A stretch of 47,733 nt of DNA, from contig CAKUMP010000001.1 in the NCBI GenBank assembly GCA_934667795.1, positions 1-47,733 on the forward strand, given 5' to 3'. Below the pieces are notes generated by a model, which made no database searches, was not told the DNA's origin, and saw only the letters and a program-made list of their open reading frames with translations. Source of the stretch: an uncultured Chthoniobacterales bacterium. Lineage in GTDB: Bacteria > Verrucomicrobiota > Verrucomicrobiia > Chthoniobacterales > CAKUMP01. Positions within the stretch are counted from its first letter, which is position 1. Each line of letters opens with the position of its first letter. This document shows, piece after piece, positions 1 to 47,733 of this stretch. A program made the position numbers and the translations under genes.

Positions 1-1
1 C

Positions 2-577
2 GATAATATTACGATGTTGTCTCTGGTGCTGACGGGGGCAGCCTTGTTACGGGAACGCGAACGCGGGACGATGGAACATTTATTGGCCATGCCTGTGACG
101 CCCTTTGAAATTATGGCTGCAAAAGTCTGGTCCATGGGGACGCTGATCCTGGTGGCAAGTGGATTGTCCCTGCAGTTTGTGGTTCGTGGGGTGCTGGATG
201 TCCCCATTGACGGCTCGATTGGATTATTTCTTACGGGCGCAGCACTACATTTATTTGCCTCTACCTCAATGGGGATTTTCCTGGGAACCGTCTCCCGTTC
301 CATGCCGCAATTCGGATTGTTACTCATGATGGTCCTCCTGCCGCTTCAGATTCTTTCCGGAGGAATGACACCACAGGAAAGCATGCCTGATGCCGTGCGT
401 ATGATTATGTCCATCACCCCGAACCCACACTTTGTAAGCCTGGCCCAGGCCGTTTTGTATCGCGGCGCTGGATTCTCCATCATCTGGCCCCAACTCGTTG
501 CCCTCCTTGTCATCGGCTTCATCCTCTTTACCCTCTCTCTCTCCCGCTTCCGCAAATCCCTTTCCACCATGGGATAA
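2..577 (+). CDS. ABC-2 type transporter permease, C-terminal part (5' end lies outside the window)
   Basis: The frame is open from position 2. The protein is hydrophobic and polytopic, with an ABC-2/YhhJ-like C-terminal pattern (LSGGMTPQESMP...HFVSLAQAVLYRGAGF). Confidence 0.75.
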   Translation, partial: DNITMLSLVLTGAALLRERERGTMEHLLAMPVTPFEIMAAKVWSMGTLILVASGLSLQFVVRGVLDVPIDGSIGLFLTGAALHLFASTSMGIFLGTVSRSMPQFGLLLMMVLLPLQILSGGMTPQESMPDAVRMIMSITPNPHFVSLAQAVLYRGAGFSIIWPQLVALLVIGFILFTLSLSRFRKSLSTMG

Positions 578-702
578 TCCCCCCTGGGAGCAACAAGTCC
601 CGGGGTGCCCCACCTCCCAGTTCTTTTCCTTATTTCAAACAAAAAACATTGCTAACACATTATCCGAGTCTAACATATTTCAGACGTTTAAACGGACTAT
701 TC

Positions 703-2040
703 ATGACACAAAAAAAGACAGGCATACGCGTATTACACACAGCAGACTGGCATTTGGGACGGATGCTCTATGGACGAAAACGCAGTGAGGAATTCGAAAA
801 GTTTTTAGCCTGGTTACTGACAATATTAGACCAGGAAAACATCGATGTTTTACTCATCGCGGGCGATATCTTCGACACCGGGACGCCGAGTAATCAAATG
901 CAGGAATTATATTATGACTTCCTGGGAAAAGTCCGGACGACTGGCTGCCGACACGTGGTGGTCGTTTCCGGCAACCATGACTCCCCTACTTTTCTGGATG
1001 CTCCCCGGCAAGTGTTTCGACATCTGGATGTGCACGTGATCGGAACCGCTGATGCCAGCGGAAAAGAGGAGGTAATCGGATTACGCAACGCAGAAGGAGA
1101 TCTGGAACTCATCGTGGGTGCAGTCCCGTATTTGCGCGATCGCGATGTGAGAATCTCGGAAGCAGGCGAAAGCATTGCAGATAAAGACCAGAAAATGGTC
1201 GAAGGGATTCGACAGCACTACGCGCAAGTTGCAGAACTTGCACAGAAAATGCAACAGGAAGCCAATGCAAATATCCCAATCCTGGGAATGGGACACCTCT
1301 TTGTCGCCGGGGGCAAAACCGTCGATGGGGATGGCGTCCGCGAACTTTATGTCGGAACATTAGGACATGTGGGTGTGGATATTTTCCCGGAAATTTTTGA
1401 CTACGTAGCATTAGGACATTTGCATGTGCCACAAATTGTCCATGGAATAGAACGCATTCGCTACAGCGGAAGTCCGATTTCGATGGGATTCGGCGAAGTC
1501 GGACAAAAAAAGTCTGTTGTTTTACTGGATATTTCCTCAAGTACAAATGCTGTCGAAATAAAAGTGCCGGTCGCGCAGAGTGCCGACTCCACAGATCAAG
1601 GCATCATCCAGAACCCATCGACTGGCACACAAATCAATTGGAGACTCCTCCCCATTCCGTTATTCCAACGACTGGAAATCGTCCGCGGCCCATTGGAGGA
1701 CATCCTGGCGAAGTTAGGAGCATTACAGGCAGAGGATGAAATGATCTGGCTGGAAGTCACCCATGACGGAAAAGAACAAGTGCCGGACCTACGCAAACAA
1801 TTGGACGACTGTGCGGAAGGAAGCAAACTGGAGTTTCTGCGTATCCGTGACCTTGTGAATTCGGCAGGAATCCTGACCGCTTCCCAGAATATGGAATCCC
1901 TGGATTCTCTCTCCCGGGAAGAAGTCTTCCAGCGTTGTCTCGACGCCAACCATGTCACAGAAGAAGAACAAAAAGAACTCCGCCAGGCCTACCAGGAAAT
2001 CCTCCAAAAAATCGACGAAGCCGACCCGTTAGCTATATGA
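703..2040 (+). CDS. sbcD: Exonuclease SbcCD, nuclease subunit SbcD (calcineurin-like phosphoesterase)
   Basis: Motifs seen: IRVLHTADWHLG, LIAGDIFD, VVVSGNHD, GHLH. It sits directly upstream of sbcC. The ATG at 703 is preferred over the ORF-track start at 649. Confidence 0.9.
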   Translation: MTQKKTGIRVLHTADWHLGRMLYGRKRSEEFEKFLAWLLTILDQENIDVLLIAGDIFDTGTPSNQMQELYYDFLGKVRTTGCRHVVVVSGNHDSPTFLDAPRQVFRHLDVHVIGTADASGKEEVIGLRNAEGDLELIVGAVPYLRDRDVRISEAGESIADKDQKMVEGIRQHYAQVAELAQKMQQEANANIPILGMGHLFVAGGKTVDGDGVRELYVGTLGHVGVDIFPEIFDYVALGHLHVPQIVHGIERIRYSGSPISMGFGEVGQKKSVVLLDISSSTNAVEIKVPVAQSADSTDQGIIQNPSTGTQINWRLLPIPLFQRLEIVRGPLEDILAKLGALQAEDEMIWLEVTHDGKEQVPDLRKQLDDCAEGSKLEFLRIRDLVNSAGILTASQNMESLDSLSREEVFQRCLDANHVTEEEQKELRQAYQEILQKIDEADPLAI

Positions 2041-2050
2041 ATTTTTATCA

Positions 2051-5000
2051 ATGAAAATATTGAAGTTACGCTTTAAAAACCTCAATTCTCTTGCAGGAGA
2101 ATGGGAAGTTGATTTTCAATCGTCTGAATATACGGATCAGGGGATTTTTGTCATTACCGGACCCACTGGCGCTGGCAAAAGCACCTTATTGGACGCAATT
2201 TGTCTGGCACTTTACGGACGTACCCCGCGTTTGGATAAAATTAGCAAACAGGAAAACGAAGTGATGTCACGTCGGACCGGTGAATGCCTGGCAGAAGTGA
2301 CATTTTCCTGTCGTGACGGACGTTATCGCAGTTGCTGGAGCCAGCGGCGCGCGCATACAAAACCGGATGGTGAATTACAATCTGCAAAGCATGAACTGAT
2401 AAATGACGAAACCGGCGAGATCCTGGAAAATTCTCTGCGAGGCGTGATGGCAAAACTCCCGGAGCTGACAGGATTAGAGTACACGCAGTTTACCCGTTCG
2501 ATCCTTCTGGCACAGGGAAGCTTTGCGGCATTCCTGCAAGCGTCCACCAGCGAACGCGCTCCCATTCTGGAACAAATCACCGGTACCGAAATTTATAGCG
2601 AGATTTCTACAGAAGTTCATAAACGACAAGCCGAGGAACAGACAAAATTAGTCCAACTGGAACAGGAAATGGCTGGTATTCCGGTTCTGACACCAGATGA
2701 AGAAAGCCAGATACTGGAAGATCTCGCAGCAAAAGAAAAAGAAGAAGCAGAAGCCACTACTCATAGGAATAAAATCCATACTGCCATTACCTGGAAAAAA
2801 GGAATCAACGAGCTGACACAAGAAATTCAAAGCTTGTCTGAAGAACACACCCGGCTGGATCTAACTCTTCAAAACTTCCAGGATGATCGCAACAGGCTTG
2901 CTTTGGCCAACAAAGCACTTCCTCTAGAGTCGGCTTACGAGACATTGCTGATGTCAAAAAACGGACAAAAAGCCGACCAGACACGGCTGGAAGAGATACA
3001 GGAAGCATTGCCGCGATTACAAGCAGCATTGACGACACAACAGCAGAATTTAAAATTTGCGGAGGAGCAAGTTCAGGTTGCGAAAAAGGAGTTGGATAAA
3101 GCAATACCCTTGATTAAACAGGTACGCGCACTCGATTTGCAACTGGAGGAAAGACAAAAAGGAATCACGCAGGCTAAGACAGATTTTGAGGAAAATGTCA
3201 AGAAAATTGCGACTAGCAAAAAACGGCGTGAAGAGGCAGAAGTAGGGTGTCGCCAGCAGATGGTTCTGCAAGAACAGGTGAGAAAATATCTGGCAGAGAA
3301 CGAGAGCGACGCCTGGCTGGTAGCTGGTCTGGCAGGAATCCGTCAGCAGGGGGAACGGTTGGAAGATAAACAAAAAGACATCAAATCCAGACGACAGGAA
3401 TGCACGAAGGAAGAAAAAGAAATTGCGGAAATTGAGAAACGACTGACAACAATCCAGGCGCAGCATCAAACACATGAACAGCACTGTAAGGAGCAGGCGC
3501 ATACGCTTCAGGAAAAAGAAAAAGCGAATGCAGGAATGCTGGCAGGGCGTTTGTTGTCAGAATACCGCAGAGAAAAGGATGGCTTGCTGCGTGAACATGC
3601 ATTGCTCATGAGGGTTGCAGAGCTGGAGGCGCATCGCACCAAACTGGAAGATGGAAAAGAATGTCCGCTTTGCGGATCCCTGGAACATCCATACGCAAAA
3701 GGAAATCTCCCGGTGCCAGATGAGACAGAAAAAGAAATCGAACGTCTGACCCGCTTTATTGCAACTCTGGAAAATCAGGAAACACAAATTCAGAAAGAAA
3801 AAGAAAGTCAGAGTAAATTTCAGGAAAAATTATTGGATCTGCGCCACCAGAAAGAACGTATGGAGGTAGAGAAAAACGAGAAGGACAAAAAGTGTATTCG
3901 CTTCCGACAGGAGATTCAAAAACTGGAAGAAGAATTTGGCGCTTTAAAACAAAATATTCTGATTCAACTTCAACCATTAGGCATTCAGGAAGTTTCTGAT
4001 GAGAAAATTCCCGAATTGCTGAATTCTCTGGAGAAACGTCATGCTGCCTGGGTGGAGTACCAGCGTAAACAATCTGATTTTGAAAAACAGATATCCTTAT
4101 GCCGCGCACACGTTCAGAAGCAAACGGCGGTGGTGGATACGCTCACCCAGGAACTGGAAGATAAACAAAAACGTCTGGACGATCTGCGGGAAGAATTTTC
4201 TAAAGGACAGAAAAACCGTGAGGAAATATACGGCGGAAAAAATCCGGATGAGGAAGAGCGCCAGTTAACGAACGGGATTGTTCGGGCCGAAAAAAAGGTG
4301 AACGACTCGAGAGAAGCTTTGCAGGAGGTGATACAAAAATGGACCAAGGCGGAGTCGGAGATACAAACATTAGAAAAACGGATTGAAGAAAAAGTAGAAG
4401 AGATTATCCGTCGGACATCCACTTTTTCAACATCGCTCACAACTGCCGGCTTCAAGGATGAAGAACAATTTCTCCAGGCACGTTTGTCGATACAGGAACG
4501 CGAAACCCTGGATGCCAGGGCGAAGGAGTTAGATGCACAAAAATTGCAGATCGAAACCCGATTGAAGGACCGTCGAGAACAGTTGGAAAAGGAACAGAAA
4601 AAAGAAGTTTCGGATCAACCCTTGGAAAGTCTGGAATCACAGTTGCAGCAACAGGAAGAATTGTTGAAGCAATGCCGGGAGATGATTGCGAACTTTAAAC
4701 ACCGGCTGACAGAAAATAAAAAAGCACAAGAACGCGCACAAGGAAAACAGGCATTGATTGACGCACAAAAACGGGAATGTTCGCGCTGGGATAAATTGCA
4801 TCGTTTGATTGGATCTGCTGACGGGAAAAAGTTCCGGAATTTTGCCCAGGGGCTGACATTTGAAATTATGATCGGACATGCCAATCAGCAGTTACAAAAA
4901 ATGACCGATCGTTATTTGTTGATCCGGAATTCGGAAGAACCTCTGGAATTAAATGTATTGGATCAATATCAGGCGGGAGAAAAACGATCGACGAAAAACC

Positions 5001-5332
5001 TTTCCGGAGGAGAAAGTTTCATTGTGAGTCTGGCATTGGCTCTTGGGTTATCACAAATGGCCGGGCATAAGATTCAAATGGATTCCCTGTTCCTGGATGA
5101 AGGCTTCGGGACATTGGATGAAGAAGCACTGGAGGTGGCGTTGAATATGCTCTCAAGCCTCCATCAGGAAGACAAAATGATCGGTGTGATTTCTCACGTG
5201 GGTTCGCTGAAAGAAAGAATCCCAACGCAGATTCGTGTGATTCCAGGCACTGGAGGGCGCAGCGAGATTAAAGGTCCGGGGGTAAAGAGGTTGAATGGGG
5301 GGGAAGCGTTAGGATTCAGGATGGTTGAATGA
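2051..5332 (+). CDS. sbcC: Exonuclease SbcCD, ATPase subunit SbcC (SMC/Rad50-like)
   Basis: Has an N-terminal Walker A (GPTGAGKST), a very long coiled coil with a zinc hook (CPLCG), and a C-terminal signature LSGGE plus Walker B (LFLDEGFGTLD). Confidence 0.92.
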   Translation: MKILKLRFKNLNSLAGEWEVDFQSSEYTDQGIFVITGPTGAGKSTLLDAICLALYGRTPRLDKISKQENEVMSRRTGECLAEVTFSCRDGRYRSCWSQRRAHTKPDGELQSAKHELINDETGEILENSLRGVMAKLPELTGLEYTQFTRSILLAQGSFAAFLQASTSERAPILEQITGTEIYSEISTEVHKRQAEEQTKLVQLEQEMAGIPVLTPDEESQILEDLAAKEKEEAEATTHRNKIHTAITWKKGINELTQEIQSLSEEHTRLDLTLQNFQDDRNRLALANKALPLESAYETLLMSKNGQKADQTRLEEIQEALPRLQAALTTQQQNLKFAEEQVQVAKKELDKAIPLIKQVRALDLQLEERQKGITQAKTDFEENVKKIATSKKRREEAEVGCRQQMVLQEQVRKYLAENESDAWLVAGLAGIRQQGERLEDKQKDIKSRRQECTKEEKEIAEIEKRLTTIQAQHQTHEQHCKEQAHTLQEKEKANAGMLAGRLLSEYRREKDGLLREHALLMRVAELEAHRTKLEDGKECPLCGSLEHPYAKGNLPVPDETEKEIERLTRFIATLENQETQIQKEKESQSKFQEKLLDLRHQKERMEVEKNEKDKKCIRFRQEIQKLEEEFGALKQNILIQLQPLGIQEVSDEKIPELLNSLEKRHAAWVEYQRKQSDFEKQISLCRAHVQKQTAVVDTLTQELEDKQKRLDDLREEFSKGQKNREEIYGGKNPDEEERQLTNGIVRAEKKVNDSREALQEVIQKWTKAESEIQTLEKRIEEKVEEIIRRTSTFSTSLTTAGFKDEEQFLQARLSIQERETLDARAKELDAQKLQIETRLKDRREQLEKEQKKEVSDQPLESLESQLQQQEELLKQCREMIANFKHRLTENKKAQERAQGKQALIDAQKRECSRWDKLHRLIGSADGKKFRNFAQGLTFEIMIGHANQQLQKMTDRYLLIRNSEEPLELNVLDQYQAGEKRSTKNLSGGESFIVSLALALGLSQMAGHKIQMDSLFLDEGFGTLDEEALEVALNMLSSLHQEDKMIGVISHVGSLKERIPTQIRVIPGTGGRSEIKGPGVKRLNGGEALGFRMVE

Positions 5333-5334
5333 AT

Positions 5335-5362
5335 ACGGACGGAGTGGACGGAATGGACAGAG
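5335..5362. repeat. Left inverted array of a 9-mer repeat flanking four-helix-bundle cassette 1
   Basis: The sequence is acggacggagtggacggaatggacagag. Its reverse complement contains cgtccactccgtcc, identical to part of the right array at 5974-6018. Confidence 0.8.
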
Positions 5363-5364
5363 TT

Positions 5365-5952
5365 TTATGAGGAGCGTTTTCGTCTGGTGTTGCGGATATT
5401 GTACAGGCGTTCGGTAAAACCGCCTTTTTGTTCGAAATCCCGGGCCAATCGCTCAACCTGACGGTCGAGAAGGGAGCAGGCGACTGCCAGGAGTACCAGC
5501 GTGGCATTGGCGGAAAACTCAGGGTAGGTTCTTGTGGGAAGGGTGTGTTCCGGGTGGAGCTTTTTGACGGTTTCGATGATCCACGCAGCGACTTCATTGG
5601 CAGTTTGGCAGCGACGCTTGATGAGTTGCCGGCGGAGCGGGTTTGTATATTCCCATTGTGGGAGTTTCCGTTGTCGTAGAAAATCTTCGTAATCCAATTT
5701 GAGCTCTTCCAGGCTGGCGCGTGCCACCTGGGTGAGCTTGAGCTCGGTCTTTTTTGAGGTTGCAGACGCCTGTGAGCCTTCGGCGATATTTTGCACGCCG
5801 GATCTCGCAGCCTGGATCATCTGGTCGCGGGTACGACTGCGAGGGTGGATATATTTGTCGCAAAACCGAACCGTGATATCATACACCAACTGAGCTATCT
5901 GAAAACTTTTCAACCTGCGATAGCCACCATGTTTGGAAATCAAATCAGACAT
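5365..5952 (-). CDS. Four helix bundle protein (23S rRNA intervening-sequence protein family) with a C-terminal suffix domain
   Basis: Motifs seen: YRRLKSFQIAQLVYDITVRFCDKY...QMIQAARSGVQNIAEG...ASLEELKLDYEDFL. These are typical of the TIGR02436-type family. Confidence 0.8.
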   Translation of the reverse strand: MSDLISKHGGYRRLKSFQIAQLVYDITVRFCDKYIHPRSRTRDQMIQAARSGVQNIAEGSQASATSKKTELKLTQVARASLEELKLDYEDFLRQRKLPQWEYTNPLRRQLIKRRCQTANEVAAWIIETVKKLHPEHTLPTRTYPEFSANATLVLLAVACSLLDRQVERLARDFEQKGGFTERLYNIRNTRRKRSS

Positions 5953-5973
5953 GCCACCTCCTTTGAAGTTGCA

Positions 5974-6018
5974 CGTCCACTCCGTCCACTCCGTCCACTC
6001 TGTCCACTCTGTCCACTG
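5974..6018. repeat. Right inverted array, 5 copies of the 9-mer YGTCCACTS
   Basis: The copies are cgtccactc x3, tgtccactc and tgtccactg. The array is inverted relative to 5335-5362. Confidence 0.85.
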
Positions 6019-6075
6019 TCTTGATTTTTAAAAACGCTATCATTATTCACTCCGTGCTCTTTATTTGATCGGGTT

Positions 6076-6109
6076 ATTTCGTACGGTATTCGTACGGTAT
6101 TCGTACGGG
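6076..6109. repeat. Tandem 11-mer repeat (ATTCGTACGGT, 3 copies)
   Basis: Read directly as atttcgtacggt attcgtacggt attcgtacggg. Confidence 0.8.
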
Positions 6110-6334
6110 TCAAATGCCCGGAGAGCCGGGGTTGTGGTTGGAATTACGTTTAAAAAAACGGGGAGGGAGCGACGACCTGGCGCACAACAGTCTCAAAGCC
6201 CGTGTTCCTCACAAATAAACGCTGAAGTTATCTTGCGCAACCATTTTTCGACTTCAGGTGTGGGAAGGGAGAAAGGAAAAGGAAATAGCTGCGCCACAGG
6301 GGTGGGGGAGCAGGTGGACAAGTTTGACGTTGAA

Positions 6335-7882
6335 ATGGAGAAATGGTATTTCCATGAAATGAAGCAGAAATGGATGGTGCGTGGTGATATTGATGGTTTT
6401 TTTGGTTTGTTCATTGATAATTTACTGCAGTTGTTATTGATTATGACATTGGTTCCACTGGTCTGCGGGATTGAGGTGGATTTTTTGATGGAACGCGTGA
6501 TGCCGGCAGCGGCATTGTCTATTCTGGGAGGAAATTTGTTTTATGCCTGGCAGGCAAGGCGGTTGGCGGCTGCAACAGGACGCGCGGATGTGACAGCGCT
6601 TCCATACGGAATTAATACAGTAAGTCTGATTGCGTATATTTTTTTGATTATGGGGCCGATTTACCGGGAGACTGGCGATGCGAATCTGGCATGGAAAACG
6701 GGAGTGTTTGCGTGCCTGCTGAGTGCGGTGATGGAACTGGCAGGGGCATTTCTGGGAGATCCTCTACGCCGGCACACGCCGCGCGCGGCGTTACTGGCAA
6801 GTCTGGCGGGGATTGCGATTACGTTTATTTCGATGGGATTTGTGTTTCAGATTTTTGCTTCGCCTGCGGTGGGGCTGATCCCGATGTTATTGATTTTAGC
6901 GAGTTATGCGTCCCGGATAAAATTCCCGTTAGGGCTGCCCGGCGGATTGATCGCGGTGACGATTGGGGTCGCTATTGCCTGGGGGTTACGGTGGGCAGGA
7001 ATGGGGTTGGAGGCGCCTGCTGTCTCGCATGTGGCTTTTGGGTTGTATTTGCCTGTACCCGTGGTGGGGGAGGTGGTGGGGTTTTTGCTGGAACCGACCG
7101 GATGGAAATACCTGGCAGTTATTTTTCCGATGGGGTTGTTTAATGTGATTGGATCTTTGCAGGCATTGGAGAGTGCCGATGCAGCGGGAGACCATTTCCC
7201 CACAAAACCTTCCCTGGCGGCAAATGCGGTGGGCTCTTTTGTGGCCGCAATGTTTGGAAGTATGTTTCCTACGACATTGTATATTGGTCATCCCGGCTGG
7301 AAGGCGATGGGCGCCCGCTCAGCGTATTCTTCTATTAACGGCGTGGTGATTACTCTCCTATGTTTCGCTGGCGCTATTTCTTCGATCTTGTTGGTGATCC
7401 CGATCGAAGCGACATTAGGGATTTTGTTGTGGCTCGGTGTGATTATTACGGCACAGGCGTTCCAGGAAGTTCCTCGCTCTCATGCGCTGGCGGTAGCGGT
7501 CGGACTTGTCCCTGCGCTGGGTGCCTGGGCACTTTTCCTGATCGAAACTTCTCTTCGCGTCGCTGGAACGAATTTGTTCCAAACGGCATCAAAGTTCGGA
7601 AATGACCTTTTTATTTACGGAGTGATCGCACTTAACCAGGGCTTCATTTTGTCCTCCATGATCCTGGCAGCCGTGATGGTCCATATTATTGAACGAAATT
7701 TCAAATCTGCCGGACTCTGGTTGTTATCCGCCTCCGTCCTTTCCTGCTTCGGCCTGATCCACGCATTCGAACTGACAGCATTAGGCGTGCAAAATAAATT
7801 CGGATTCCTCGCCGCTCCCGAATTCACAGCAGGTTACGCGCTCGCTGGTCTCGCGATGTTCGCACTCAAACGCTTCGCGTAA
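6335..7882 (+). CDS. Polytopic permease, probably NCS2/AzgA-like (xanthine/uracil/vitamin C permease superfamily)
   Basis: About 12 predicted hydrophobic segments; DIDGFFGLFIDNL...LPYGINTV pattern. The ATG at 6335 (or 6359) is preferred. The TTG-initiated extension from 6065 runs through repeat-rich, non-protein-like sequence. Confidence 0.55.
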   Translation: MEKWYFHEMKQKWMVRGDIDGFFGLFIDNLLQLLLIMTLVPLVCGIEVDFLMERVMPAAALSILGGNLFYAWQARRLAAATGRADVTALPYGINTVSLIAYIFLIMGPIYRETGDANLAWKTGVFACLLSAVMELAGAFLGDPLRRHTPRAALLASLAGIAITFISMGFVFQIFASPAVGLIPMLLILASYASRIKFPLGLPGGLIAVTIGVAIAWGLRWAGMGLEAPAVSHVAFGLYLPVPVVGEVVGFLLEPTGWKYLAVIFPMGLFNVIGSLQALESADAAGDHFPTKPSLAANAVGSFVAAMFGSMFPTTLYIGHPGWKAMGARSAYSSINGVVITLLCFAGAISSILLVIPIEATLGILLWLGVIITAQAFQEVPRSHALAVAVGLVPALGAWALFLIETSLRVAGTNLFQTASKFGNDLFIYGVIALNQGFILSSMILAAVMVHIIERNFKSAGLWLLSASVLSCFGLIHAFELTALGVQNKFGFLAAPEFTAGYALAGLAMFALKRFA

Positions 7883-8084
7883 ACTCATGCGGATTGAGGT
7901 GGTACGCTTGGAGGAAGTTTCACACAAAGGAAATTTATCAAAGTCCAGAATACCTTTTCCGTGTCTTTGCGACCTTGTAGGTTTCTAGCCATGAGCGTTA
8001 TTCACAAATGCTCGGCAGGGCAAGGTAACTTATAAGAACTGGTATTCTTTACGTGGTGGCGGGTATTTGATGTGCTTGGACTGA

Positions 8085-9065
8085 TTATGTTTTTCCTGTC
8101 ATGACTGAGCTGATCAGCCATAGGGTATAGCAGAGATAAATCGACACAAGGGCTGCGCCTTCAAAGCGATTGATATGACCCCGGCGACCTCTGAATCCGT
8201 ACCCGATCAGGAAAAGAGAGAGGGTCAGGGTTCCCATTACGAGCATGTCACGTGAGAGTGTTTCCGGTTCCATTGCAAAGGGGTGGATCAATCCTGCAAT
8301 TCCGACAACGGCCAGTGTGTTGAACAGGTTTGATCCAAGCACATTTCCGAGAGCAATATCATGCTCACCCTTACGGGCGGCAATGACCGATGAAGCCAGC
8401 TCCGGCAAGGAGGTTCCGACAGCCACAATCGTCAAGCCGATGATCATGTCGCTGACTCCGAAAATCTGAGCAATTTCCACCGCTCCCCATACAAGGATGC
8501 GGGAGCTGGCAATGAGCAGCAGCAACCCGGCGACAAGCCAGAAAACAGCACGTTTGATCGGCATTTCTTTTTTGGCAGTTTCAGATTCAACCTCTTTGGC
8601 CAGCGTATCTGTTTTTTGCTGGAGGCCCTGCATGATGGTCCATACTATCAGACCGGCAAAGACCAGGAGCAAAATAATCGCATCCAAGCGTGACAGTTCG
8701 AGATCTGCGAGAAGGAACACCGTGAGAATCGTGACGAGTGTCAGGATGGGAAGCTCCTTGCGTAAAACCGTAGAATGCACCATAATCGGATTAATTAAAG
8801 CAGACACGCCGAGGATTAATGCGATATTGCAAATATTGGAGCCATACGCATTCCCAAGGGCAATTCCTGCATTTCCATCGATCGAAGCCAACATGGAAAC
8901 CACCATTTCCGGTGCGGAAGTTCCGAATCCAATGATCACCATGCCAATCAACAACGGGGGCACGCGGAAATAGCGTGCCAGGGAAGCCGAACTTTCAACG
9001 AAACGGTCTGCACTCCACACGAGGAGTATCAGTCCGGTTATTAGAGCCACAATCGGGAGTATCAT
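8085..9065 (-). CDS. Calcium/sodium antiporter (CaCA family, YrbG-like)
   Basis: Two alpha-repeat motifs are present (GTSAPEMVVS and GTSLPELASS), each followed by GNxxGSN. The ATG at 9065 is preferred over the GTG at 9101. Confidence 0.85.
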   Translation of the reverse strand: MILPIVALITGLILLVWSADRFVESSASLARYFRVPPLLIGMVIIGFGTSAPEMVVSMLASIDGNAGIALGNAYGSNICNIALILGVSALINPIMVHSTVLRKELPILTLVTILTVFLLADLELSRLDAIILLLVFAGLIVWTIMQGLQQKTDTLAKEVESETAKKEMPIKRAVFWLVAGLLLLIASSRILVWGAVEIAQIFGVSDMIIGLTIVAVGTSLPELASSVIAARKGEHDIALGNVLGSNLFNTLAVVGIAGLIHPFAMEPETLSRDMLVMGTLTLSLFLIGYGFRGRRGHINRFEGAALVSIYLCYTLWLISSVMTGKT

Positions 9066-9358
9066 AAGAGCAACCCCTCTGCAAGTTGTCCTAAAAAACA
9101 CCCTTGTGCGTTAGAAAACTGATCAGATGAAAATGGGACAGCGGATGAAGTCATAATGAAACCTGGAACACGTGGGATGTATCAGCGCTTTTAATAAAGC
9201 TGATAATCGTCTTTTAGAAAAGATCATAATAATGGTTGTGTGATAGAGGGCTGATCTGTCAAGAATATTGCTTTTGAGGAAAGGTTCCGGCTATTGAAGA
9301 AATTAAAGGAATTTTAAAGCAGTAAAAAAGACACATCTGATGAGCACCAATTGTAAAT

Positions 9359-9500
9359 GTGAATGCCTCGCCGAAATTGATCTTTTCCTGCTCCGACACT
9401 GCTGATGTAGGGGCAGTAGCAGATCAGGCTGCCCGTAAATTGATTCGCGATGGAGTCGCAAAATGTTTTGCCTTGATCCGCATCGGATTTGCACTGGGTA
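9359..9500 (+). pseudogene. Remnant of a DGC-domain (putative zinc-binding) protein of the kind found in ars clusters
   Basis: The N-terminal segment KLIFSCSDTADVGAVADQAARKLIRDGVAK resembles the start of DGC-domain proteins. The rest does not look protein-like. Confidence 0.4.
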
Positions 9501-9501
9501 A

Positions 9502-9795
9502 GCATTCAGTAAAGCCGGACAAAAGAACCATGTCATTGCTTCAGGCTTTCTCTATTCCGCAGGACGAACGATTGCCTATGTGCTTCTGGGTCTCGTCATC
9601 ACGGCCGGAATGCTCGGGAGTGCAGAAGCGTCCTGCTTCCTGCAGAAATACATGAACGAAGCCTTCGGGCCGATTCTGATCATCCGGGGTCTCGTGCTCC
9701 TTGGCTGGATCGGGGCCGGTGCATCTCTACACATCAGCGCAGAAAAGCTTCAGGAAAAGGCAAAAAAGGTGGGTTGCTATGGGCTGTTTGTTTAA
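9502..9795 (+). pseudogene. Remnant of a CcdA/DsbD_2-like membrane permease commonly linked to ars operons
   Basis: The frame opens after the TAA at 9499. It reads ...GFLYSAGRTIAYVLLGLVITAGMLGSAEASCFLQKYMNEAFGPILIIRGLVLLG and stops early. Only about 97 codons remain and there is no start for the full-length protein. Confidence 0.45.
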
Positions 9796-9848
9796 TTTTC
9801 GCTAAAATCCACAAATGAATTTGACCGGGGGGCTTTTTTTTACATATA

Positions 9849-9876
9849 TTACATAGATACTTGGCTAAGTATGTAA
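9849..9876. promoter_or_regulatory. Imperfect palindrome upstream of arsR, candidate ArsR operator
   Basis: The site is TTACATAGATACTTGGCTAAGTATGTAA. The outer 7 nt are perfectly inverted (TTACATA/TATGTAA) and 9 of 14 positions pair overall. It lies 17 nt upstream of the arsR ATG. Confidence 0.35.
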
Positions 9877-9892
9877 ATAAAAGAGATTATAC

Positions 9893-10261
9893 ATGAACAA
9901 ATTGACAGCAATTTTCAAGGCACTGTCCGACCGAAACCGGCTTCGGATCGTAGCTGCGCTTTTGAAGCAGGACGAGTTGTGCGCCTGCCAGCTGACCGAG
10001 CTGATTCAGGTAACCGGAGCGACAGCTTCACGTCACATGGGAGTGCTGATTTCATCCGGTTTGGTGGATAGCCGCAAAGATGGGCGCTGGGTCTATTACC
10101 GGCTTTGTCGGAAGCAAACGGATTTAGGCATTCTGATCGACTGGGTTGAGTCTCAACTCAGCAACGATCCGGATGCCATATCGGATGCGACGACCCTCAC
10201 GGATATCACATCGTGTGAGCCGGAGGATTTGTGTAGAAAACAACGTGGCGATGTGTGTTGA
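9893..10261 (+). CDS. arsR: ArsR/SmtB family metalloregulator
   Basis: Has a winged HTH (LSDRNRLRIVAALL...ELCACQLTELIQVTGATASRHMGVL) with a CxC metalloid-site motif. It heads the ars genes. Confidence 0.88.
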   Translation: MNKLTAIFKALSDRNRLRIVAALLKQDELCACQLTELIQVTGATASRHMGVLISSGLVDSRKDGRWVYYRLCRKQTDLGILIDWVESQLSNDPDAISDATTLTDITSCEPEDLCRKQRGDVC

Positions 10262-10296
10262 CGAAAAAATAAAACAACCAATCCAGGAGACAAATT

Positions 10297-10743
10297 ATGA
10301 GCGAAAAACGGAACGTACTGTTCCTGTGCACCGGGAACTCATGTCGCAGTCAGATGGCTGAAGGCTGGACACGTCACCTCAAGGGAGACGCTATCGAGGC
10401 GTATTCAGCCGGAATCGAAACGCACGGGCTCAACCCCAATGCCGTAAAGGTGATGGCGGAGGCCGGGGTGGATATTTCCGCACACAAATCTCAGCACATC
10501 GAAGAGTTCAAGGACGTAAAACTCGACGTGGTGATAACCGTATGCGGGCATGCCCACGAGACCTGTCCGTTCTTTCCGGGCCATGCCAAGGTTATCCATG
10601 TCGGCTTCGGTGATCCTCCAAAGATGGCTAAGGAGCTTGCAGAAAAGGGAGCGTCCGAAGAAGAGCAACTGGATTGCTATCGAAACGTTCGCGACGAGAT
10701 CAAAGCCTTTGTCGAAACCCTGCCGGAAGCATTGAACAAGTAA
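10297..10743 (+). CDS. arsC: Arsenate reductase, LMW-PTP (thioredoxin-coupled) type
   Basis: Has the P-loop LFLCTGNSCRSQMAEGW and the downstream Cys pair CGHAHETCP. Confidence 0.88.
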   Translation: MSEKRNVLFLCTGNSCRSQMAEGWTRHLKGDAIEAYSAGIETHGLNPNAVKVMAEAGVDISAHKSQHIEEFKDVKLDVVITVCGHAHETCPFFPGHAKVIHVGFGDPPKMAKELAEKGASEEEQLDCYRNVRDEIKAFVETLPEALNK

Positions 10744-10755
10744 AGGAGCCAAATC

Positions 10756-11340
10756 ATGACCACGAAAAAAGATGAAAATCATATCCGGGAGCAGGTTCGA
10801 ACCCGCTATTCGGAAATAGCCAAAGAGGAGGGTTCCTGCTGCGAATCGACTCCTTTGGGGAACCCTGAATTCTCAACCCGGCTTGGTTATTCAAACGATG
10901 AATTGTCAGCAGTTCCGGATGGAGCGAACATGGGGCTTGGTTGCGGCAATCCACAGGCAATAGCACAGATGAAGCCGGGAGAGGTTGTTGTTGACCTCGG
11001 GTGCGGAGGAGGTTTCGATTGTTTTCTTGCCGCAAAACAAGTTGGTGAGGCCGGGAAAGTGATCGGTGTCGACATGACTCCTGAAATGCTTGCAAAGGCA
11101 AGAGATAATGCCCGTAAAGGTGATTACACGAATGTGGAGTTCCGGCTGGGAGAAATCGAACACTTGCCGGTCGCCGATATCCTGAAAGAGAAAGGCACAG
11201 ATGCTTTGCCGCTGATATGTGTGGATGACAAATTTGTCAAACGGGCGGTTATCAGTCCATGGATGTGCCCACAGGGCAATCAAACTGAATGGTTGAGGGA
11301 TTTAATGAGAGATAAAGAAACCAAGGGAGTTAAAGTATGA
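10756..11340 (+). pseudogene. Chimeric ORF: N-terminal ~141 aa of arsenite methyltransferase ArsM fused to an ArsD-like C-terminal fragment
   Basis: The ArsM-like part runs up to VEFRLGEIEHLPVAD (SAM motif VVDLGCGGGFD). It then switches abruptly to ILKEKGTDALPLICVDDKFVK, which resembles the ArsD C-terminal region. The junction is near 11178/11179. Confidence 0.5.
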
Positions 11341-12530
11341 AAAACGAAGTTTGTGCGGCGAATGACCGGCATATGACCAGCATCTTTGAAAAATACCTGA
11401 CCGTATGGGTCGGGCTGTGTATTGTGGCCGGAATTCTTCTCGGAAAAATCGCGCCCGGGCTGGCGCGAACACTCGATGGCATGAGTATCAACTTCAATGG
11501 TGCGCCTGTCGTGTCCATTCCGATCGCCATATGCCTGTTCTTCATGATGTATCCCATCATGGTCAAGATCGATTTTGCCAGCGTGGTCAAGGCAGGTAAA
11601 AGTGGGAAACCCGTCTTCCTGACCCTGTTTATCAACTGGTGCGTCAAACCGTTCACCATGTATGCCATCGCCATGTTCTTCTTGGGATTCCTGCTGAAAG
11701 GAATGATTGGAACCGAAGCGTTGGATCTGGTAAAAATTCCTTTTGGACTCGACCTGCCTGTCGGAGCGGAACACGGTGCTGGAACAGTGGTTTTGCAGGA
11801 CGGCGTAAAAATGCTTCAGATTCCTCTGTGGCGCAGCTATTTTGCCGGATGTATCTTGCTGGGTATTGCACCCTGTACCGCCATGGTGCTGGTCTGGGGG
11901 TATCTGTCCCGGGGAAATGACGCGCTGACTCTGGTCATGGTTGCCGTCAACTCCCTGACCATGCTGGTCCTCTACGGCGTTCTGGGCGGTTTTCTGCTGG
12001 GCGTAGGCAAATTGCCGGTTCCATGGCAGGCACTATTGCTGTCCGTGGTCATCTATGTGGCCTTGCCGCTGGTCGCCGGGTATTTCTCTCGAAAATGGAT
12101 CATTGGGCACAAGGGCGAAACGTGGTTCAAAGAAAAGTTTCTTCATGTGCTAACGCCGGTAACCATCAGCGCATTGCTGTTGACACTGGTTCTGTTGTTC
12201 AGCTTCAAAGGTGAAACCATTCTGGCCAACCCGCTGACCATTTTGTGGATTTCAATCCCGCTTTTTCTTCAAACTGTCCTCATTTTCGCATTGGGCTATG
12301 GCGCGGCAAAAATCCTCAAACTGAACTACGAAGATGCTGCCCCGGCTGCCATGATCGGTGCCTCCAACCATTTTGAAGTGGCCATTGCCACCGCCGTCAT
12401 GCTGTTCGGCCTTTCATCCGGTGCCGCTCTGGCGACCGTAGTCGGGGTATTGATCGAGGTCCCGGTAATGCTGATGCTGGTTGGTTTCTGCAAGAGAACA
12501 AGCGGTTGGTTCCATACTGAAAAGGCGTAA
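11337..12530 (+). CDS. acr3: ACR3 family arsenite efflux transporter
   Basis: Motifs seen: [21 protein letters not shown]...[19 protein letters not shown]...[11 protein letters not shown]. The ATG overlaps the upstream stop (ATGA). An alternative start lies at 11373. Confidence 0.88.
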
Positions 12531-12532
12531 CC

Positions 12533-12772
12533 ATGAAAGAATGTTTTGGAACTATATTTTCCGACACTCGCCGACTCGAATACAACCGGGAATACCAAGG
12601 AAAGGTATTCTCGGTGATCGTTAACCACCAACCCATCGCCGTGAAATCGGAGACGATAAAATCAAATCAGGAAGCGTGGCAGAAGTGTTTTAACTGCGAG
12701 TGTTACCAATCCTGCTACGATTTTTCCATGGCGAAACTGCAGTTCAATGCGGCAGTAAAGTCGTCTTGCTGA
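12533..12772 (+). CDS. Small Cys-rich hypothetical protein (79 aa) coupled to acr3
   Basis: The ATG is 2 nt after the acr3 stop. Has a CFNCECYQSCYD cluster plus an N-terminal CFG. Confidence 0.45.
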   Translation: MKECFGTIFSDTRRLEYNREYQGKVFSVIVNHQPIAVKSETIKSNQEAWQKCFNCECYQSCYDFSMAKLQFNAAVKSSC

Positions 12773-12803
12773 GATTCCTGGTTGGTGTAAATTTCTATTG
12801 AAA

Positions 12804-13736
12804 TCATAAACCGCCAGATAACCTCTCTGCCAGCTCCAGGACATCCACCGGCCAGAAGCATTTCGGGCGTGGGTGGTGTACTCGTGGATGTCCGGCCTCA
12901 GGGCGGCAGTTCTTCAGGGATTCGAGCCACTGGGCCGGGATAGCCTCCCGGCCAGACACAGCGCCTGACAACGCTCCACAAATGGCCGCGTTGGTGTCGG
13001 TATCGCCTCCGCGCATGATGGTGTCGACAACACCGGCCTCAAGGCTCGGGGCATGAAGCAGCTGATACAGGGCATTCTGAAAAGCGATCATTACCCAGCC
13101 CTGCTGGTGGACATAGTCCACTGGCGGCTCTTCAGCTGCCTTGTCAATGGTATCCAGCAAAGCGGGTTCAACGGGCATGTCTGCTGCCCACTGCCGGATG
13201 TGCTGGTATAGATCCTTACGGTCACAGCCGGATTGAATGGCGTGGGCAATCCCCATGGCAAACAGCGCGTTGGCCTGCTGGCAGATCAGGTTGGGATGTG
13301 TGAGTGCCGCATCCTGCATTGCCCATTCGGCCACCTGATTCAGTTCAAATCCGGCTCCGAAGATTCCGAGCGGGCTGATCCGCATCATGGCTCCGTTGGC
13401 CTGACTGTCTGGGTTTGGGTTACCACGCAGTCCGGCTGAAATGGTCATGCCGCAATCAAACGGATCTGAACTCAGCCAGTATTGATATTCCTTGCGTGCA
13501 GCCTCCGGATCATAACACCCGATTTTCACCAGCATCCGGGCCAGCAGCAGCGCCATTTCCGAATCATCCGTTGGCTGACCGGCTATGGTGTTCCATGTGC
13601 CACCATCGGCCAGTTTCCGCACGCCTGCCGGGTAGCTGCGGCGGATCTCCTCCGGTGACTGGAACTCGACCAGGCTGCCGAGGGCGTCTCCGGCGAGCTG
13701 GCCAAGGAGGCAACCCTGGGCACGATTAACCGGCAT
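12804..13736 (-). CDS. ADP-ribosylglycohydrolase family protein (ARH/DraG-like)
   Basis: Motifs seen: CLLGQLAGDALGSLVEF, QPTDDSEMAL, MRGGDTDTNAAICGALSGA. The ATG at 13736 overlaps the mcrC stop by 11 nt. The extension to 13820 is unlikely. Confidence 0.85.
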   Translation of the reverse strand: MPVNRAQGCLLGQLAGDALGSLVEFQSPEEIRRSYPAGVRKLADGGTWNTIAGQPTDDSEMALLLARMLVKIGCYDPEAARKEYQYWLSSDPFDCGMTISAGLRGNPNPDSQANGAMMRISPLGIFGAGFELNQVAEWAMQDAALTHPNLICQQANALFAMGIAHAIQSGCDRKDLYQHIRQWAADMPVEPALLDTIDKAAEEPPVDYVHQQGWVMIAFQNALYQLLHAPSLEAGVVDTIMRGGDTDTNAAICGALSGAVSGREAIPAQWLESLKNCRPEAGHPRVHHPRPKCFWPVDVLELAERLSGGL

Positions 13737-14916
13737 AAGACACCCCCAGAACCTGTAAAAGCTGTTCCCGGATTTCCTTTGCCGTCGCTCCGAGATCAAC
13801 AGTGGCAAATCGAATTTCATGGTTCTGGATCATGACCGCCTCGTTAACCATATCGCCTACCGATGGGTGAAGGAGCAGACCCGAGGCTTTTTCGGCGAGA
13901 GGGTCACCATTACCTTCCTGAGACCTCAAATAGGCGTAAATCTGATAGATGTATCCGCTGCGCAGTGTTTCTTCCCGATACCAGCCTCGTGTCACAACGG
14001 AGTTGAACTTCGTGTCAATGACGATACGGCGTCCCGCGTCGGAGTGGTCGAGGATGATGTCGGTTCGCATAGAGGGGAGGATCTTATCTATGCCCAGACT
14101 CTTGCTTTCAATCTGCCAGTTAATTGTTTTGCCCGAATCGACGCGCCAGCCTCTTTTGGAAAGCACGACATCATAGAAACCGGCGATCCCTTTCTCGTAA
14201 AGCTTCCGAATCCAGGTAATTTCTCTATCTGGCAACGACAATTGCTTTGCGCCTGCGGCCTCTGTAGGCAGGGCGAGATTAAAGGCCAGATGGGCCGCAG
14301 CAACCATAGGCTGATCATCTGCATCGTGTCTTCCAAAGCGGTCGATGGAAACTTCGCCACGATTCGGACGTTCCCCGGTTACGCCCATGCGTCTTAAGCT
14401 TGCCGCCAACGACCGACATCGGTGTGCCAGCGTCCCCTGGAGAACGATTTTGGATATTTCCTCTAGGGCCGTCCGTACATAGCGGTTTCGGGCTGTATCG
14501 ATGGTCAATTCATGGAATCGACAGGCAACCTTTCCACGATCCAGTAATCGATGCCTCTCTGTGTTCAGGAGGTCGATGCGCCCGCGCACGCGGCCAAGAA
14601 CAGCCTCACGCGATTGGTAGTCATAACTCAAGTTGCGCTGAATACGACGCTCGACGCGACGGCAAAGCATCTCTGCGACCAGGTCAGGTATGTCATCAGG
14701 GTTATCCTCTACGGCGACCTTCGCCTTTTCGAGATCCCTGAACAAATCCGAAGCGTACAGCATGAGCAGCCAAAGGTTGCGCACCGGGATGCGGCCTATT
14801 CGGCCAATCCCTTCATGGGCGTCTGATATCAAGTTGGCCGCAGCAAGTGTCACGATCAGAATCCTTCCAGCAAGCGTTCTCTCACCTTCTGGGATTTCTC
14901 GAGCGCATCGAACCAA
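13726..14916 (-). CDS. mcrC: McrC-like PD-(D/E)xK nuclease subunit of a McrBC-type restriction system
   Basis: Has McrC family architecture, with a nuclease core (MRTDIILDHSDAGRRIVIDTKFN...GYIYQIYAYL). It immediately follows mcrB. An alternative GTG start at 14853 lies 2 nt after the mcrB stop. Confidence 0.8.
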   Translation of the reverse strand: MVRCAREIPEGERTLAGRILIVTLAAANLISDAHEGIGRIGRIPVRNLWLLMLYASDLFRDLEKAKVAVEDNPDDIPDLVAEMLCRRVERRIQRNLSYDYQSREAVLGRVRGRIDLLNTERHRLLDRGKVACRFHELTIDTARNRYVRTALEEISKIVLQGTLAHRCRSLAASLRRMGVTGERPNRGEVSIDRFGRHDADDQPMVAAAHLAFNLALPTEAAGAKQLSLPDREITWIRKLYEKGIAGFYDVVLSKRGWRVDSGKTINWQIESKSLGIDKILPSMRTDIILDHSDAGRRIVIDTKFNSVVTRGWYREETLRSGYIYQIYAYLRSQEGNGDPLAEKASGLLLHPSVGDMVNEAVMIQNHEIRFATVDLGATAKEIREQLLQVLGVSYAG

Positions 14917-17063
14917 TATTCATCGAGCAACGGACCGATCTCGGTATCAATCACCTGACGGAACCATTCCCGAGCATCACTGATGGGAATACCGAACGGC
15001 GGTGTGACATAGCTGTGCCCCACTCGGAACTGAGGCCCGAGACCGGTGTCGGCTGAAATCTCGCTGTTCAGGGCAATGAGACGCTTCTCAATTTCGACAA
15101 GGATTTCTGAATCAATACCGCACTGGGATTGAACCCAATCATGCCAAGGTTTGCCGAGCGTGGGTTCCAGATCGATGAAGGCAAAACGGCGACGCAACGC
15201 CAGATCTACCAAGGCGAGGGAGCGGTCTGCAATATTCATCGTACCGATGACATAGAGATTGTCCGGGATGAATACACGCTCGCCATCTGACCGTTTATAG
15301 GAAAGCTCCAGGGCCTCATTCGGCGTTCTCTTGTCGACCTCGAGGAGCGTTAGCATCTCGCCGAAAATCTGTGCGGGATTCCCGCGATTGATCTCTTCAA
15401 TGACGACGACATGTCTTGCCGTTGGATCTTTTGCGGCGGCCTTCATCATCTCCACAAAAGGCCCATCCACCAGCGTGAGCTTTCCGTCTCCCACCGGCCG
15501 CCATCCACGAATGAAATCCTCGTAGGAAAGGTTCGGATGAAACTGCACCGCTCGGACTTTACTGTCGTCGCGTTGCCCCATCAAAGCGAAAGCCAATCGC
15601 TTGGCCAGCCAGGTCTTTCCTGTGCCCGGCGGCCCCTGGAGGATCAGGTTTTTCTTGGTCCGAAGGCGCTCGAGAATCTTTTCGAGTTTTTCACGGGCGA
15701 TAAAACATCCATCCGTCAGAATGTCATCGACGGAGTACGGTTCGATGGGTGCAGCCGTGACCTCTGCCTCGGATGTGGCATCCGCTTCGTCATCCTGTGC
15801 ATCAGGATCTGTGGCATTCGGGTAGGGGGATGTCCCACTATCCTTGAAAAGCCAGGCGGCAAGTGACAGCTCCGGAAATGAGTGGACGGGATACGCATCC
15901 TCCTGGAAACGAGCCTCAAGGGTGTCCAGCACCGTCAGATAATCAGTGGCGTTGCAGCGGTCTTTGGGGCTGTTCATGCCAATCTGAATGTTGAGCTTCT
16001 TGCTGATGTAACGCTGGGACTGACCATCAAGGGTCGGGAAATTCCAGGGACGAATCCAGTACAGCCCCATGGTAAGGTTCCACCCCACATTATAGCGCTG
16101 CGTCGCGTTGTCGTAGGCTGAGACAAATGCCGACCGTGCCTCCGCGTCATCCGATTCCGCAAAAGCAATCGCCTGGACGAAAACTTCCCAGAGGGTTTCG
16201 ATGTCATCTGGTTGGCGTTTGTTGTCGAACCCGAAAAACCATGACTTCTGATTGTTGAGAATGGGAATTCCTTCAAACGAGTCTGGAACAGGCTCGGACA
16301 CTCCAAGCAGATTGGCAAGTTCGCTCGCAATAGCTTTGCGATTTGCATCGGTAATCCTCCGGTTGAATATGCCCATAGCCGTAAATGGGCAGATGTCCTT
16401 CAGGGGGCCAGAGGTACCATCCGCGAATTGATCCTGCAGGTTGGAGAGGCCATCCACCTTCGAGGCAATAACGTGGATTCCGGCAATCAGCTCATCTCGC
16501 CGATTCCGAAAGGTAAGGAGTTTCTCTGCTACAGCCTCGTAAAAGCGGGTCCAGTTGAAACGGCGCTTGTCGATAGCGCTATCACCGAAGCGTTCACGCC
16601 AGTAAGGGGCATTGCGGAATCGGTTAATGTCTTGCGCCTTTTCCTCGAAAGTGAAGCCGATCAAAGCATCTGTGGTCCAGTCGCCAGGCAAGACCCGCCA
16701 GACCGTGCTTCGATTGGTGTAGAAGTACCACTCACGCGGAGGATCGAAAGGTTTCCAGTCAACCTTCAAGGTGCGGCCGTCGCCGAGATTCTCTTTTACC
16801 GTGCCAATGGCTTTGATCGCCATGACGGAAACGGTTTGGCCTCGGTTATCAAATGGGAGATCGTGCTTCCGCGTATAGGACGACTTGATCGCAATGCGGT
16901 CACCCACCTGGATGGACTTCACTGCGTCGAGATATTTGTCCTGATACCCATTTTCCCAAATGCCTTCCTGCAGAAAGCGGGGGGTCTGATCGTCTGTTCC
17001 GCCGTATGTGGCTCCGACAAACCAACAGGCTCGGGCTCCGGCCCCTTCAGGTTTTGAATTCAT
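14856..17063 (-). CDS. mcrB: McrB-like AAA+ GTPase with a long (~470 aa) non-canonical N-terminal region
   Basis: Motifs seen: LILQGPPGTGKTW, VQFHPNLSYEDFIRGWRP, VVVIEEINRGNPAQIFGEMLTLLE, GTMNIADRSLALVDLALRRRFAF. Confidence 0.85.
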   Translation of the reverse strand: MNSKPEGAGARACWFVGATYGGTDDQTPRFLQEGIWENGYQDKYLDAVKSIQVGDRIAIKSSYTRKHDLPFDNRGQTVSVMAIKAIGTVKENLGDGRTLKVDWKPFDPPREWYFYTNRSTVWRVLPGDWTTDALIGFTFEEKAQDINRFRNAPYWRERFGDSAIDKRRFNWTRFYEAVAEKLLTFRNRRDELIAGIHVIASKVDGLSNLQDQFADGTSGPLKDICPFTAMGIFNRRITDANRKAIASELANLLGVSEPVPDSFEGIPILNNQKSWFFGFDNKRQPDDIETLWEVFVQAIAFAESDDAEARSAFVSAYDNATQRYNVGWNLTMGLYWIRPWNFPTLDGQSQRYISKKLNIQIGMNSPKDRCNATDYLTVLDTLEARFQEDAYPVHSFPELSLAAWLFKDSGTSPYPNATDPDAQDDEADATSEAEVTAAPIEPYSVDDILTDGCFIAREKLEKILERLRTKKNLILQGPPGTGKTWLAKRLAFALMGQRDDSKVRAVQFHPNLSYEDFIRGWRPVGDGKLTLVDGPFVEMMKAAAKDPTARHVVVIEEINRGNPAQIFGEMLTLLEVDKRTPNEALELSYKRSDGERVFIPDNLYVIGTMNIADRSLALVDLALRRRFAFIDLEPTLGKPWHDWVQSQCGIDSEILVEIEKRLIALNSEISADTGLGPQFRVGHSYVTPPFGIPISDAREWFRQVIDTEIGPLLDEYWFDALEKSQKVRERLLEGF

Positions 17064-17079
17064 ATCCAGGTTTCCATTA

Positions 17080-17550
17080 TTATTTTCCTTCCCCGGTTAA
17101 CAGAGCGTCCTCATCAATCTCGAACAAATCCGGTGTGGAGCGGTGGACGCCGATGCCGTGTTCCATCAACAGCATCACGAGTTGTTCACCGTTCATAAGG
17201 GCGATGGGAGTCTTGTCGAGATCTTTTGCGGCTTGCTCAAAATCACGGATGCGAGCGGCATTCTTGCCGACATTCGGTTCCTGGCGGCAAAGCACGGCGC
17301 GGCCAAGATTTTCAATGGTGTGTTCCTTGCCATGATGGAAGATGGCAACATCCACTTTTTTGCGCCCACCGATGGAGAAATCCGGCTCCATGTCCTCTGG
17401 CGAGAATCCGTATTCATGGATCAGGGCGCGAACAATCCTCTGGCGCACCAGCTCTTTCTTCGTTTCCTTGACCTGTTTGCCGGAAACGTAGTCGAGCGTA
17501 TATCCCGCCGGGATGGTGTTCTCGGCCTGCTTATTCTTCTTTTTGCTCAT
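17080..17550 (-). CDS. Small restriction-endonuclease-like protein: HsdR_N-like N-terminus plus a Mrr-like C-terminal tail, catalytic motif apparently degenerate
   Basis: The N-terminal part (LVRQRIVRALIHEYGFSPEDM...KKVDVAIF) resembles the type I HsdR N-terminal domain. The expected ExK position reads LCRQ. The C-terminus (IALMNGEQLVMLLMEHGIGV) resembles the end of Mrr proteins. It ends 16 nt upstream of the mcrB start. Confidence 0.5.
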   Translation of the reverse strand: MSKKKNKQAENTIPAGYTLDYVSGKQVKETKKELVRQRIVRALIHEYGFSPEDMEPDFSIGGRKKVDVAIFHHGKEHTIENLGRAVLCRQEPNVGKNAARIRDFEQAAKDLDKTPIALMNGEQLVMLLMEHGIGVHRSTPDLFEIDEDALLTGEGK

Positions 17551-17578
17551 ATAAAAACTCCGTTCACCGAGGCTGAGG

Positions 17579-17784
17579 TCATTTCTGGTCGCCCTCGCCG
17601 AAATCTTGGGTTGTGTGTTTCTGTTGCTCTATCCATGCGTCGATGTCTTTTCGGGAAAATCGCCACTGGCCTCGGACCTTGAAAGCAGGTAGTTCCCCGG
17701 CCTGGGCCATGGAGTAGACCGTCTTTTCGCCGACCTTAAGTAAGGCGCGACGTCTTTTAATTTCAGAACCTCTTCATTGCTCAT
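17579..17784 (-). pseudogene. Excisionase/MerR-type HTH (HTH_17-like) gene with a 1-nt frameshift
   Basis: The minus strand reads ATG..MSNEEVLKLKDVAPYL in one frame. It continues as LKVGEKTVYSMAQAGELPAFKVRGQWRFSRKDIDAWIEQQK..* in another. The shift is at CCTTACTTAAGGTC, around 17735-17745. Confidence 0.6.
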
Positions 17785-17948
17785 GTCGCCTCTCCTGCAG
17801 GGCTGTTGGCCGTCAGGGCACAGTGCCAGAACAGGGGTAAGTTACCTGCCTCTGAGTAAAAATCAACCAGAATATACCAAATTACGCCAAAGAATGCCAG
17901 AAGAATTTTGTGTTGCAAAACACTAAACAGCGAGGTATATTAGACGCT

Positions 17949-18299
17949 ATGAAAAACTTTGGTGAAACACTCCGCGACCTTCGGGTTGCTCAAGACCTCG
18001 GCCTGCGCGAGACGGCGACCAAGGTAGGCATTTCCCCTGCCTATCTGAGCCGCATCGAACGTGGCAAGGAGCGTCCGCCAAGGCCAGAGGTGATAAAGGA
18101 ACTGGCCAAGGTACTGGCGGCCGATCCCGACGTACTGTTCCGTTTGTCCTCGTCCACGGACCCGGAAGTCGTCGACTACCTTCATGACCAACCCGAGGTC
18201 ATGAATTTGCTCCGCTACATAAAGGAAGCCAACTTTACCGAGGATGAGATCAAGAGCCTCATCCAGGCAGCCGAAAGCATCAAGGCCAACACTCATTAG
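17949..18299 (+). CDS. XRE-family helix-turn-helix transcriptional regulator
   Basis: Motif seen: LRDLRVAQDLGLRETATKVGISPAYLSRIERGKERP. It is divergent from the mcr operon. The ATG at 17949 is preferred over the GTG at 17910. Confidence 0.8.
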   Translation: MKNFGETLRDLRVAQDLGLRETATKVGISPAYLSRIERGKERPPRPEVIKELAKVLAADPDVLFRLSSSTDPEVVDYLHDQPEVMNLLRYIKEANFTEDEIKSLIQAAESIKANTH

Positions 18300-18518
18300 C
18301 CCCGCCACTCCCGGTCAATTCGTTCCCCATTTGTAACCCGAGCCATTCTGTAAATCCACACTGCAATTGAAGCGTTCCGGCATCCAGCGGCCACCATCAC
18401 CCGCTGGTACATGCTGTGCCCGCCGGGCCGAAAGCCTTCCAGCCGGTCGATGGGCGGTAGATCGCGCTGAGGATCGGTGAAGGTCACCAGTTCCCCATGG
18501 ATCAGATCCCAGTCGCTC
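18296..18518 (-). pseudogene. C-terminal remnant of a gamma-glutamylcyclotransferase (GGCT/AIG2-like) gene
   Basis: The segment IHGELVTF...LPPIDRLEGF...YQRVMV...AVWIYRM matches the C-terminal half of the AIG2/GGCT fold. The N-terminal 68 codons of the annotated ORF are only a translation of the heptad repeat array. Confidence 0.55.
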
Positions 18519-18714
18519 GATTGTTGATTGTTGATTGCGGAATGCGGATTGTTGATTGGGGATTGCTGATTGGGGATTGCTGATTGGGGATTGCTGATTG
18601 GGGATTGTTGATTGGGGATTGCTGATTGGGGATTGCTGATTGGGGATTGCTGATTGAGGATTGTTGATTGGGGATTGCTGATTGGGGATTGTGGGATTGT
18701 GGGATTGTGGGATT
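18519..18714. repeat. About 28 tandem heptads (GATTGNN; 14-mer GATTGGGGATTGCT), left flank of four-helix-bundle cassette 2
   Basis: Read directly. The segment 18533-18550 (GATTGCGGAATGCGGATT) is the inverted partner (17/18) of 19147-19164. Confidence 0.9.
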
Positions 18715-18794
18715 CAGGCATTTTTCACTCCTATTTTGGTGGTTTCTTTAAATCCGAAGTCGTAAATCCGACCTCCGCAATCTATTTTGCCTCC

Positions 18795-19148
18795 ATGAAT
18801 ACTGAAGATTTCAAAAACAGAACAAAGGCTTTTGCCTTGAGGGTTGTTCGACTGACGGAAGCTTTGCCGAAGAATCAGACGGCAAATGTGATTGGAAAGC
18901 AGCTGCTCAGATGCGGAACGTCTGTTGGTGCCAACTACCGCGCTGCCTGCCGCGCTCGCTCCAATCCCGAATTTATTGCCAAAATGGGCATTGTTGAGGA
19001 GGAGTGCGCCGAAAGTATGTACTGGATGGAACTCATTGTTGAAGCCGGGCTGATGGAAGAGAAATTGATTATCGATTTGAAAAAAGAAGCAAACGAGATC
19101 CTCTCCATGGTCGTGGCTTCCATCAAGACGGCGCGTTCTCGCAAATAA
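18795..19148 (+). CDS. Four helix bundle protein (23S rRNA intervening-sequence protein family)
   Basis: Motifs seen: FKNRTKAFALRVVRLTEALPKNQTANVIGKQLLRCGTSVGANYRAACRARSNPEFIAKMGIVEEECAESMYWMELI. The ATG at 18795 is preferred. The upstream extension is repeat-derived. Confidence 0.85.
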   Translation: MNTEDFKNRTKAFALRVVRLTEALPKNQTANVIGKQLLRCGTSVGANYRAACRARSNPEFIAKMGIVEEECAESMYWMELIVEAGLMEEKLIIDLKKEANEILSMVVASIKTARSRK

Positions 19149-19175
19149 TCCGAATTCCGCAATCATAAATCCGCC
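19147..19175. repeat. Right inverted repeat of four-helix-bundle cassette 2
   Basis: The sequence is AATCCGAATTCCGCAATCATAAATCCGCC. It overlaps the four-helix-bundle stop codon and the last codons of the amidotransferase fragment. Confidence 0.8.
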
Positions 19176-19702
19176 TTCCGTCGTTCCTGACAGACAAATT
19201 TGAAGGGATGGCTCTGCCACTCCTTGAGGTTTTCATGGCGGATGGTCAGCATGGTCATGGGCGGCACCTCCAGCTCGCGCCAGCCCTTCTCGTTGTCCAC
19301 GGCAAAGTCAATAAAGGCGTCGTCCGAGGCGTAGAGCACCACCCGGTGCTGGCGGTGGATGCGCAGGCAGAGCGGCTTGTTGCCCTTGAGCACGGTGATG
19401 GTGCCGGGGTCGAGCCGTGAGGCCAGCACGGCGCTCATCTGACCGCGACAGAGGGCAAGCGCCTTCTTCAGGCCCTCCTGGTCGATGGGGGCTTCGGGCG
19501 CGAAGCGGTCGGCCAGACGGAAGATCCGCTCGCTGTCCACCTCGGCGTAGCGCGGCAGCCTGAGACGGCGGAACAGATAATCGGCGTTGTAGATGGTGCC
19601 GTTGTGGGTGCCGATGACGATCCTGGGCCGGATGGGAGGGTGGTTGCGGTTGTTGAACTCGTCACCCCGGAGAATGACCCCGGAGAGACGGGTTGTCTTT
19701 TT
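19163..19702 (-). pseudogene. N-terminally truncated class II (Ntn-type, YafJ-like) glutamine amidotransferase
   Basis: The frame is open only from the TGA at 19703-19705, 2 nt from the tmRNA CCA end. It reads ...LRGDEFNNRNHPPIRPRIVIGTHNGTIYNADYLFRRL...AEVDSERIF. The N-terminal nucleophile region is absent. Confidence 0.6.
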
Positions 19703-19707
19703 TCAAT

Positions 19708-20063
19708 TGGTGGAGGCGAGGGGAGTTGAACCCCTGTCCTTGAAATCATCCCTCAGAACTTCTACATGTTTATTCGATTTTTTAATTTAGGAGAGCCAGC
19801 CTGAATCGACACAGTTTGGAACTCCGAGCATCCACGTAATATCTCGTTACCCCACGCGGTTGCACCGAGGATAACCAGCCTGCTGCTTGCACCCGGACGC
19901 GTAGCAGGCGTTCGCGAACGGATGTCACAGTCAATTAAGCTGCGAGTGCGAGATCTTGTGTATCTGCATTTAGTTTGTTTGATCCGATTATTAACGAGGC
20001 CAACGAATCATCCTCGACATGCGGCCCTGACTTCAAACTTCCAGTCGAAACCAGTACGCCCCC
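19708..20063 (-). ncRNA. ssrA: tmRNA (ssrA), 356 nt
   Basis: The 5' end is GGGGGCGUACUGGUUUCGAC. The 3' end is GGGGUUCAACUCCCCUCGCCUCCACCA, which pairs with the 5' end as a tRNA-Ala-like acceptor. It contains a GUUGGCCUCGU pseudoknot region like E. coli ssrA. The tag ORF is GCA GAU ACA CAA GAU CUC GCA CUC GCA GCU UAA (ADTQDLALAA*, 19967-19925). Confidence 0.9.
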
Positions 20064-20098
20064 TTATTTTTTCAATATGCAACAGAAACGGGGAGATG

Positions 20099-23008
20099 TC
20101 AAGTGGGAGTGACGGGTGGGTTGGGGGAATGGAGGATATTGTAGAGGATATGAGCGAGCTCTTTCCATTCGATGGGTTTGAGGAGGAGTTCGCGGACACC
20201 GGCAAGGCGGATTTCTTCGGAGGATTGGGTGTCGGTATAACCGGTGAGCATGATAATCGGGAGGTCGGGGCGGATGGCGAGCAGTTTGCGGGCGAGATCG
20301 ATCCCGGAGAGGTTGGGCATCATGCGATCAGTCACGACGGCGTCGAAGCGGTGAGGGTTCTGCATAAAGTCGCGAAGGGCTTCGGTGCTGTCGGTATGGC
20401 AAACAGAATGATAGCCGAGACGCTCGAGGCTTTTTTGTCCGAGTGTTACCAGAATCGATTCATCATCCACGAAGAGGATGCGTTCGCCATTTCCTGTGGG
20501 GAGGGTTGTGGGGGTGAAAGGGGGTGGGAGAGAAACTTCTGACTGCGCGATGGGGAGGAGCACAGAGAAAGTGGAACCTTTCTGGAGTTCGGATTCCACG
20601 AGGACCGTGCCGTGGTGTTCGCGGATAATCCCGAGCACCACCGAGAGGCCGAGTCCGGTCCCTTTTCCTTGAGGTTTTGTCGTGAAAAATGGATCGAAAA
20701 TGCGATCGAGATTTTCGGTAGGGATTCCGTCGCCGGTGTCCTGGATATCGACGCGGAGGTAAGTTCCGGGGATCAGATTATGGAGTTGCTGGATGGGGGA
20801 GTGCGGTTCAATGATCTCCTGCGAGAGAGAAATCGTGAGCGTGCCGCCATTGTCCTGCATCGCCTGGCATGCGTTGGTTGCGAGGTTCATCAACACCTGG
20901 TGGATCTGGCTGGGGTCTGCCATGATCGGCGGGATTTTTGGGACGATTTTTTCCACCAGCAGGATATTTGCCGGGACCGTTGCCTGGAGGAGTTTGATCA
21001 TTTCGCCCACGAGACTATCGAGATGGACCGCGGAGCGGATGGAATCATTGCGACGGCTAAACGTCAGGATCTGGTGGACCAGATCTTTCGCGCGATTGGA
21101 AGCGCTGAGGATGTGATCGAGATCGGAATCGGTACAGGGGCTGCGTTTTGGGTTGTCGCGTGCGAGAGAAGCGAAGCCGATAATCGCGGTCAGGATATTA
21201 TTGAAATCGTGTGCGATCCCGCCGGCGAGCGTCCCGATGGCTTCCATTTTTTGTGCCTGACGAAGCTGGCGTTCGAGAGACAATTTTTCCTCTTCCGCAT
21301 TTTTTTGATCAGTAATGTCCTGGATCAAGCCAAGCGCGCGATGGGGGGAGTCCGGATTCACGCGAAGCTGGGCGTGGATCCAGCGGATATCGCCATTTGG
21401 GTGTACCAGGCGATGACTGACATCCAGCGGTGCTGATTTTTCGATCGTTTTGCTGATCGCATTGATAATGCGTGGGCGATCGACCGGGTGGACGAGTTGG
21501 TAAAACTGGTCGAGATTGCCACGGAACTCATGGGGTGGAATCCCGAAAATATGATAGGTTTCGCGCGAGCAATGGATGCGTGGAACGGGTTCATCGAGGT
21601 CAATCGTCCAGCTTCCGACATGCCCGACTGCCTGGGATTCTTCGAGAAACTTCTGACTCTCCCGGAGGGCAGCCTGCGCTTCCCGGAGTTGGGACGTTTC
21701 TACTTCGAGAGAAATCATGGATGCCATCATTGCGGCAAAATTGATTTCTTCCGGCGTCCAGACGCGTGCGGTGTGGGATTCGTGAGAAACCACGCCGATC
21801 CATTTCCCATTCAAGCGGATGGCAACATCCAGCAAAGAGAGTGTTGGTTTATCGGCAAAATGGGTCAGCGCAAAATCGCGAGTTCGGATATCCTGAAAGG
21901 CATCGGTTACATCGATAATTTTATTTTCGCGAAGTGCGCGAGAATAAGCGGGGAAATTATGGAGCGAGAGCATTTCTGCCGAACTGTGTGTACGGGTCGT
22001 ACGATTAAAACGGTCCACCAGAAGCATTTCGCCCGTTCCCTCCATCAGGCGGTAAATCGAAACCGTATCGACATCGAGAGAATCCAGATCGGTTTCGGTG
22101 ATATGATGGAGAGCGGCTTCGAAAGTCGTTGCCGGGTTTTGGGCGAGGCTCAGGAGTGCGCGTTGATGGACCTGGGAACGGTTCAGGCGAGAGCGGTGTT
22201 TTTCTTCTGCCAGCGTGCGGTCGGTGATATCGCGCAGCACCAGCGTGAAGAGGGCAGCTTCATCTGCCTCGCTGTAGGCCAGGGACGCTTCCACCGGGAA
22301 TTCCATCTGGTTTTTTCGGAGTCCACGGAGGGGGACATGAAAACGTTTGTGACGGATTCCGCTTCGGTCAGGGGCAGAAAGCTGGCAAATGGTCAAAAAG
22401 GAACGGAGCTGGTCATGCCACGCTGCAGGAAAGAGCTGAGTCAACGATTGTCCGATCATTTCTTTACTGGGAAACTGAAACATCTCTTCTGCCGCTTCAT
22501 TAAACAGAATCACATTCAGGTTTTGATCGGCCGTGATAATCGCATCCATCGCGGAGGCAATAATTGTGGAGAGGCGTTTTTCGCTGGTTGCGAGTGCATT
22601 ACGGGCATGGCGGCGTTCCTGACGCGAGCGGGCATCGCGGAGTTCGCGTTCGATCACCGAAGGGAGCACCGTGAGGTGCTGTTTCAGAATATAATCGTGT
22701 GCGCCCAGACGGATGGTTTCCAGTGGTTCCTCGGGGGAGGCCGGGTGAGAAATGACCACAAACGGGAGGTCAGGAAAATGTTTCAGTGCATACGAAAGAA
22801 TATGCTGATACGCCGGGTTTTCAGGATGCCAGTCTGAAAGGATCAGTGTAGATTGTTGGGAATCAAGAGCTTCCTGTAGCGCTTCCGGTGTTGCTACGTG
22901 CGAAATCGTGCATGGGATATCAGAAGATGCGAGCAAATGCGCAACCGTCTCGTGATCCTGGGTATTGGATTCAAGATGGAGGATAGTAACGGTATCTGAT
23001 ATGCTCAT
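20099..23008 (-). CDS. Hybrid sensor histidine kinase/response regulator (REC-PAS-GAF-PAS-HisKA-HATPase-REC)
   Basis: Has an H-box (IAHDFNNILTAIIG), N and G boxes (LMNLATNACQAM, DTGDGI, GTGLGLS), and N- and C-terminal receiver domains (LILSDWH; ILFVDDE...VVTDRMMP). Confidence 0.88.
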   Translation of the reverse strand: MSISDTVTILHLESNTQDHETVAHLLASSDIPCTISHVATPEALQEALDSQQSTLILSDWHPENPAYQHILSYALKHFPDLPFVVISHPASPEEPLETIRLGAHDYILKQHLTVLPSVIERELRDARSRQERRHARNALATSEKRLSTIIASAMDAIITADQNLNVILFNEAAEEMFQFPSKEMIGQSLTQLFPAAWHDQLRSFLTICQLSAPDRSGIRHKRFHVPLRGLRKNQMEFPVEASLAYSEADEAALFTLVLRDITDRTLAEEKHRSRLNRSQVHQRALLSLAQNPATTFEAALHHITETDLDSLDVDTVSIYRLMEGTGEMLLVDRFNRTTRTHSSAEMLSLHNFPAYSRALRENKIIDVTDAFQDIRTRDFALTHFADKPTLSLLDVAIRLNGKWIGVVSHESHTARVWTPEEINFAAMMASMISLEVETSQLREAQAALRESQKFLEESQAVGHVGSWTIDLDEPVPRIHCSRETYHIFGIPPHEFRGNLDQFYQLVHPVDRPRIINAISKTIEKSAPLDVSHRLVHPNGDIRWIHAQLRVNPDSPHRALGLIQDITDQKNAEEEKLSLERQLRQAQKMEAIGTLAGGIAHDFNNILTAIIGFASLARDNPKRSPCTDSDLDHILSASNRAKDLVHQILTFSRRNDSIRSAVHLDSLVGEMIKLLQATVPANILLVEKIVPKIPPIMADPSQIHQVLMNLATNACQAMQDNGGTLTISLSQEIIEPHSPIQQLHNLIPGTYLRVDIQDTGDGIPTENLDRIFDPFFTTKPQGKGTGLGLSVVLGIIREHHGTVLVESELQKGSTFSVLLPIAQSEVSLPPPFTPTTLPTGNGERILFVDDESILVTLGQKSLERLGYHSVCHTDSTEALRDFMQNPHRFDAVVTDRMMPNLSGIDLARKLLAIRPDLPIIMLTGYTDTQSSEEIRLAGVRELLLKPIEWKELAHILYNILHSPNPPVTPT

Positions 23009-23175
23009 AGAAGCCTGGGTGAATCATTTTTTCGCCCCTGCCAGCTACGTAGAACGGCAGGGGATGAAAAATGAGAAACGAACCAACGATAATCAAGTAT
23101 AATTTCTATTCATCATAAAAAGCGAAGAGGTTCATCCCCCTTAAATGAAGCGCTGTCCTGCAGTCGCATTTTAAT

Positions 23176-24552
23176 TTAAATATGGACTGCGTGCCCGAAA
23201 GCATCGCCCGTGGCTTCGTGAATAGCTTCGCTGAGCGTCGGATGGGCATGAATCATGTGGGAAATATCTTCATGCGTCGCTTCGAGCGAAATTGCCAGCC
23301 CGAGTTCTGCGATCAATTCGGTTGCTTCTGCGCCAATAATATGTGCGCCGATCACTTCGCCATGCGGTTTATTGAAGAGGATTTTAACAAACCCTTCGGA
23401 TTCTGCGACGGCCAGGGCTTTTCCACTCGCCTGGAACGGGAATTTTCCGACATTGAAATCGAGGCCCTGTTTTTTGGCTTCCTGCTCGGTCAGTCCGATG
23501 CTTGCCACCTGTGGCTGGCAGTACGTGCAGCCCGGGAACACGCTGGAGCGAGCCGGAGTGGAATGTTCGAACATCCCATTGACCGCCTGAGTCGCTTCCC
23601 AGGAGGCCACATGCGCGAGCCAGGGAGGTCCAATAATATCGCCTGCGGCATAAACGCCCGGGATACTCGTTTCGTAACGGTCATTGACCTGGATGTACCC
23701 GCGATCTGTCAGCGTCGGCTGGACACCACCCGGGAGCAGCGGAGAAACCCCGATGGCAATCAAGGCCGTAGAAGCTTTCAGCGTCTCAGACTTTTCTCCT
23801 TCCACTTCGAGCGTCACTCCGGAAGCGTCGGCAGCCGTTTTGACCACTTTTGTTCCGGTTAAAATTTTGATCCCCTGACGGGTGAGGGATTTTTTGAGAG
23901 CTTCAGAAACTTCCTGATCTTCGACCGGGAGGATATGGGGCATCATTTCCACCAGTGTCACTTTCGTACCGAAAGCATTATAGAAATAAGCGAATTCGAC
24001 CCCGATTGCGCCTGCGCCGATAATGATCATGCTTTCCGGCTGTTTTTCGAGAGTCATTGCCTGGCGGCTGCCGATTACGGTGGATCCATTGATCGGGAAC
24101 CCGGGCATTTCGCGAGTTACCACCCCTGTCGAGAGCAGGATGCGGGGAGCATTGAGTGTGGACTCTTTACCGTCCGGTGTTTTGACGATCACCGCGCCGG
24201 GGCCTTTGAGGCTGGCTTCGCCGGGGATATAGTCGATTTTATTTTTTTTGAAAAGAAATTCGATTCCGCCGGCGAGTCGATCTGCCACCTGGCGGGAGCG
24301 TCCGATAATTTTATCCCAATTATACGAGAGGTTATCGAATTCGAAGCCGAAGGCAGAGCCTTTTTTCTTCATGATCTGATAGAGTTCGGCATTACGCAGC
24401 AGGGCTTTAGTGGGAATACAGCCCCAATTCAGACAGGTACCGCCAGCGCGCTCTTTTTCGATACAAGCGACCTTTTTTCCAAGTTGAGCAGCGCGAATGG
24501 CACCCACATATCCTGCAGGGCCGCCTCCAATAACAATTAAATCATAGCTCAT
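23176..24552 (-). CDS. lpdA: Dihydrolipoyl dehydrogenase (E3)
   Basis: Has an FAD motif (VIGGGPAGY), the redox disulfide (GGTCLNWGCIPTK) and a C-terminal HAHPTLSE. Confidence 0.92.
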   Translation of the reverse strand: MSYDLIVIGGGPAGYVGAIRAAQLGKKVACIEKERAGGTCLNWGCIPTKALLRNAELYQIMKKKGSAFGFEFDNLSYNWDKIIGRSRQVADRLAGGIEFLFKKNKIDYIPGEASLKGPGAVIVKTPDGKESTLNAPRILLSTGVVTREMPGFPINGSTVIGSRQAMTLEKQPESMIIIGAGAIGVEFAYFYNAFGTKVTLVEMMPHILPVEDQEVSEALKKSLTRQGIKILTGTKVVKTAADASGVTLEVEGEKSETLKASTALIAIGVSPLLPGGVQPTLTDRGYIQVNDRYETSIPGVYAAGDIIGPPWLAHVASWEATQAVNGMFEHSTPARSSVFPGCTYCQPQVASIGLTEQEAKKQGLDFNVGKFPFQASGKALAVAESEGFVKILFNKPHGEVIGAHIIGAEATELIAELGLAISLEATHEDISHMIHAHPTLSEAIHEATGDAFGHAVHI

Positions 24553-24596
24553 GAATAGACTCCAATGGTTTGGGTTTAGGGATGTTTTGGAAGGGA

Positions 24597-25946
24597 TTAA
24601 ATCAGCAACAAGGCCGGGGTTTCGATCAATTTACGGAAGGCTGCCAGGTATTCCGCACCGACTGCACCATCGACCACTCGGTGGTCGCAGCTCAGGCTGA
24701 CCTGCATTCTCTGGCCTACCACAATTTCATCCTTTTCGTTGACAATAGGTTTTTTGGTCACTGCACCGATCGCAAGGATGATCGACTGGGGCGGGTTGAT
24801 AATCGCATAAAAGGAATCGATGCCGTAAGCGCCGAGGTTGGAAACGGTGAGGGTTCCGCCCTGGTATTCTTCCGGTTTGAGGCGTTTGGAGCGTGCGCGA
24901 CCGGCGAGGTCTTTCACGGTGCTGCTGATTTCGCCTAATGGTAACACATGTGCATTGCGAAGCACGGGGGTCACCAGGCCATCTTCGACCGCCACCGCAA
25001 CGGCCAGGTTTACACTGCCAAATTCCTGGACCGCATCGCCGGCAAAGGAAGCGTTGACCTTCGGGACCTGGCGGGCTGCCAGCGCAGCAGCGCGCAGGAC
25101 AAAATCGTTGACTGTCACCTTATCCAGGCCGAACTCGGCGCCATTGGCTTTTACTTCTGCACGGAGTTTCATCAGCGGAGCGGCATCGACTTCGATATTC
25201 AGGTAAAAATGCGGGATAGTCGTTTTTGATTCCAGAAGGCGATCTGCGATTACGCGGCGCATTCCGGAAAGCGGGACCTTGCGCACTTCGCCGGCCGAGA
25301 GTCCGGGCTGGGTGGGTGCGGAGGCTGCTGGAGCAGGTTTGGAAGAGGACGCTGCGGGCGCAGCAGGTTGTGCGTTTTCGACATCTTTAGCAATCACACG
25401 TCCGCCGGGGCCGGAACCTTGCAGAGAAGAAAGGGAAATGCCTTTTTCTGCTGCCAGTCTGCGTGCAAGCGGAGATGCTTTCACACGTTCGTCAGAAGAA
25501 TCGGAAGCTTCTTCCTCTGCAGAAACGGGCGCTTTATCGGCTTTTTTGGAGGATTTGTCGGATTTGGTGTCGGCCTTGGTATCCGATTGGGTTTTTGCAT
25601 CCGAAGTGTTGGTTTTTTTCTTATCAGCCTTATCGGAAGACGCCTTGGATTTCGTGTCTTTGGAATCTTTTTTCGATTCAGCGGGTTTTGCGTCGGCGCT
25701 GTCTGAGCCATCGCCATCGAGTTCGAGGATAGCGGTACCGACATTTACCTTATCGCCTTCTCCGACCAGGAGTTTCGTGATCGTGCCATCTTCGAAAACT
25801 TCCATTTCCATCACCGACTTATCGGTTTCGATTTCGGCGATCACATCGCCCATTTCTACGGTGTCTCCCTCTTTTTTGAGCCAGCGGAGGAGGGTTCCTT
25901 CCTCCATGGTATCACTCAGTTTGGGCATTTCGATTTTAATAGACAT
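24597..25946 (-). CDS. pdhC: Dihydrolipoamide acetyltransferase (E2) of the pyruvate dehydrogenase complex
   Basis: Has a lipoyl domain ([12 protein letters not shown]), an E3-binding segment ([14 protein letters not shown]) and a catalytic DHRVVDG. The interdomain linker is unusual, rich in K/D/S/T. Confidence 0.9.
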
Positions 25947-25976
25947 AGTAAGAAAATGGGTTGGAATGAGTTTATA

Positions 25977-26951
25977 TTAACAAATAGAAAGGACGGTTTC
26001 GATGATCTGTTCCGGATAAGGCAATTGCTTTTGTTCCAGAGGTGGGCTGTAAATCGCAGGAGCATCCACTGAGGCAATGCGTTTTACCGGAGCATCGAGG
26101 TCGTCGAATGCTTTATCCTGAATCGTGGAAACGATTTGTGCTCCTACGCCGCAGAAGGGTTTGTTTTCCTCCACGACCACGGCGCGATGGGTTTTGCGGA
26201 CGGAGTTCAGGAACGTTTCTTCATCCAGCGGGCGGATGGAGCGGAGATCGACTACTTCGGCGTGGATTTTATATTCTTCTGCCAGAATTTCTGCTGCTTT
26301 GAGAGAGGTGAGTACTGCGCGTCCGTGCGCGATAATCGTTACATCATTGCCGGGCAGTTTAATATCTGCTTTTCCCATCGGGATCAGATATTCTTCTTCT
26401 GGCACTTCCCAGGTCTGGCCATAGAGCAGCGTGTTTTCCATGAACATCACCGGGTCATTATCGCGGATTGCCGTTTTCAGGAGGCCTTTGGCATCATACG
26501 CGTTGGAAGGGGTCACCACTTTGAGCCCGGGCACGTTTGCCAGTAAATTTTCCGGCGTATGGGAGTGGGTCGCGCCCACGTTTGTACCCCCATTCGCAGG
26601 ACCGCGGATCACGAGCGGGACATTGATCAGCCCCCCGGACATATAGCGGACGCAGCCTGCATTGTTCACAATCTGGTCGTATGCGACATAAGCGAAACTC
26701 CAGAACATCAGTTCCACCACCGGACGGAGCCCCAGCATCGAAGCTCCAACGGCCATTCCGATGAAGCCTGCTTCACTGATCGGAGTATCCACCACGCGGT
26801 CGCTTCCAAAGCGTTTCCAGAGACCTTCGGTCACTTTATAGGCACCATTATATTCTGCCACTTCTTCTCCGATCAGAACCACGTTTTCGTCACGCTGGAT
26901 TTCCTCGGCCAGGGCGTCATTGAGAGCTTTGCGATAAGTTATTAGAGGCAT
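25977..26951 (-). CDS. pdhB: Pyruvate dehydrogenase E1 component, beta subunit
   Basis: Shows transketolase-like pyrimidine-binding and C-terminal domain patterns (GEEVAEYNGAYKVT, DTPISEAGF). It sits between E1 alpha and E2. Confidence 0.9.
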   Translation of the reverse strand: MPLITYRKALNDALAEEIQRDENVVLIGEEVAEYNGAYKVTEGLWKRFGSDRVVDTPISEAGFIGMAVGASMLGLRPVVELMFWSFAYVAYDQIVNNAGCVRYMSGGLINVPLVIRGPANGGTNVGATHSHTPENLLANVPGLKVVTPSNAYDAKGLLKTAIRDNDPVMFMENTLLYGQTWEVPEEEYLIPMGKADIKLPGNDVTIIAHGRAVLTSLKAAEILAEEYKIHAEVVDLRSIRPLDEETFLNSVRKTHRAVVVEENKPFCGVGAQIVSTIQDKAFDDLDAPVKRIASVDAPAIYSPPLEQKQLPYPEQIIETVLSIC

Positions 26952-26977
26952 GGTTTATAATTTATAAAAAACAAAAA

Positions 26978-28051
26978 TTAATCGTTAAAAAAATGGCGTC
27001 CGGATTTGCCGGATTCGGTATTGTGATCGACCTCATAATAAACGTCGCTCATAATATCTGCTTCGTTCGGATAAGGGCTGTCATTGGCAAATTCGGCAGC
27101 CGCAGCGGCTTCGAGTTTGGCGTTCTGGTCGATTTCTTTTACGTCTTCTTCGGTGATGATACCTTCTTCGATAAGCGTCTTGTGGAAGAGACGGAGAGGG
27201 TCGTGGTTTTGTTTGTAGTCCTCGATTTCTTCGGGTAAGCGGTATTTTTTGGTATTCGCATCTGCGACGGAGTGTCCGTAATAGCGATACGTATGGATTT
27301 CGAGAACCGTCGGGCGGGATTCCTGGTGCGCACGATCAATTGCGATCTGGGTTTTTGCGCGGATTTCGTAAATGTCTTCGCCATTGATCGTATCCCATTC
27401 GATACCGTACCCTTCGGCGCGTTTTGCGAGCGATTCCTGATACGCACTGGAACGCGCCAGGCTGGTTCCCATCGAATACCCGTTGTTTTCGATGATATAA
27501 ATGACGGGAAGGCTCCAGAGTCCGGCCAGGTTCAGTGATTCGTGATAGACGCCCTGGTTGACGGCGCCATCTCCAAGATAAGTGAGGCAGGAACCTTTGA
27601 TTTTGCGGTATTTCAGCGCATAAGCAATCCCCAGCCCGAGAGGCGTCTGCCCCGCAACAATCCCGTGTCCGCCCCAGTAGTTTTTATCAGGAGCAAAAAA
27701 GTGCATCGAACCGCCTTTTCCTTTCGAACAGCCGGTTGCTTTTCCAAAAAGTTCCGCCATGCATTCGTTCATCGACATCCCGACTGCGAGCGCGTGCCCG
27801 TGGTCGCGGTATGCAGTGATCACATGATCGTTTTCTTTCAGAAGCGAGCAGGTTGCAACCGCTACAGATTCCTGCCCGGTGTACAGGTGGAGGAATCCGC
27901 CCATTTTCCCACTGTTATAATATTTCAGAGCAGTCTGCTCAAACCGGCGGATACGGTACATATCCTGCAGGAATTTGATCTTTTCTTCAGGAGAAAGGGA
28001 TGCGTTGATTTTTTCTGCGGCAAAATTAGTAGAATCAAGAACAGTGGCCAT
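26978..28051 (-). CDS. pdhA: Pyruvate dehydrogenase E1 component, alpha subunit
   Basis: Has the ThDP-binding motif (GDGAVNQGVYHESLNLAGLWSLPVIYIIENNGYSMGT) and YRYYGHSVAD. Confidence 0.9.
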   Translation of the reverse strand: MATVLDSTNFAAEKINASLSPEEKIKFLQDMYRIRRFEQTALKYYNSGKMGGFLHLYTGQESVAVATCSLLKENDHVITAYRDHGHALAVGMSMNECMAELFGKATGCSKGKGGSMHFFAPDKNYWGGHGIVAGQTPLGLGIAYALKYRKIKGSCLTYLGDGAVNQGVYHESLNLAGLWSLPVIYIIENNGYSMGTSLARSSAYQESLAKRAEGYGIEWDTINGEDIYEIRAKTQIAIDRAHQESRPTVLEIHTYRYYGHSVADANTKKYRLPEEIEDYKQNHDPLRLFHKTLIEEGIITEEDVKEIDQNAKLEAAAAAEFANDSPYPNEADIMSDVYYEVDHNTESGKSGRHFFND

Positions 28052-28058
28052 GATGGAT

Positions 28059-28673
28059 TCAGGACAGTGGTTTATGAGATGGAATGATTTTTTGAGCGTC
28101 CTGGAGTGCAGCGGAGGAATTCTGGCGGTTTGTAAGCTGCAGGGTTGCCAGGAAGAGAGCGGTAAAGAAAAGGTCGCCTACGAGCGCGTTACGGAAAAAC
28201 ATCCAGGATGGGACGTATCCGGGAACTCCCACGGTGATAGCCTGGACCCAGCCGGCCAGAGATTTTGCATACGCAGGTTCCAGAAGCCAGGAAAAGGAGT
28301 TTGTTATCAGATAAAAACCCAGTGAACAAAGCGTGACGCCTGCCAGTGAACGGAACCAGCCCTGTGGGGTGGCTTTCAAGGAACCAAAATGACCGGCCGC
28401 CAGTACGATTCCCCCTAAAGCAAGGTAACGAACCAGCATCGTGACGATATCCGCGGACATCGGGTACACAAAATACAGCAGAATATCACTGAAAAACAGG
28501 GCACCTAATGGAACCAGCCAGCGTGCAGGTCCCCGGAAAAGCATCGCTCCACAAAAGGCAATTGCTACCAGTGGAGTGAAATTTGCCCAGGTTCCTGTAA
28601 ATGCGGATCCCGACAGTGCTAAAGCCAGTCGATAAAATACCGCGGCGAGTAATAAAATGATTCCTGCTGCCAT
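28059..28673 (-). CDS. Polytopic membrane protein of unknown function, first gene of the pdh transcription unit
   Basis: About 6 hydrophobic segments. It ends 7 nt before the pdhA start. Confidence 0.6.
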   Translation of the reverse strand: MAAGIILLLAAVFYRLALALSGSAFTGTWANFTPLVAIAFCGAMLFRGPARWLVPLGALFFSDILLYFVYPMSADIVTMLVRYLALGGIVLAAGHFGSLKATPQGWFRSLAGVTLCSLGFYLITNSFSWLLEPAYAKSLAGWVQAITVGVPGYVPSWMFFRNALVGDLFFTALFLATLQLTNRQNSSAALQDAQKIIPSHKPLS

Positions 28674-28881
28674 AGTCTTATTAAGTTAGGTTGAAATGGG
28701 TATGTTTGGCAATCCGATTTAGCATAGAATACATAGAATGCCGGATTTAATCCTCAAATGTCCTGAATATCCCAAATGCCCCCCAATGTATTGGATGTTT
28801 TTTAATCACGAAGTCAGGTCTCCAAATCAACCAGATTACGATTTTTTGTTTTTATTAAAAAAAGATCAATTTTTCAATGTT

Positions 28882-29193
28882 TCACCAGGAGGTGATGACC
28901 CGCTGGTGCTCGTTATCGATGCGAATGGGACAGGAAAAACAATCGATTTCGAGTTTTGTCGGGTTCAGATCGTTGAGAATATCGCGTAATTCGCTCTCAA
29001 ATGCAAGAGCGGCTTCTCGGGTTTGCCAGAGAAAAATGCCTTCTATGGCGCTTTCCGGGTAACGGGAGGTGCCTAGAAACTCAATCAGATCGGGGATTTG
29101 CGGGAACGGAGCAGATAATTGCGCAAGCAATTCAAACAGTTCTTCTTCCAGGACAGGTTCCGGTAGTTCGAGTAAAAATTTCTGGATAAACAT
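28882..29193 (-). CDS. Hypothetical protein (103 aa)
   Basis: It starts 15 nt downstream of the cysK stop on the same strand. No family was recognised. Confidence 0.45.
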   Translation of the reverse strand: MFIQKFLLELPEPVLEEELFELLAQLSAPFPQIPDLIEFLGTSRYPESAIEGIFLWQTREAALAFESELRDILNDLNPTKLEIDCFSCPIRIDNEHQRVITSW

Positions 29194-29208
29194 GAAACGA
29201 AAATGGGG

Positions 29209-30168
29209 TTAATATTTGAGTCCGGTGTCACACAGGATGGTGACAACCGTGTGTGTACTTTCTGCCACCGGAAGTTGGCCGGATTCAAGGAGTTTGATGG
29301 AGGCACAGACGTTGGCAGCGGAGGAAAACCCGAGATACAGGCCTTCTTCCTGGGCCAGCCGTTTGCGGAAAAGGGTCGCTTCTTCCGAACTGACAGTCAA
29401 AAAGGTATCGACAACGGTTGGATCCCAATGTGGCAGCGGGATGCCATACCCCATGCCTTGCATCAGGTGTCGTGGAGAAACGACCGGATTGCCGGCCAGG
29501 ATGTCTGCCCCTTCAGGCTCTACTACCGCACAAAAAATGTTTTTATTTTGGGATTTGAGGTACTGAGAGGTCCCAATAAATGTTCCTCCGGTGCCTGCAC
29601 CGGCGACAAAGGCGGTGACTCCGCCCTCGGTGTCACGGAAAATTTCAGGGCCGGTGGTATGGATATGCGCGCTGACACACCCCGGGTTCTGGAACTGGTT
29701 GACATAATAGGCATTGGTTTCGGCGGCAATCCGTTTGGCTTCTTCCACTGCTGCCGCGATGTCCTGACCGGTGACGGAATTGGGTTTGCCGTTGACCTGA
29801 GGGGTCAGGACGACTTTTGCGCCAAAGCCTTCCAGCATTTGAACCCGCGCAGGGCTGTTGCCTGCAGACATGACCGCGGTGAATGGGTGTCCGAGAAGAT
29901 TGCAAACGACCGCAAGCCCGGCGCCGGTGTTGCCACTGGTCATTTCCACAACCGGTTGCCCGGGTGCAAGCAGGTTGGATTTTCGTGCGTTTTGAATAAC
30001 TTCCAGTGCGACCCGGTCTTTGACGCTGGCCCCGGGCTGGATAAACTCCGCCTTGCCCAGAATGCGTCCGGGCCCCTGGTAAATACGAGAAAGCTCTATC
30101 AAAGGCGTGTTGCCAATCAGATCCAGCGAAGAAGAGAATACCGGTGATGAATGAGATGCATTTTTCAC
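29209..30168 (-). CDS. cysK: Cysteine synthase (O-acetylserine sulfhydrylase, PLP-dependent)
   Basis: Motifs seen: LIGNTPLIEL, PGASVKDRVA (PLP lysine), TSGNTGAGLA, GAGTGGTF. Confidence 0.88.
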   Translation of the reverse strand: MKNASHSSPVFSSSLDLIGNTPLIELSRIYQGPGRILGKAEFIQPGASVKDRVALEVIQNARKSNLLAPGQPVVEMTSGNTGAGLAVVCNLLGHPFTAVMSAGNSPARVQMLEGFGAKVVLTPQVNGKPNSVTGQDIAAAVEEAKRIAAETNAYYVNQFQNPGCVSAHIHTTGPEIFRDTEGGVTAFVAGAGTGGTFIGTSQYLKSQNKNIFCAVVEPEGADILAGNPVVSPRHLMQGMGYGIPLPHWDPTVVDTFLTVSSEEATLFRKRLAQEEGLYLGFSSAANVCASIKLLESGQLPVAESTHTVVTILCDTGLKY

Positions 30169-30210
30169 TATTTAACTTAACCACACATTTCTCATAATCC
30201 ACAGAAAAAT

Positions 30211-30255
30211 TTGGAGTGCGGCGGTTTCCTGGGAGCGCCGCCGTCCCCGTCGGCC
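30211..30255. repeat. GC-rich REP-like palindromic element (inverted orientation)
   Basis: The sequence is ttggagtgcggcggtttcctgggagcgccgccgtccccgtcggcc. This is the reverse complement of the modules seen at 30457-30541, 36485-36523 and 39444-39507. Confidence 0.8.
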
Positions 30256-30456
30256 AATGAAGCTACCGCTGGATCGCATAAGCGCTCCCTCGCTCATTGC
30301 ATTATGCATTTCTCTACCCTCTTTAGTTTAGAAGAGGAAAGCATTTGCAAATAAAACAGGAGAATCAAGCCGTAAACAAACGCCGATCTGGGCCAGTGTG
30401 CATTCGCTATGTTTATGTTTACTGTCCGCTAACATGGTCTTGGCGACCTTTCGCTC

Positions 30457-30541
30457 AATCCAAAGCGGCGGGAACCGCCGCACTCCAAAGTCTGCCGACG
30501 GGGACGTTGACGCTCCCAGCGGGGACGTCGGCGCTCCCAGG
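30457..30541. repeat. GC-rich REP-like palindromic elements (hairpins GCGGCGG-GAA-CCGCCGC and GCCGACG-GGGA-CGTCGGC type)
   Basis: Read directly. The same modules recur in three other intergenic sites in the window. Confidence 0.8.
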
Positions 30542-30596
30542 AAAAAATCTTCTAATCCGGGTTGAAATGGGGGATAAAACGTGTGATTGTAATGAG

Positions 30597-31007
30597 ATGC
30601 TCTTATTGGCATCTATTGCAGACACATTACAGCAGGGGTTTCAGGATTTTTTTGGAAATCTGATAGAAAACCTGCAGGGGAGGGTCACGTTCTGGACTTT
30701 GTTCGGGCTGACGGCGAATTTGTTGTTTGCTTCCCGGTTTGTGGTGCAATGGTATGTTTCGGAGAAACTAAAACGGAGTGTGATCCCGGTGCAGTTCTGG
30801 TATATCAGTATTGTCGGGAGTCTCATGATGCTGGTTTATTCAATTTACCTGGGGAAAGTTCCATTGATTCTTGGATTTTTATTTCCGACCGTGATTTATA
30901 TCCGGAATTTAATTTTATTGAAAAAGAACCAGAAAGCAGATGATGACAAGGGGGCAGGGGATGTCCCGACCGTGAAAAATTCAAAATATTCTGAATCGCA
31001 TCAGTAA
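30597..31007 (+). CDS. Lipid-A-disaccharide synthase N-terminal domain (LAB_N) membrane protein
   Basis: Motifs seen: FWTLFGLTANLLFASRFVVQWYVSEKLKRSVIPVQFWYISIVGSLMMLVYSIY. The start is at 30597 or 30567. The extension to 30345 reads through REP elements. Confidence 0.7.
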   Translation: MLLLASIADTLQQGFQDFFGNLIENLQGRVTFWTLFGLTANLLFASRFVVQWYVSEKLKRSVIPVQFWYISIVGSLMMLVYSIYLGKVPLILGFLFPTVIYIRNLILLKKNQKADDDKGAGDVPTVKNSKYSESHQ

Positions 31008-31070
31008 GAAATTTTAGTTTATAATAGAGGAAATGTTGAGGAAACGGAAACGTCAGCAAGGAATGAGGTT

Positions 31071-32255
31071 ATGATTGAGAAGGATGAGATAATTTATTTG
31101 GACAATAATGCGACTACCCAGGTAGATCCTGAAGTGGTGGAGGTGATGCTGCCGTATTTACGGGATTATTACGGGAATCCGTCGAGTTTGTACCGTTTTG
31201 GGAGCCAGGTCGGGAAAGCGATTGAGAAAGCCAGGGAGCAAGTGGCGGCGCTGCTGGGGTGTCATCCGGAAGAAGTGGTTTTTACCAGTTGTGGGACGGA
31301 GTCAAATAACACTGCGATTGAAAGTGGTTTACGGGTAGATCGGGATCGCCCGGATCTGGTGACGACGCAGGTTGAGCATAGTGCGGTGGTGAAACATGGG
31401 GAGAAATTGTCGAGGGATGGGCGTCGGGTGACCTGGATTGGGGTCGATGGAGAAGGGCGTCTGGATGTGGACGGGTTGAAGGATGCGGTGGATGATGAGA
31501 CCGGCGTGGTATCAATCATGTGGGCAAACAACGAAACGGGAGTCCTTTTTCCCATTTCAGAAATTGCGGAACAACTGGCGGACAGCGGGGTGTTTTTTCA
31601 TACGGACGCAGTACAGGCGGTGGGGAAAATTCCTTTGAACGTCAGTGAATTGCCGATTCATTTTTTAAGTTTGAGTGGACATAAACTGCACTGCCCAAAG
31701 GGAGTGGGAGCGTTATATGTCAGCCGGAAAGCGCGATTTTATCCGTATTTGATTGGTGGAGGGCAGGAGAACGGGAAGCGTGGTGGGACGGAAAATGTCG
31801 CGAGTATTGTCGGGTTGGGGAAAGCAGCAGAGCTGGCGATGGCAACGATGGAGCATGAAAATACGGTCGTGCGGAAGATGCGGGATGATTTTGAGCAGCG
31901 GATATTGGCCGAGGTGTCCGGAGTGCAGGTAAATGGAGGTGGCGCGGAGCGTTTGCCGAACACCAGCAGCCTGGCATTTGACGGGGTGGATTCAGAAGGT
32001 TTGTTGATTGTGCTGGATAAGGATGGAATCTGTGCGTCGGCTGGTTCGGCTTGTACCACGGGGTCTTTGACGCCTTCCCATGTGCTGACGGCAATGGGGA
32101 TTTCTGCCGAGCGAGCGCATTCCAGTTTGCGATTTTCCTTCGGACGTTTCAACCGTCCGGAAGAGTTGGACAATATTGTGGAAATGGTCAAAGCGGGCGT
32201 AGAAAAGATCCGTTCTTTGCGTCCGGCCGATGGTTCGCCGGTCATGATTTCCTGA
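31071..32255 (+). CDS. Cysteine desulfurase, NifS/IscS family (class V aminotransferase)
   Basis: Motifs seen: IYLDNNATT, NPSSLYRFG, SLSGHKLHCPKGVGALY (PLP lysine), SAGSACTTGS (catalytic Cys loop). Confidence 0.88.
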   Translation: MIEKDEIIYLDNNATTQVDPEVVEVMLPYLRDYYGNPSSLYRFGSQVGKAIEKAREQVAALLGCHPEEVVFTSCGTESNNTAIESGLRVDRDRPDLVTTQVEHSAVVKHGEKLSRDGRRVTWIGVDGEGRLDVDGLKDAVDDETGVVSIMWANNETGVLFPISEIAEQLADSGVFFHTDAVQAVGKIPLNVSELPIHFLSLSGHKLHCPKGVGALYVSRKARFYPYLIGGGQENGKRGGTENVASIVGLGKAAELAMATMEHENTVVRKMRDDFEQRILAEVSGVQVNGGGAERLPNTSSLAFDGVDSEGLLIVLDKDGICASAGSACTTGSLTPSHVLTAMGISAERAHSSLRFSFGRFNRPEELDNIVEMVKAGVEKIRSLRPADGSPVMIS

Positions 32256-32473
32256 AATAGCGTGGAAATGTGAAAAGAAGCAGCATAAAACACGGTTTGC
32301 TCATGATTTAGCTTGCGTTCTCTTCATAAATTTGCCACACAGGGACAAGCAAGTTTAGAATCTTTCGGCGACTTTCTGATTTTTATATCTCAAGAAGGAG
32401 ATAGCAGATTGGAAGCTGAAGGGACAATCCCCCCGAAGGATCTTTTCTCGCACAGTTAAATTAGAAAAGACCA

Positions 32474-32863
32474 ATGAATACGAAATTGTACGTGGGGAAT
32501 CTTCCCTATGAGACGACAGAAACTGAAATTGAAGACCTTTTTGCTGAAGCAGGAGTGGTTCAACAAACAGTACTTGTACAGGACAGATTGACAGGGAAAA
32601 GCAGAGGGTTTGCTTTTATTACGATGGCAGACCAGGAAGGCGTGGACCGTGCGGTCGAACGCTTTAATGGATTTGAATTTTCAGGTCGTGCTCTTGTTGT
32701 GAATATTGCGCGCCCCCGCGAAGACCGCCCGGCAGGCGGCGGTGGTGGACGTCGCGACCATGGTGACCGCAGAGGCGGTGGTGGTGGTGGTGGCGGACGT
32801 CGTGACTACGGAGATCGCAGAGGTGGCGGTGGCGGACGTCGCGAAAGTCGCGAAGAGTGGTAG
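32474..32863 (+). CDS. RRM-type RNA-binding protein with a C-terminal RGG/Gly-Arg tail
   Basis: Has RNP2 (KLYVGNLPY), RNP1 (SRGFAFITM) and a tail (GGGGGRRDHGDRRGGGGGGGGRRDYGDRRGGGGG). Confidence 0.88.
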   Translation: MNTKLYVGNLPYETTETEIEDLFAEAGVVQQTVLVQDRLTGKSRGFAFITMADQEGVDRAVERFNGFEFSGRALVVNIARPREDRPAGGGGGRRDHGDRRGGGGGGGGRRDYGDRRGGGGGRRESREEW

Positions 32864-32870
32864 CAGTGCT

Positions 32871-32904
32871 CAGTTGACAGTTGACAGTTGACAGTTGACA
32901 GTTG
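32871..32904. repeat. Heptad tandem repeat (CAGTTGA, 5 copies)
   Basis: Read directly. Inverted partners (GTCAACTGTCAACTG) lie at 33074-33088 and 33253-33267. Confidence 0.9.
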
Positions 32905-32924
32905 TGCAACTGGAAATGTTCGCT

Positions 32925-33267
32925 AAAAAAGCAGAGGTTTTGCTTTTGTGACAATGGAAGACCAGGAAGGCGTGGACCGTGTGGTTGAACGCTTTAATGG
33001 ATTTGAATTTTCAGCTCGTACTCTTGTTGTGAATATTGCGTGCGCCCTCAAAAAAAACTGTCCACTGTCCCTTGTCAACTGTCAACTGGAGATGCCGTCC
33101 GCTGAAAAAAGCAGAAGGTTTGCTTTTGTGACAATGGAAGACCAGGAAGGCGTGGACCGTATGGTTGAACGCTTTAATGGATTTGAATTTTTAGCTCGTG
33201 CTCTTGTTGTGAATATTGCGCGCGCCCTCAAAAAAACTGTCCACTGTCCCTTGTCAACTGTCAACTG
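32925..33267 (+). pseudogene. Two tandem ~180-nt units, each carrying a degenerate copy of the 3' half of the RRM domain of the upstream gene
   Basis: The segments 32925-33047 and 33105-33227 are about 90% identical by eye to 32597-32716 (FAF(I/V)TM(A/E)DQEGVDR.VERFNGFEF..R.LVVNIA). Each is followed by CTGTCCACTGTCCCTTGTCAACTGTCAACTG. Confidence 0.8.
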
Positions 33268-34274
33268 AACAAGTCTTGGCTGTTCTGCGTGACGCCTAGT
33301 TTCTTGTATGCAGGAGGTAGTGCGACGCGCCCTTGAGGGGTGCGTTTGAGATACCCTTGCATGATGAGATACGGTTCATGGACTTCTTCCAGAGTGGAAG
33401 CGTCCTCGCCTATGGCGACTGCAAGGGAGTTTAATCCGACGGGACCTCCGGCGAATTTGAAAATCATAGCTTCGAGAATGCGTTTATCCATTTCGTCGAA
33501 GCCTTCGCGGTCGATTTCCAGCATGGATAGTGCCTGATCTGCAACTTTCCGGGAGATTTTTCCGTTGGAGCGGACTTGTGCGAAGTCGCGGACCCAGCGC
33601 AGAAGGTTGTTGGCGATTCGAGGGGTCCCACGTGATCGGGAGGCGATTTCGAGCGCTCCTTCATGGTCGATCGTAACCTGGATCAGCTCGGCGCTGCGCA
33701 GGATGATGTCCTGTAAATTTTCTGCCGAATAGTAATCGAGCCGGCATTGCATTCCAAAGCGGGAGCGCAGGGGGGCACTGATCATTCCGGAACGGGTTGT
33801 GGCACCGATCAGTGTAAATTTCGGGAGACTGAGCCGGACGCTGCGCGCGTTTGGGCCCTGATCAATAATGATATCGAGGCGGTAATCTTCAATTGCCGGA
33901 TACAGGTATTCTTCGATCGTCGGGTGAAGACGATGGATTTCATCGATAAAAAGGATGTCGCCCGGTTCAAGCGAGGTTAAAATTCCGGCAAGATCGCCGG
34001 CTTTTTCAATAGTGGGTCCGCTGGTGCTGCGGATATTGACATCCATAGCATTGGCGATAATAAACGCGAGCGTGGTTTTCCCGAGTCCGGGCGGGCCGGA
34101 GAGCAGAATATGCTCCAGCACATCTGAGCGTTGACGTGCCGCTTCAACCATAAGTTCCAGGCGTTCACAAACCCGTTCCTGCCCGGTGAATTCGTTGAAC
34201 ATCGGTGGACGCAACGAAATATCAAACGGAGAATCGGGTGCCTGCGTTGCTTTTGTAAGAAAATTTTCTGACAC
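33261..34274 (-). CDS. ruvB: Holliday junction branch migration DNA helicase RuvB
   Basis: Motifs seen: [57 protein letters not shown]. The GTG at 34274 gives a typical 337 aa protein. The ORF-track extension to 34718 is not protein-like. Confidence 0.88.
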
Positions 34275-34300
34275 GCCCCTGTTATATCGTATTTTGTGTG

Positions 34301-34334
34301 AATTACCAATTAGTAATTCGTAATTAGTAATTCC
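34301..34334. repeat. AT-rich heptad repeat (GTAATTN-type)
   Basis: The sequence is aattaccaattagtaattcgtaattagtaattcc. It shares CGTAATTAGTAATT with the reverse complement of 36110-36130. Confidence 0.75.
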
Positions 34335-35182
34335 TAAAACCAGATGGCGCGGGTAATGTGGGTAAACAGGAAAAGGGCGTTTATGATGAGGAGGATGAGG
34401 ATGGGACGTGTGAGAGATTGTCGCGGTTGGGAGGTCTGTGCCTGAGGAGGCCGGGACCAGGTTGCTGCGGTGATCAGGAATGCGATGAGGAACCACGAGA
34501 GATAATTCTGGATGGGTGGCCAGGAGGGTGGGGTTTGTGCAAGCGCGGTGCCGGGGGGGTACCAGATCCAGTACGCGCGTACTTTCCAGGCGATGAATTC
34601 CAGATTGAGATCGGTCAAAAGTGTGAAAATGCCTGCGGTGGCGCCAAGAGTCCAGCGATTTGCCTGTGGCAGAAGAAAATAGGCAAGATGTTTGCTGGTA
34701 CAAAGAATTGTAAACCAAAGAAAGGGGACTGCGATTGGCAGCACCCCGCCGATACGGTGCCCAAGCGTGGAGGTGTAGATAAAAGAGCCAAAAGGAAATC
34801 CCGTCATGGCGCCAATGCCTGTCACCAAAGCGGATGCAAACAGAATCGTCAAAGCCGTTTTACGAATAGCGTGCCCATTGTCTGCGTGGGAGGCGCTCGG
34901 GCGTATCGTCGCCAGATAGGTCACGGTGGCAGCGAGATAAATCCATGCAATATCCCAGACGCTCAGGATTTTTGTCATGGCAGCTCGTAAATCGCGATGG
35001 GAGATCCAGTTTTCCAGCGTCCTTTCACCGATTTCAAATGGGATAATGACGAATGAAAGTGCGGAACAAACCAGAAAGAGCCACCAGAAATGGAATTCTA
35101 TTCCATGGAGGAACTGGGTTGTTTTATTTTGGGGACGCATGGGACGTTTGGGACGCATGGGGCACTTGAACCGCTGAATCAA
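34334..35182 (-). CDS. Polytopic membrane protein, possibly of the DUF422/'carotenoid biosynthesis protein' family
   Basis: About 7 hydrophobic segments; [30 protein letters not shown] pattern. The N-terminal MRPKRPMRP is encoded by a 9-mer repeat, so the true start may be at 35140. Confidence 0.5.
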
Positions 35183-35999
35183 TAGAAATCAGCGATTTTC
35201 TGGCATCCGCGATGGGGATATCATAGCGGTTGCGATTCAGAAAGAAAGAAACGGACTGGAATCCGGCATCTTTCAGAAGATCAAGCGCGATTTCATATCC
35301 ATCGCCAACCCGGGACGGGCGATGTGCGTCTGCTCCCAGAACGACCGGGATCCCGCGAATACGCATTTCGCGTAAAATTTCCGGTGCCGGGTTCATTTGA
35401 GGAAGACTTTTGTTTGCTCCGGATGTGTTCAACTCCATGGCCGTACCTTCAGCCGCAATCCGATCCAGCGCATCGCAGATAAAGGGCAGGATGCGCTCAA
35501 TGTCCCAGCTCTCGGGAGATTCGTTTTTCACCAGATCCGGATGCGAAAGAGTATCAAAAAAGCCTGTTTCCGCTGCTAACGCCAGGTGGTCAAAATAAAC
35601 CTTTTGGTATTCAAAATAATCACCGTTGAAATAACGCTGACGGTATTCCGGGATTTGCGGGTGGACAGAGCCCAGAACATGATGAAATGGCTGCGACTGC
35701 AGAAATTTTTCAATATAACTTTCCATGCCAGGCGCATAATCACACTCAATGCCAAGCCGGATATCCACTTTGTCTTTCCATTCCTCCGCAGAGGCCTGCA
35801 CAAGATCCACATATTGCGGAAACTCTTCGGGATCCATACGAACATGGGAAGAATACCCATCCGGAATCGGATTATGACAGGTAATGATCACCCCACGAAG
35901 CCCACGTTGCGACGCAACCTCCGCATATTCGCCAGGCGTTCCAATCGCATGTTTACAAAGGGGGGTATGTGAGTGTGATTCGTAAAGAAGTGCTGACAT
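35124..35999 (-). CDS. Histidinol-phosphatase, PHP (HisJ) family
   Basis: Shows a PHP metal-ligand pattern (ESHSHTPLCKHA, ITCHNP, GSVHP, LSHPD, GADAH). The last ~13 codons run into the 9-mer repeat array. Confidence 0.8.
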   Translation of the reverse strand: MSALLYESHSHTPLCKHAIGTPGEYAEVASQRGLRGVIITCHNPIPDGYSSHVRMDPEEFPQYVDLVQASAEEWKDKVDIRLGIECDYAPGMESYIEKFLQSQPFHHVLGSVHPQIPEYRQRYFNGDYFEYQKVYFDHLALAAETGFFDTLSHPDLVKNESPESWDIERILPFICDALDRIAAEGTAMELNTSGANKSLPQMNPAPEILREMRIRGIPVVLGADAHRPSRVGDGYEIALDLLKDAGFQSVSFFLNRNRYDIPIADARKSLISIDSAVQVPHASQTSHASPK

Positions 36000-36109
36000 T
36001 ATGAAATATTAAGAAAAATTAAATATTTTAGATCAAGTTATATTCTCTAAGGTAATACATAAGAAAATTATCGCAATGGAAAACTTCTCCGTCCGGCGAG
36101 GCGAGCGGA

Positions 36110-36130
36110 AATTAGTAATTACTAATTACG
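36110..36130. repeat. AT-rich heptad repeat, inverted partner of 34301-34334
   Basis: The sequence is aattagtaattactaattacg. Confidence 0.7.
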
Positions 36131-36484
36131 TTCGCAAAGGTCCCCTTAGGGACAGAGCTGTAAATAGCGCCGAGAGCGTTCCGTTAGGGACAGAGCCGTA
36201 AACATCTTCCGAGAGCGTTCCATTAGGGACAGAGCTGTAAAAAATCCATCAGGTGTCCATCAGGTGTCCATTAGGGACAGAGCTGTAAACTCCTTCCGAG
36301 CGTTCCGTTAGGGACAGAGCTGTAAATAGCGCCCCCGAGCGTTTCGTTAGGAACAGAGCTGTAAATAGCGCCGAGAGCGTTCCGTTAGGGACAGAGCTGT
36401 AAATAGCGCCGAGCGTTCCGTTAGGAACCGAGCTGTAAACAGACCCCCGAGCGTCCCATTAGGGACAGAGCTGTAAACAGACCC
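36131..36484. repeat. Array of 9 direct repeats with a ~38-nt period (core TTAGGGACAGAGCTGTAAA)
   Basis: Cores start at 36146, 36184, 36223, 36271, 36308, 36347, 36385, 36421 and 36459. The 12-24 nt between cores is itself semi-conserved (TAGCGCCGAGAGCGTTCCG). Confidence 0.9.
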
Positions 36485-36595
36485 ATCCAAAGCGGCGGGA
36501 ACAGCCGCACCAAAGTCTGCTGGCTATTTTTCTTGAGGAGTTGCAATTTGGGGAGAAATGTTTTACTGGATTAGGGGTTAGAGAGAAAAAGTGAG

Positions 36596-37966
36596 ATGGC
36601 GAAAGTTTTTATAAAGACATACGGGTGTCAGATGAATGAGCGGGATTCTGAACAGGTTCTGCAAATGATGCTGGAGAACGGGCATGAGGTGACTGCGCGA
36701 GAAGAGGACGCAGATGTGATTCTATTGAACACTTGTAGTGTGCGGGATATGGCGGAGCAGAAAGCCATTGGGAAGATGGGGATGTTGTCGAAATACAAGA
36801 AGAAACGTCCGGAAATGGTCTTTGGTTTTCTGGGGTGTATGGCGCAGAGCCGGGGGTCAGAACTGGTGGAGGATCTGTCGCAAGTGGATCTGGTGGTAGG
36901 GACGCAAAAGTTTCATAAAGTGGCGGGGTATGTGGATGAATTGCTGGCAAAGAAGCTGGCGCCGGGGATGGATGATTTACGGGAGTCGATTGAACCGATT
37001 GTGGATGTGGGAGAAGAATCGGGCTCGCAAGGGACGATTCGGGATCACATTTTGAAGAAAAAGCAGGCGACCGCATTTGTGTCGATTATGCAAGGGTGCA
37101 ATATGCATTGTACGTTTTGTATTGTGCCATACACGCGTGGGTCTGAGCGTGGGCGGTCGATTGACGATATTGTGAGCGAAGTGCGCGGCCTGGTGGAGCA
37201 GGGAGTGAAAGAAGTCACGCTTTTGGGGCAGATAGTGAATCTGTATGGGCGTCATGAAATCCCGAAAAAGGACGGGAAGAGTGCATTTGTGCAATTACTG
37301 GAAGCCGTGAATGCGGTGGATGGGCTGGAGCGTCTTCGGTTTACGTCTCCGCACCCGATGGGGTTCCGGGATGATCTGGTCAGAGCGTATGGAGAAATTC
37401 CTAAACTGGTGGAACACATTCATTTGCCACTGCAGTCGGGCTCGGACCGGATCCTGAAAGCCATGCATCGGCCATATACCGCAGAGAAATTTCGGACATT
37501 GGTCACGAAGCTGCGGGCAGCGCAGCCGAAAATTGCGATCACCACGGATGTGATTGTCGGGTTTCCGGGAGAAACGGAAGAAGATTACCAGGCGACCAGA
37601 CGGTTGGTCGAAGAAGTCGAATTTGATAATGCCTTTGTTTTTCGTTATTCCAAACGGAGGAATACGCCGGCTGCAGAAATGAACGGGCAATTGTCCGAAG
37701 AAGTCAAAGAAGCGAGGAATCAGGATTTGCTACAGGTCGTCAATGCGGCAGCGCAGCGGAAGACGGAAGCGCTGGTGGGGGGACGGGTAGAAATTTTATG
37801 TGAAGGGCCATCGAAAACCAATGAGGAGCGGTTAACCGGGCGGACACGGACAAATAAAATTGTCGTTTTCGAAGGGGAGGAACGTCATGTGGGGGAAATA
37901 TTTGATGTTTATGTAGAGAAAGCCAGTCCGTTTACTTTATACGGAAATGTAGCGATTCTGGGGTGA
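36596..37966 (+). CDS. miaB: tRNA (N6-isopentenyl adenosine(37)-C2)-methylthiotransferase MiaB
   Basis: Has an UPF0004 N-terminal domain (IKTYGCQMNERDSE), a radical SAM CxxxCxxC motif (GCNMHCTFCIVPYTRG) and a TRAM C-terminus. Confidence 0.9.
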   Translation: MAKVFIKTYGCQMNERDSEQVLQMMLENGHEVTAREEDADVILLNTCSVRDMAEQKAIGKMGMLSKYKKKRPEMVFGFLGCMAQSRGSELVEDLSQVDLVVGTQKFHKVAGYVDELLAKKLAPGMDDLRESIEPIVDVGEESGSQGTIRDHILKKKQATAFVSIMQGCNMHCTFCIVPYTRGSERGRSIDDIVSEVRGLVEQGVKEVTLLGQIVNLYGRHEIPKKDGKSAFVQLLEAVNAVDGLERLRFTSPHPMGFRDDLVRAYGEIPKLVEHIHLPLQSGSDRILKAMHRPYTAEKFRTLVTKLRAAQPKIAITTDVIVGFPGETEEDYQATRRLVEEVEFDNAFVFRYSKRRNTPAAEMNGQLSEEVKEARNQDLLQVVNAAAQRKTEALVGGRVEILCEGPSKTNEERLTGRTRTNKIVVFEGEERHVGEIFDVYVEKASPFTLYGNVAILG

Positions 37967-38020
37967 TGGATGAAAATTCGCGCTCGTAATTTCGTGAAGA
38001 AAAACTAGGATGCAGCGATT

Positions 38021-38572
38021 ATGTATGATTTTGAATTGAAATGGGTGGGGATCGTCGTGGGGGTCATTTTGCTGGTGGGGCATATTCTGGCATTTGTGAA
38101 GCGGGAAGCAACGATGGAGCTTCTGCGTGGGTTTGCGCGGTCGGTGTTGTGGGGGAGGGTTTTATCCTTTCTTGCTGCGGGCTGGGCATTCTGGATGGTG
38201 ATCACCATGGATCTTGGTGAGTTTGCGCATTTGAGAAAACTGTTGATTTTCGGGGTGCCGCTGGGGTGGATTTTAGCGATTAAATTTGTCGATGAATTTC
38301 TGTCGGTGCGTGCGTTAGGGATATTATTATTGCTGGCAGCGTGTCCGGTGCTGGATGCCGCGTTTTTGCGTCCTGAAACTTCGCGATTGCTGTTGGTTGT
38401 GCTTGCGTATGCATGGATTATCAAGGGGTTGTTCTGGGTCGGGATGCCCTTTTTGTTTCGGGATCAGGTAAACTGGCTGTTGCGGGATGGAGATATGAAA
38501 TTCCGGGCGGCATGTGTCGCCGGAGTGGTTTACAGCGGCCTGATTCTGGTGTGTGCACTGGCATTTTATTAA
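38021..38572 (+). CDS. Hypothetical membrane protein (183 aa)
   Basis: About 5 hydrophobic segments. No family was recognised. Confidence 0.55.
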   Translation: MYDFELKWVGIVVGVILLVGHILAFVKREATMELLRGFARSVLWGRVLSFLAAGWAFWMVITMDLGEFAHLRKLLIFGVPLGWILAIKFVDEFLSVRALGILLLLAACPVLDAAFLRPETSRLLLVVLAYAWIIKGLFWVGMPFLFRDQVNWLLRDGDMKFRAACVAGVVYSGLILVCALAFY

Positions 38573-38601
38573 TTTACAATCACTGAAACCTGGAGAAAAC
38601 G

Positions 38602-39396
38602 ATGTATTCTTTTCGATCTGTTTATTTTGACCGACCGATTCAAAGCGGGCGCGTACTGGATATTTTTCAACCGGATCGGGGGTCGGTGCCGAAGCAGAAT
38701 GTGGCATTGTTTTTTGTCCATGGCGGTGGGTGGCGTGGCGGAAGCCGGACGGTATTTCATTTGATCATGGAGGATTTTGTAAACCGTGGATATGTTTGTG
38801 GAAGTACGGACTATCGGTTGTCAGGGGTGCATCTTCCGGAGCAAATGACGGATATTCGTTGTGGGTATCAGCTTTTTCAGCAGGAGTTGCGTGCGATGGG
38901 TGAGGATGTGCCGATTGTGGTATTTGGGTCGTCTGCGGGTGCGCATCTGGCGGGATTATTGGGGATTGCGCAGCCGGGAGAAGTGGGAGATGCGGAATTA
39001 CCTGACTGGCAGGGGCCGGTGGCAGTGATTAACCAGGCGTTTCCTACCCGTTTTCACCCCTGGGAAGATATGTTCCCGCCCATCGTGGCGTCCATGCAGA
39101 GCATTGCCGGCGTGGCACTGGATAGTGGAGATCCTCGCATCGGAAAATATTCTCCTGTGGATTATATCAAAGCGACCAGTCCGGCATTTTTGTTAATAGA
39201 AGCCGGCGATGAACACATGTTTCGCCTGGAACATTCCAGGGAGTTTTGTCAAAAACTGACAGAAGTCGGCGTCCGCGCAGAACTCGAAGTCATACCGGAT
39301 TGTGAGCATGGGTTTTATTATGCGCTGACACGGAAGTGCCAGCAGGCAGCACATCAACGCATATTACAGTTCCTGGAAGATTTAGGAGTGCGGTGA
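38602..39396 (+). CDS. Alpha/beta hydrolase (esterase/lipase-like)
   Basis: Has an oxyanion motif (FFVHGGGWRGGS), a nucleophile elbow (GSSAGAHL) and a C-terminal CEHGF. Confidence 0.75.
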   Translation: MYSFRSVYFDRPIQSGRVLDIFQPDRGSVPKQNVALFFVHGGGWRGGSRTVFHLIMEDFVNRGYVCGSTDYRLSGVHLPEQMTDIRCGYQLFQQELRAMGEDVPIVVFGSSAGAHLAGLLGIAQPGEVGDAELPDWQGPVAVINQAFPTRFHPWEDMFPPIVASMQSIAGVALDSGDPRIGKYSPVDYIKATSPAFLLIEAGDEHMFRLEHSREFCQKLTEVGVRAELEVIPDCEHGFYYALTRKCQQAAHQRILQFLEDLGVR

Positions 39397-39507
39397 CACG
39401 TCACCGCTTTGAACGGGGCGACATGTCGCCCAGATTCACGTTAGCCGACGGGGACGTCGGCGTGCCCAGCAAGAAGGTCTGCCGACGGGGACGTCGGCGC
39501 TCCCAGG
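39392..39507. repeat. Cluster of four GC-rich palindromic hairpins (REP-like) between convergent genes
   Basis: The hairpins are GGTGACACGTCACC (39392-39405), GGGCGACATGTCGCCC (39416-39431), and GCCGACGGGGACGTCGGC twice (39444-39461 and 39481-39498). Confidence 0.85.
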
Positions 39508-39511
39508 CCTA

Positions 39512-40695
39512 TTACTGAGAAACGATTTCGTTGAGTTTGAAGATGGGAAGGAAGAGGGCGATGACGATCCCCCCGATGATGACCCCAAGGACGACGATCA
39601 GAAGGGGTTCGATCAAGGAGGTCAGTGCGTCCAGAGTGGCTTCGATTTCTTCATCCCAGAAATCAGACATTTTTTCGAGCATTTCATCGATTTTCCCTGT
39701 GGATTCCCCTGCAGAGACCATTCGAACCATCATGGGCGGGAAGATTTTTTCTTTGGAAAGCGAGGTGGCAAGGTGATCCCCTTTTTCGACATCGGCAGCA
39801 ACGCGCCGGATGGCATATTCTACCTGGGTATTTCCAGAAGTTTCCGCGACAATATCCATCACTTCAAGAATAGGAACCCCGCTTCGAATCAATTGGGCAA
39901 AGGTTCGACCAAATCGAGTCATGGCAATTTTATGAACCAAAGGCCCCGCAATCGGGAATTTTAATTTATATTTGTCCCAGATATCACGCCCGTTTTTGGT
40001 TTTGACAAACATCTGGAAGGCATACCAGGCAATTACGGCAAAAATGATAATGACCCACCAGTAAGCCCGAGAAAAGTCGCTGACATTCATCAGAATTTGT
40101 GTCGGCGTGGGGAGGTCGGCGTCGAAATCTGCAAAAATTCCTGCGAAAACCGGGACGACTTTTACCATCAGGAATCCGGTAATAGCGACTGCGAGGAAAA
40201 GGACGACGACCGGGTAGGTCATGGCAGACTTTACTTTTTTGCGGAGACGGGCGCTGGCTTCAAGGAAGCTGGCGAGACGGCTGAGAATTTCTGCGAGAAG
40301 CCCGCCCGATTCCCCGGCACGCACCATGGAAACATAAAGTCGGGAAAAGACAGCGGGCTGTTTAGCAAGTGCCTCCGCAAAGGATTCCCCTGACTGGTCT
40401 GAAGGTTTTTTTGCTTTCTGGGGTCTGCTTGCTCATAAAGGGCAGTCAGCCCTGTGAGAAGCGGGAGTCCGGCTTCTACCATGGTGGCAAGTTGTCGCGT
40501 AAACACCACAAGATCAGATTCAGGGACTTTGACCGTGCGTTTGCGTCCGGCACGGCCTGTTTTTTCCTGAATGGAAATGACCATTAACCCTTTCGACATC
40601 AACATGTTAATGGCATTTTCCTGATTGATAGCCTCGGTAATTCCAGAAATGGTTTTTCCTGCGGTGTCTCTGGCCTGGTAAGCGAATGTCATCAT
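39512..40695 (-). pseudogene. Type II secretion / type IV pilus platform protein (GspF/PilC family) interrupted by a frameshift in an A7 homopolymer
   Basis: The N-terminal ORF (40695-40231) matches GspF up to ...ALYEQADPRKQK. The C-terminal ORF continues in another frame as KKPSDQSGESFAEALAKQPAVFSRLYVSMVRAGESGG. The shift is at the T7 run on the plus strand, 40406-40412. Confidence 0.75.
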
Positions 40696-40761
40696 ATGCG
40701 TGTACGTATCTCGTTAGACTTATAGCAGAGACTATGCCACGACGCTAGAAATAACTCGGAA

Positions 40762-40861
40762 CCACAGAAACCACAGAGGACCTGTTTTATTTAAAATAAT
40801 ATGAGATAGGCTATTGCGAAGACGCCATTCTGTGGTTAAAAAGACTCTGTGGTTTCTGTGG
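40762..40861. repeat. Perfect 17-nt inverted repeat (CCACAGAAACCACAGAG / CTCTGTGGTTTCTGTGG) enclosing 66 nt
   Basis: Arms are at 40762-40778 and 40845-40861. The left arm is a 2-copy 9-mer (AACCACAGA). The right arm contains the GTG start of the M23 gene. Confidence 0.85.
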
Positions 40862-41598
40862 ATAAAAAAGAGTTTAAGCTTTGGCGGCATCAGTTGGGGT
40901 GTCTGGCGTGGATATTGGGAGTGATTGGGATTGTGTTGGTGGTAGTGTGGTATGGGGTGAAATTGCGTCGGATCACCCAGGCGGAGCGTGCGGGGAGGAG
41001 TCTGGCCTTGCTGGTGACGCCTGCGTCTCAGAAAATTTTGATTCCTGAAGCGGATGGGTTTGATTACCCGATGGGGACGAGGGCAGGAGGGATGATTTAT
41101 AATGCGCGAGGGTTTGGGGATCGGCATCATCTGGGGGCGGATTTTAATGGGGTGGGGGGAAAAGATACGGATTTAGGGGACTTGGTGTATGCGAGTGGAC
41201 ATGGGTTGGTGTTATTTGCGGGAGAGGGTGGATTGCATTGGGGTGGGGTGGTGTTGCTGGAGCATCGATTGAAAGGGGGGAAGACGCTGCAGACGCTATA
41301 CGGACATTTGGATGAAATCCGGGTAAAACCAGGCGAAATCGTGCTCCGGGGGCAGGAACTGGGGACCGTTGGCAATGTCGGTGGGCGCTATTATGCGCAT
41401 TTACATTTTGAAGTCAGAGAACATATTGGCATTTTTATAGGACCCGGGTACCGGAAAGAACCCGTGGGGTGGCTCGATCCGGAAGAATTTTTACAAAATA
41501 ACCCAGGAGGAAGGAAGATATGGGAGTGGATCGTATTATCATCTGCCCGCGAGGAGGCGGATGTGGTCCATGGAAGGAACAGAAGACAGCGAAGGTAA
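40849..41598 (+). CDS. M23 family metallopeptidase with an N-terminal membrane anchor
   Basis: Motifs seen: HLGADFNG, GHGLVLFAG, LYGHL, AHLHFEVRE. The start is uncertain: GTG at 40849 or TTG at 40894. Confidence 0.8.
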   Translation: MVSVDKKEFKLWRHQLGCLAWILGVIGIVLVVVWYGVKLRRITQAERAGRSLALLVTPASQKILIPEADGFDYPMGTRAGGMIYNARGFGDRHHLGADFNGVGGKDTDLGDLVYASGHGLVLFAGEGGLHWGGVVLLEHRLKGGKTLQTLYGHLDEIRVKPGEIVLRGQELGTVGNVGGRYYAHLHFEVREHIGIFIGPGYRKEPVGWLDPEEFLQNNPGGRKIWEWIVLSSAREEADVVHGRNRRQRR

Positions 41599-41888
41599 GA
41601 AAATTTTTATGAAAAAAGTCTCGAAAAAAAAGCCCGCCAGAGAGCTACGGCAAAGAAGAGGCGGGTACCGTTGCTGCATTCCTGCCCTGGCGGGGTTAAC
41701 CGATCTTCAGTCCATAGTCCCTGACGGAACGGGTATTTAAGCCTAAAATCGGAAGAAATCCAAAGATTTTTTTAATAAAATGCACTTTCGGCTGGATTCT
41801 TCTTAAAAAATTGGTTGTTGTGCAGGGAGTAAATCGGTTATAGAGAAATGTTTTAAGAGAGAAACACTCCACCCCTGAAAGAAGCTTT

Positions 41889-42248
41889 ATGGCAAAACTG
41901 TTAATGGTAGTTACATCGGTCCTAGTCGTTGCGACAGGTATTTTGGGATTCATGACCAAGAGTAAGGTCACTGGACTCCAGGAAAAATTAAACACAACGG
42001 AAACGAGTCTGACGGCGGCACAGCGCCAGGTAGAAACGGTGACGGAAGAAAAAGATTCGGCCACGAAGCTGGCAGAGGAAGCCACCGCAGCACGTGAAGA
42101 AGCTGAAAAGAAGGCAACTCAAGCTGCCGTAGAATTACAGCAGGCAAATTCCAAGGTGGCAGGCATTGAAAAAGAAGTGGCAGATGCGAAGGCAAAGATT
42201 GCTGAGTTAGAAAAGCAGGCTGCAGAAGCGGTCACGACTCCTGTATAA
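41889..42248 (+). CDS. Membrane-anchored coiled-coil protein (N-terminal half of a possibly split gene)
   Basis: Has an N-terminal TM segment followed by an Ala/Glu/Lys-rich coiled coil. It is in the same reading frame as 42273-42659. Confidence 0.55.
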   Translation: MAKLLMVVTSVLVVATGILGFMTKSKVTGLQEKLNTTETSLTAAQRQVETVTEEKDSATKLAEEATAAREEAEKKATQAAVELQQANSKVAGIEKEVADAKAKIAELEKQAAEAVTTPV

Positions 42249-42272
42249 GATACGGGCGGCGAAAAAACAGCA

Positions 42273-42659
42273 TTGGAAGCAAAAGTAAAAGAACTGGAAG
42301 CATCGCTGGAAGCAGCTCAGGAAGAAGCAAAAGTTCTGACCGCCAAGGTCGAATCAGAACGTAAAGTTGCGGATGAATTGAGAGCATCGGAAGAGCGCCG
42401 TGTAGCCGGTCTGATGACCAAAGGACTAGAAGGCAAAATCCAGGCGTATAATCCGGCATGGAATTTTGTTGTGATCAGCTTGGGCGATCGCCAGGGCGTG
42501 GTGAACGGAGCAGAATTTGTGGTCAAGCGGGGAGCGAATGCAGTAGGTCGGATTAAGGTGACCTCTGTTGAGCCATCCTCTTCCATTGCGGATGTATTGC
42601 CAAGCTCGATCCCGAGTGGAGAGCAGATTCGTCCCGGGGATACGATTATTGTCCCTTAA
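42273..42659 (+). CDS. Coiled-coil plus C-terminal beta-rich domain protein (possible continuation of 41889-42248)
   Basis: TTG start. It is in frame with the upstream ORF across a single TAA (42246-42248), and the intervening codons (DTGGEKTA) are open. Confidence 0.5.
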   Translation: MEAKVKELEASLEAAQEEAKVLTAKVESERKVADELRASEERRVAGLMTKGLEGKIQAYNPAWNFVVISLGDRQGVVNGAEFVVKRGANAVGRIKVTSVEPSSSIADVLPSSIPSGEQIRPGDTIIVP

Positions 42660-42730
42660 CGGGGAGTTAATCTGTGTGAATTATGCTTCAGCCCGTCATT
42701 TCCGATAAGGGATGACGGGCTGAACAAAAC

Positions 42731-42958
42731 ATGCTAGGTTCGGGTATGACTGGGAAAAATCGTAATTATCGTTGGGCATTGGTGCTGGGAGTTTTGGTTA
42801 TGAGCGGTGTGAGTATGAGTTGCAGTACGACTGATACGAATGCGGAACCTGCGACCCCGGCGAGTCAGGATGTGAGTGCGATCCCGTGGAATCGTCCGGA
42901 AAGCTGGGAAGGTCAGGGGATGATGCCGGGATTCATGGGGTATAGTGGAACCCGCTAA
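42731..42958 (+). CDS. Small putative lipoprotein (75 aa)
   Basis: Has a signal peptide with a lipobox-like VSMSC. Confidence 0.5.
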   Translation: MLGSGMTGKNRNYRWALVLGVLVMSGVSMSCSTTDTNAEPATPASQDVSAIPWNRPESWEGQGMMPGFMGYSGTR

Positions 42959-42966
42959 TCGGCGGT

Positions 42967-43902
42967 ATGGCAAAAATTCTGGTTATTCGTGGAGGAGCAA
43001 TTGGGGACTTTGTGGTCACATTGCCTGCGATTGGATTGCTTCGGGAAGCCTTTCCAGATGTGGAAGTGGATATTTTAGGGTATCCTTCGATTATTGCATT
43101 GGCGGAAAACCGCTATTACGCCCGCCGAACACGTGGGATTGAATATGCCGGGATGGCAAAATTTTTTATTCCTGGCGGAGAGTTGCCGGAAGACCTGGTG
43201 GCGTATTTTTCACAATACCAGCAGGTTATCAGTTACATTTTTGATCCGGATCAGTTTTTTGCAAACAACCTGAAAGAAGCAGGGGTAAAGAATCTGATCT
43301 CTGCCTCGCCCAAAATCCTGGACGAAGAACATGCTGCGTACCAGTTGGCGCGTCCGTTGCAGTCACTTGCCTTGTATCTGGAAGAGCCAGGGGCAAAACT
43401 TTTTCCCCGAAAAGAAGATTTTCAAGAGGCAGTCCGGTTGATTTCCGGAAATGAAGAGCCGTATATGGCGATTCATCCTGGAAGTGGAGGGGAGAAAAAG
43501 AACTGGCCCTTGGAGTCCTGGGTGGAGTGGGTGAAGGGGTGGGGGCTGCGTTACGGAAAGCAATATCGCCTGTTGGTGGTGGGTGGTGAAGCAGACGCAG
43601 AGCGGATAAAAGTTCTGGAAGCGGTTTTGGGAGAAACGGGAGTGCGTTTTCAGGTGTTGCGGAGTGTTCCATTGCCTCTGTTGGCTGCGATTTTGGCGCG
43701 AGGGACGGCTTTTCTTGGGCATGACAGTGGGATTTCCCATATTGCAGCAGCAAGTGGAGTTCCGAGCGTTTTGATGTTTGGCCCTACGAATCCGGATGTA
43801 TGGGCGCCCCAAAATAAAAATGTGCGCGTATTAAGCCATCCCTCCGGTCAGGTGCGTTTTACAGTGAAACAAGTGGATGCCGCACTCGAGGAGTTTTTGT
43901 AA
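42967..43902 (+). CDS. Glycosyltransferase family 9 (heptosyltransferase-like)
   Basis: Motifs seen: KILVIRGGAIGDFVVTLPAIGLLREAFP and GHDSGISHIAAASGVPSVLMFGPTNP. Confidence 0.8.
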   Translation: MAKILVIRGGAIGDFVVTLPAIGLLREAFPDVEVDILGYPSIIALAENRYYARRTRGIEYAGMAKFFIPGGELPEDLVAYFSQYQQVISYIFDPDQFFANNLKEAGVKNLISASPKILDEEHAAYQLARPLQSLALYLEEPGAKLFPRKEDFQEAVRLISGNEEPYMAIHPGSGGEKKNWPLESWVEWVKGWGLRYGKQYRLLVVGGEADAERIKVLEAVLGETGVRFQVLRSVPLPLLAAILARGTAFLGHDSGISHIAAASGVPSVLMFGPTNPDVWAPQNKNVRVLSHPSGQVRFTVKQVDAALEEFL

Positions 43903-44019
43903 AAGATTATTTTCCTTAAAAAACGATTTAGGCTTTTCTGAATAAAAATAATGGATATAAGTGAAAGTTTGTTTTCTGGACGAATTGGACGAAGCTAAGA
44001 AACAGATTTCATATAGAAC

Positions 44020-44625
44020 ATGCGATATAAGACGATTTTAATATTTGGAGCACCTGGGAGTGGAAAAGGAACCCAGGGGGTAGCGCTTGGTAAGATCCCG
44101 GGTTTTTATCATTGTGCGTGTGGAGATGTGTTTCGCTCGCTGGATACGCGAACCGAGCTCGGAAAGAAATTTCTCGAATATAGCAGTAAAGGGTTGCTGG
44201 TGCCGGATGAAGTGACGGTGGAATTGTGGAAAGTCACGATCGAAAGCAATGTGAATGCCCATTTGTTTGCGCCTGAGGAGGATTATCTGGTGCTGGACGG
44301 AATCCCGCGCAATGTGGAGCAGGCAAAGATCATGAGTGGATTAATCGACGTGGTTCATGTGTTTCATCTGAGCTGTCCGGATCGGGAGCAACTGGTAGAA
44401 CGCTTGAAAAAGCGCGCGCTGAAAGATAATCGTCTGGATGACGCGAATGAGGAAGTGATCCGCAACCGGTTATTGACTTACGAAAAGGAATCCAAGCCGG
44501 TGCTGGATTATTATGGCGATGAACTGGTGTCGTGGATTGACGCCGCGCAGCGACCTGTCAAGGTGATGCACGATCTGTTGTCAAAAATCCTGCATTTCAA
44601 CGGGTTTGGGGAGCAGGAGAGTTAA
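44020..44625 (+). CDS. adk: Adenylate kinase
   Basis: Has a P-loop (IFGAPGSGKGTQG), LLVPDEV and LDGIPRNVEQA. It is the short-lid form. Confidence 0.85.
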   Translation: MRYKTILIFGAPGSGKGTQGVALGKIPGFYHCACGDVFRSLDTRTELGKKFLEYSSKGLLVPDEVTVELWKVTIESNVNAHLFAPEEDYLVLDGIPRNVEQAKIMSGLIDVVHVFHLSCPDREQLVERLKKRALKDNRLDDANEEVIRNRLLTYEKESKPVLDYYGDELVSWIDAAQRPVKVMHDLLSKILHFNGFGEQES

Positions 44626-44669
44626 AGAAGAAAGCGAGCAAAGAAGCAAAGACGCAGAATCAGGAAATT

Positions 44670-45638
44670 GTGGGGCAGGAACCGATCAGAGTGGTATTTT
44701 TGGGAACCGGCGATATTGCCATTCCGGCATTTCGTGCGCTGCTGGCAGATGAACGGGTCAAAATGCTGGGACTGGTCACACAGCCGGATCGTCCTTCAGG
44801 GCGGCGCCAGGAATTGACTGCGCCGGAAATCAAGCGTGTGGCGGAAGCCGCAGGTGTTCCGGTATTCCAGCCAGAACGTTTGCGCCTGAAGGAAAATCGG
44901 GAACAATTGGAGCAGTGGGAGGCAGATGTGGCGGTGGTGATGGCGTACGGGCAGATTCTAAGCGAACGCGTGTTAGCCTGGCCTAAGCGTTGGGGCTGTA
45001 TAAATCTGCATGCGTCGTTGTTGCCGAAGTTTCGGGGAGCAGCGCCTATTCATGCGGCGATACTGGCTGGGGAGCAGGAGACCGGGATAACGGTCATGTA
45101 TATGGATAAAGGGGTGGATACAGGAGATATTTTGTTGCAGAAAACGATTTCCATAGGGGAAAGAGAAACGACCGGAAAATTGCATGATCGGTTGGCGCTC
45201 ACTGCGGCGGAAGCGTGTATGGAAGCATTAGATGCACTCAGAGCGGGCGAGGCCGCACGGGTACCACAAGACCATGCGAAGGCCAGTCATTGCGGGAAGT
45301 TGACGCGTGAAGATGGCCAGGTGAACTGGAATGAGCCAGCGGAAGGGGTTGATCGGCGTGTACGGGCTATGAATCCCTGGCCGGCAGCCTTTACGATTTT
45401 TTTTCAGAATGAACGGATGACCAGATTAAAGGTTTATACCGGCGAGGTCGTTGCGGGAGTAAAAGGAAATCCTGGGGAAGTGGTTGGATTGGAAGGGGAT
45501 GGGATGATGGTCGCTTGTGGGAAAAATGGCTATTGCCTGCAGGAAGTCCAGCCGGAAGGCAAGCGTGTGATGACCGCGGCAGAGTTTGCCAGAGGAAGAA
45601 AAATAGAGTTGGGATGGCAATTCCATCAGGATTTATAA
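44670..45638 (+). CDS. fmt: Methionyl-tRNA formyltransferase
   Basis: Motifs seen: VVFLGTGDIAIPAF, CINLHASLLPKFRGAAPI, TGITVMYMDKGVDTGDIL. GTG start. Confidence 0.88.
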   Translation: MGQEPIRVVFLGTGDIAIPAFRALLADERVKMLGLVTQPDRPSGRRQELTAPEIKRVAEAAGVPVFQPERLRLKENREQLEQWEADVAVVMAYGQILSERVLAWPKRWGCINLHASLLPKFRGAAPIHAAILAGEQETGITVMYMDKGVDTGDILLQKTISIGERETTGKLHDRLALTAAEACMEALDALRAGEAARVPQDHAKASHCGKLTREDGQVNWNEPAEGVDRRVRAMNPWPAAFTIFFQNERMTRLKVYTGEVVAGVKGNPGEVVGLEGDGMMVACGKNGYCLQEVQPEGKRVMTAAEFARGRKIELGWQFHQDL

Positions 45639-45684
45639 GATTGCGATTTTCAAACGCGATAAAATTGCTAAACTATTTCACAAT

Positions 45685-46743
45685 ATGACGACAAATGTAG
45701 ATGATACGAGGATTCGGGCGCTGCGACCGTTAATTCCCCCGGCAATTTTAATTGAAGATATTCCTGTGAGCAGCAGTTCCGCACAGTTGATTACGAAATC
45801 CCGTAAAGAATTAGGACGGATATTTAAAGGAGAAGATGACCGTGTTGCGGTGGTTGTAGGGCCTTGCTCGATTCATGATCCCGTTGCAGCAATGGAATAT
45901 GCCCATAAGTTGAAAGTGCTTGCAGGCAAGTTCGAAGACGACCTGATGCTCGTCATGCGGGTGTATTTTGAAAAACCCCGTACGGTGGTGGGCTGGAAGG
46001 GATTGATTAACGATCCGTTCATTGACAATAGTTTTCAGATCAACAAAGGCTTGAAGCTGGCGCGTCAGTTACTTTCCGACATCAACGAATTAGGGGTGCC
46101 TGCATCTACAGAATTTCTGGATACCATCATCCCGCAATTCATTGCAGATCTGGTGTCCTGGGCGGCTATTGGTGCTCGTACCACGGAAAGCCAGGTGCAT
46201 CGTGAGTTGTCATCCGGGTTGTCGATGCCGGTGGGATTCAAAAATGGAACAGGCGGAAATATCCGGATGGCGGTGGATGCGATACGCTCGGCACGGTGTC
46301 CGCATTGGTTTCCCTCTGTGACAAAACAGGGTGTGGTCGCAATTTTTGAAACCGCCGGGAATGAACATTGTCATGTGATTTTACGTGGTGGACAGCGTAC
46401 CGGTCCCAATTTTCATGCAGAGGCAGTTGCAGAAACCGAAAAAATGCTTCTTCAGGATGGGTTGCCCCCCTACCTGATGATTGACTGCAGTCACGCAAAC
46501 AGTAATAAGGATCATCGTTTGCAACCTCAGGTGGCAGAAGATGTGGCAAAACAAATCGAAAGCGGTACCCGTTCGATTGCCGGCCTCATGCTCGAAAGCC
46601 ATCTCGTGGAAGGGAAACAGGATTACGTCAAAGAAAAGGCCGTTTACGGACAAAGCATCACCGATGGCTGCATTTCATTTGACCAGACGATTCCTGTCCT
46701 GGAGCGTATCGCCAAGGCGGTACAGACTCGACGCAAAAAATAA
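45685..46743 (+). CDS. aroG: 3-deoxy-7-phosphoheptulonate (DAHP) synthase, class I (isozyme specificity not determinable)
   Basis: Motifs seen: VVVGPCSIHD, RVYFEKPRT, GWKGLINDP, IGARTTESQVHRELSSGLSMPVGFKNGT. Confidence 0.88.
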   Translation: MTTNVDDTRIRALRPLIPPAILIEDIPVSSSSAQLITKSRKELGRIFKGEDDRVAVVVGPCSIHDPVAAMEYAHKLKVLAGKFEDDLMLVMRVYFEKPRTVVGWKGLINDPFIDNSFQINKGLKLARQLLSDINELGVPASTEFLDTIIPQFIADLVSWAAIGARTTESQVHRELSSGLSMPVGFKNGTGGNIRMAVDAIRSARCPHWFPSVTKQGVVAIFETAGNEHCHVILRGGQRTGPNFHAEAVAETEKMLLQDGLPPYLMIDCSHANSNKDHRLQPQVAEDVAKQIESGTRSIAGLMLESHLVEGKQDYVKEKAVYGQSITDGCISFDQTIPVLERIAKAVQTRRKK

Positions 46744-46792
46744 TTTTTTATTTTACATCATATAAAAACATTATTAAAAAAATGTTAATTAT

Positions 46793-47733
46793 ATGAAAAT
46801 GTCCTTTCAGGCATTCTTGAAACTGCCTTTTAGCCGGACGTGTGATGCGTGTAATTCTCCCAGATTATTTCGTCATGCATTTTGGCGGTTCAAGGAGATT
46901 GTATTTCTGGCTGGGCTGTTTTGTGGCATAAATTTGTATGGGCAAACCTGGTATGGTTGGAACTCGGATAATGTGGATTCAAACTGGCATAATTCAGCTA
47001 ATTGGTTGGTTGGCATTGTTCCCAATGGGCCTGATATGGGAGCTTTACTTCAGGGAACTCCAAATGGAGACATTATTACCTTCAGTGAAGAGGTAGAGCT
47101 TCACAGTATAGTTTTTAACGGAAGTTTAACCAAATCCCTTACGATTAACACAGGAGGTTATGATTTAAATATTACAGGGAATGAAGGTATTTCCAATTTT
47201 AGTGCATTTCAGCAAACGATTCTTTTAACAAATGGAAGTATCGGTTCTTTGTTTGGTGAAAGTACCGTTGGAAATGTCATGTTGGAAGTCCTGCATAATT
47301 CGAGTCTTAATTTTCACGATAACACTACTGCGGATAACGCAACGGTGGTGTTGGGTGCGAGTGGGCAGTTGACAGTACAAGTGGAGGATGTGTTATCGAT
47401 TGGTTCGCTTTCGGGTGGAGGGACGGTTACCTTTGGCGGAGGGGGAACAGTCACTTTGGCGTTAGGGGGGCTGAATCAGGATAATGTTTATAATGGGGCG
47501 ATAGGAGAAACAGTCGGTACGGTCGGGACACTGAAAAAAATCGATACGGGTGCGCTGACTTTGAGTGGAGCAAATACCTATAGCGGGGGTACCATTCTGG
47601 AGGGCGGAACGCTTCGAGTAGGGCATAATAATGCATTGGGAACGGGGACCTTGCACATTGCTTCTTCGGGTGTCACGCTGGCAACAAATGGTGCTCCACA
47701 AACGATTAATAATAATATTCTCGTGGACGGAGA
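46793..47733 (+). CDS. Secreted/outer-surface protein with autotransporter-associated beta strand (PATR) repeats; the 3' end lies outside the window
   Basis: This ORF is not in the track because it has no stop in the window. I translated it from the ATG at 46793 with no stop through 47733. It contains GTLKKIDTGALTLSGANTYSGGTILEGGTLRVGHNNALGTGTL. Confidence 0.75.
   Translation, partial: MKMSFQAFLKLPFSRTCDACNSPRLFRHAFWRFKEIVFLAGLFCGINLYGQTWYGWNSDNVDSNWHNSANWLVGIVPNGPDMGALLQGTPNGDIITFSEEVELHSIVFNGSLTKSLTINTGGYDLNITGNEGISNFSAFQQTILLTNGSIGSLFGESTVGNVMLEVLHNSSLNFHDNTTADNATVVLGASGQLTVQVEDVLSIGSLSGGGTVTFGGGGTVTLALGGLNQDNVYNGAIGETVGTVGTLKKIDTGALTLSGANTYSGGTILEGGTLRVGHNNALGTGTLHIASSGVTLATNGAPQTINNNILVDG

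What the first reader, a model, noticed from the sequence alone, without database searches (positions are those of the whole stretch)
18296..19702. Four-helix-bundle gene cassette flanked by inverted heptad arrays sits in the junction of two broken genes
The four-helix-bundle ORF (18795-19148, plus strand) is bracketed by repeats. On the left are about 196 nt of GATTGNN heptads (18519-18714). On the right is an element (19147-19175) whose first 18 nt are the reverse complement (17/18) of 18533-18550.

The cassette occupies the place where the 5' part of a minus-strand GGCT/AIG2-like gene should be; only its C-terminal ~70 codons remain. The right repeat supplies the last codons and the stop of the upstream amidotransferase fragment. 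The 141 aa 'protein' at 18296-18721 is therefore a chimera of repeat translation (PISNPQS...) and a gene remnant.

This looks like an insertion, with deletion, of a discrete unit. It suggests that these cassettes, which are related to the ORF-containing intervening sequences of 23S rRNA, are or were mobile or recombinogenic outside rRNA.
Basis: partly seen in the sequence, partly recalled or inferred. Interest (0 to 1): 0.6.

Follow-up and report, generated by a model that had tools for sequence, protein, structure and literature searches.

The report
Four-helix-bundle gene cassette with heptad arms
A small, well-conserved gene of unknown function, wrapped in mirror-image runs of 7-base repeats, has replaced the junction of two genes in a widely travelled genomic island, and comparison with about 100 copies of that island shows the wrapped gene is exchanged as a unit on its own.

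Summary
The reading "insertion with deletion of a discrete, recombinogenic unit" is supported and sharpened.

- **The island.** The two broken genes are a class-II amidotransferase (GATase) and a GGCT-like gene. They belong to an ssrA-linked island found at 96-100% identity across many phyla. In 69 of 80 named-genome copies GGCT follows GATase directly.
- **Clean insertions.** In some copies a ~450-nt cassette (arm, PF05635/TIGR02436 gene, arm) replaces 92 nt at the junction. Both genes stay intact: the arms supply a stop codon and a new start.
- **This window.** It is a derivative. GGCT codons 1 to about 100 are gone. The upstream arm has 28 units, against 5-9 elsewhere. The gene, its right arm and the GATase tail come from a different island lineage, with a breakpoint at 19243-19255.
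- **Family rule.** 58 of 63 and 25 of 30 relatives have complementary 7-base-periodic arms, against 0 of 113 controls.
- **The protein.** It is under purifying selection (dN/dS 0.04-0.14).
- **Limits.** Gene-less arrays outnumber gene-bearing ones in this genome. No wobble bias supports an RNA stem. Read and RNA data could not be consulted.

Earlier agents of this scan noted the gene-plus-heptad design repeatedly on other DNA. I found no paper describing it.

The parts
18296..18517 (-). Remnant of a GGCT/AIG2-like gene: the C-terminal 72-73 codons plus the stop. It comes from the widespread island lineage.
   Evidence: 94-100% identical to intact 172-aa PF06094 proteins. 97% DNA identity to the empty-site locus L005 over 17903-18514.
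18519..18714 (+). Upstream (left) arm: about 28 units of GATTGNN, the last three being GGGATTGT 8-mers. On the minus strand it is translated as the N-terminus of the chimeric 141-aa ORF.
   Evidence: Tandem Repeats Finder: period 14, 12.4 copies, score 276. Repeat families D1-D4. The same arm has 5-9 units in L211, L226 and L150.
18715..18749 (+). Spacer between the array and the internal arm.
   Evidence: Nearly the same sequence is present in L226. It is absent from L211.
18750..18783 (+). Internal arm (AAATCCG-type heptads). It is inverted to the array and direct to the right arm, so it can close a gene-less hairpin with the array.
   Evidence: Inverted repeat I3 (32 nt, 72%) and direct repeat D5 (28 nt, 79%). 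Shared with L226. A 19-of-21 match is seen in L006 (read).
18795..19148 (+). Four-helix-bundle protein gene (117 aa; PF05635 / TIGR02436).
   Evidence: Pfam E 8e-20. TIGR02436 93.7 bits. PDB 2RLD E 1e-17. dN/dS 0.04-0.14 against relatives. 96-97% identical proteins P0241 and P0242.
19144..19180 (+). Downstream (right) arm: 4-5 heptads of AATCCGN type. It supplies the last codons and the stop of the GATase frame.
   Evidence: Inverted repeats I1 and I2. Near-identical to the L211 and L226 arm.
19163..19247 (-). Tail of the GATase frame, imported together with the cassette from a different island lineage (L211/L219-like).
   Evidence: The protein tail ...LKEWQSHPFKFVCQERRKADL* matches L211. Informative sites switch between 19235 and 19243. 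Exact-word matches overlap only at 19248-19255.
19248..19702 (-). Body of the class-II glutamine amidotransferase from the widespread lineage. About 85 N-terminal codons are missing, and the frame opens 5 nt from the 3' end of the tmRNA gene.
   Evidence: PF13522. 96-97% DNA identity to L006. Intact homologues have 265 aa.
19708..20063 (-). tmRNA gene (ssrA), the attachment point of the island.
   Evidence: ARAGORN. Rfam RF00023, 170 bits.
18296..18721 (-). 141-aa chimeric ORF (repeat translation plus GGCT remnant). Not a real gene.
   Evidence: No Pfam family. The C-rich strand of the heptads contains no stop codon in any frame, so the frame is open for trivial reasons (read).
17910..18299 (+). 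XRE-type HTH gene of the island backbone. It marks the conserved flank beyond GGCT.
   Evidence: HTH_31 and HTH_3. Same gene order in L005, L006 and L008.
5337..6017 (-). The second family member in this genome (ORF 5365-5952, with a four-helix-bundle suffix domain). It lies between inverted 9-mer arrays at 5337-5363 and 5974-6017.
   Evidence: PF05635 at 33.1 bits, just under the cut-off. TIGR02436 plus TIGR04258. Arms of 27 nt, 89% complementary.

Best explanation
**What it is.** The region is an IVS-like gene cassette. A 117-aa four-helix-bundle protein gene sits between two mutually complementary arms built from 7-base units. On the coding strand the upstream arm is GATT-type and the downstream arm is AATC-type.

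**Where it sits.** The cassette lies in an ssrA-linked accessory island with the backbone Amidoligase_2, a 113-aa gene, GATase, GGCT, HTH genes, then defence cargo.

**Ancestral state at this site.** The cassette replaced 92 nt at the GATase/GGCT junction without harming either gene. One arm supplies the GATase stop. The other arm, with an outward-facing GGAGG and ATG, supplies a new start for GGCT.

**The copy in this window is a later derivative.**
- (a) A patch comprising the gene, the right arm and the GATase tail, ending at 19243-19255, comes from a different island lineage. It is joined to the widespread lineage at an 8-nt microhomology.
- (b) GGCT codons 1 to about 100 are deleted, with the deletion ending exactly at the outer edge of the upstream arm.
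- (c) That arm has grown to about 28 units.
- (d) The GATase N-terminus is lost against the tmRNA gene.

**Shown.** The unit is discrete. Empty, clean and derived alleles exist. Cassette and flanks have discordant histories. One breakpoint is mapped. The protein is under purifying selection. Arms are a family-wide rule, and their length varies.

**Inferred.**
- The repeated arms serve as portable, slippage-prone homology. This would drive exchange between cassettes, deletions next to the arms and array growth.
- In transcripts of either strand the arms can form a long imperfect stem, as in 23S rRNA intervening sequences. There RNase III cuts such stems.
- By analogy with its relative Avd, the protein may bind nucleic acid, possibly its own arms.
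For: **Anatomy and significance:**

**Accessory nature of the flanks:** no GATase or GGCT homologue was found in 40 relatives, yet 96-100% identical copies occur in many phyla.

**Allele series.**
- Empty site: L005 and 69 of 80 named loci.
- Clean insertions with both genes intact: L140, L150, L010 and L211-L225.
- Junction sequences show 92 nt replaced, no target duplication, and the stop and start supplied by the cassette.

**Discordant histories**.
- Window against L006: GATase body 0.96-0.97, GGCT remnant 0.94, cassette gene 0.76.
- L006 against L010: GATase 0.65, gene 0.89.
- L140 against L149: GATase 0.97, gene 0.96, GGCT 5' part 0.57.

**Donor lineage and breakpoint.** 96-97% identical proteins lie at the same junction of a third module lineage that has the same GATase tail. 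A single breakpoint explains 206 of 227 informative sites. Only 8 nt are shared at the joint, and the longest word shared by the two lineages in that region is 11 nt, which argues against an assembly chimera there.

**Deletions ending at arm edges:** the window, L006/L007, L009 and L226.

**Selection on the protein:** dN/dS 0.04-0.14.

**Family rule:** 58 of 63 against 0 of 113 controls; 25 of 30; second gene in the window.
Against: - **No direct evidence of expression or processing.** No sigma-70-like promoter and no Shine-Dalgarno sequence precede the ORF.
- **No sign of selection on RNA pairing.** Arm mismatches show no excess of G-U-compatible types on either strand: 51 against 49, and 100 of 306 in all, which is the chance share.
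- **Weak folding signal.** The folding energy of the whole unit does not stand out from dinucleotide shuffles (z = -1.35).
- **Arms without the gene.** Heptad arrays and hairpins of the same GATT type occur without any such gene in this genome, so arms do not need the gene in cis.
- **The island decays in other ways too.** Fusions and truncations occur with no arm at the joint (P0001-3, P0039, P0123, P0125). An ordinary IS sits at the same junction in L178. The site is therefore permissive in general.
- **Assembly caveat.** The length of the 196-nt array, and continuity across it, rest on a metagenome assembly that I could not check with reads.
Confidence: 0.7

Rival explanations
1. **Passive passenger.** The cassette never moves by any activity of its own. 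Every pattern comes from horizontal spread of the island plus ordinary homologous or illegitimate recombination between co-resident island variants. The arms exist for an RNA-level purpose, such as insulating or processing the transcript, and are incidental to the rearrangements.
For: - All cassettes closest to the one in the window lie at the very same GATase/GGCT junction.
- The window's right breakpoint lies outside the cassette, in GATase.
- There is no target-site duplication, and the cassette encodes no recombinase.
- The junction also tolerates an IS.
Against: - On the GATase side, the cassette edges coincide within about 3 nt in modules whose GATase DNA is only about 65% identical. Their cassette genes are 89% identical with dS 0.6.
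- L227 carries a 91% identical gene, with remnants of the junction-specific outward start, in an unrelated context. It also has about 10 tandem copies of the gene's 3' end plus right arm.
- Four independent deletions end exactly at arm edges.
- No wobble bias supports an RNA purpose.
Confidence: 0.3
2. **Generic microsatellites next to an ordinary cargo gene.** The heptad array is a host-level simple-sequence repeat that happens to lie beside a normal island gene. There is no cassette.
For: - This genome has 66 period-7 arrays of three families and about 9 gene-less inverted pairs.
- It has the most GATT-times-5 matches of 61 related genomes.
- Heptamer repeats, including inverted pairs, are known from Xanthomonas and Nostoc with no gene attached (PMC4692102).
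Against: - The same gene carries the same kind of arms in other hosts and metagenomes: 58 of 63 against 0 of 113 controls.
- Arm orientation relative to the gene is constant.
- Empty and filled alleles differ by exactly arm, gene, arm.
Confidence: 0.05
3. **Assembly artefact.** The long array, and the junction of a foreign cassette with the local GGCT remnant, were produced by mis-assembly of repeats in a metagenome bin.
For: - The array (196 nt) is longer than typical short reads.
- Other GATT arrays in this assembly sit at contig ends (C91, C160).
- The bin is 65% complete in 378 contigs.
Against: - The joint of array and GGCT (…CAATCGAGCGACTGGG) is unique and differs from that of L006, so it must exist in reads.
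- The right breakpoint shares only 8 nt between the two lineages, too short for a k-mer join.
- L226 independently shows the same spacer, internal arm and gene with a shorter array.
Confidence: 0.1
4. **Remnant of a diversity-generating retroelement.** The gene is an Avd-type accessory protein left behind after loss of the reverse transcriptase.
For: Avd belongs to the same Pfam family (PMC10053308 mentions PF05635).
Against: - No RVT_1 match anywhere in the assembly, including the whole window.
- No template/variable repeat pair in 18200-19800.
- None of the gene tables returned for the related module loci lists a reverse transcriptase.
Confidence: 0.02

Closest known systems
ORF-bearing intervening sequences (IVS) of 23S rRNA. 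Examples: the Coxiella burnetii IVS with S23p (PMC4990558) and the Leptospira IVS (Ralph & McClelland 1993, cited from my own knowledge).
   Same: - A single small ORF of the same protein family (PF05635/TIGR02436) sits in the loop of a stem formed by terminal inverted repeats.
- The unit is a few hundred nt long.
- It is acquired horizontally.
- It is regarded as a selfish element of unknown benefit.
   Different: - Not in rRNA: the only RNA gene within 6 kb is tmRNA.
- It sits between two protein-coding genes and supplies their stop and start codons.
- The arms are arrays of 7-base units whose number varies from 5 to 28.
- RNase III excision, shown for Coxiella, is untested here.
- S23p is reported as decaying and not synthesized in vivo in Coxiella. 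This protein is under strong purifying selection.
Heptameric simple-sequence repeats of bacteria. Examples: GGGAATC in Xanthomonas and GGGGA(T/C)T in Nostoc (PMC4692102); TAACTGA in Beggiatoaceae, Cyanobacteria and Bacteroidetes (PMC4679880).
   Same: - 7-base unit, intergenic location, and length differences between close relatives.
- Convergent inverted pairs are reported (70-75 in Xanthomonas).
- The Nostoc unit GGGGATT is a rotation of the GATTGGG unit here.
   Different: - Searches of these papers for 'helix bundle', 'intervening sequence' and 'S23' found nothing.
- Here the arms bracket a conserved gene and travel with it between genomes.
Avd, the accessory variability determinant of diversity-generating retroelements.
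   Same: Same Pfam family and four-helix-bundle fold.
   Different: No reverse transcriptase in the window or the assembly. No template/variable repeats. Heptad arms are not, to my knowledge, a feature of these retroelements.
Insertion sequences, miniature inverted-repeat elements, and their adjacent deletions.
   Same: - Terminal inverted repeats.
- Presence/absence polymorphism at a site.
- Deletions that start exactly at an element end.
   Different: - No transposase.
- No target-site duplication.
- The insertion replaces target DNA: 92 nt in the clean case.
- The arms are tandem arrays, not unique ends.
ssrA-integrated islands such as the vrl locus of Dichelobacter nodosus (PMC2593044). 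This is context only.
   Same: - The island abuts the 3' end of the tmRNA gene.
- A 97% identical GATase-GGCT pair is present in a D. nodosus genome (L146).
- tmRNA lies 0.3-1.1 kb upstream of GATase in five other genomes.
   Different: I did not verify that L146 is the vrl locus itself. No integrase was identified in this window.

Membership tests
PF05635 / TIGR02436 four-helix-bundle protein (23S rRNA IVS protein family) | Profile score above the curated cut-off | tested here: met
   Pfam 71.4 bits against 33.8. TIGR02436 93.7 bits against 24.
PF05635 / TIGR02436 four-helix-bundle protein (23S rRNA IVS protein family) | Four-helix-bundle fold | tested here: inconclusive
   Sequence match to solved structure 2RLD at E 1.2e-17 over residues 6-115. 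No structure prediction was run.
23S rRNA intervening sequence (IVS) | Located inside a 23S rRNA gene, in a helix tip such as helix 45 | tested here: not met
   Rfam finds only tmRNA in 16000-22000. The flanks are GATase and GGCT coding sequence.
23S rRNA intervening sequence (IVS) | Terminal inverted repeats that can form a stem enclosing the ORF | tested here: met
   Arms of 28-34 nt, 79-86% complementary. The score exceeds all shuffles and all other windows. The arm pairing is retained in the centroid fold.
23S rRNA intervening sequence (IVS) | Excision from the transcript by RNase III | not testable with these tools
No wobble enrichment was seen in the arms.
Diversity-generating retroelement (Avd component) | Adjacent reverse transcriptase | tested here: not met
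   No PF00078 match in the whole assembly, including the window. The assembly is 65% complete.
Diversity-generating retroelement (Avd component) | Template repeat and variable repeat pair | tested here: not met
   Apart from the arm-related pairs (array families D1-D4, the 28-nt pair D5), the direct repeats in 18200-19800 are short two-copy pairs of 12-24 nt.
Transposable element (IS or miniature inverted-repeat element) | Target-site duplication at the insertion | tested here: not met
   Comparing empty and filled sites, 92 nt are replaced and no duplicated bases appear at either joint.
Transposable element (IS or miniature inverted-repeat element) | Element-encoded transposase, or a family of identical copies dispersed in the genome | tested here: not met
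   The only ORF is the 117-aa bundle protein. The assembly holds two family members, and they are unrelated in their arms.
Integron gene cassette | attC site and a nearby integron integrase | not tested
   No search for IntI or attC was made. The arms lie on both sides and are tandem heptads, unlike a single attC.
Bacterial heptameric simple-sequence repeat arrays | Tandem 7-base units, three copies or more, with length variation between relatives | tested here: met
   About 28 units here against 5-9 in L211, L226 and L150.

The most novel reading that the evidence does not exclude
The four-helix-bundle proteins and the 7-base arrays are two halves of one self-propagating system. The protein recognises its own kind of heptad array, as single-stranded or hairpin nucleic acid. 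It promotes copying, expansion or recombination of that array.

On this reading, gene-bearing cassettes seed the gene-less heptad hairpins and arrays that litter the same genomes. The long-noted excess of heptamer repeats in bacteria would then be the footprint of this gene family.

Hints here:
- This genome holds the cassette with the longest arm. It also has by far the most GATT-type arrays among 61 relatives: 98 pattern matches, next highest 29.
- GATT arrays occur in 19 of the 60 relatives. Of those, 18 have a family member, against 23 of the 41 relatives without such arrays.
- One locus shows tandem amplification of the gene's 3' end plus its arm.
Probability: 0.25. Interest if true: 0.85.

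Novelty: new variant of a known kind. Interest (0 to 1): 0.62.

Why it matters
The protein family has been an orphan since it was found inside rRNA intervening sequences about 30 years ago. The excess of 7-base repeats in bacterial genomes is also unexplained.

This locus supplies something rare for such elements: a natural allele series at one site of a widely distributed island.
- Empty alleles.
- Cleanly filled alleles with both neighbours intact.
- Deletion derivatives.
- A mosaic with a mapped breakpoint.
- An allele with a five-fold expanded arm.

The series shows that the gene plus its arms behaves as a unit with its own history. It also shows that the unit reshapes neighbouring genes. 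It can be "polite", donating a stop and a start. It can also be destructive, with deletions next to the arms.

It also points to cultured strains in which the RNA processing and recombination ideas can be tested. One of them, Desulfobulbus rhabdoformis DSM 8777, has an empty and a filled copy in the same genome.

In practical terms, repeat-translated chimeric ORFs such as the 141-aa one are annotation artefacts. The tandem arms may also cause false CRISPR-array calls.

Tried and rejected
- **Orthologous loci in relatives.** No GATase or GGCT homologue was found in 40 genomes of the same family or order. The comparison had to be made across unrelated hosts of the island.
- **RNA evidence.** No read depth, end mapping or check of the array length was possible.
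- **Folding energy.** The 691-nt unit folds no better than dinucleotide shuffles (z = -1.35). Repeats fold well whatever their order, so this test is uninformative.
- **Strand of the functional hairpin.** Arm mismatches compatible with G-U pairing number 51 on the coding strand and 49 on the other. That is 100 of 306 mismatches, the chance share. There is no support for selection on an RNA stem.
- **Outward-facing ribosome site as a family trait.** CCTCC directly before the start codon (GGAGG on the other strand) occurs in 1 of 58 other loci. It is a local adaptation of the cassettes at this junction.
- **Dependence of GATT arrays on a close homologue of this protein.** The two closest homologues among relatives (G047, G055) lie in genomes with no GATT-times-5 array. 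G020 and G022 have arrays with no family member or only a weak one. The correlation holds only at the level of the whole family, and related genomes are not independent.
- **Same cassette in different contexts, at scale.** Among 17 locus pairs with at least 85% identical genes, only L227 is clearly in an unrelated context. The other discordant flanks are deletions.
- **Defence-system membership of the module.** No PADLOC match for GATase, GGCT, the amidoligase, the 113-aa protein or either bundle protein.
- **Literature.** Four full-text searches and six papers gave no description of bundle genes with heptad arms.
- **Not run.** Structure prediction and fold search, because the sequence evidence for the family is already strong.
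Full report
**1.

Tandem Repeats Finder reports an array at 18519-18691: period 14 (two heptads, GATTGCT and GATTGGG), 12.4 copies, 89% matches. Three GGGATTGT units extend it to 18714.

The element after the ORF is inverted to the array. Positions 19147-19164 match 18533-18550 at 17 of 18 bases. The repeat finder gives 28 nt at 86% and 34 nt at 79%.

Under one fixed scoring scheme the arms score 15.5.
- 200 shuffles of both flanks reach at most 11.5.
- None of 500 shuffles of the downstream flank reaches 15.5.
- None of the other 233 windows of 200 nt in the contig reaches 15.5.

A second, internal arm at 18750-18783 has the orientation of the right arm. The array can therefore pair either with it, closing a gene-less hairpin, or with the right arm, enclosing the gene.

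**2. The genes**

| Coordinates | Strand | Identity | Evidence |
|---|---|---|---|
| 18795-19148 | + | PF05635 / TIGR02436 four-helix-bundle protein | 71.4 bits against 33.8; 93.7 bits against 24; PDB 2RLD at E 1e-17 |
| 19163-19702 | - | Class-II amidotransferase (GATase) fragment | |
| 18299-18517 | - | Last 72-73 residues of a 172-aa GGCT-like protein | |
| 19708-20063 | - | tmRNA, 5 nt from the GATase frame | |

The GATase frame takes its last codons and its stop from the right arm. The 141-aa ORF at 18296-18721 is a chimera. It stays open only because the C-rich strand of the heptads has no stop codon in any frame.

**3. The flanks belong to a travelling island**

Neither GATase nor GGCT has a homologue in 40 genomes of the same family or order. 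Yet the pair occurs at 96-100% protein identity in many other lineages. These include Desulfobacterota, Zoogloea, Ectothiorhodospira, Halothiobacillus, Opitutaceae, Synergistaceae, Hydrogenedentales, Dichelobacter nodosus, Achromobacter and an actinobacterium.

The backbone is Amidoligase_2, a 113-aa gene, GATase, GGCT, one or two HTH genes, then variable restriction or defence cargo. In five genomes tmRNA lies 0.3-1.1 kb upstream of GATase. The vrl locus of D. nodosus is known to integrate into ssrA (PMC2593044). I did not verify that the D. nodosus hit is vrl.

**4. Empty, clean and derived alleles**

Of the 80 named-genome loci:
- 69 have GGCT directly after GATase.
- 5 have a four-helix-bundle gene in between (L140, L148-L150, and L159, which is partial).
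- 5 have no GGCT match (four end at a contig edge).
- 1 carries an ordinary IS at the junction (L178).

I compared empty loci (L125, L137) with filled ones (L140, L150) base by base.
- The cassette of about 450 nt replaces 92 nt. These are the last 8 GATase codons and about the first 21, poorly conserved, GGCT codons.
- There is no target-site duplication.
- The stop-side arm gives GATase a new stop (…QERKGTS*).
- The start-side arm, preceded by GGAGG and ATG on the opposite strand, gives GGCT a new N-terminus (MTFSINPQSEIPNQQL-LRLFVYG…).

The same clean layout occurs in two other module lineages whose GATase is more diverged from the widespread lineage (about 58% protein identity for L010): L010 and L211-L225.

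Derived alleles lack flanking sequence.
- L006 and L007 lack GGCT codons 1 to about 95.
- L009 lacks all of GATase and half of GGCT.
- L226 lacks GATase codons 1-219, with a second gene-less heptad hairpin at the joint.
- The window lacks GGCT codons 1 to about 100.

In all four, the deletion ends at the outer edge of an arm.

**5. The cassette has its own history**

DNA identities:

| Pair | GATase body | Cassette gene | GGCT |
|---|---|---|---|
| Window vs L006 | 0.96-0.97 | 0.76 | 0.94 (C-terminal remnant) |
| L006 vs L010 | 0.65 | 0.89 | – |
| L140 vs L149 | 0.97 | 0.96 | 0.57 (5' part) |

dS between the L006 and L010 genes is 0.6.

The closest relatives of the window's gene are P0241 and P0242, at 96-97%. 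They lie in the L211-type lineage. That lineage's GATase ends …LKEWQSHPFKFVCQEQRKADL*, the odd tail seen in the window.

A three-way alignment gives a single breakpoint. The window follows the L211 type up to 19235 and the widespread type from 19243. This explains 206 of 227 informative sites.

Exact-word matching narrows the joint to an 8-nt overlap at 19248-19255. The two lineages share no word longer than 11 nt in that region. A k-mer assembly chimera at this joint is therefore unlikely.

L226 carries the same spacer and internal arm as the window but an upstream arm of only about 9 units. The arm has thus expanded about three-fold relative to L226, and up to five-fold relative to the 5-9-unit arms of other alleles, in the window's lineage.

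L227 holds a 91% identical gene in an unrelated chromosomal context. It still has the remnant of the outward start. It also has about 10 tandem copies of the gene's last 35 nt plus the right arm.

**6. The protein is functional**

dN/dS is 0.04-0.14 in all informative pairs. However, no sigma-70-type promoter was found in 18200-19800, and no Shine-Dalgarno sequence precedes the ORF.

**7. Arms are the rule for the family**

- In 80 metagenome loci with proteins 56-80% identical, 58 of 63 flank pairs score at least 13. None of 113 displaced control pairs in the same loci does.
- The arms are 7-periodic (GGATTNN, GGAATGC, GGAGTGC). Orientation is constant: GATT-type upstream and AATC-type downstream on the coding strand.
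- The family occurs in 42 of 61 genomes of the host's order, with 1-10 copies each.
- In 30 such loci, 25 have arms, built from quite different heptads such as GTTGAGA, AGTTTTC and CGGAGTT.
- The second family member in the window (5365-5952) lies between inverted 9-mer arrays that are 89% complementary.

**8. The converse is not true**

The assembly has 66 period-7 arrays of three families: CAGTTGA 25, GATT-core 17, AATTAC/GT 12 (the remaining 12 are unclassified). It has about 9 gene-less inverted pairs, including tight GATT-type hairpins on contigs 23, 81, 91 and 315.

A five-unit GATT pattern matches 98 times in this genome, the most among 61 relatives. The reversed-pattern control matches 3 times.

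Such arrays occur in 19 of 60 relatives, and 18 of those have a family member. Among the 41 relatives without arrays, 23 have one. Related genomes are not independent, and the closest homologues of this particular protein lie in genomes without such arrays. I treat this as a hint only.

**9. Mechanism: shown and inferred**

Shown:
- The unit is discrete.
- It replaces target DNA at insertion.
- It is exchanged between island lineages.
- One joint sits at a microhomology.
- Deletions end at arm edges.
- Arm length varies.
- The protein is under purifying selection.

Inferred:
- The arms act as portable, slippage-prone homology.
- The arms form stems in transcripts of both strands, as in 23S rRNA intervening sequences, which RNase III excises in Coxiella (PMC4990558).
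- The protein binds nucleic acid, by analogy with Avd.

Against the RNA reading:
- Arm mismatches are not enriched for G-U on either strand: 51 against 49, and 100 of 306 in all.
- The fold energy is unremarkable.

No RNA or read data could be consulted.

**10. Comparison with what is known**

| Known kind | Result |
|---|---|
| Protein family PF05635 / TIGR02436 | Member |
| rRNA intervening sequence | Not a member: no rRNA nearby |
| Diversity-generating retroelement | Not a member: no reverse transcriptase |
| Transposon | Defining features not met: no target duplication, no transposase |
| PADLOC defence systems | No match |

Published work on heptamer repeats notes inverted pairs but no associated gene (PMC4692102, PMC4679880). 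One large CRISPR survey lists this protein family among the families it shows as associated with CRISPR arrays (PMC10910872). My guess is that the tandem arms mimic such arrays.

Earlier agents of this scan noted the gene-plus-heptad design many times on other DNA. I re-tested it here rather than relying on those notes.

**11. Verdict**

It is a new variant of a known kind: an IVS-like cassette outside rRNA. Its particular value is an allele series that documents cassette exchange, polite insertion, deletions next to the arms, and arm expansion.

Noticed in passing
L227:1440-3480 (ENA ERZ25073285, 2.8-Mb contig): About 10 tandem copies of a roughly 65-nt unit made of the last 35 nt of the four-helix-bundle ORF plus its right arm. 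A further partial gene copy with its own array lies upstream. The context has no GATase or GGCT.
   Followed up: partly
L008:360-440; L124 and L130:3824-3850; proteins P0013, P0016, P0121: A roughly 75-90-nt insert that stays in frame. It starts with the mini-hairpin AAATCCGC-AGGACA-GCGGATTT, a single pair of the arm heptad. It occurs in the GGCT 5' region in three loci, and a similar 25-26-residue insert occurs inside GATase in other copies. It looks like a tiny mobile hairpin. No match in this genome.
   Followed up: partly
window 32871-33267; contigs C11:20130-20544, C149:5646-5896, C154:4908-5117: Inverted CAGTTGA/AACTGTC heptad arrays enclose loops of about 145-365 nt. In the window the loops are two 95% identical copies of the 3' half of an RRM-type gene. 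The other loops are unrelated to it and to each other.
   Followed up: partly
contigs C23:4730-4906, C81:2817-2938, C315:311-432, C91:8128-8449: Tight, gene-less hairpins of GATT-type heptads with unequal arms (for example 17 against 7 units), lying in intergenic DNA of the host genome. Several such arrays sit at contig ends, so they probably break the assembly.
   Followed up: partly
L178:3660-5640 (Lentisphaeria MAG): An ordinary IS with a 495-aa transposase is inserted at the same GATase/GGCT junction, at GATase codon 260. GGCT is intact. The junction is therefore a permissive insertion site.
   Followed up: partly
L119-L198 (named genomes): The GATase-GGCT pair is 96-100% identical in protein across very distant phyla and is often rearranged. 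Examples: fusions and truncations P0001-3, P0039, P0123 and P0125. With Amidoligase_2 and a 113-aa gene it forms a four-gene module of unknown function at the ssrA-proximal end of the island. No PADLOC match.
   Followed up: partly
window 18783-18797 and L150, L211 equivalents: The bundle gene has no Shine-Dalgarno sequence. CCTCC directly before its ATG reads GGAGG on the other strand, 8 nt before the new ATG of the divergent GGCT gene. This holds only for the cassettes at this junction: 1 of 58 other loci shows it.
   Followed up: yes
PMC10910872, figure legend: A large CRISPR discovery survey lists the '23S rRNA IVP' family among the protein families it shows as associated with CRISPR arrays. 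The tandem heptad arms may be what was detected as arrays. This is my inference and is not tested.
   Followed up: no
window 17579-17784: The excisionase-type HTH_17 gene of the island backbone is split into two overlapping frames here. It is a single 68-aa gene in L005.
   Followed up: no
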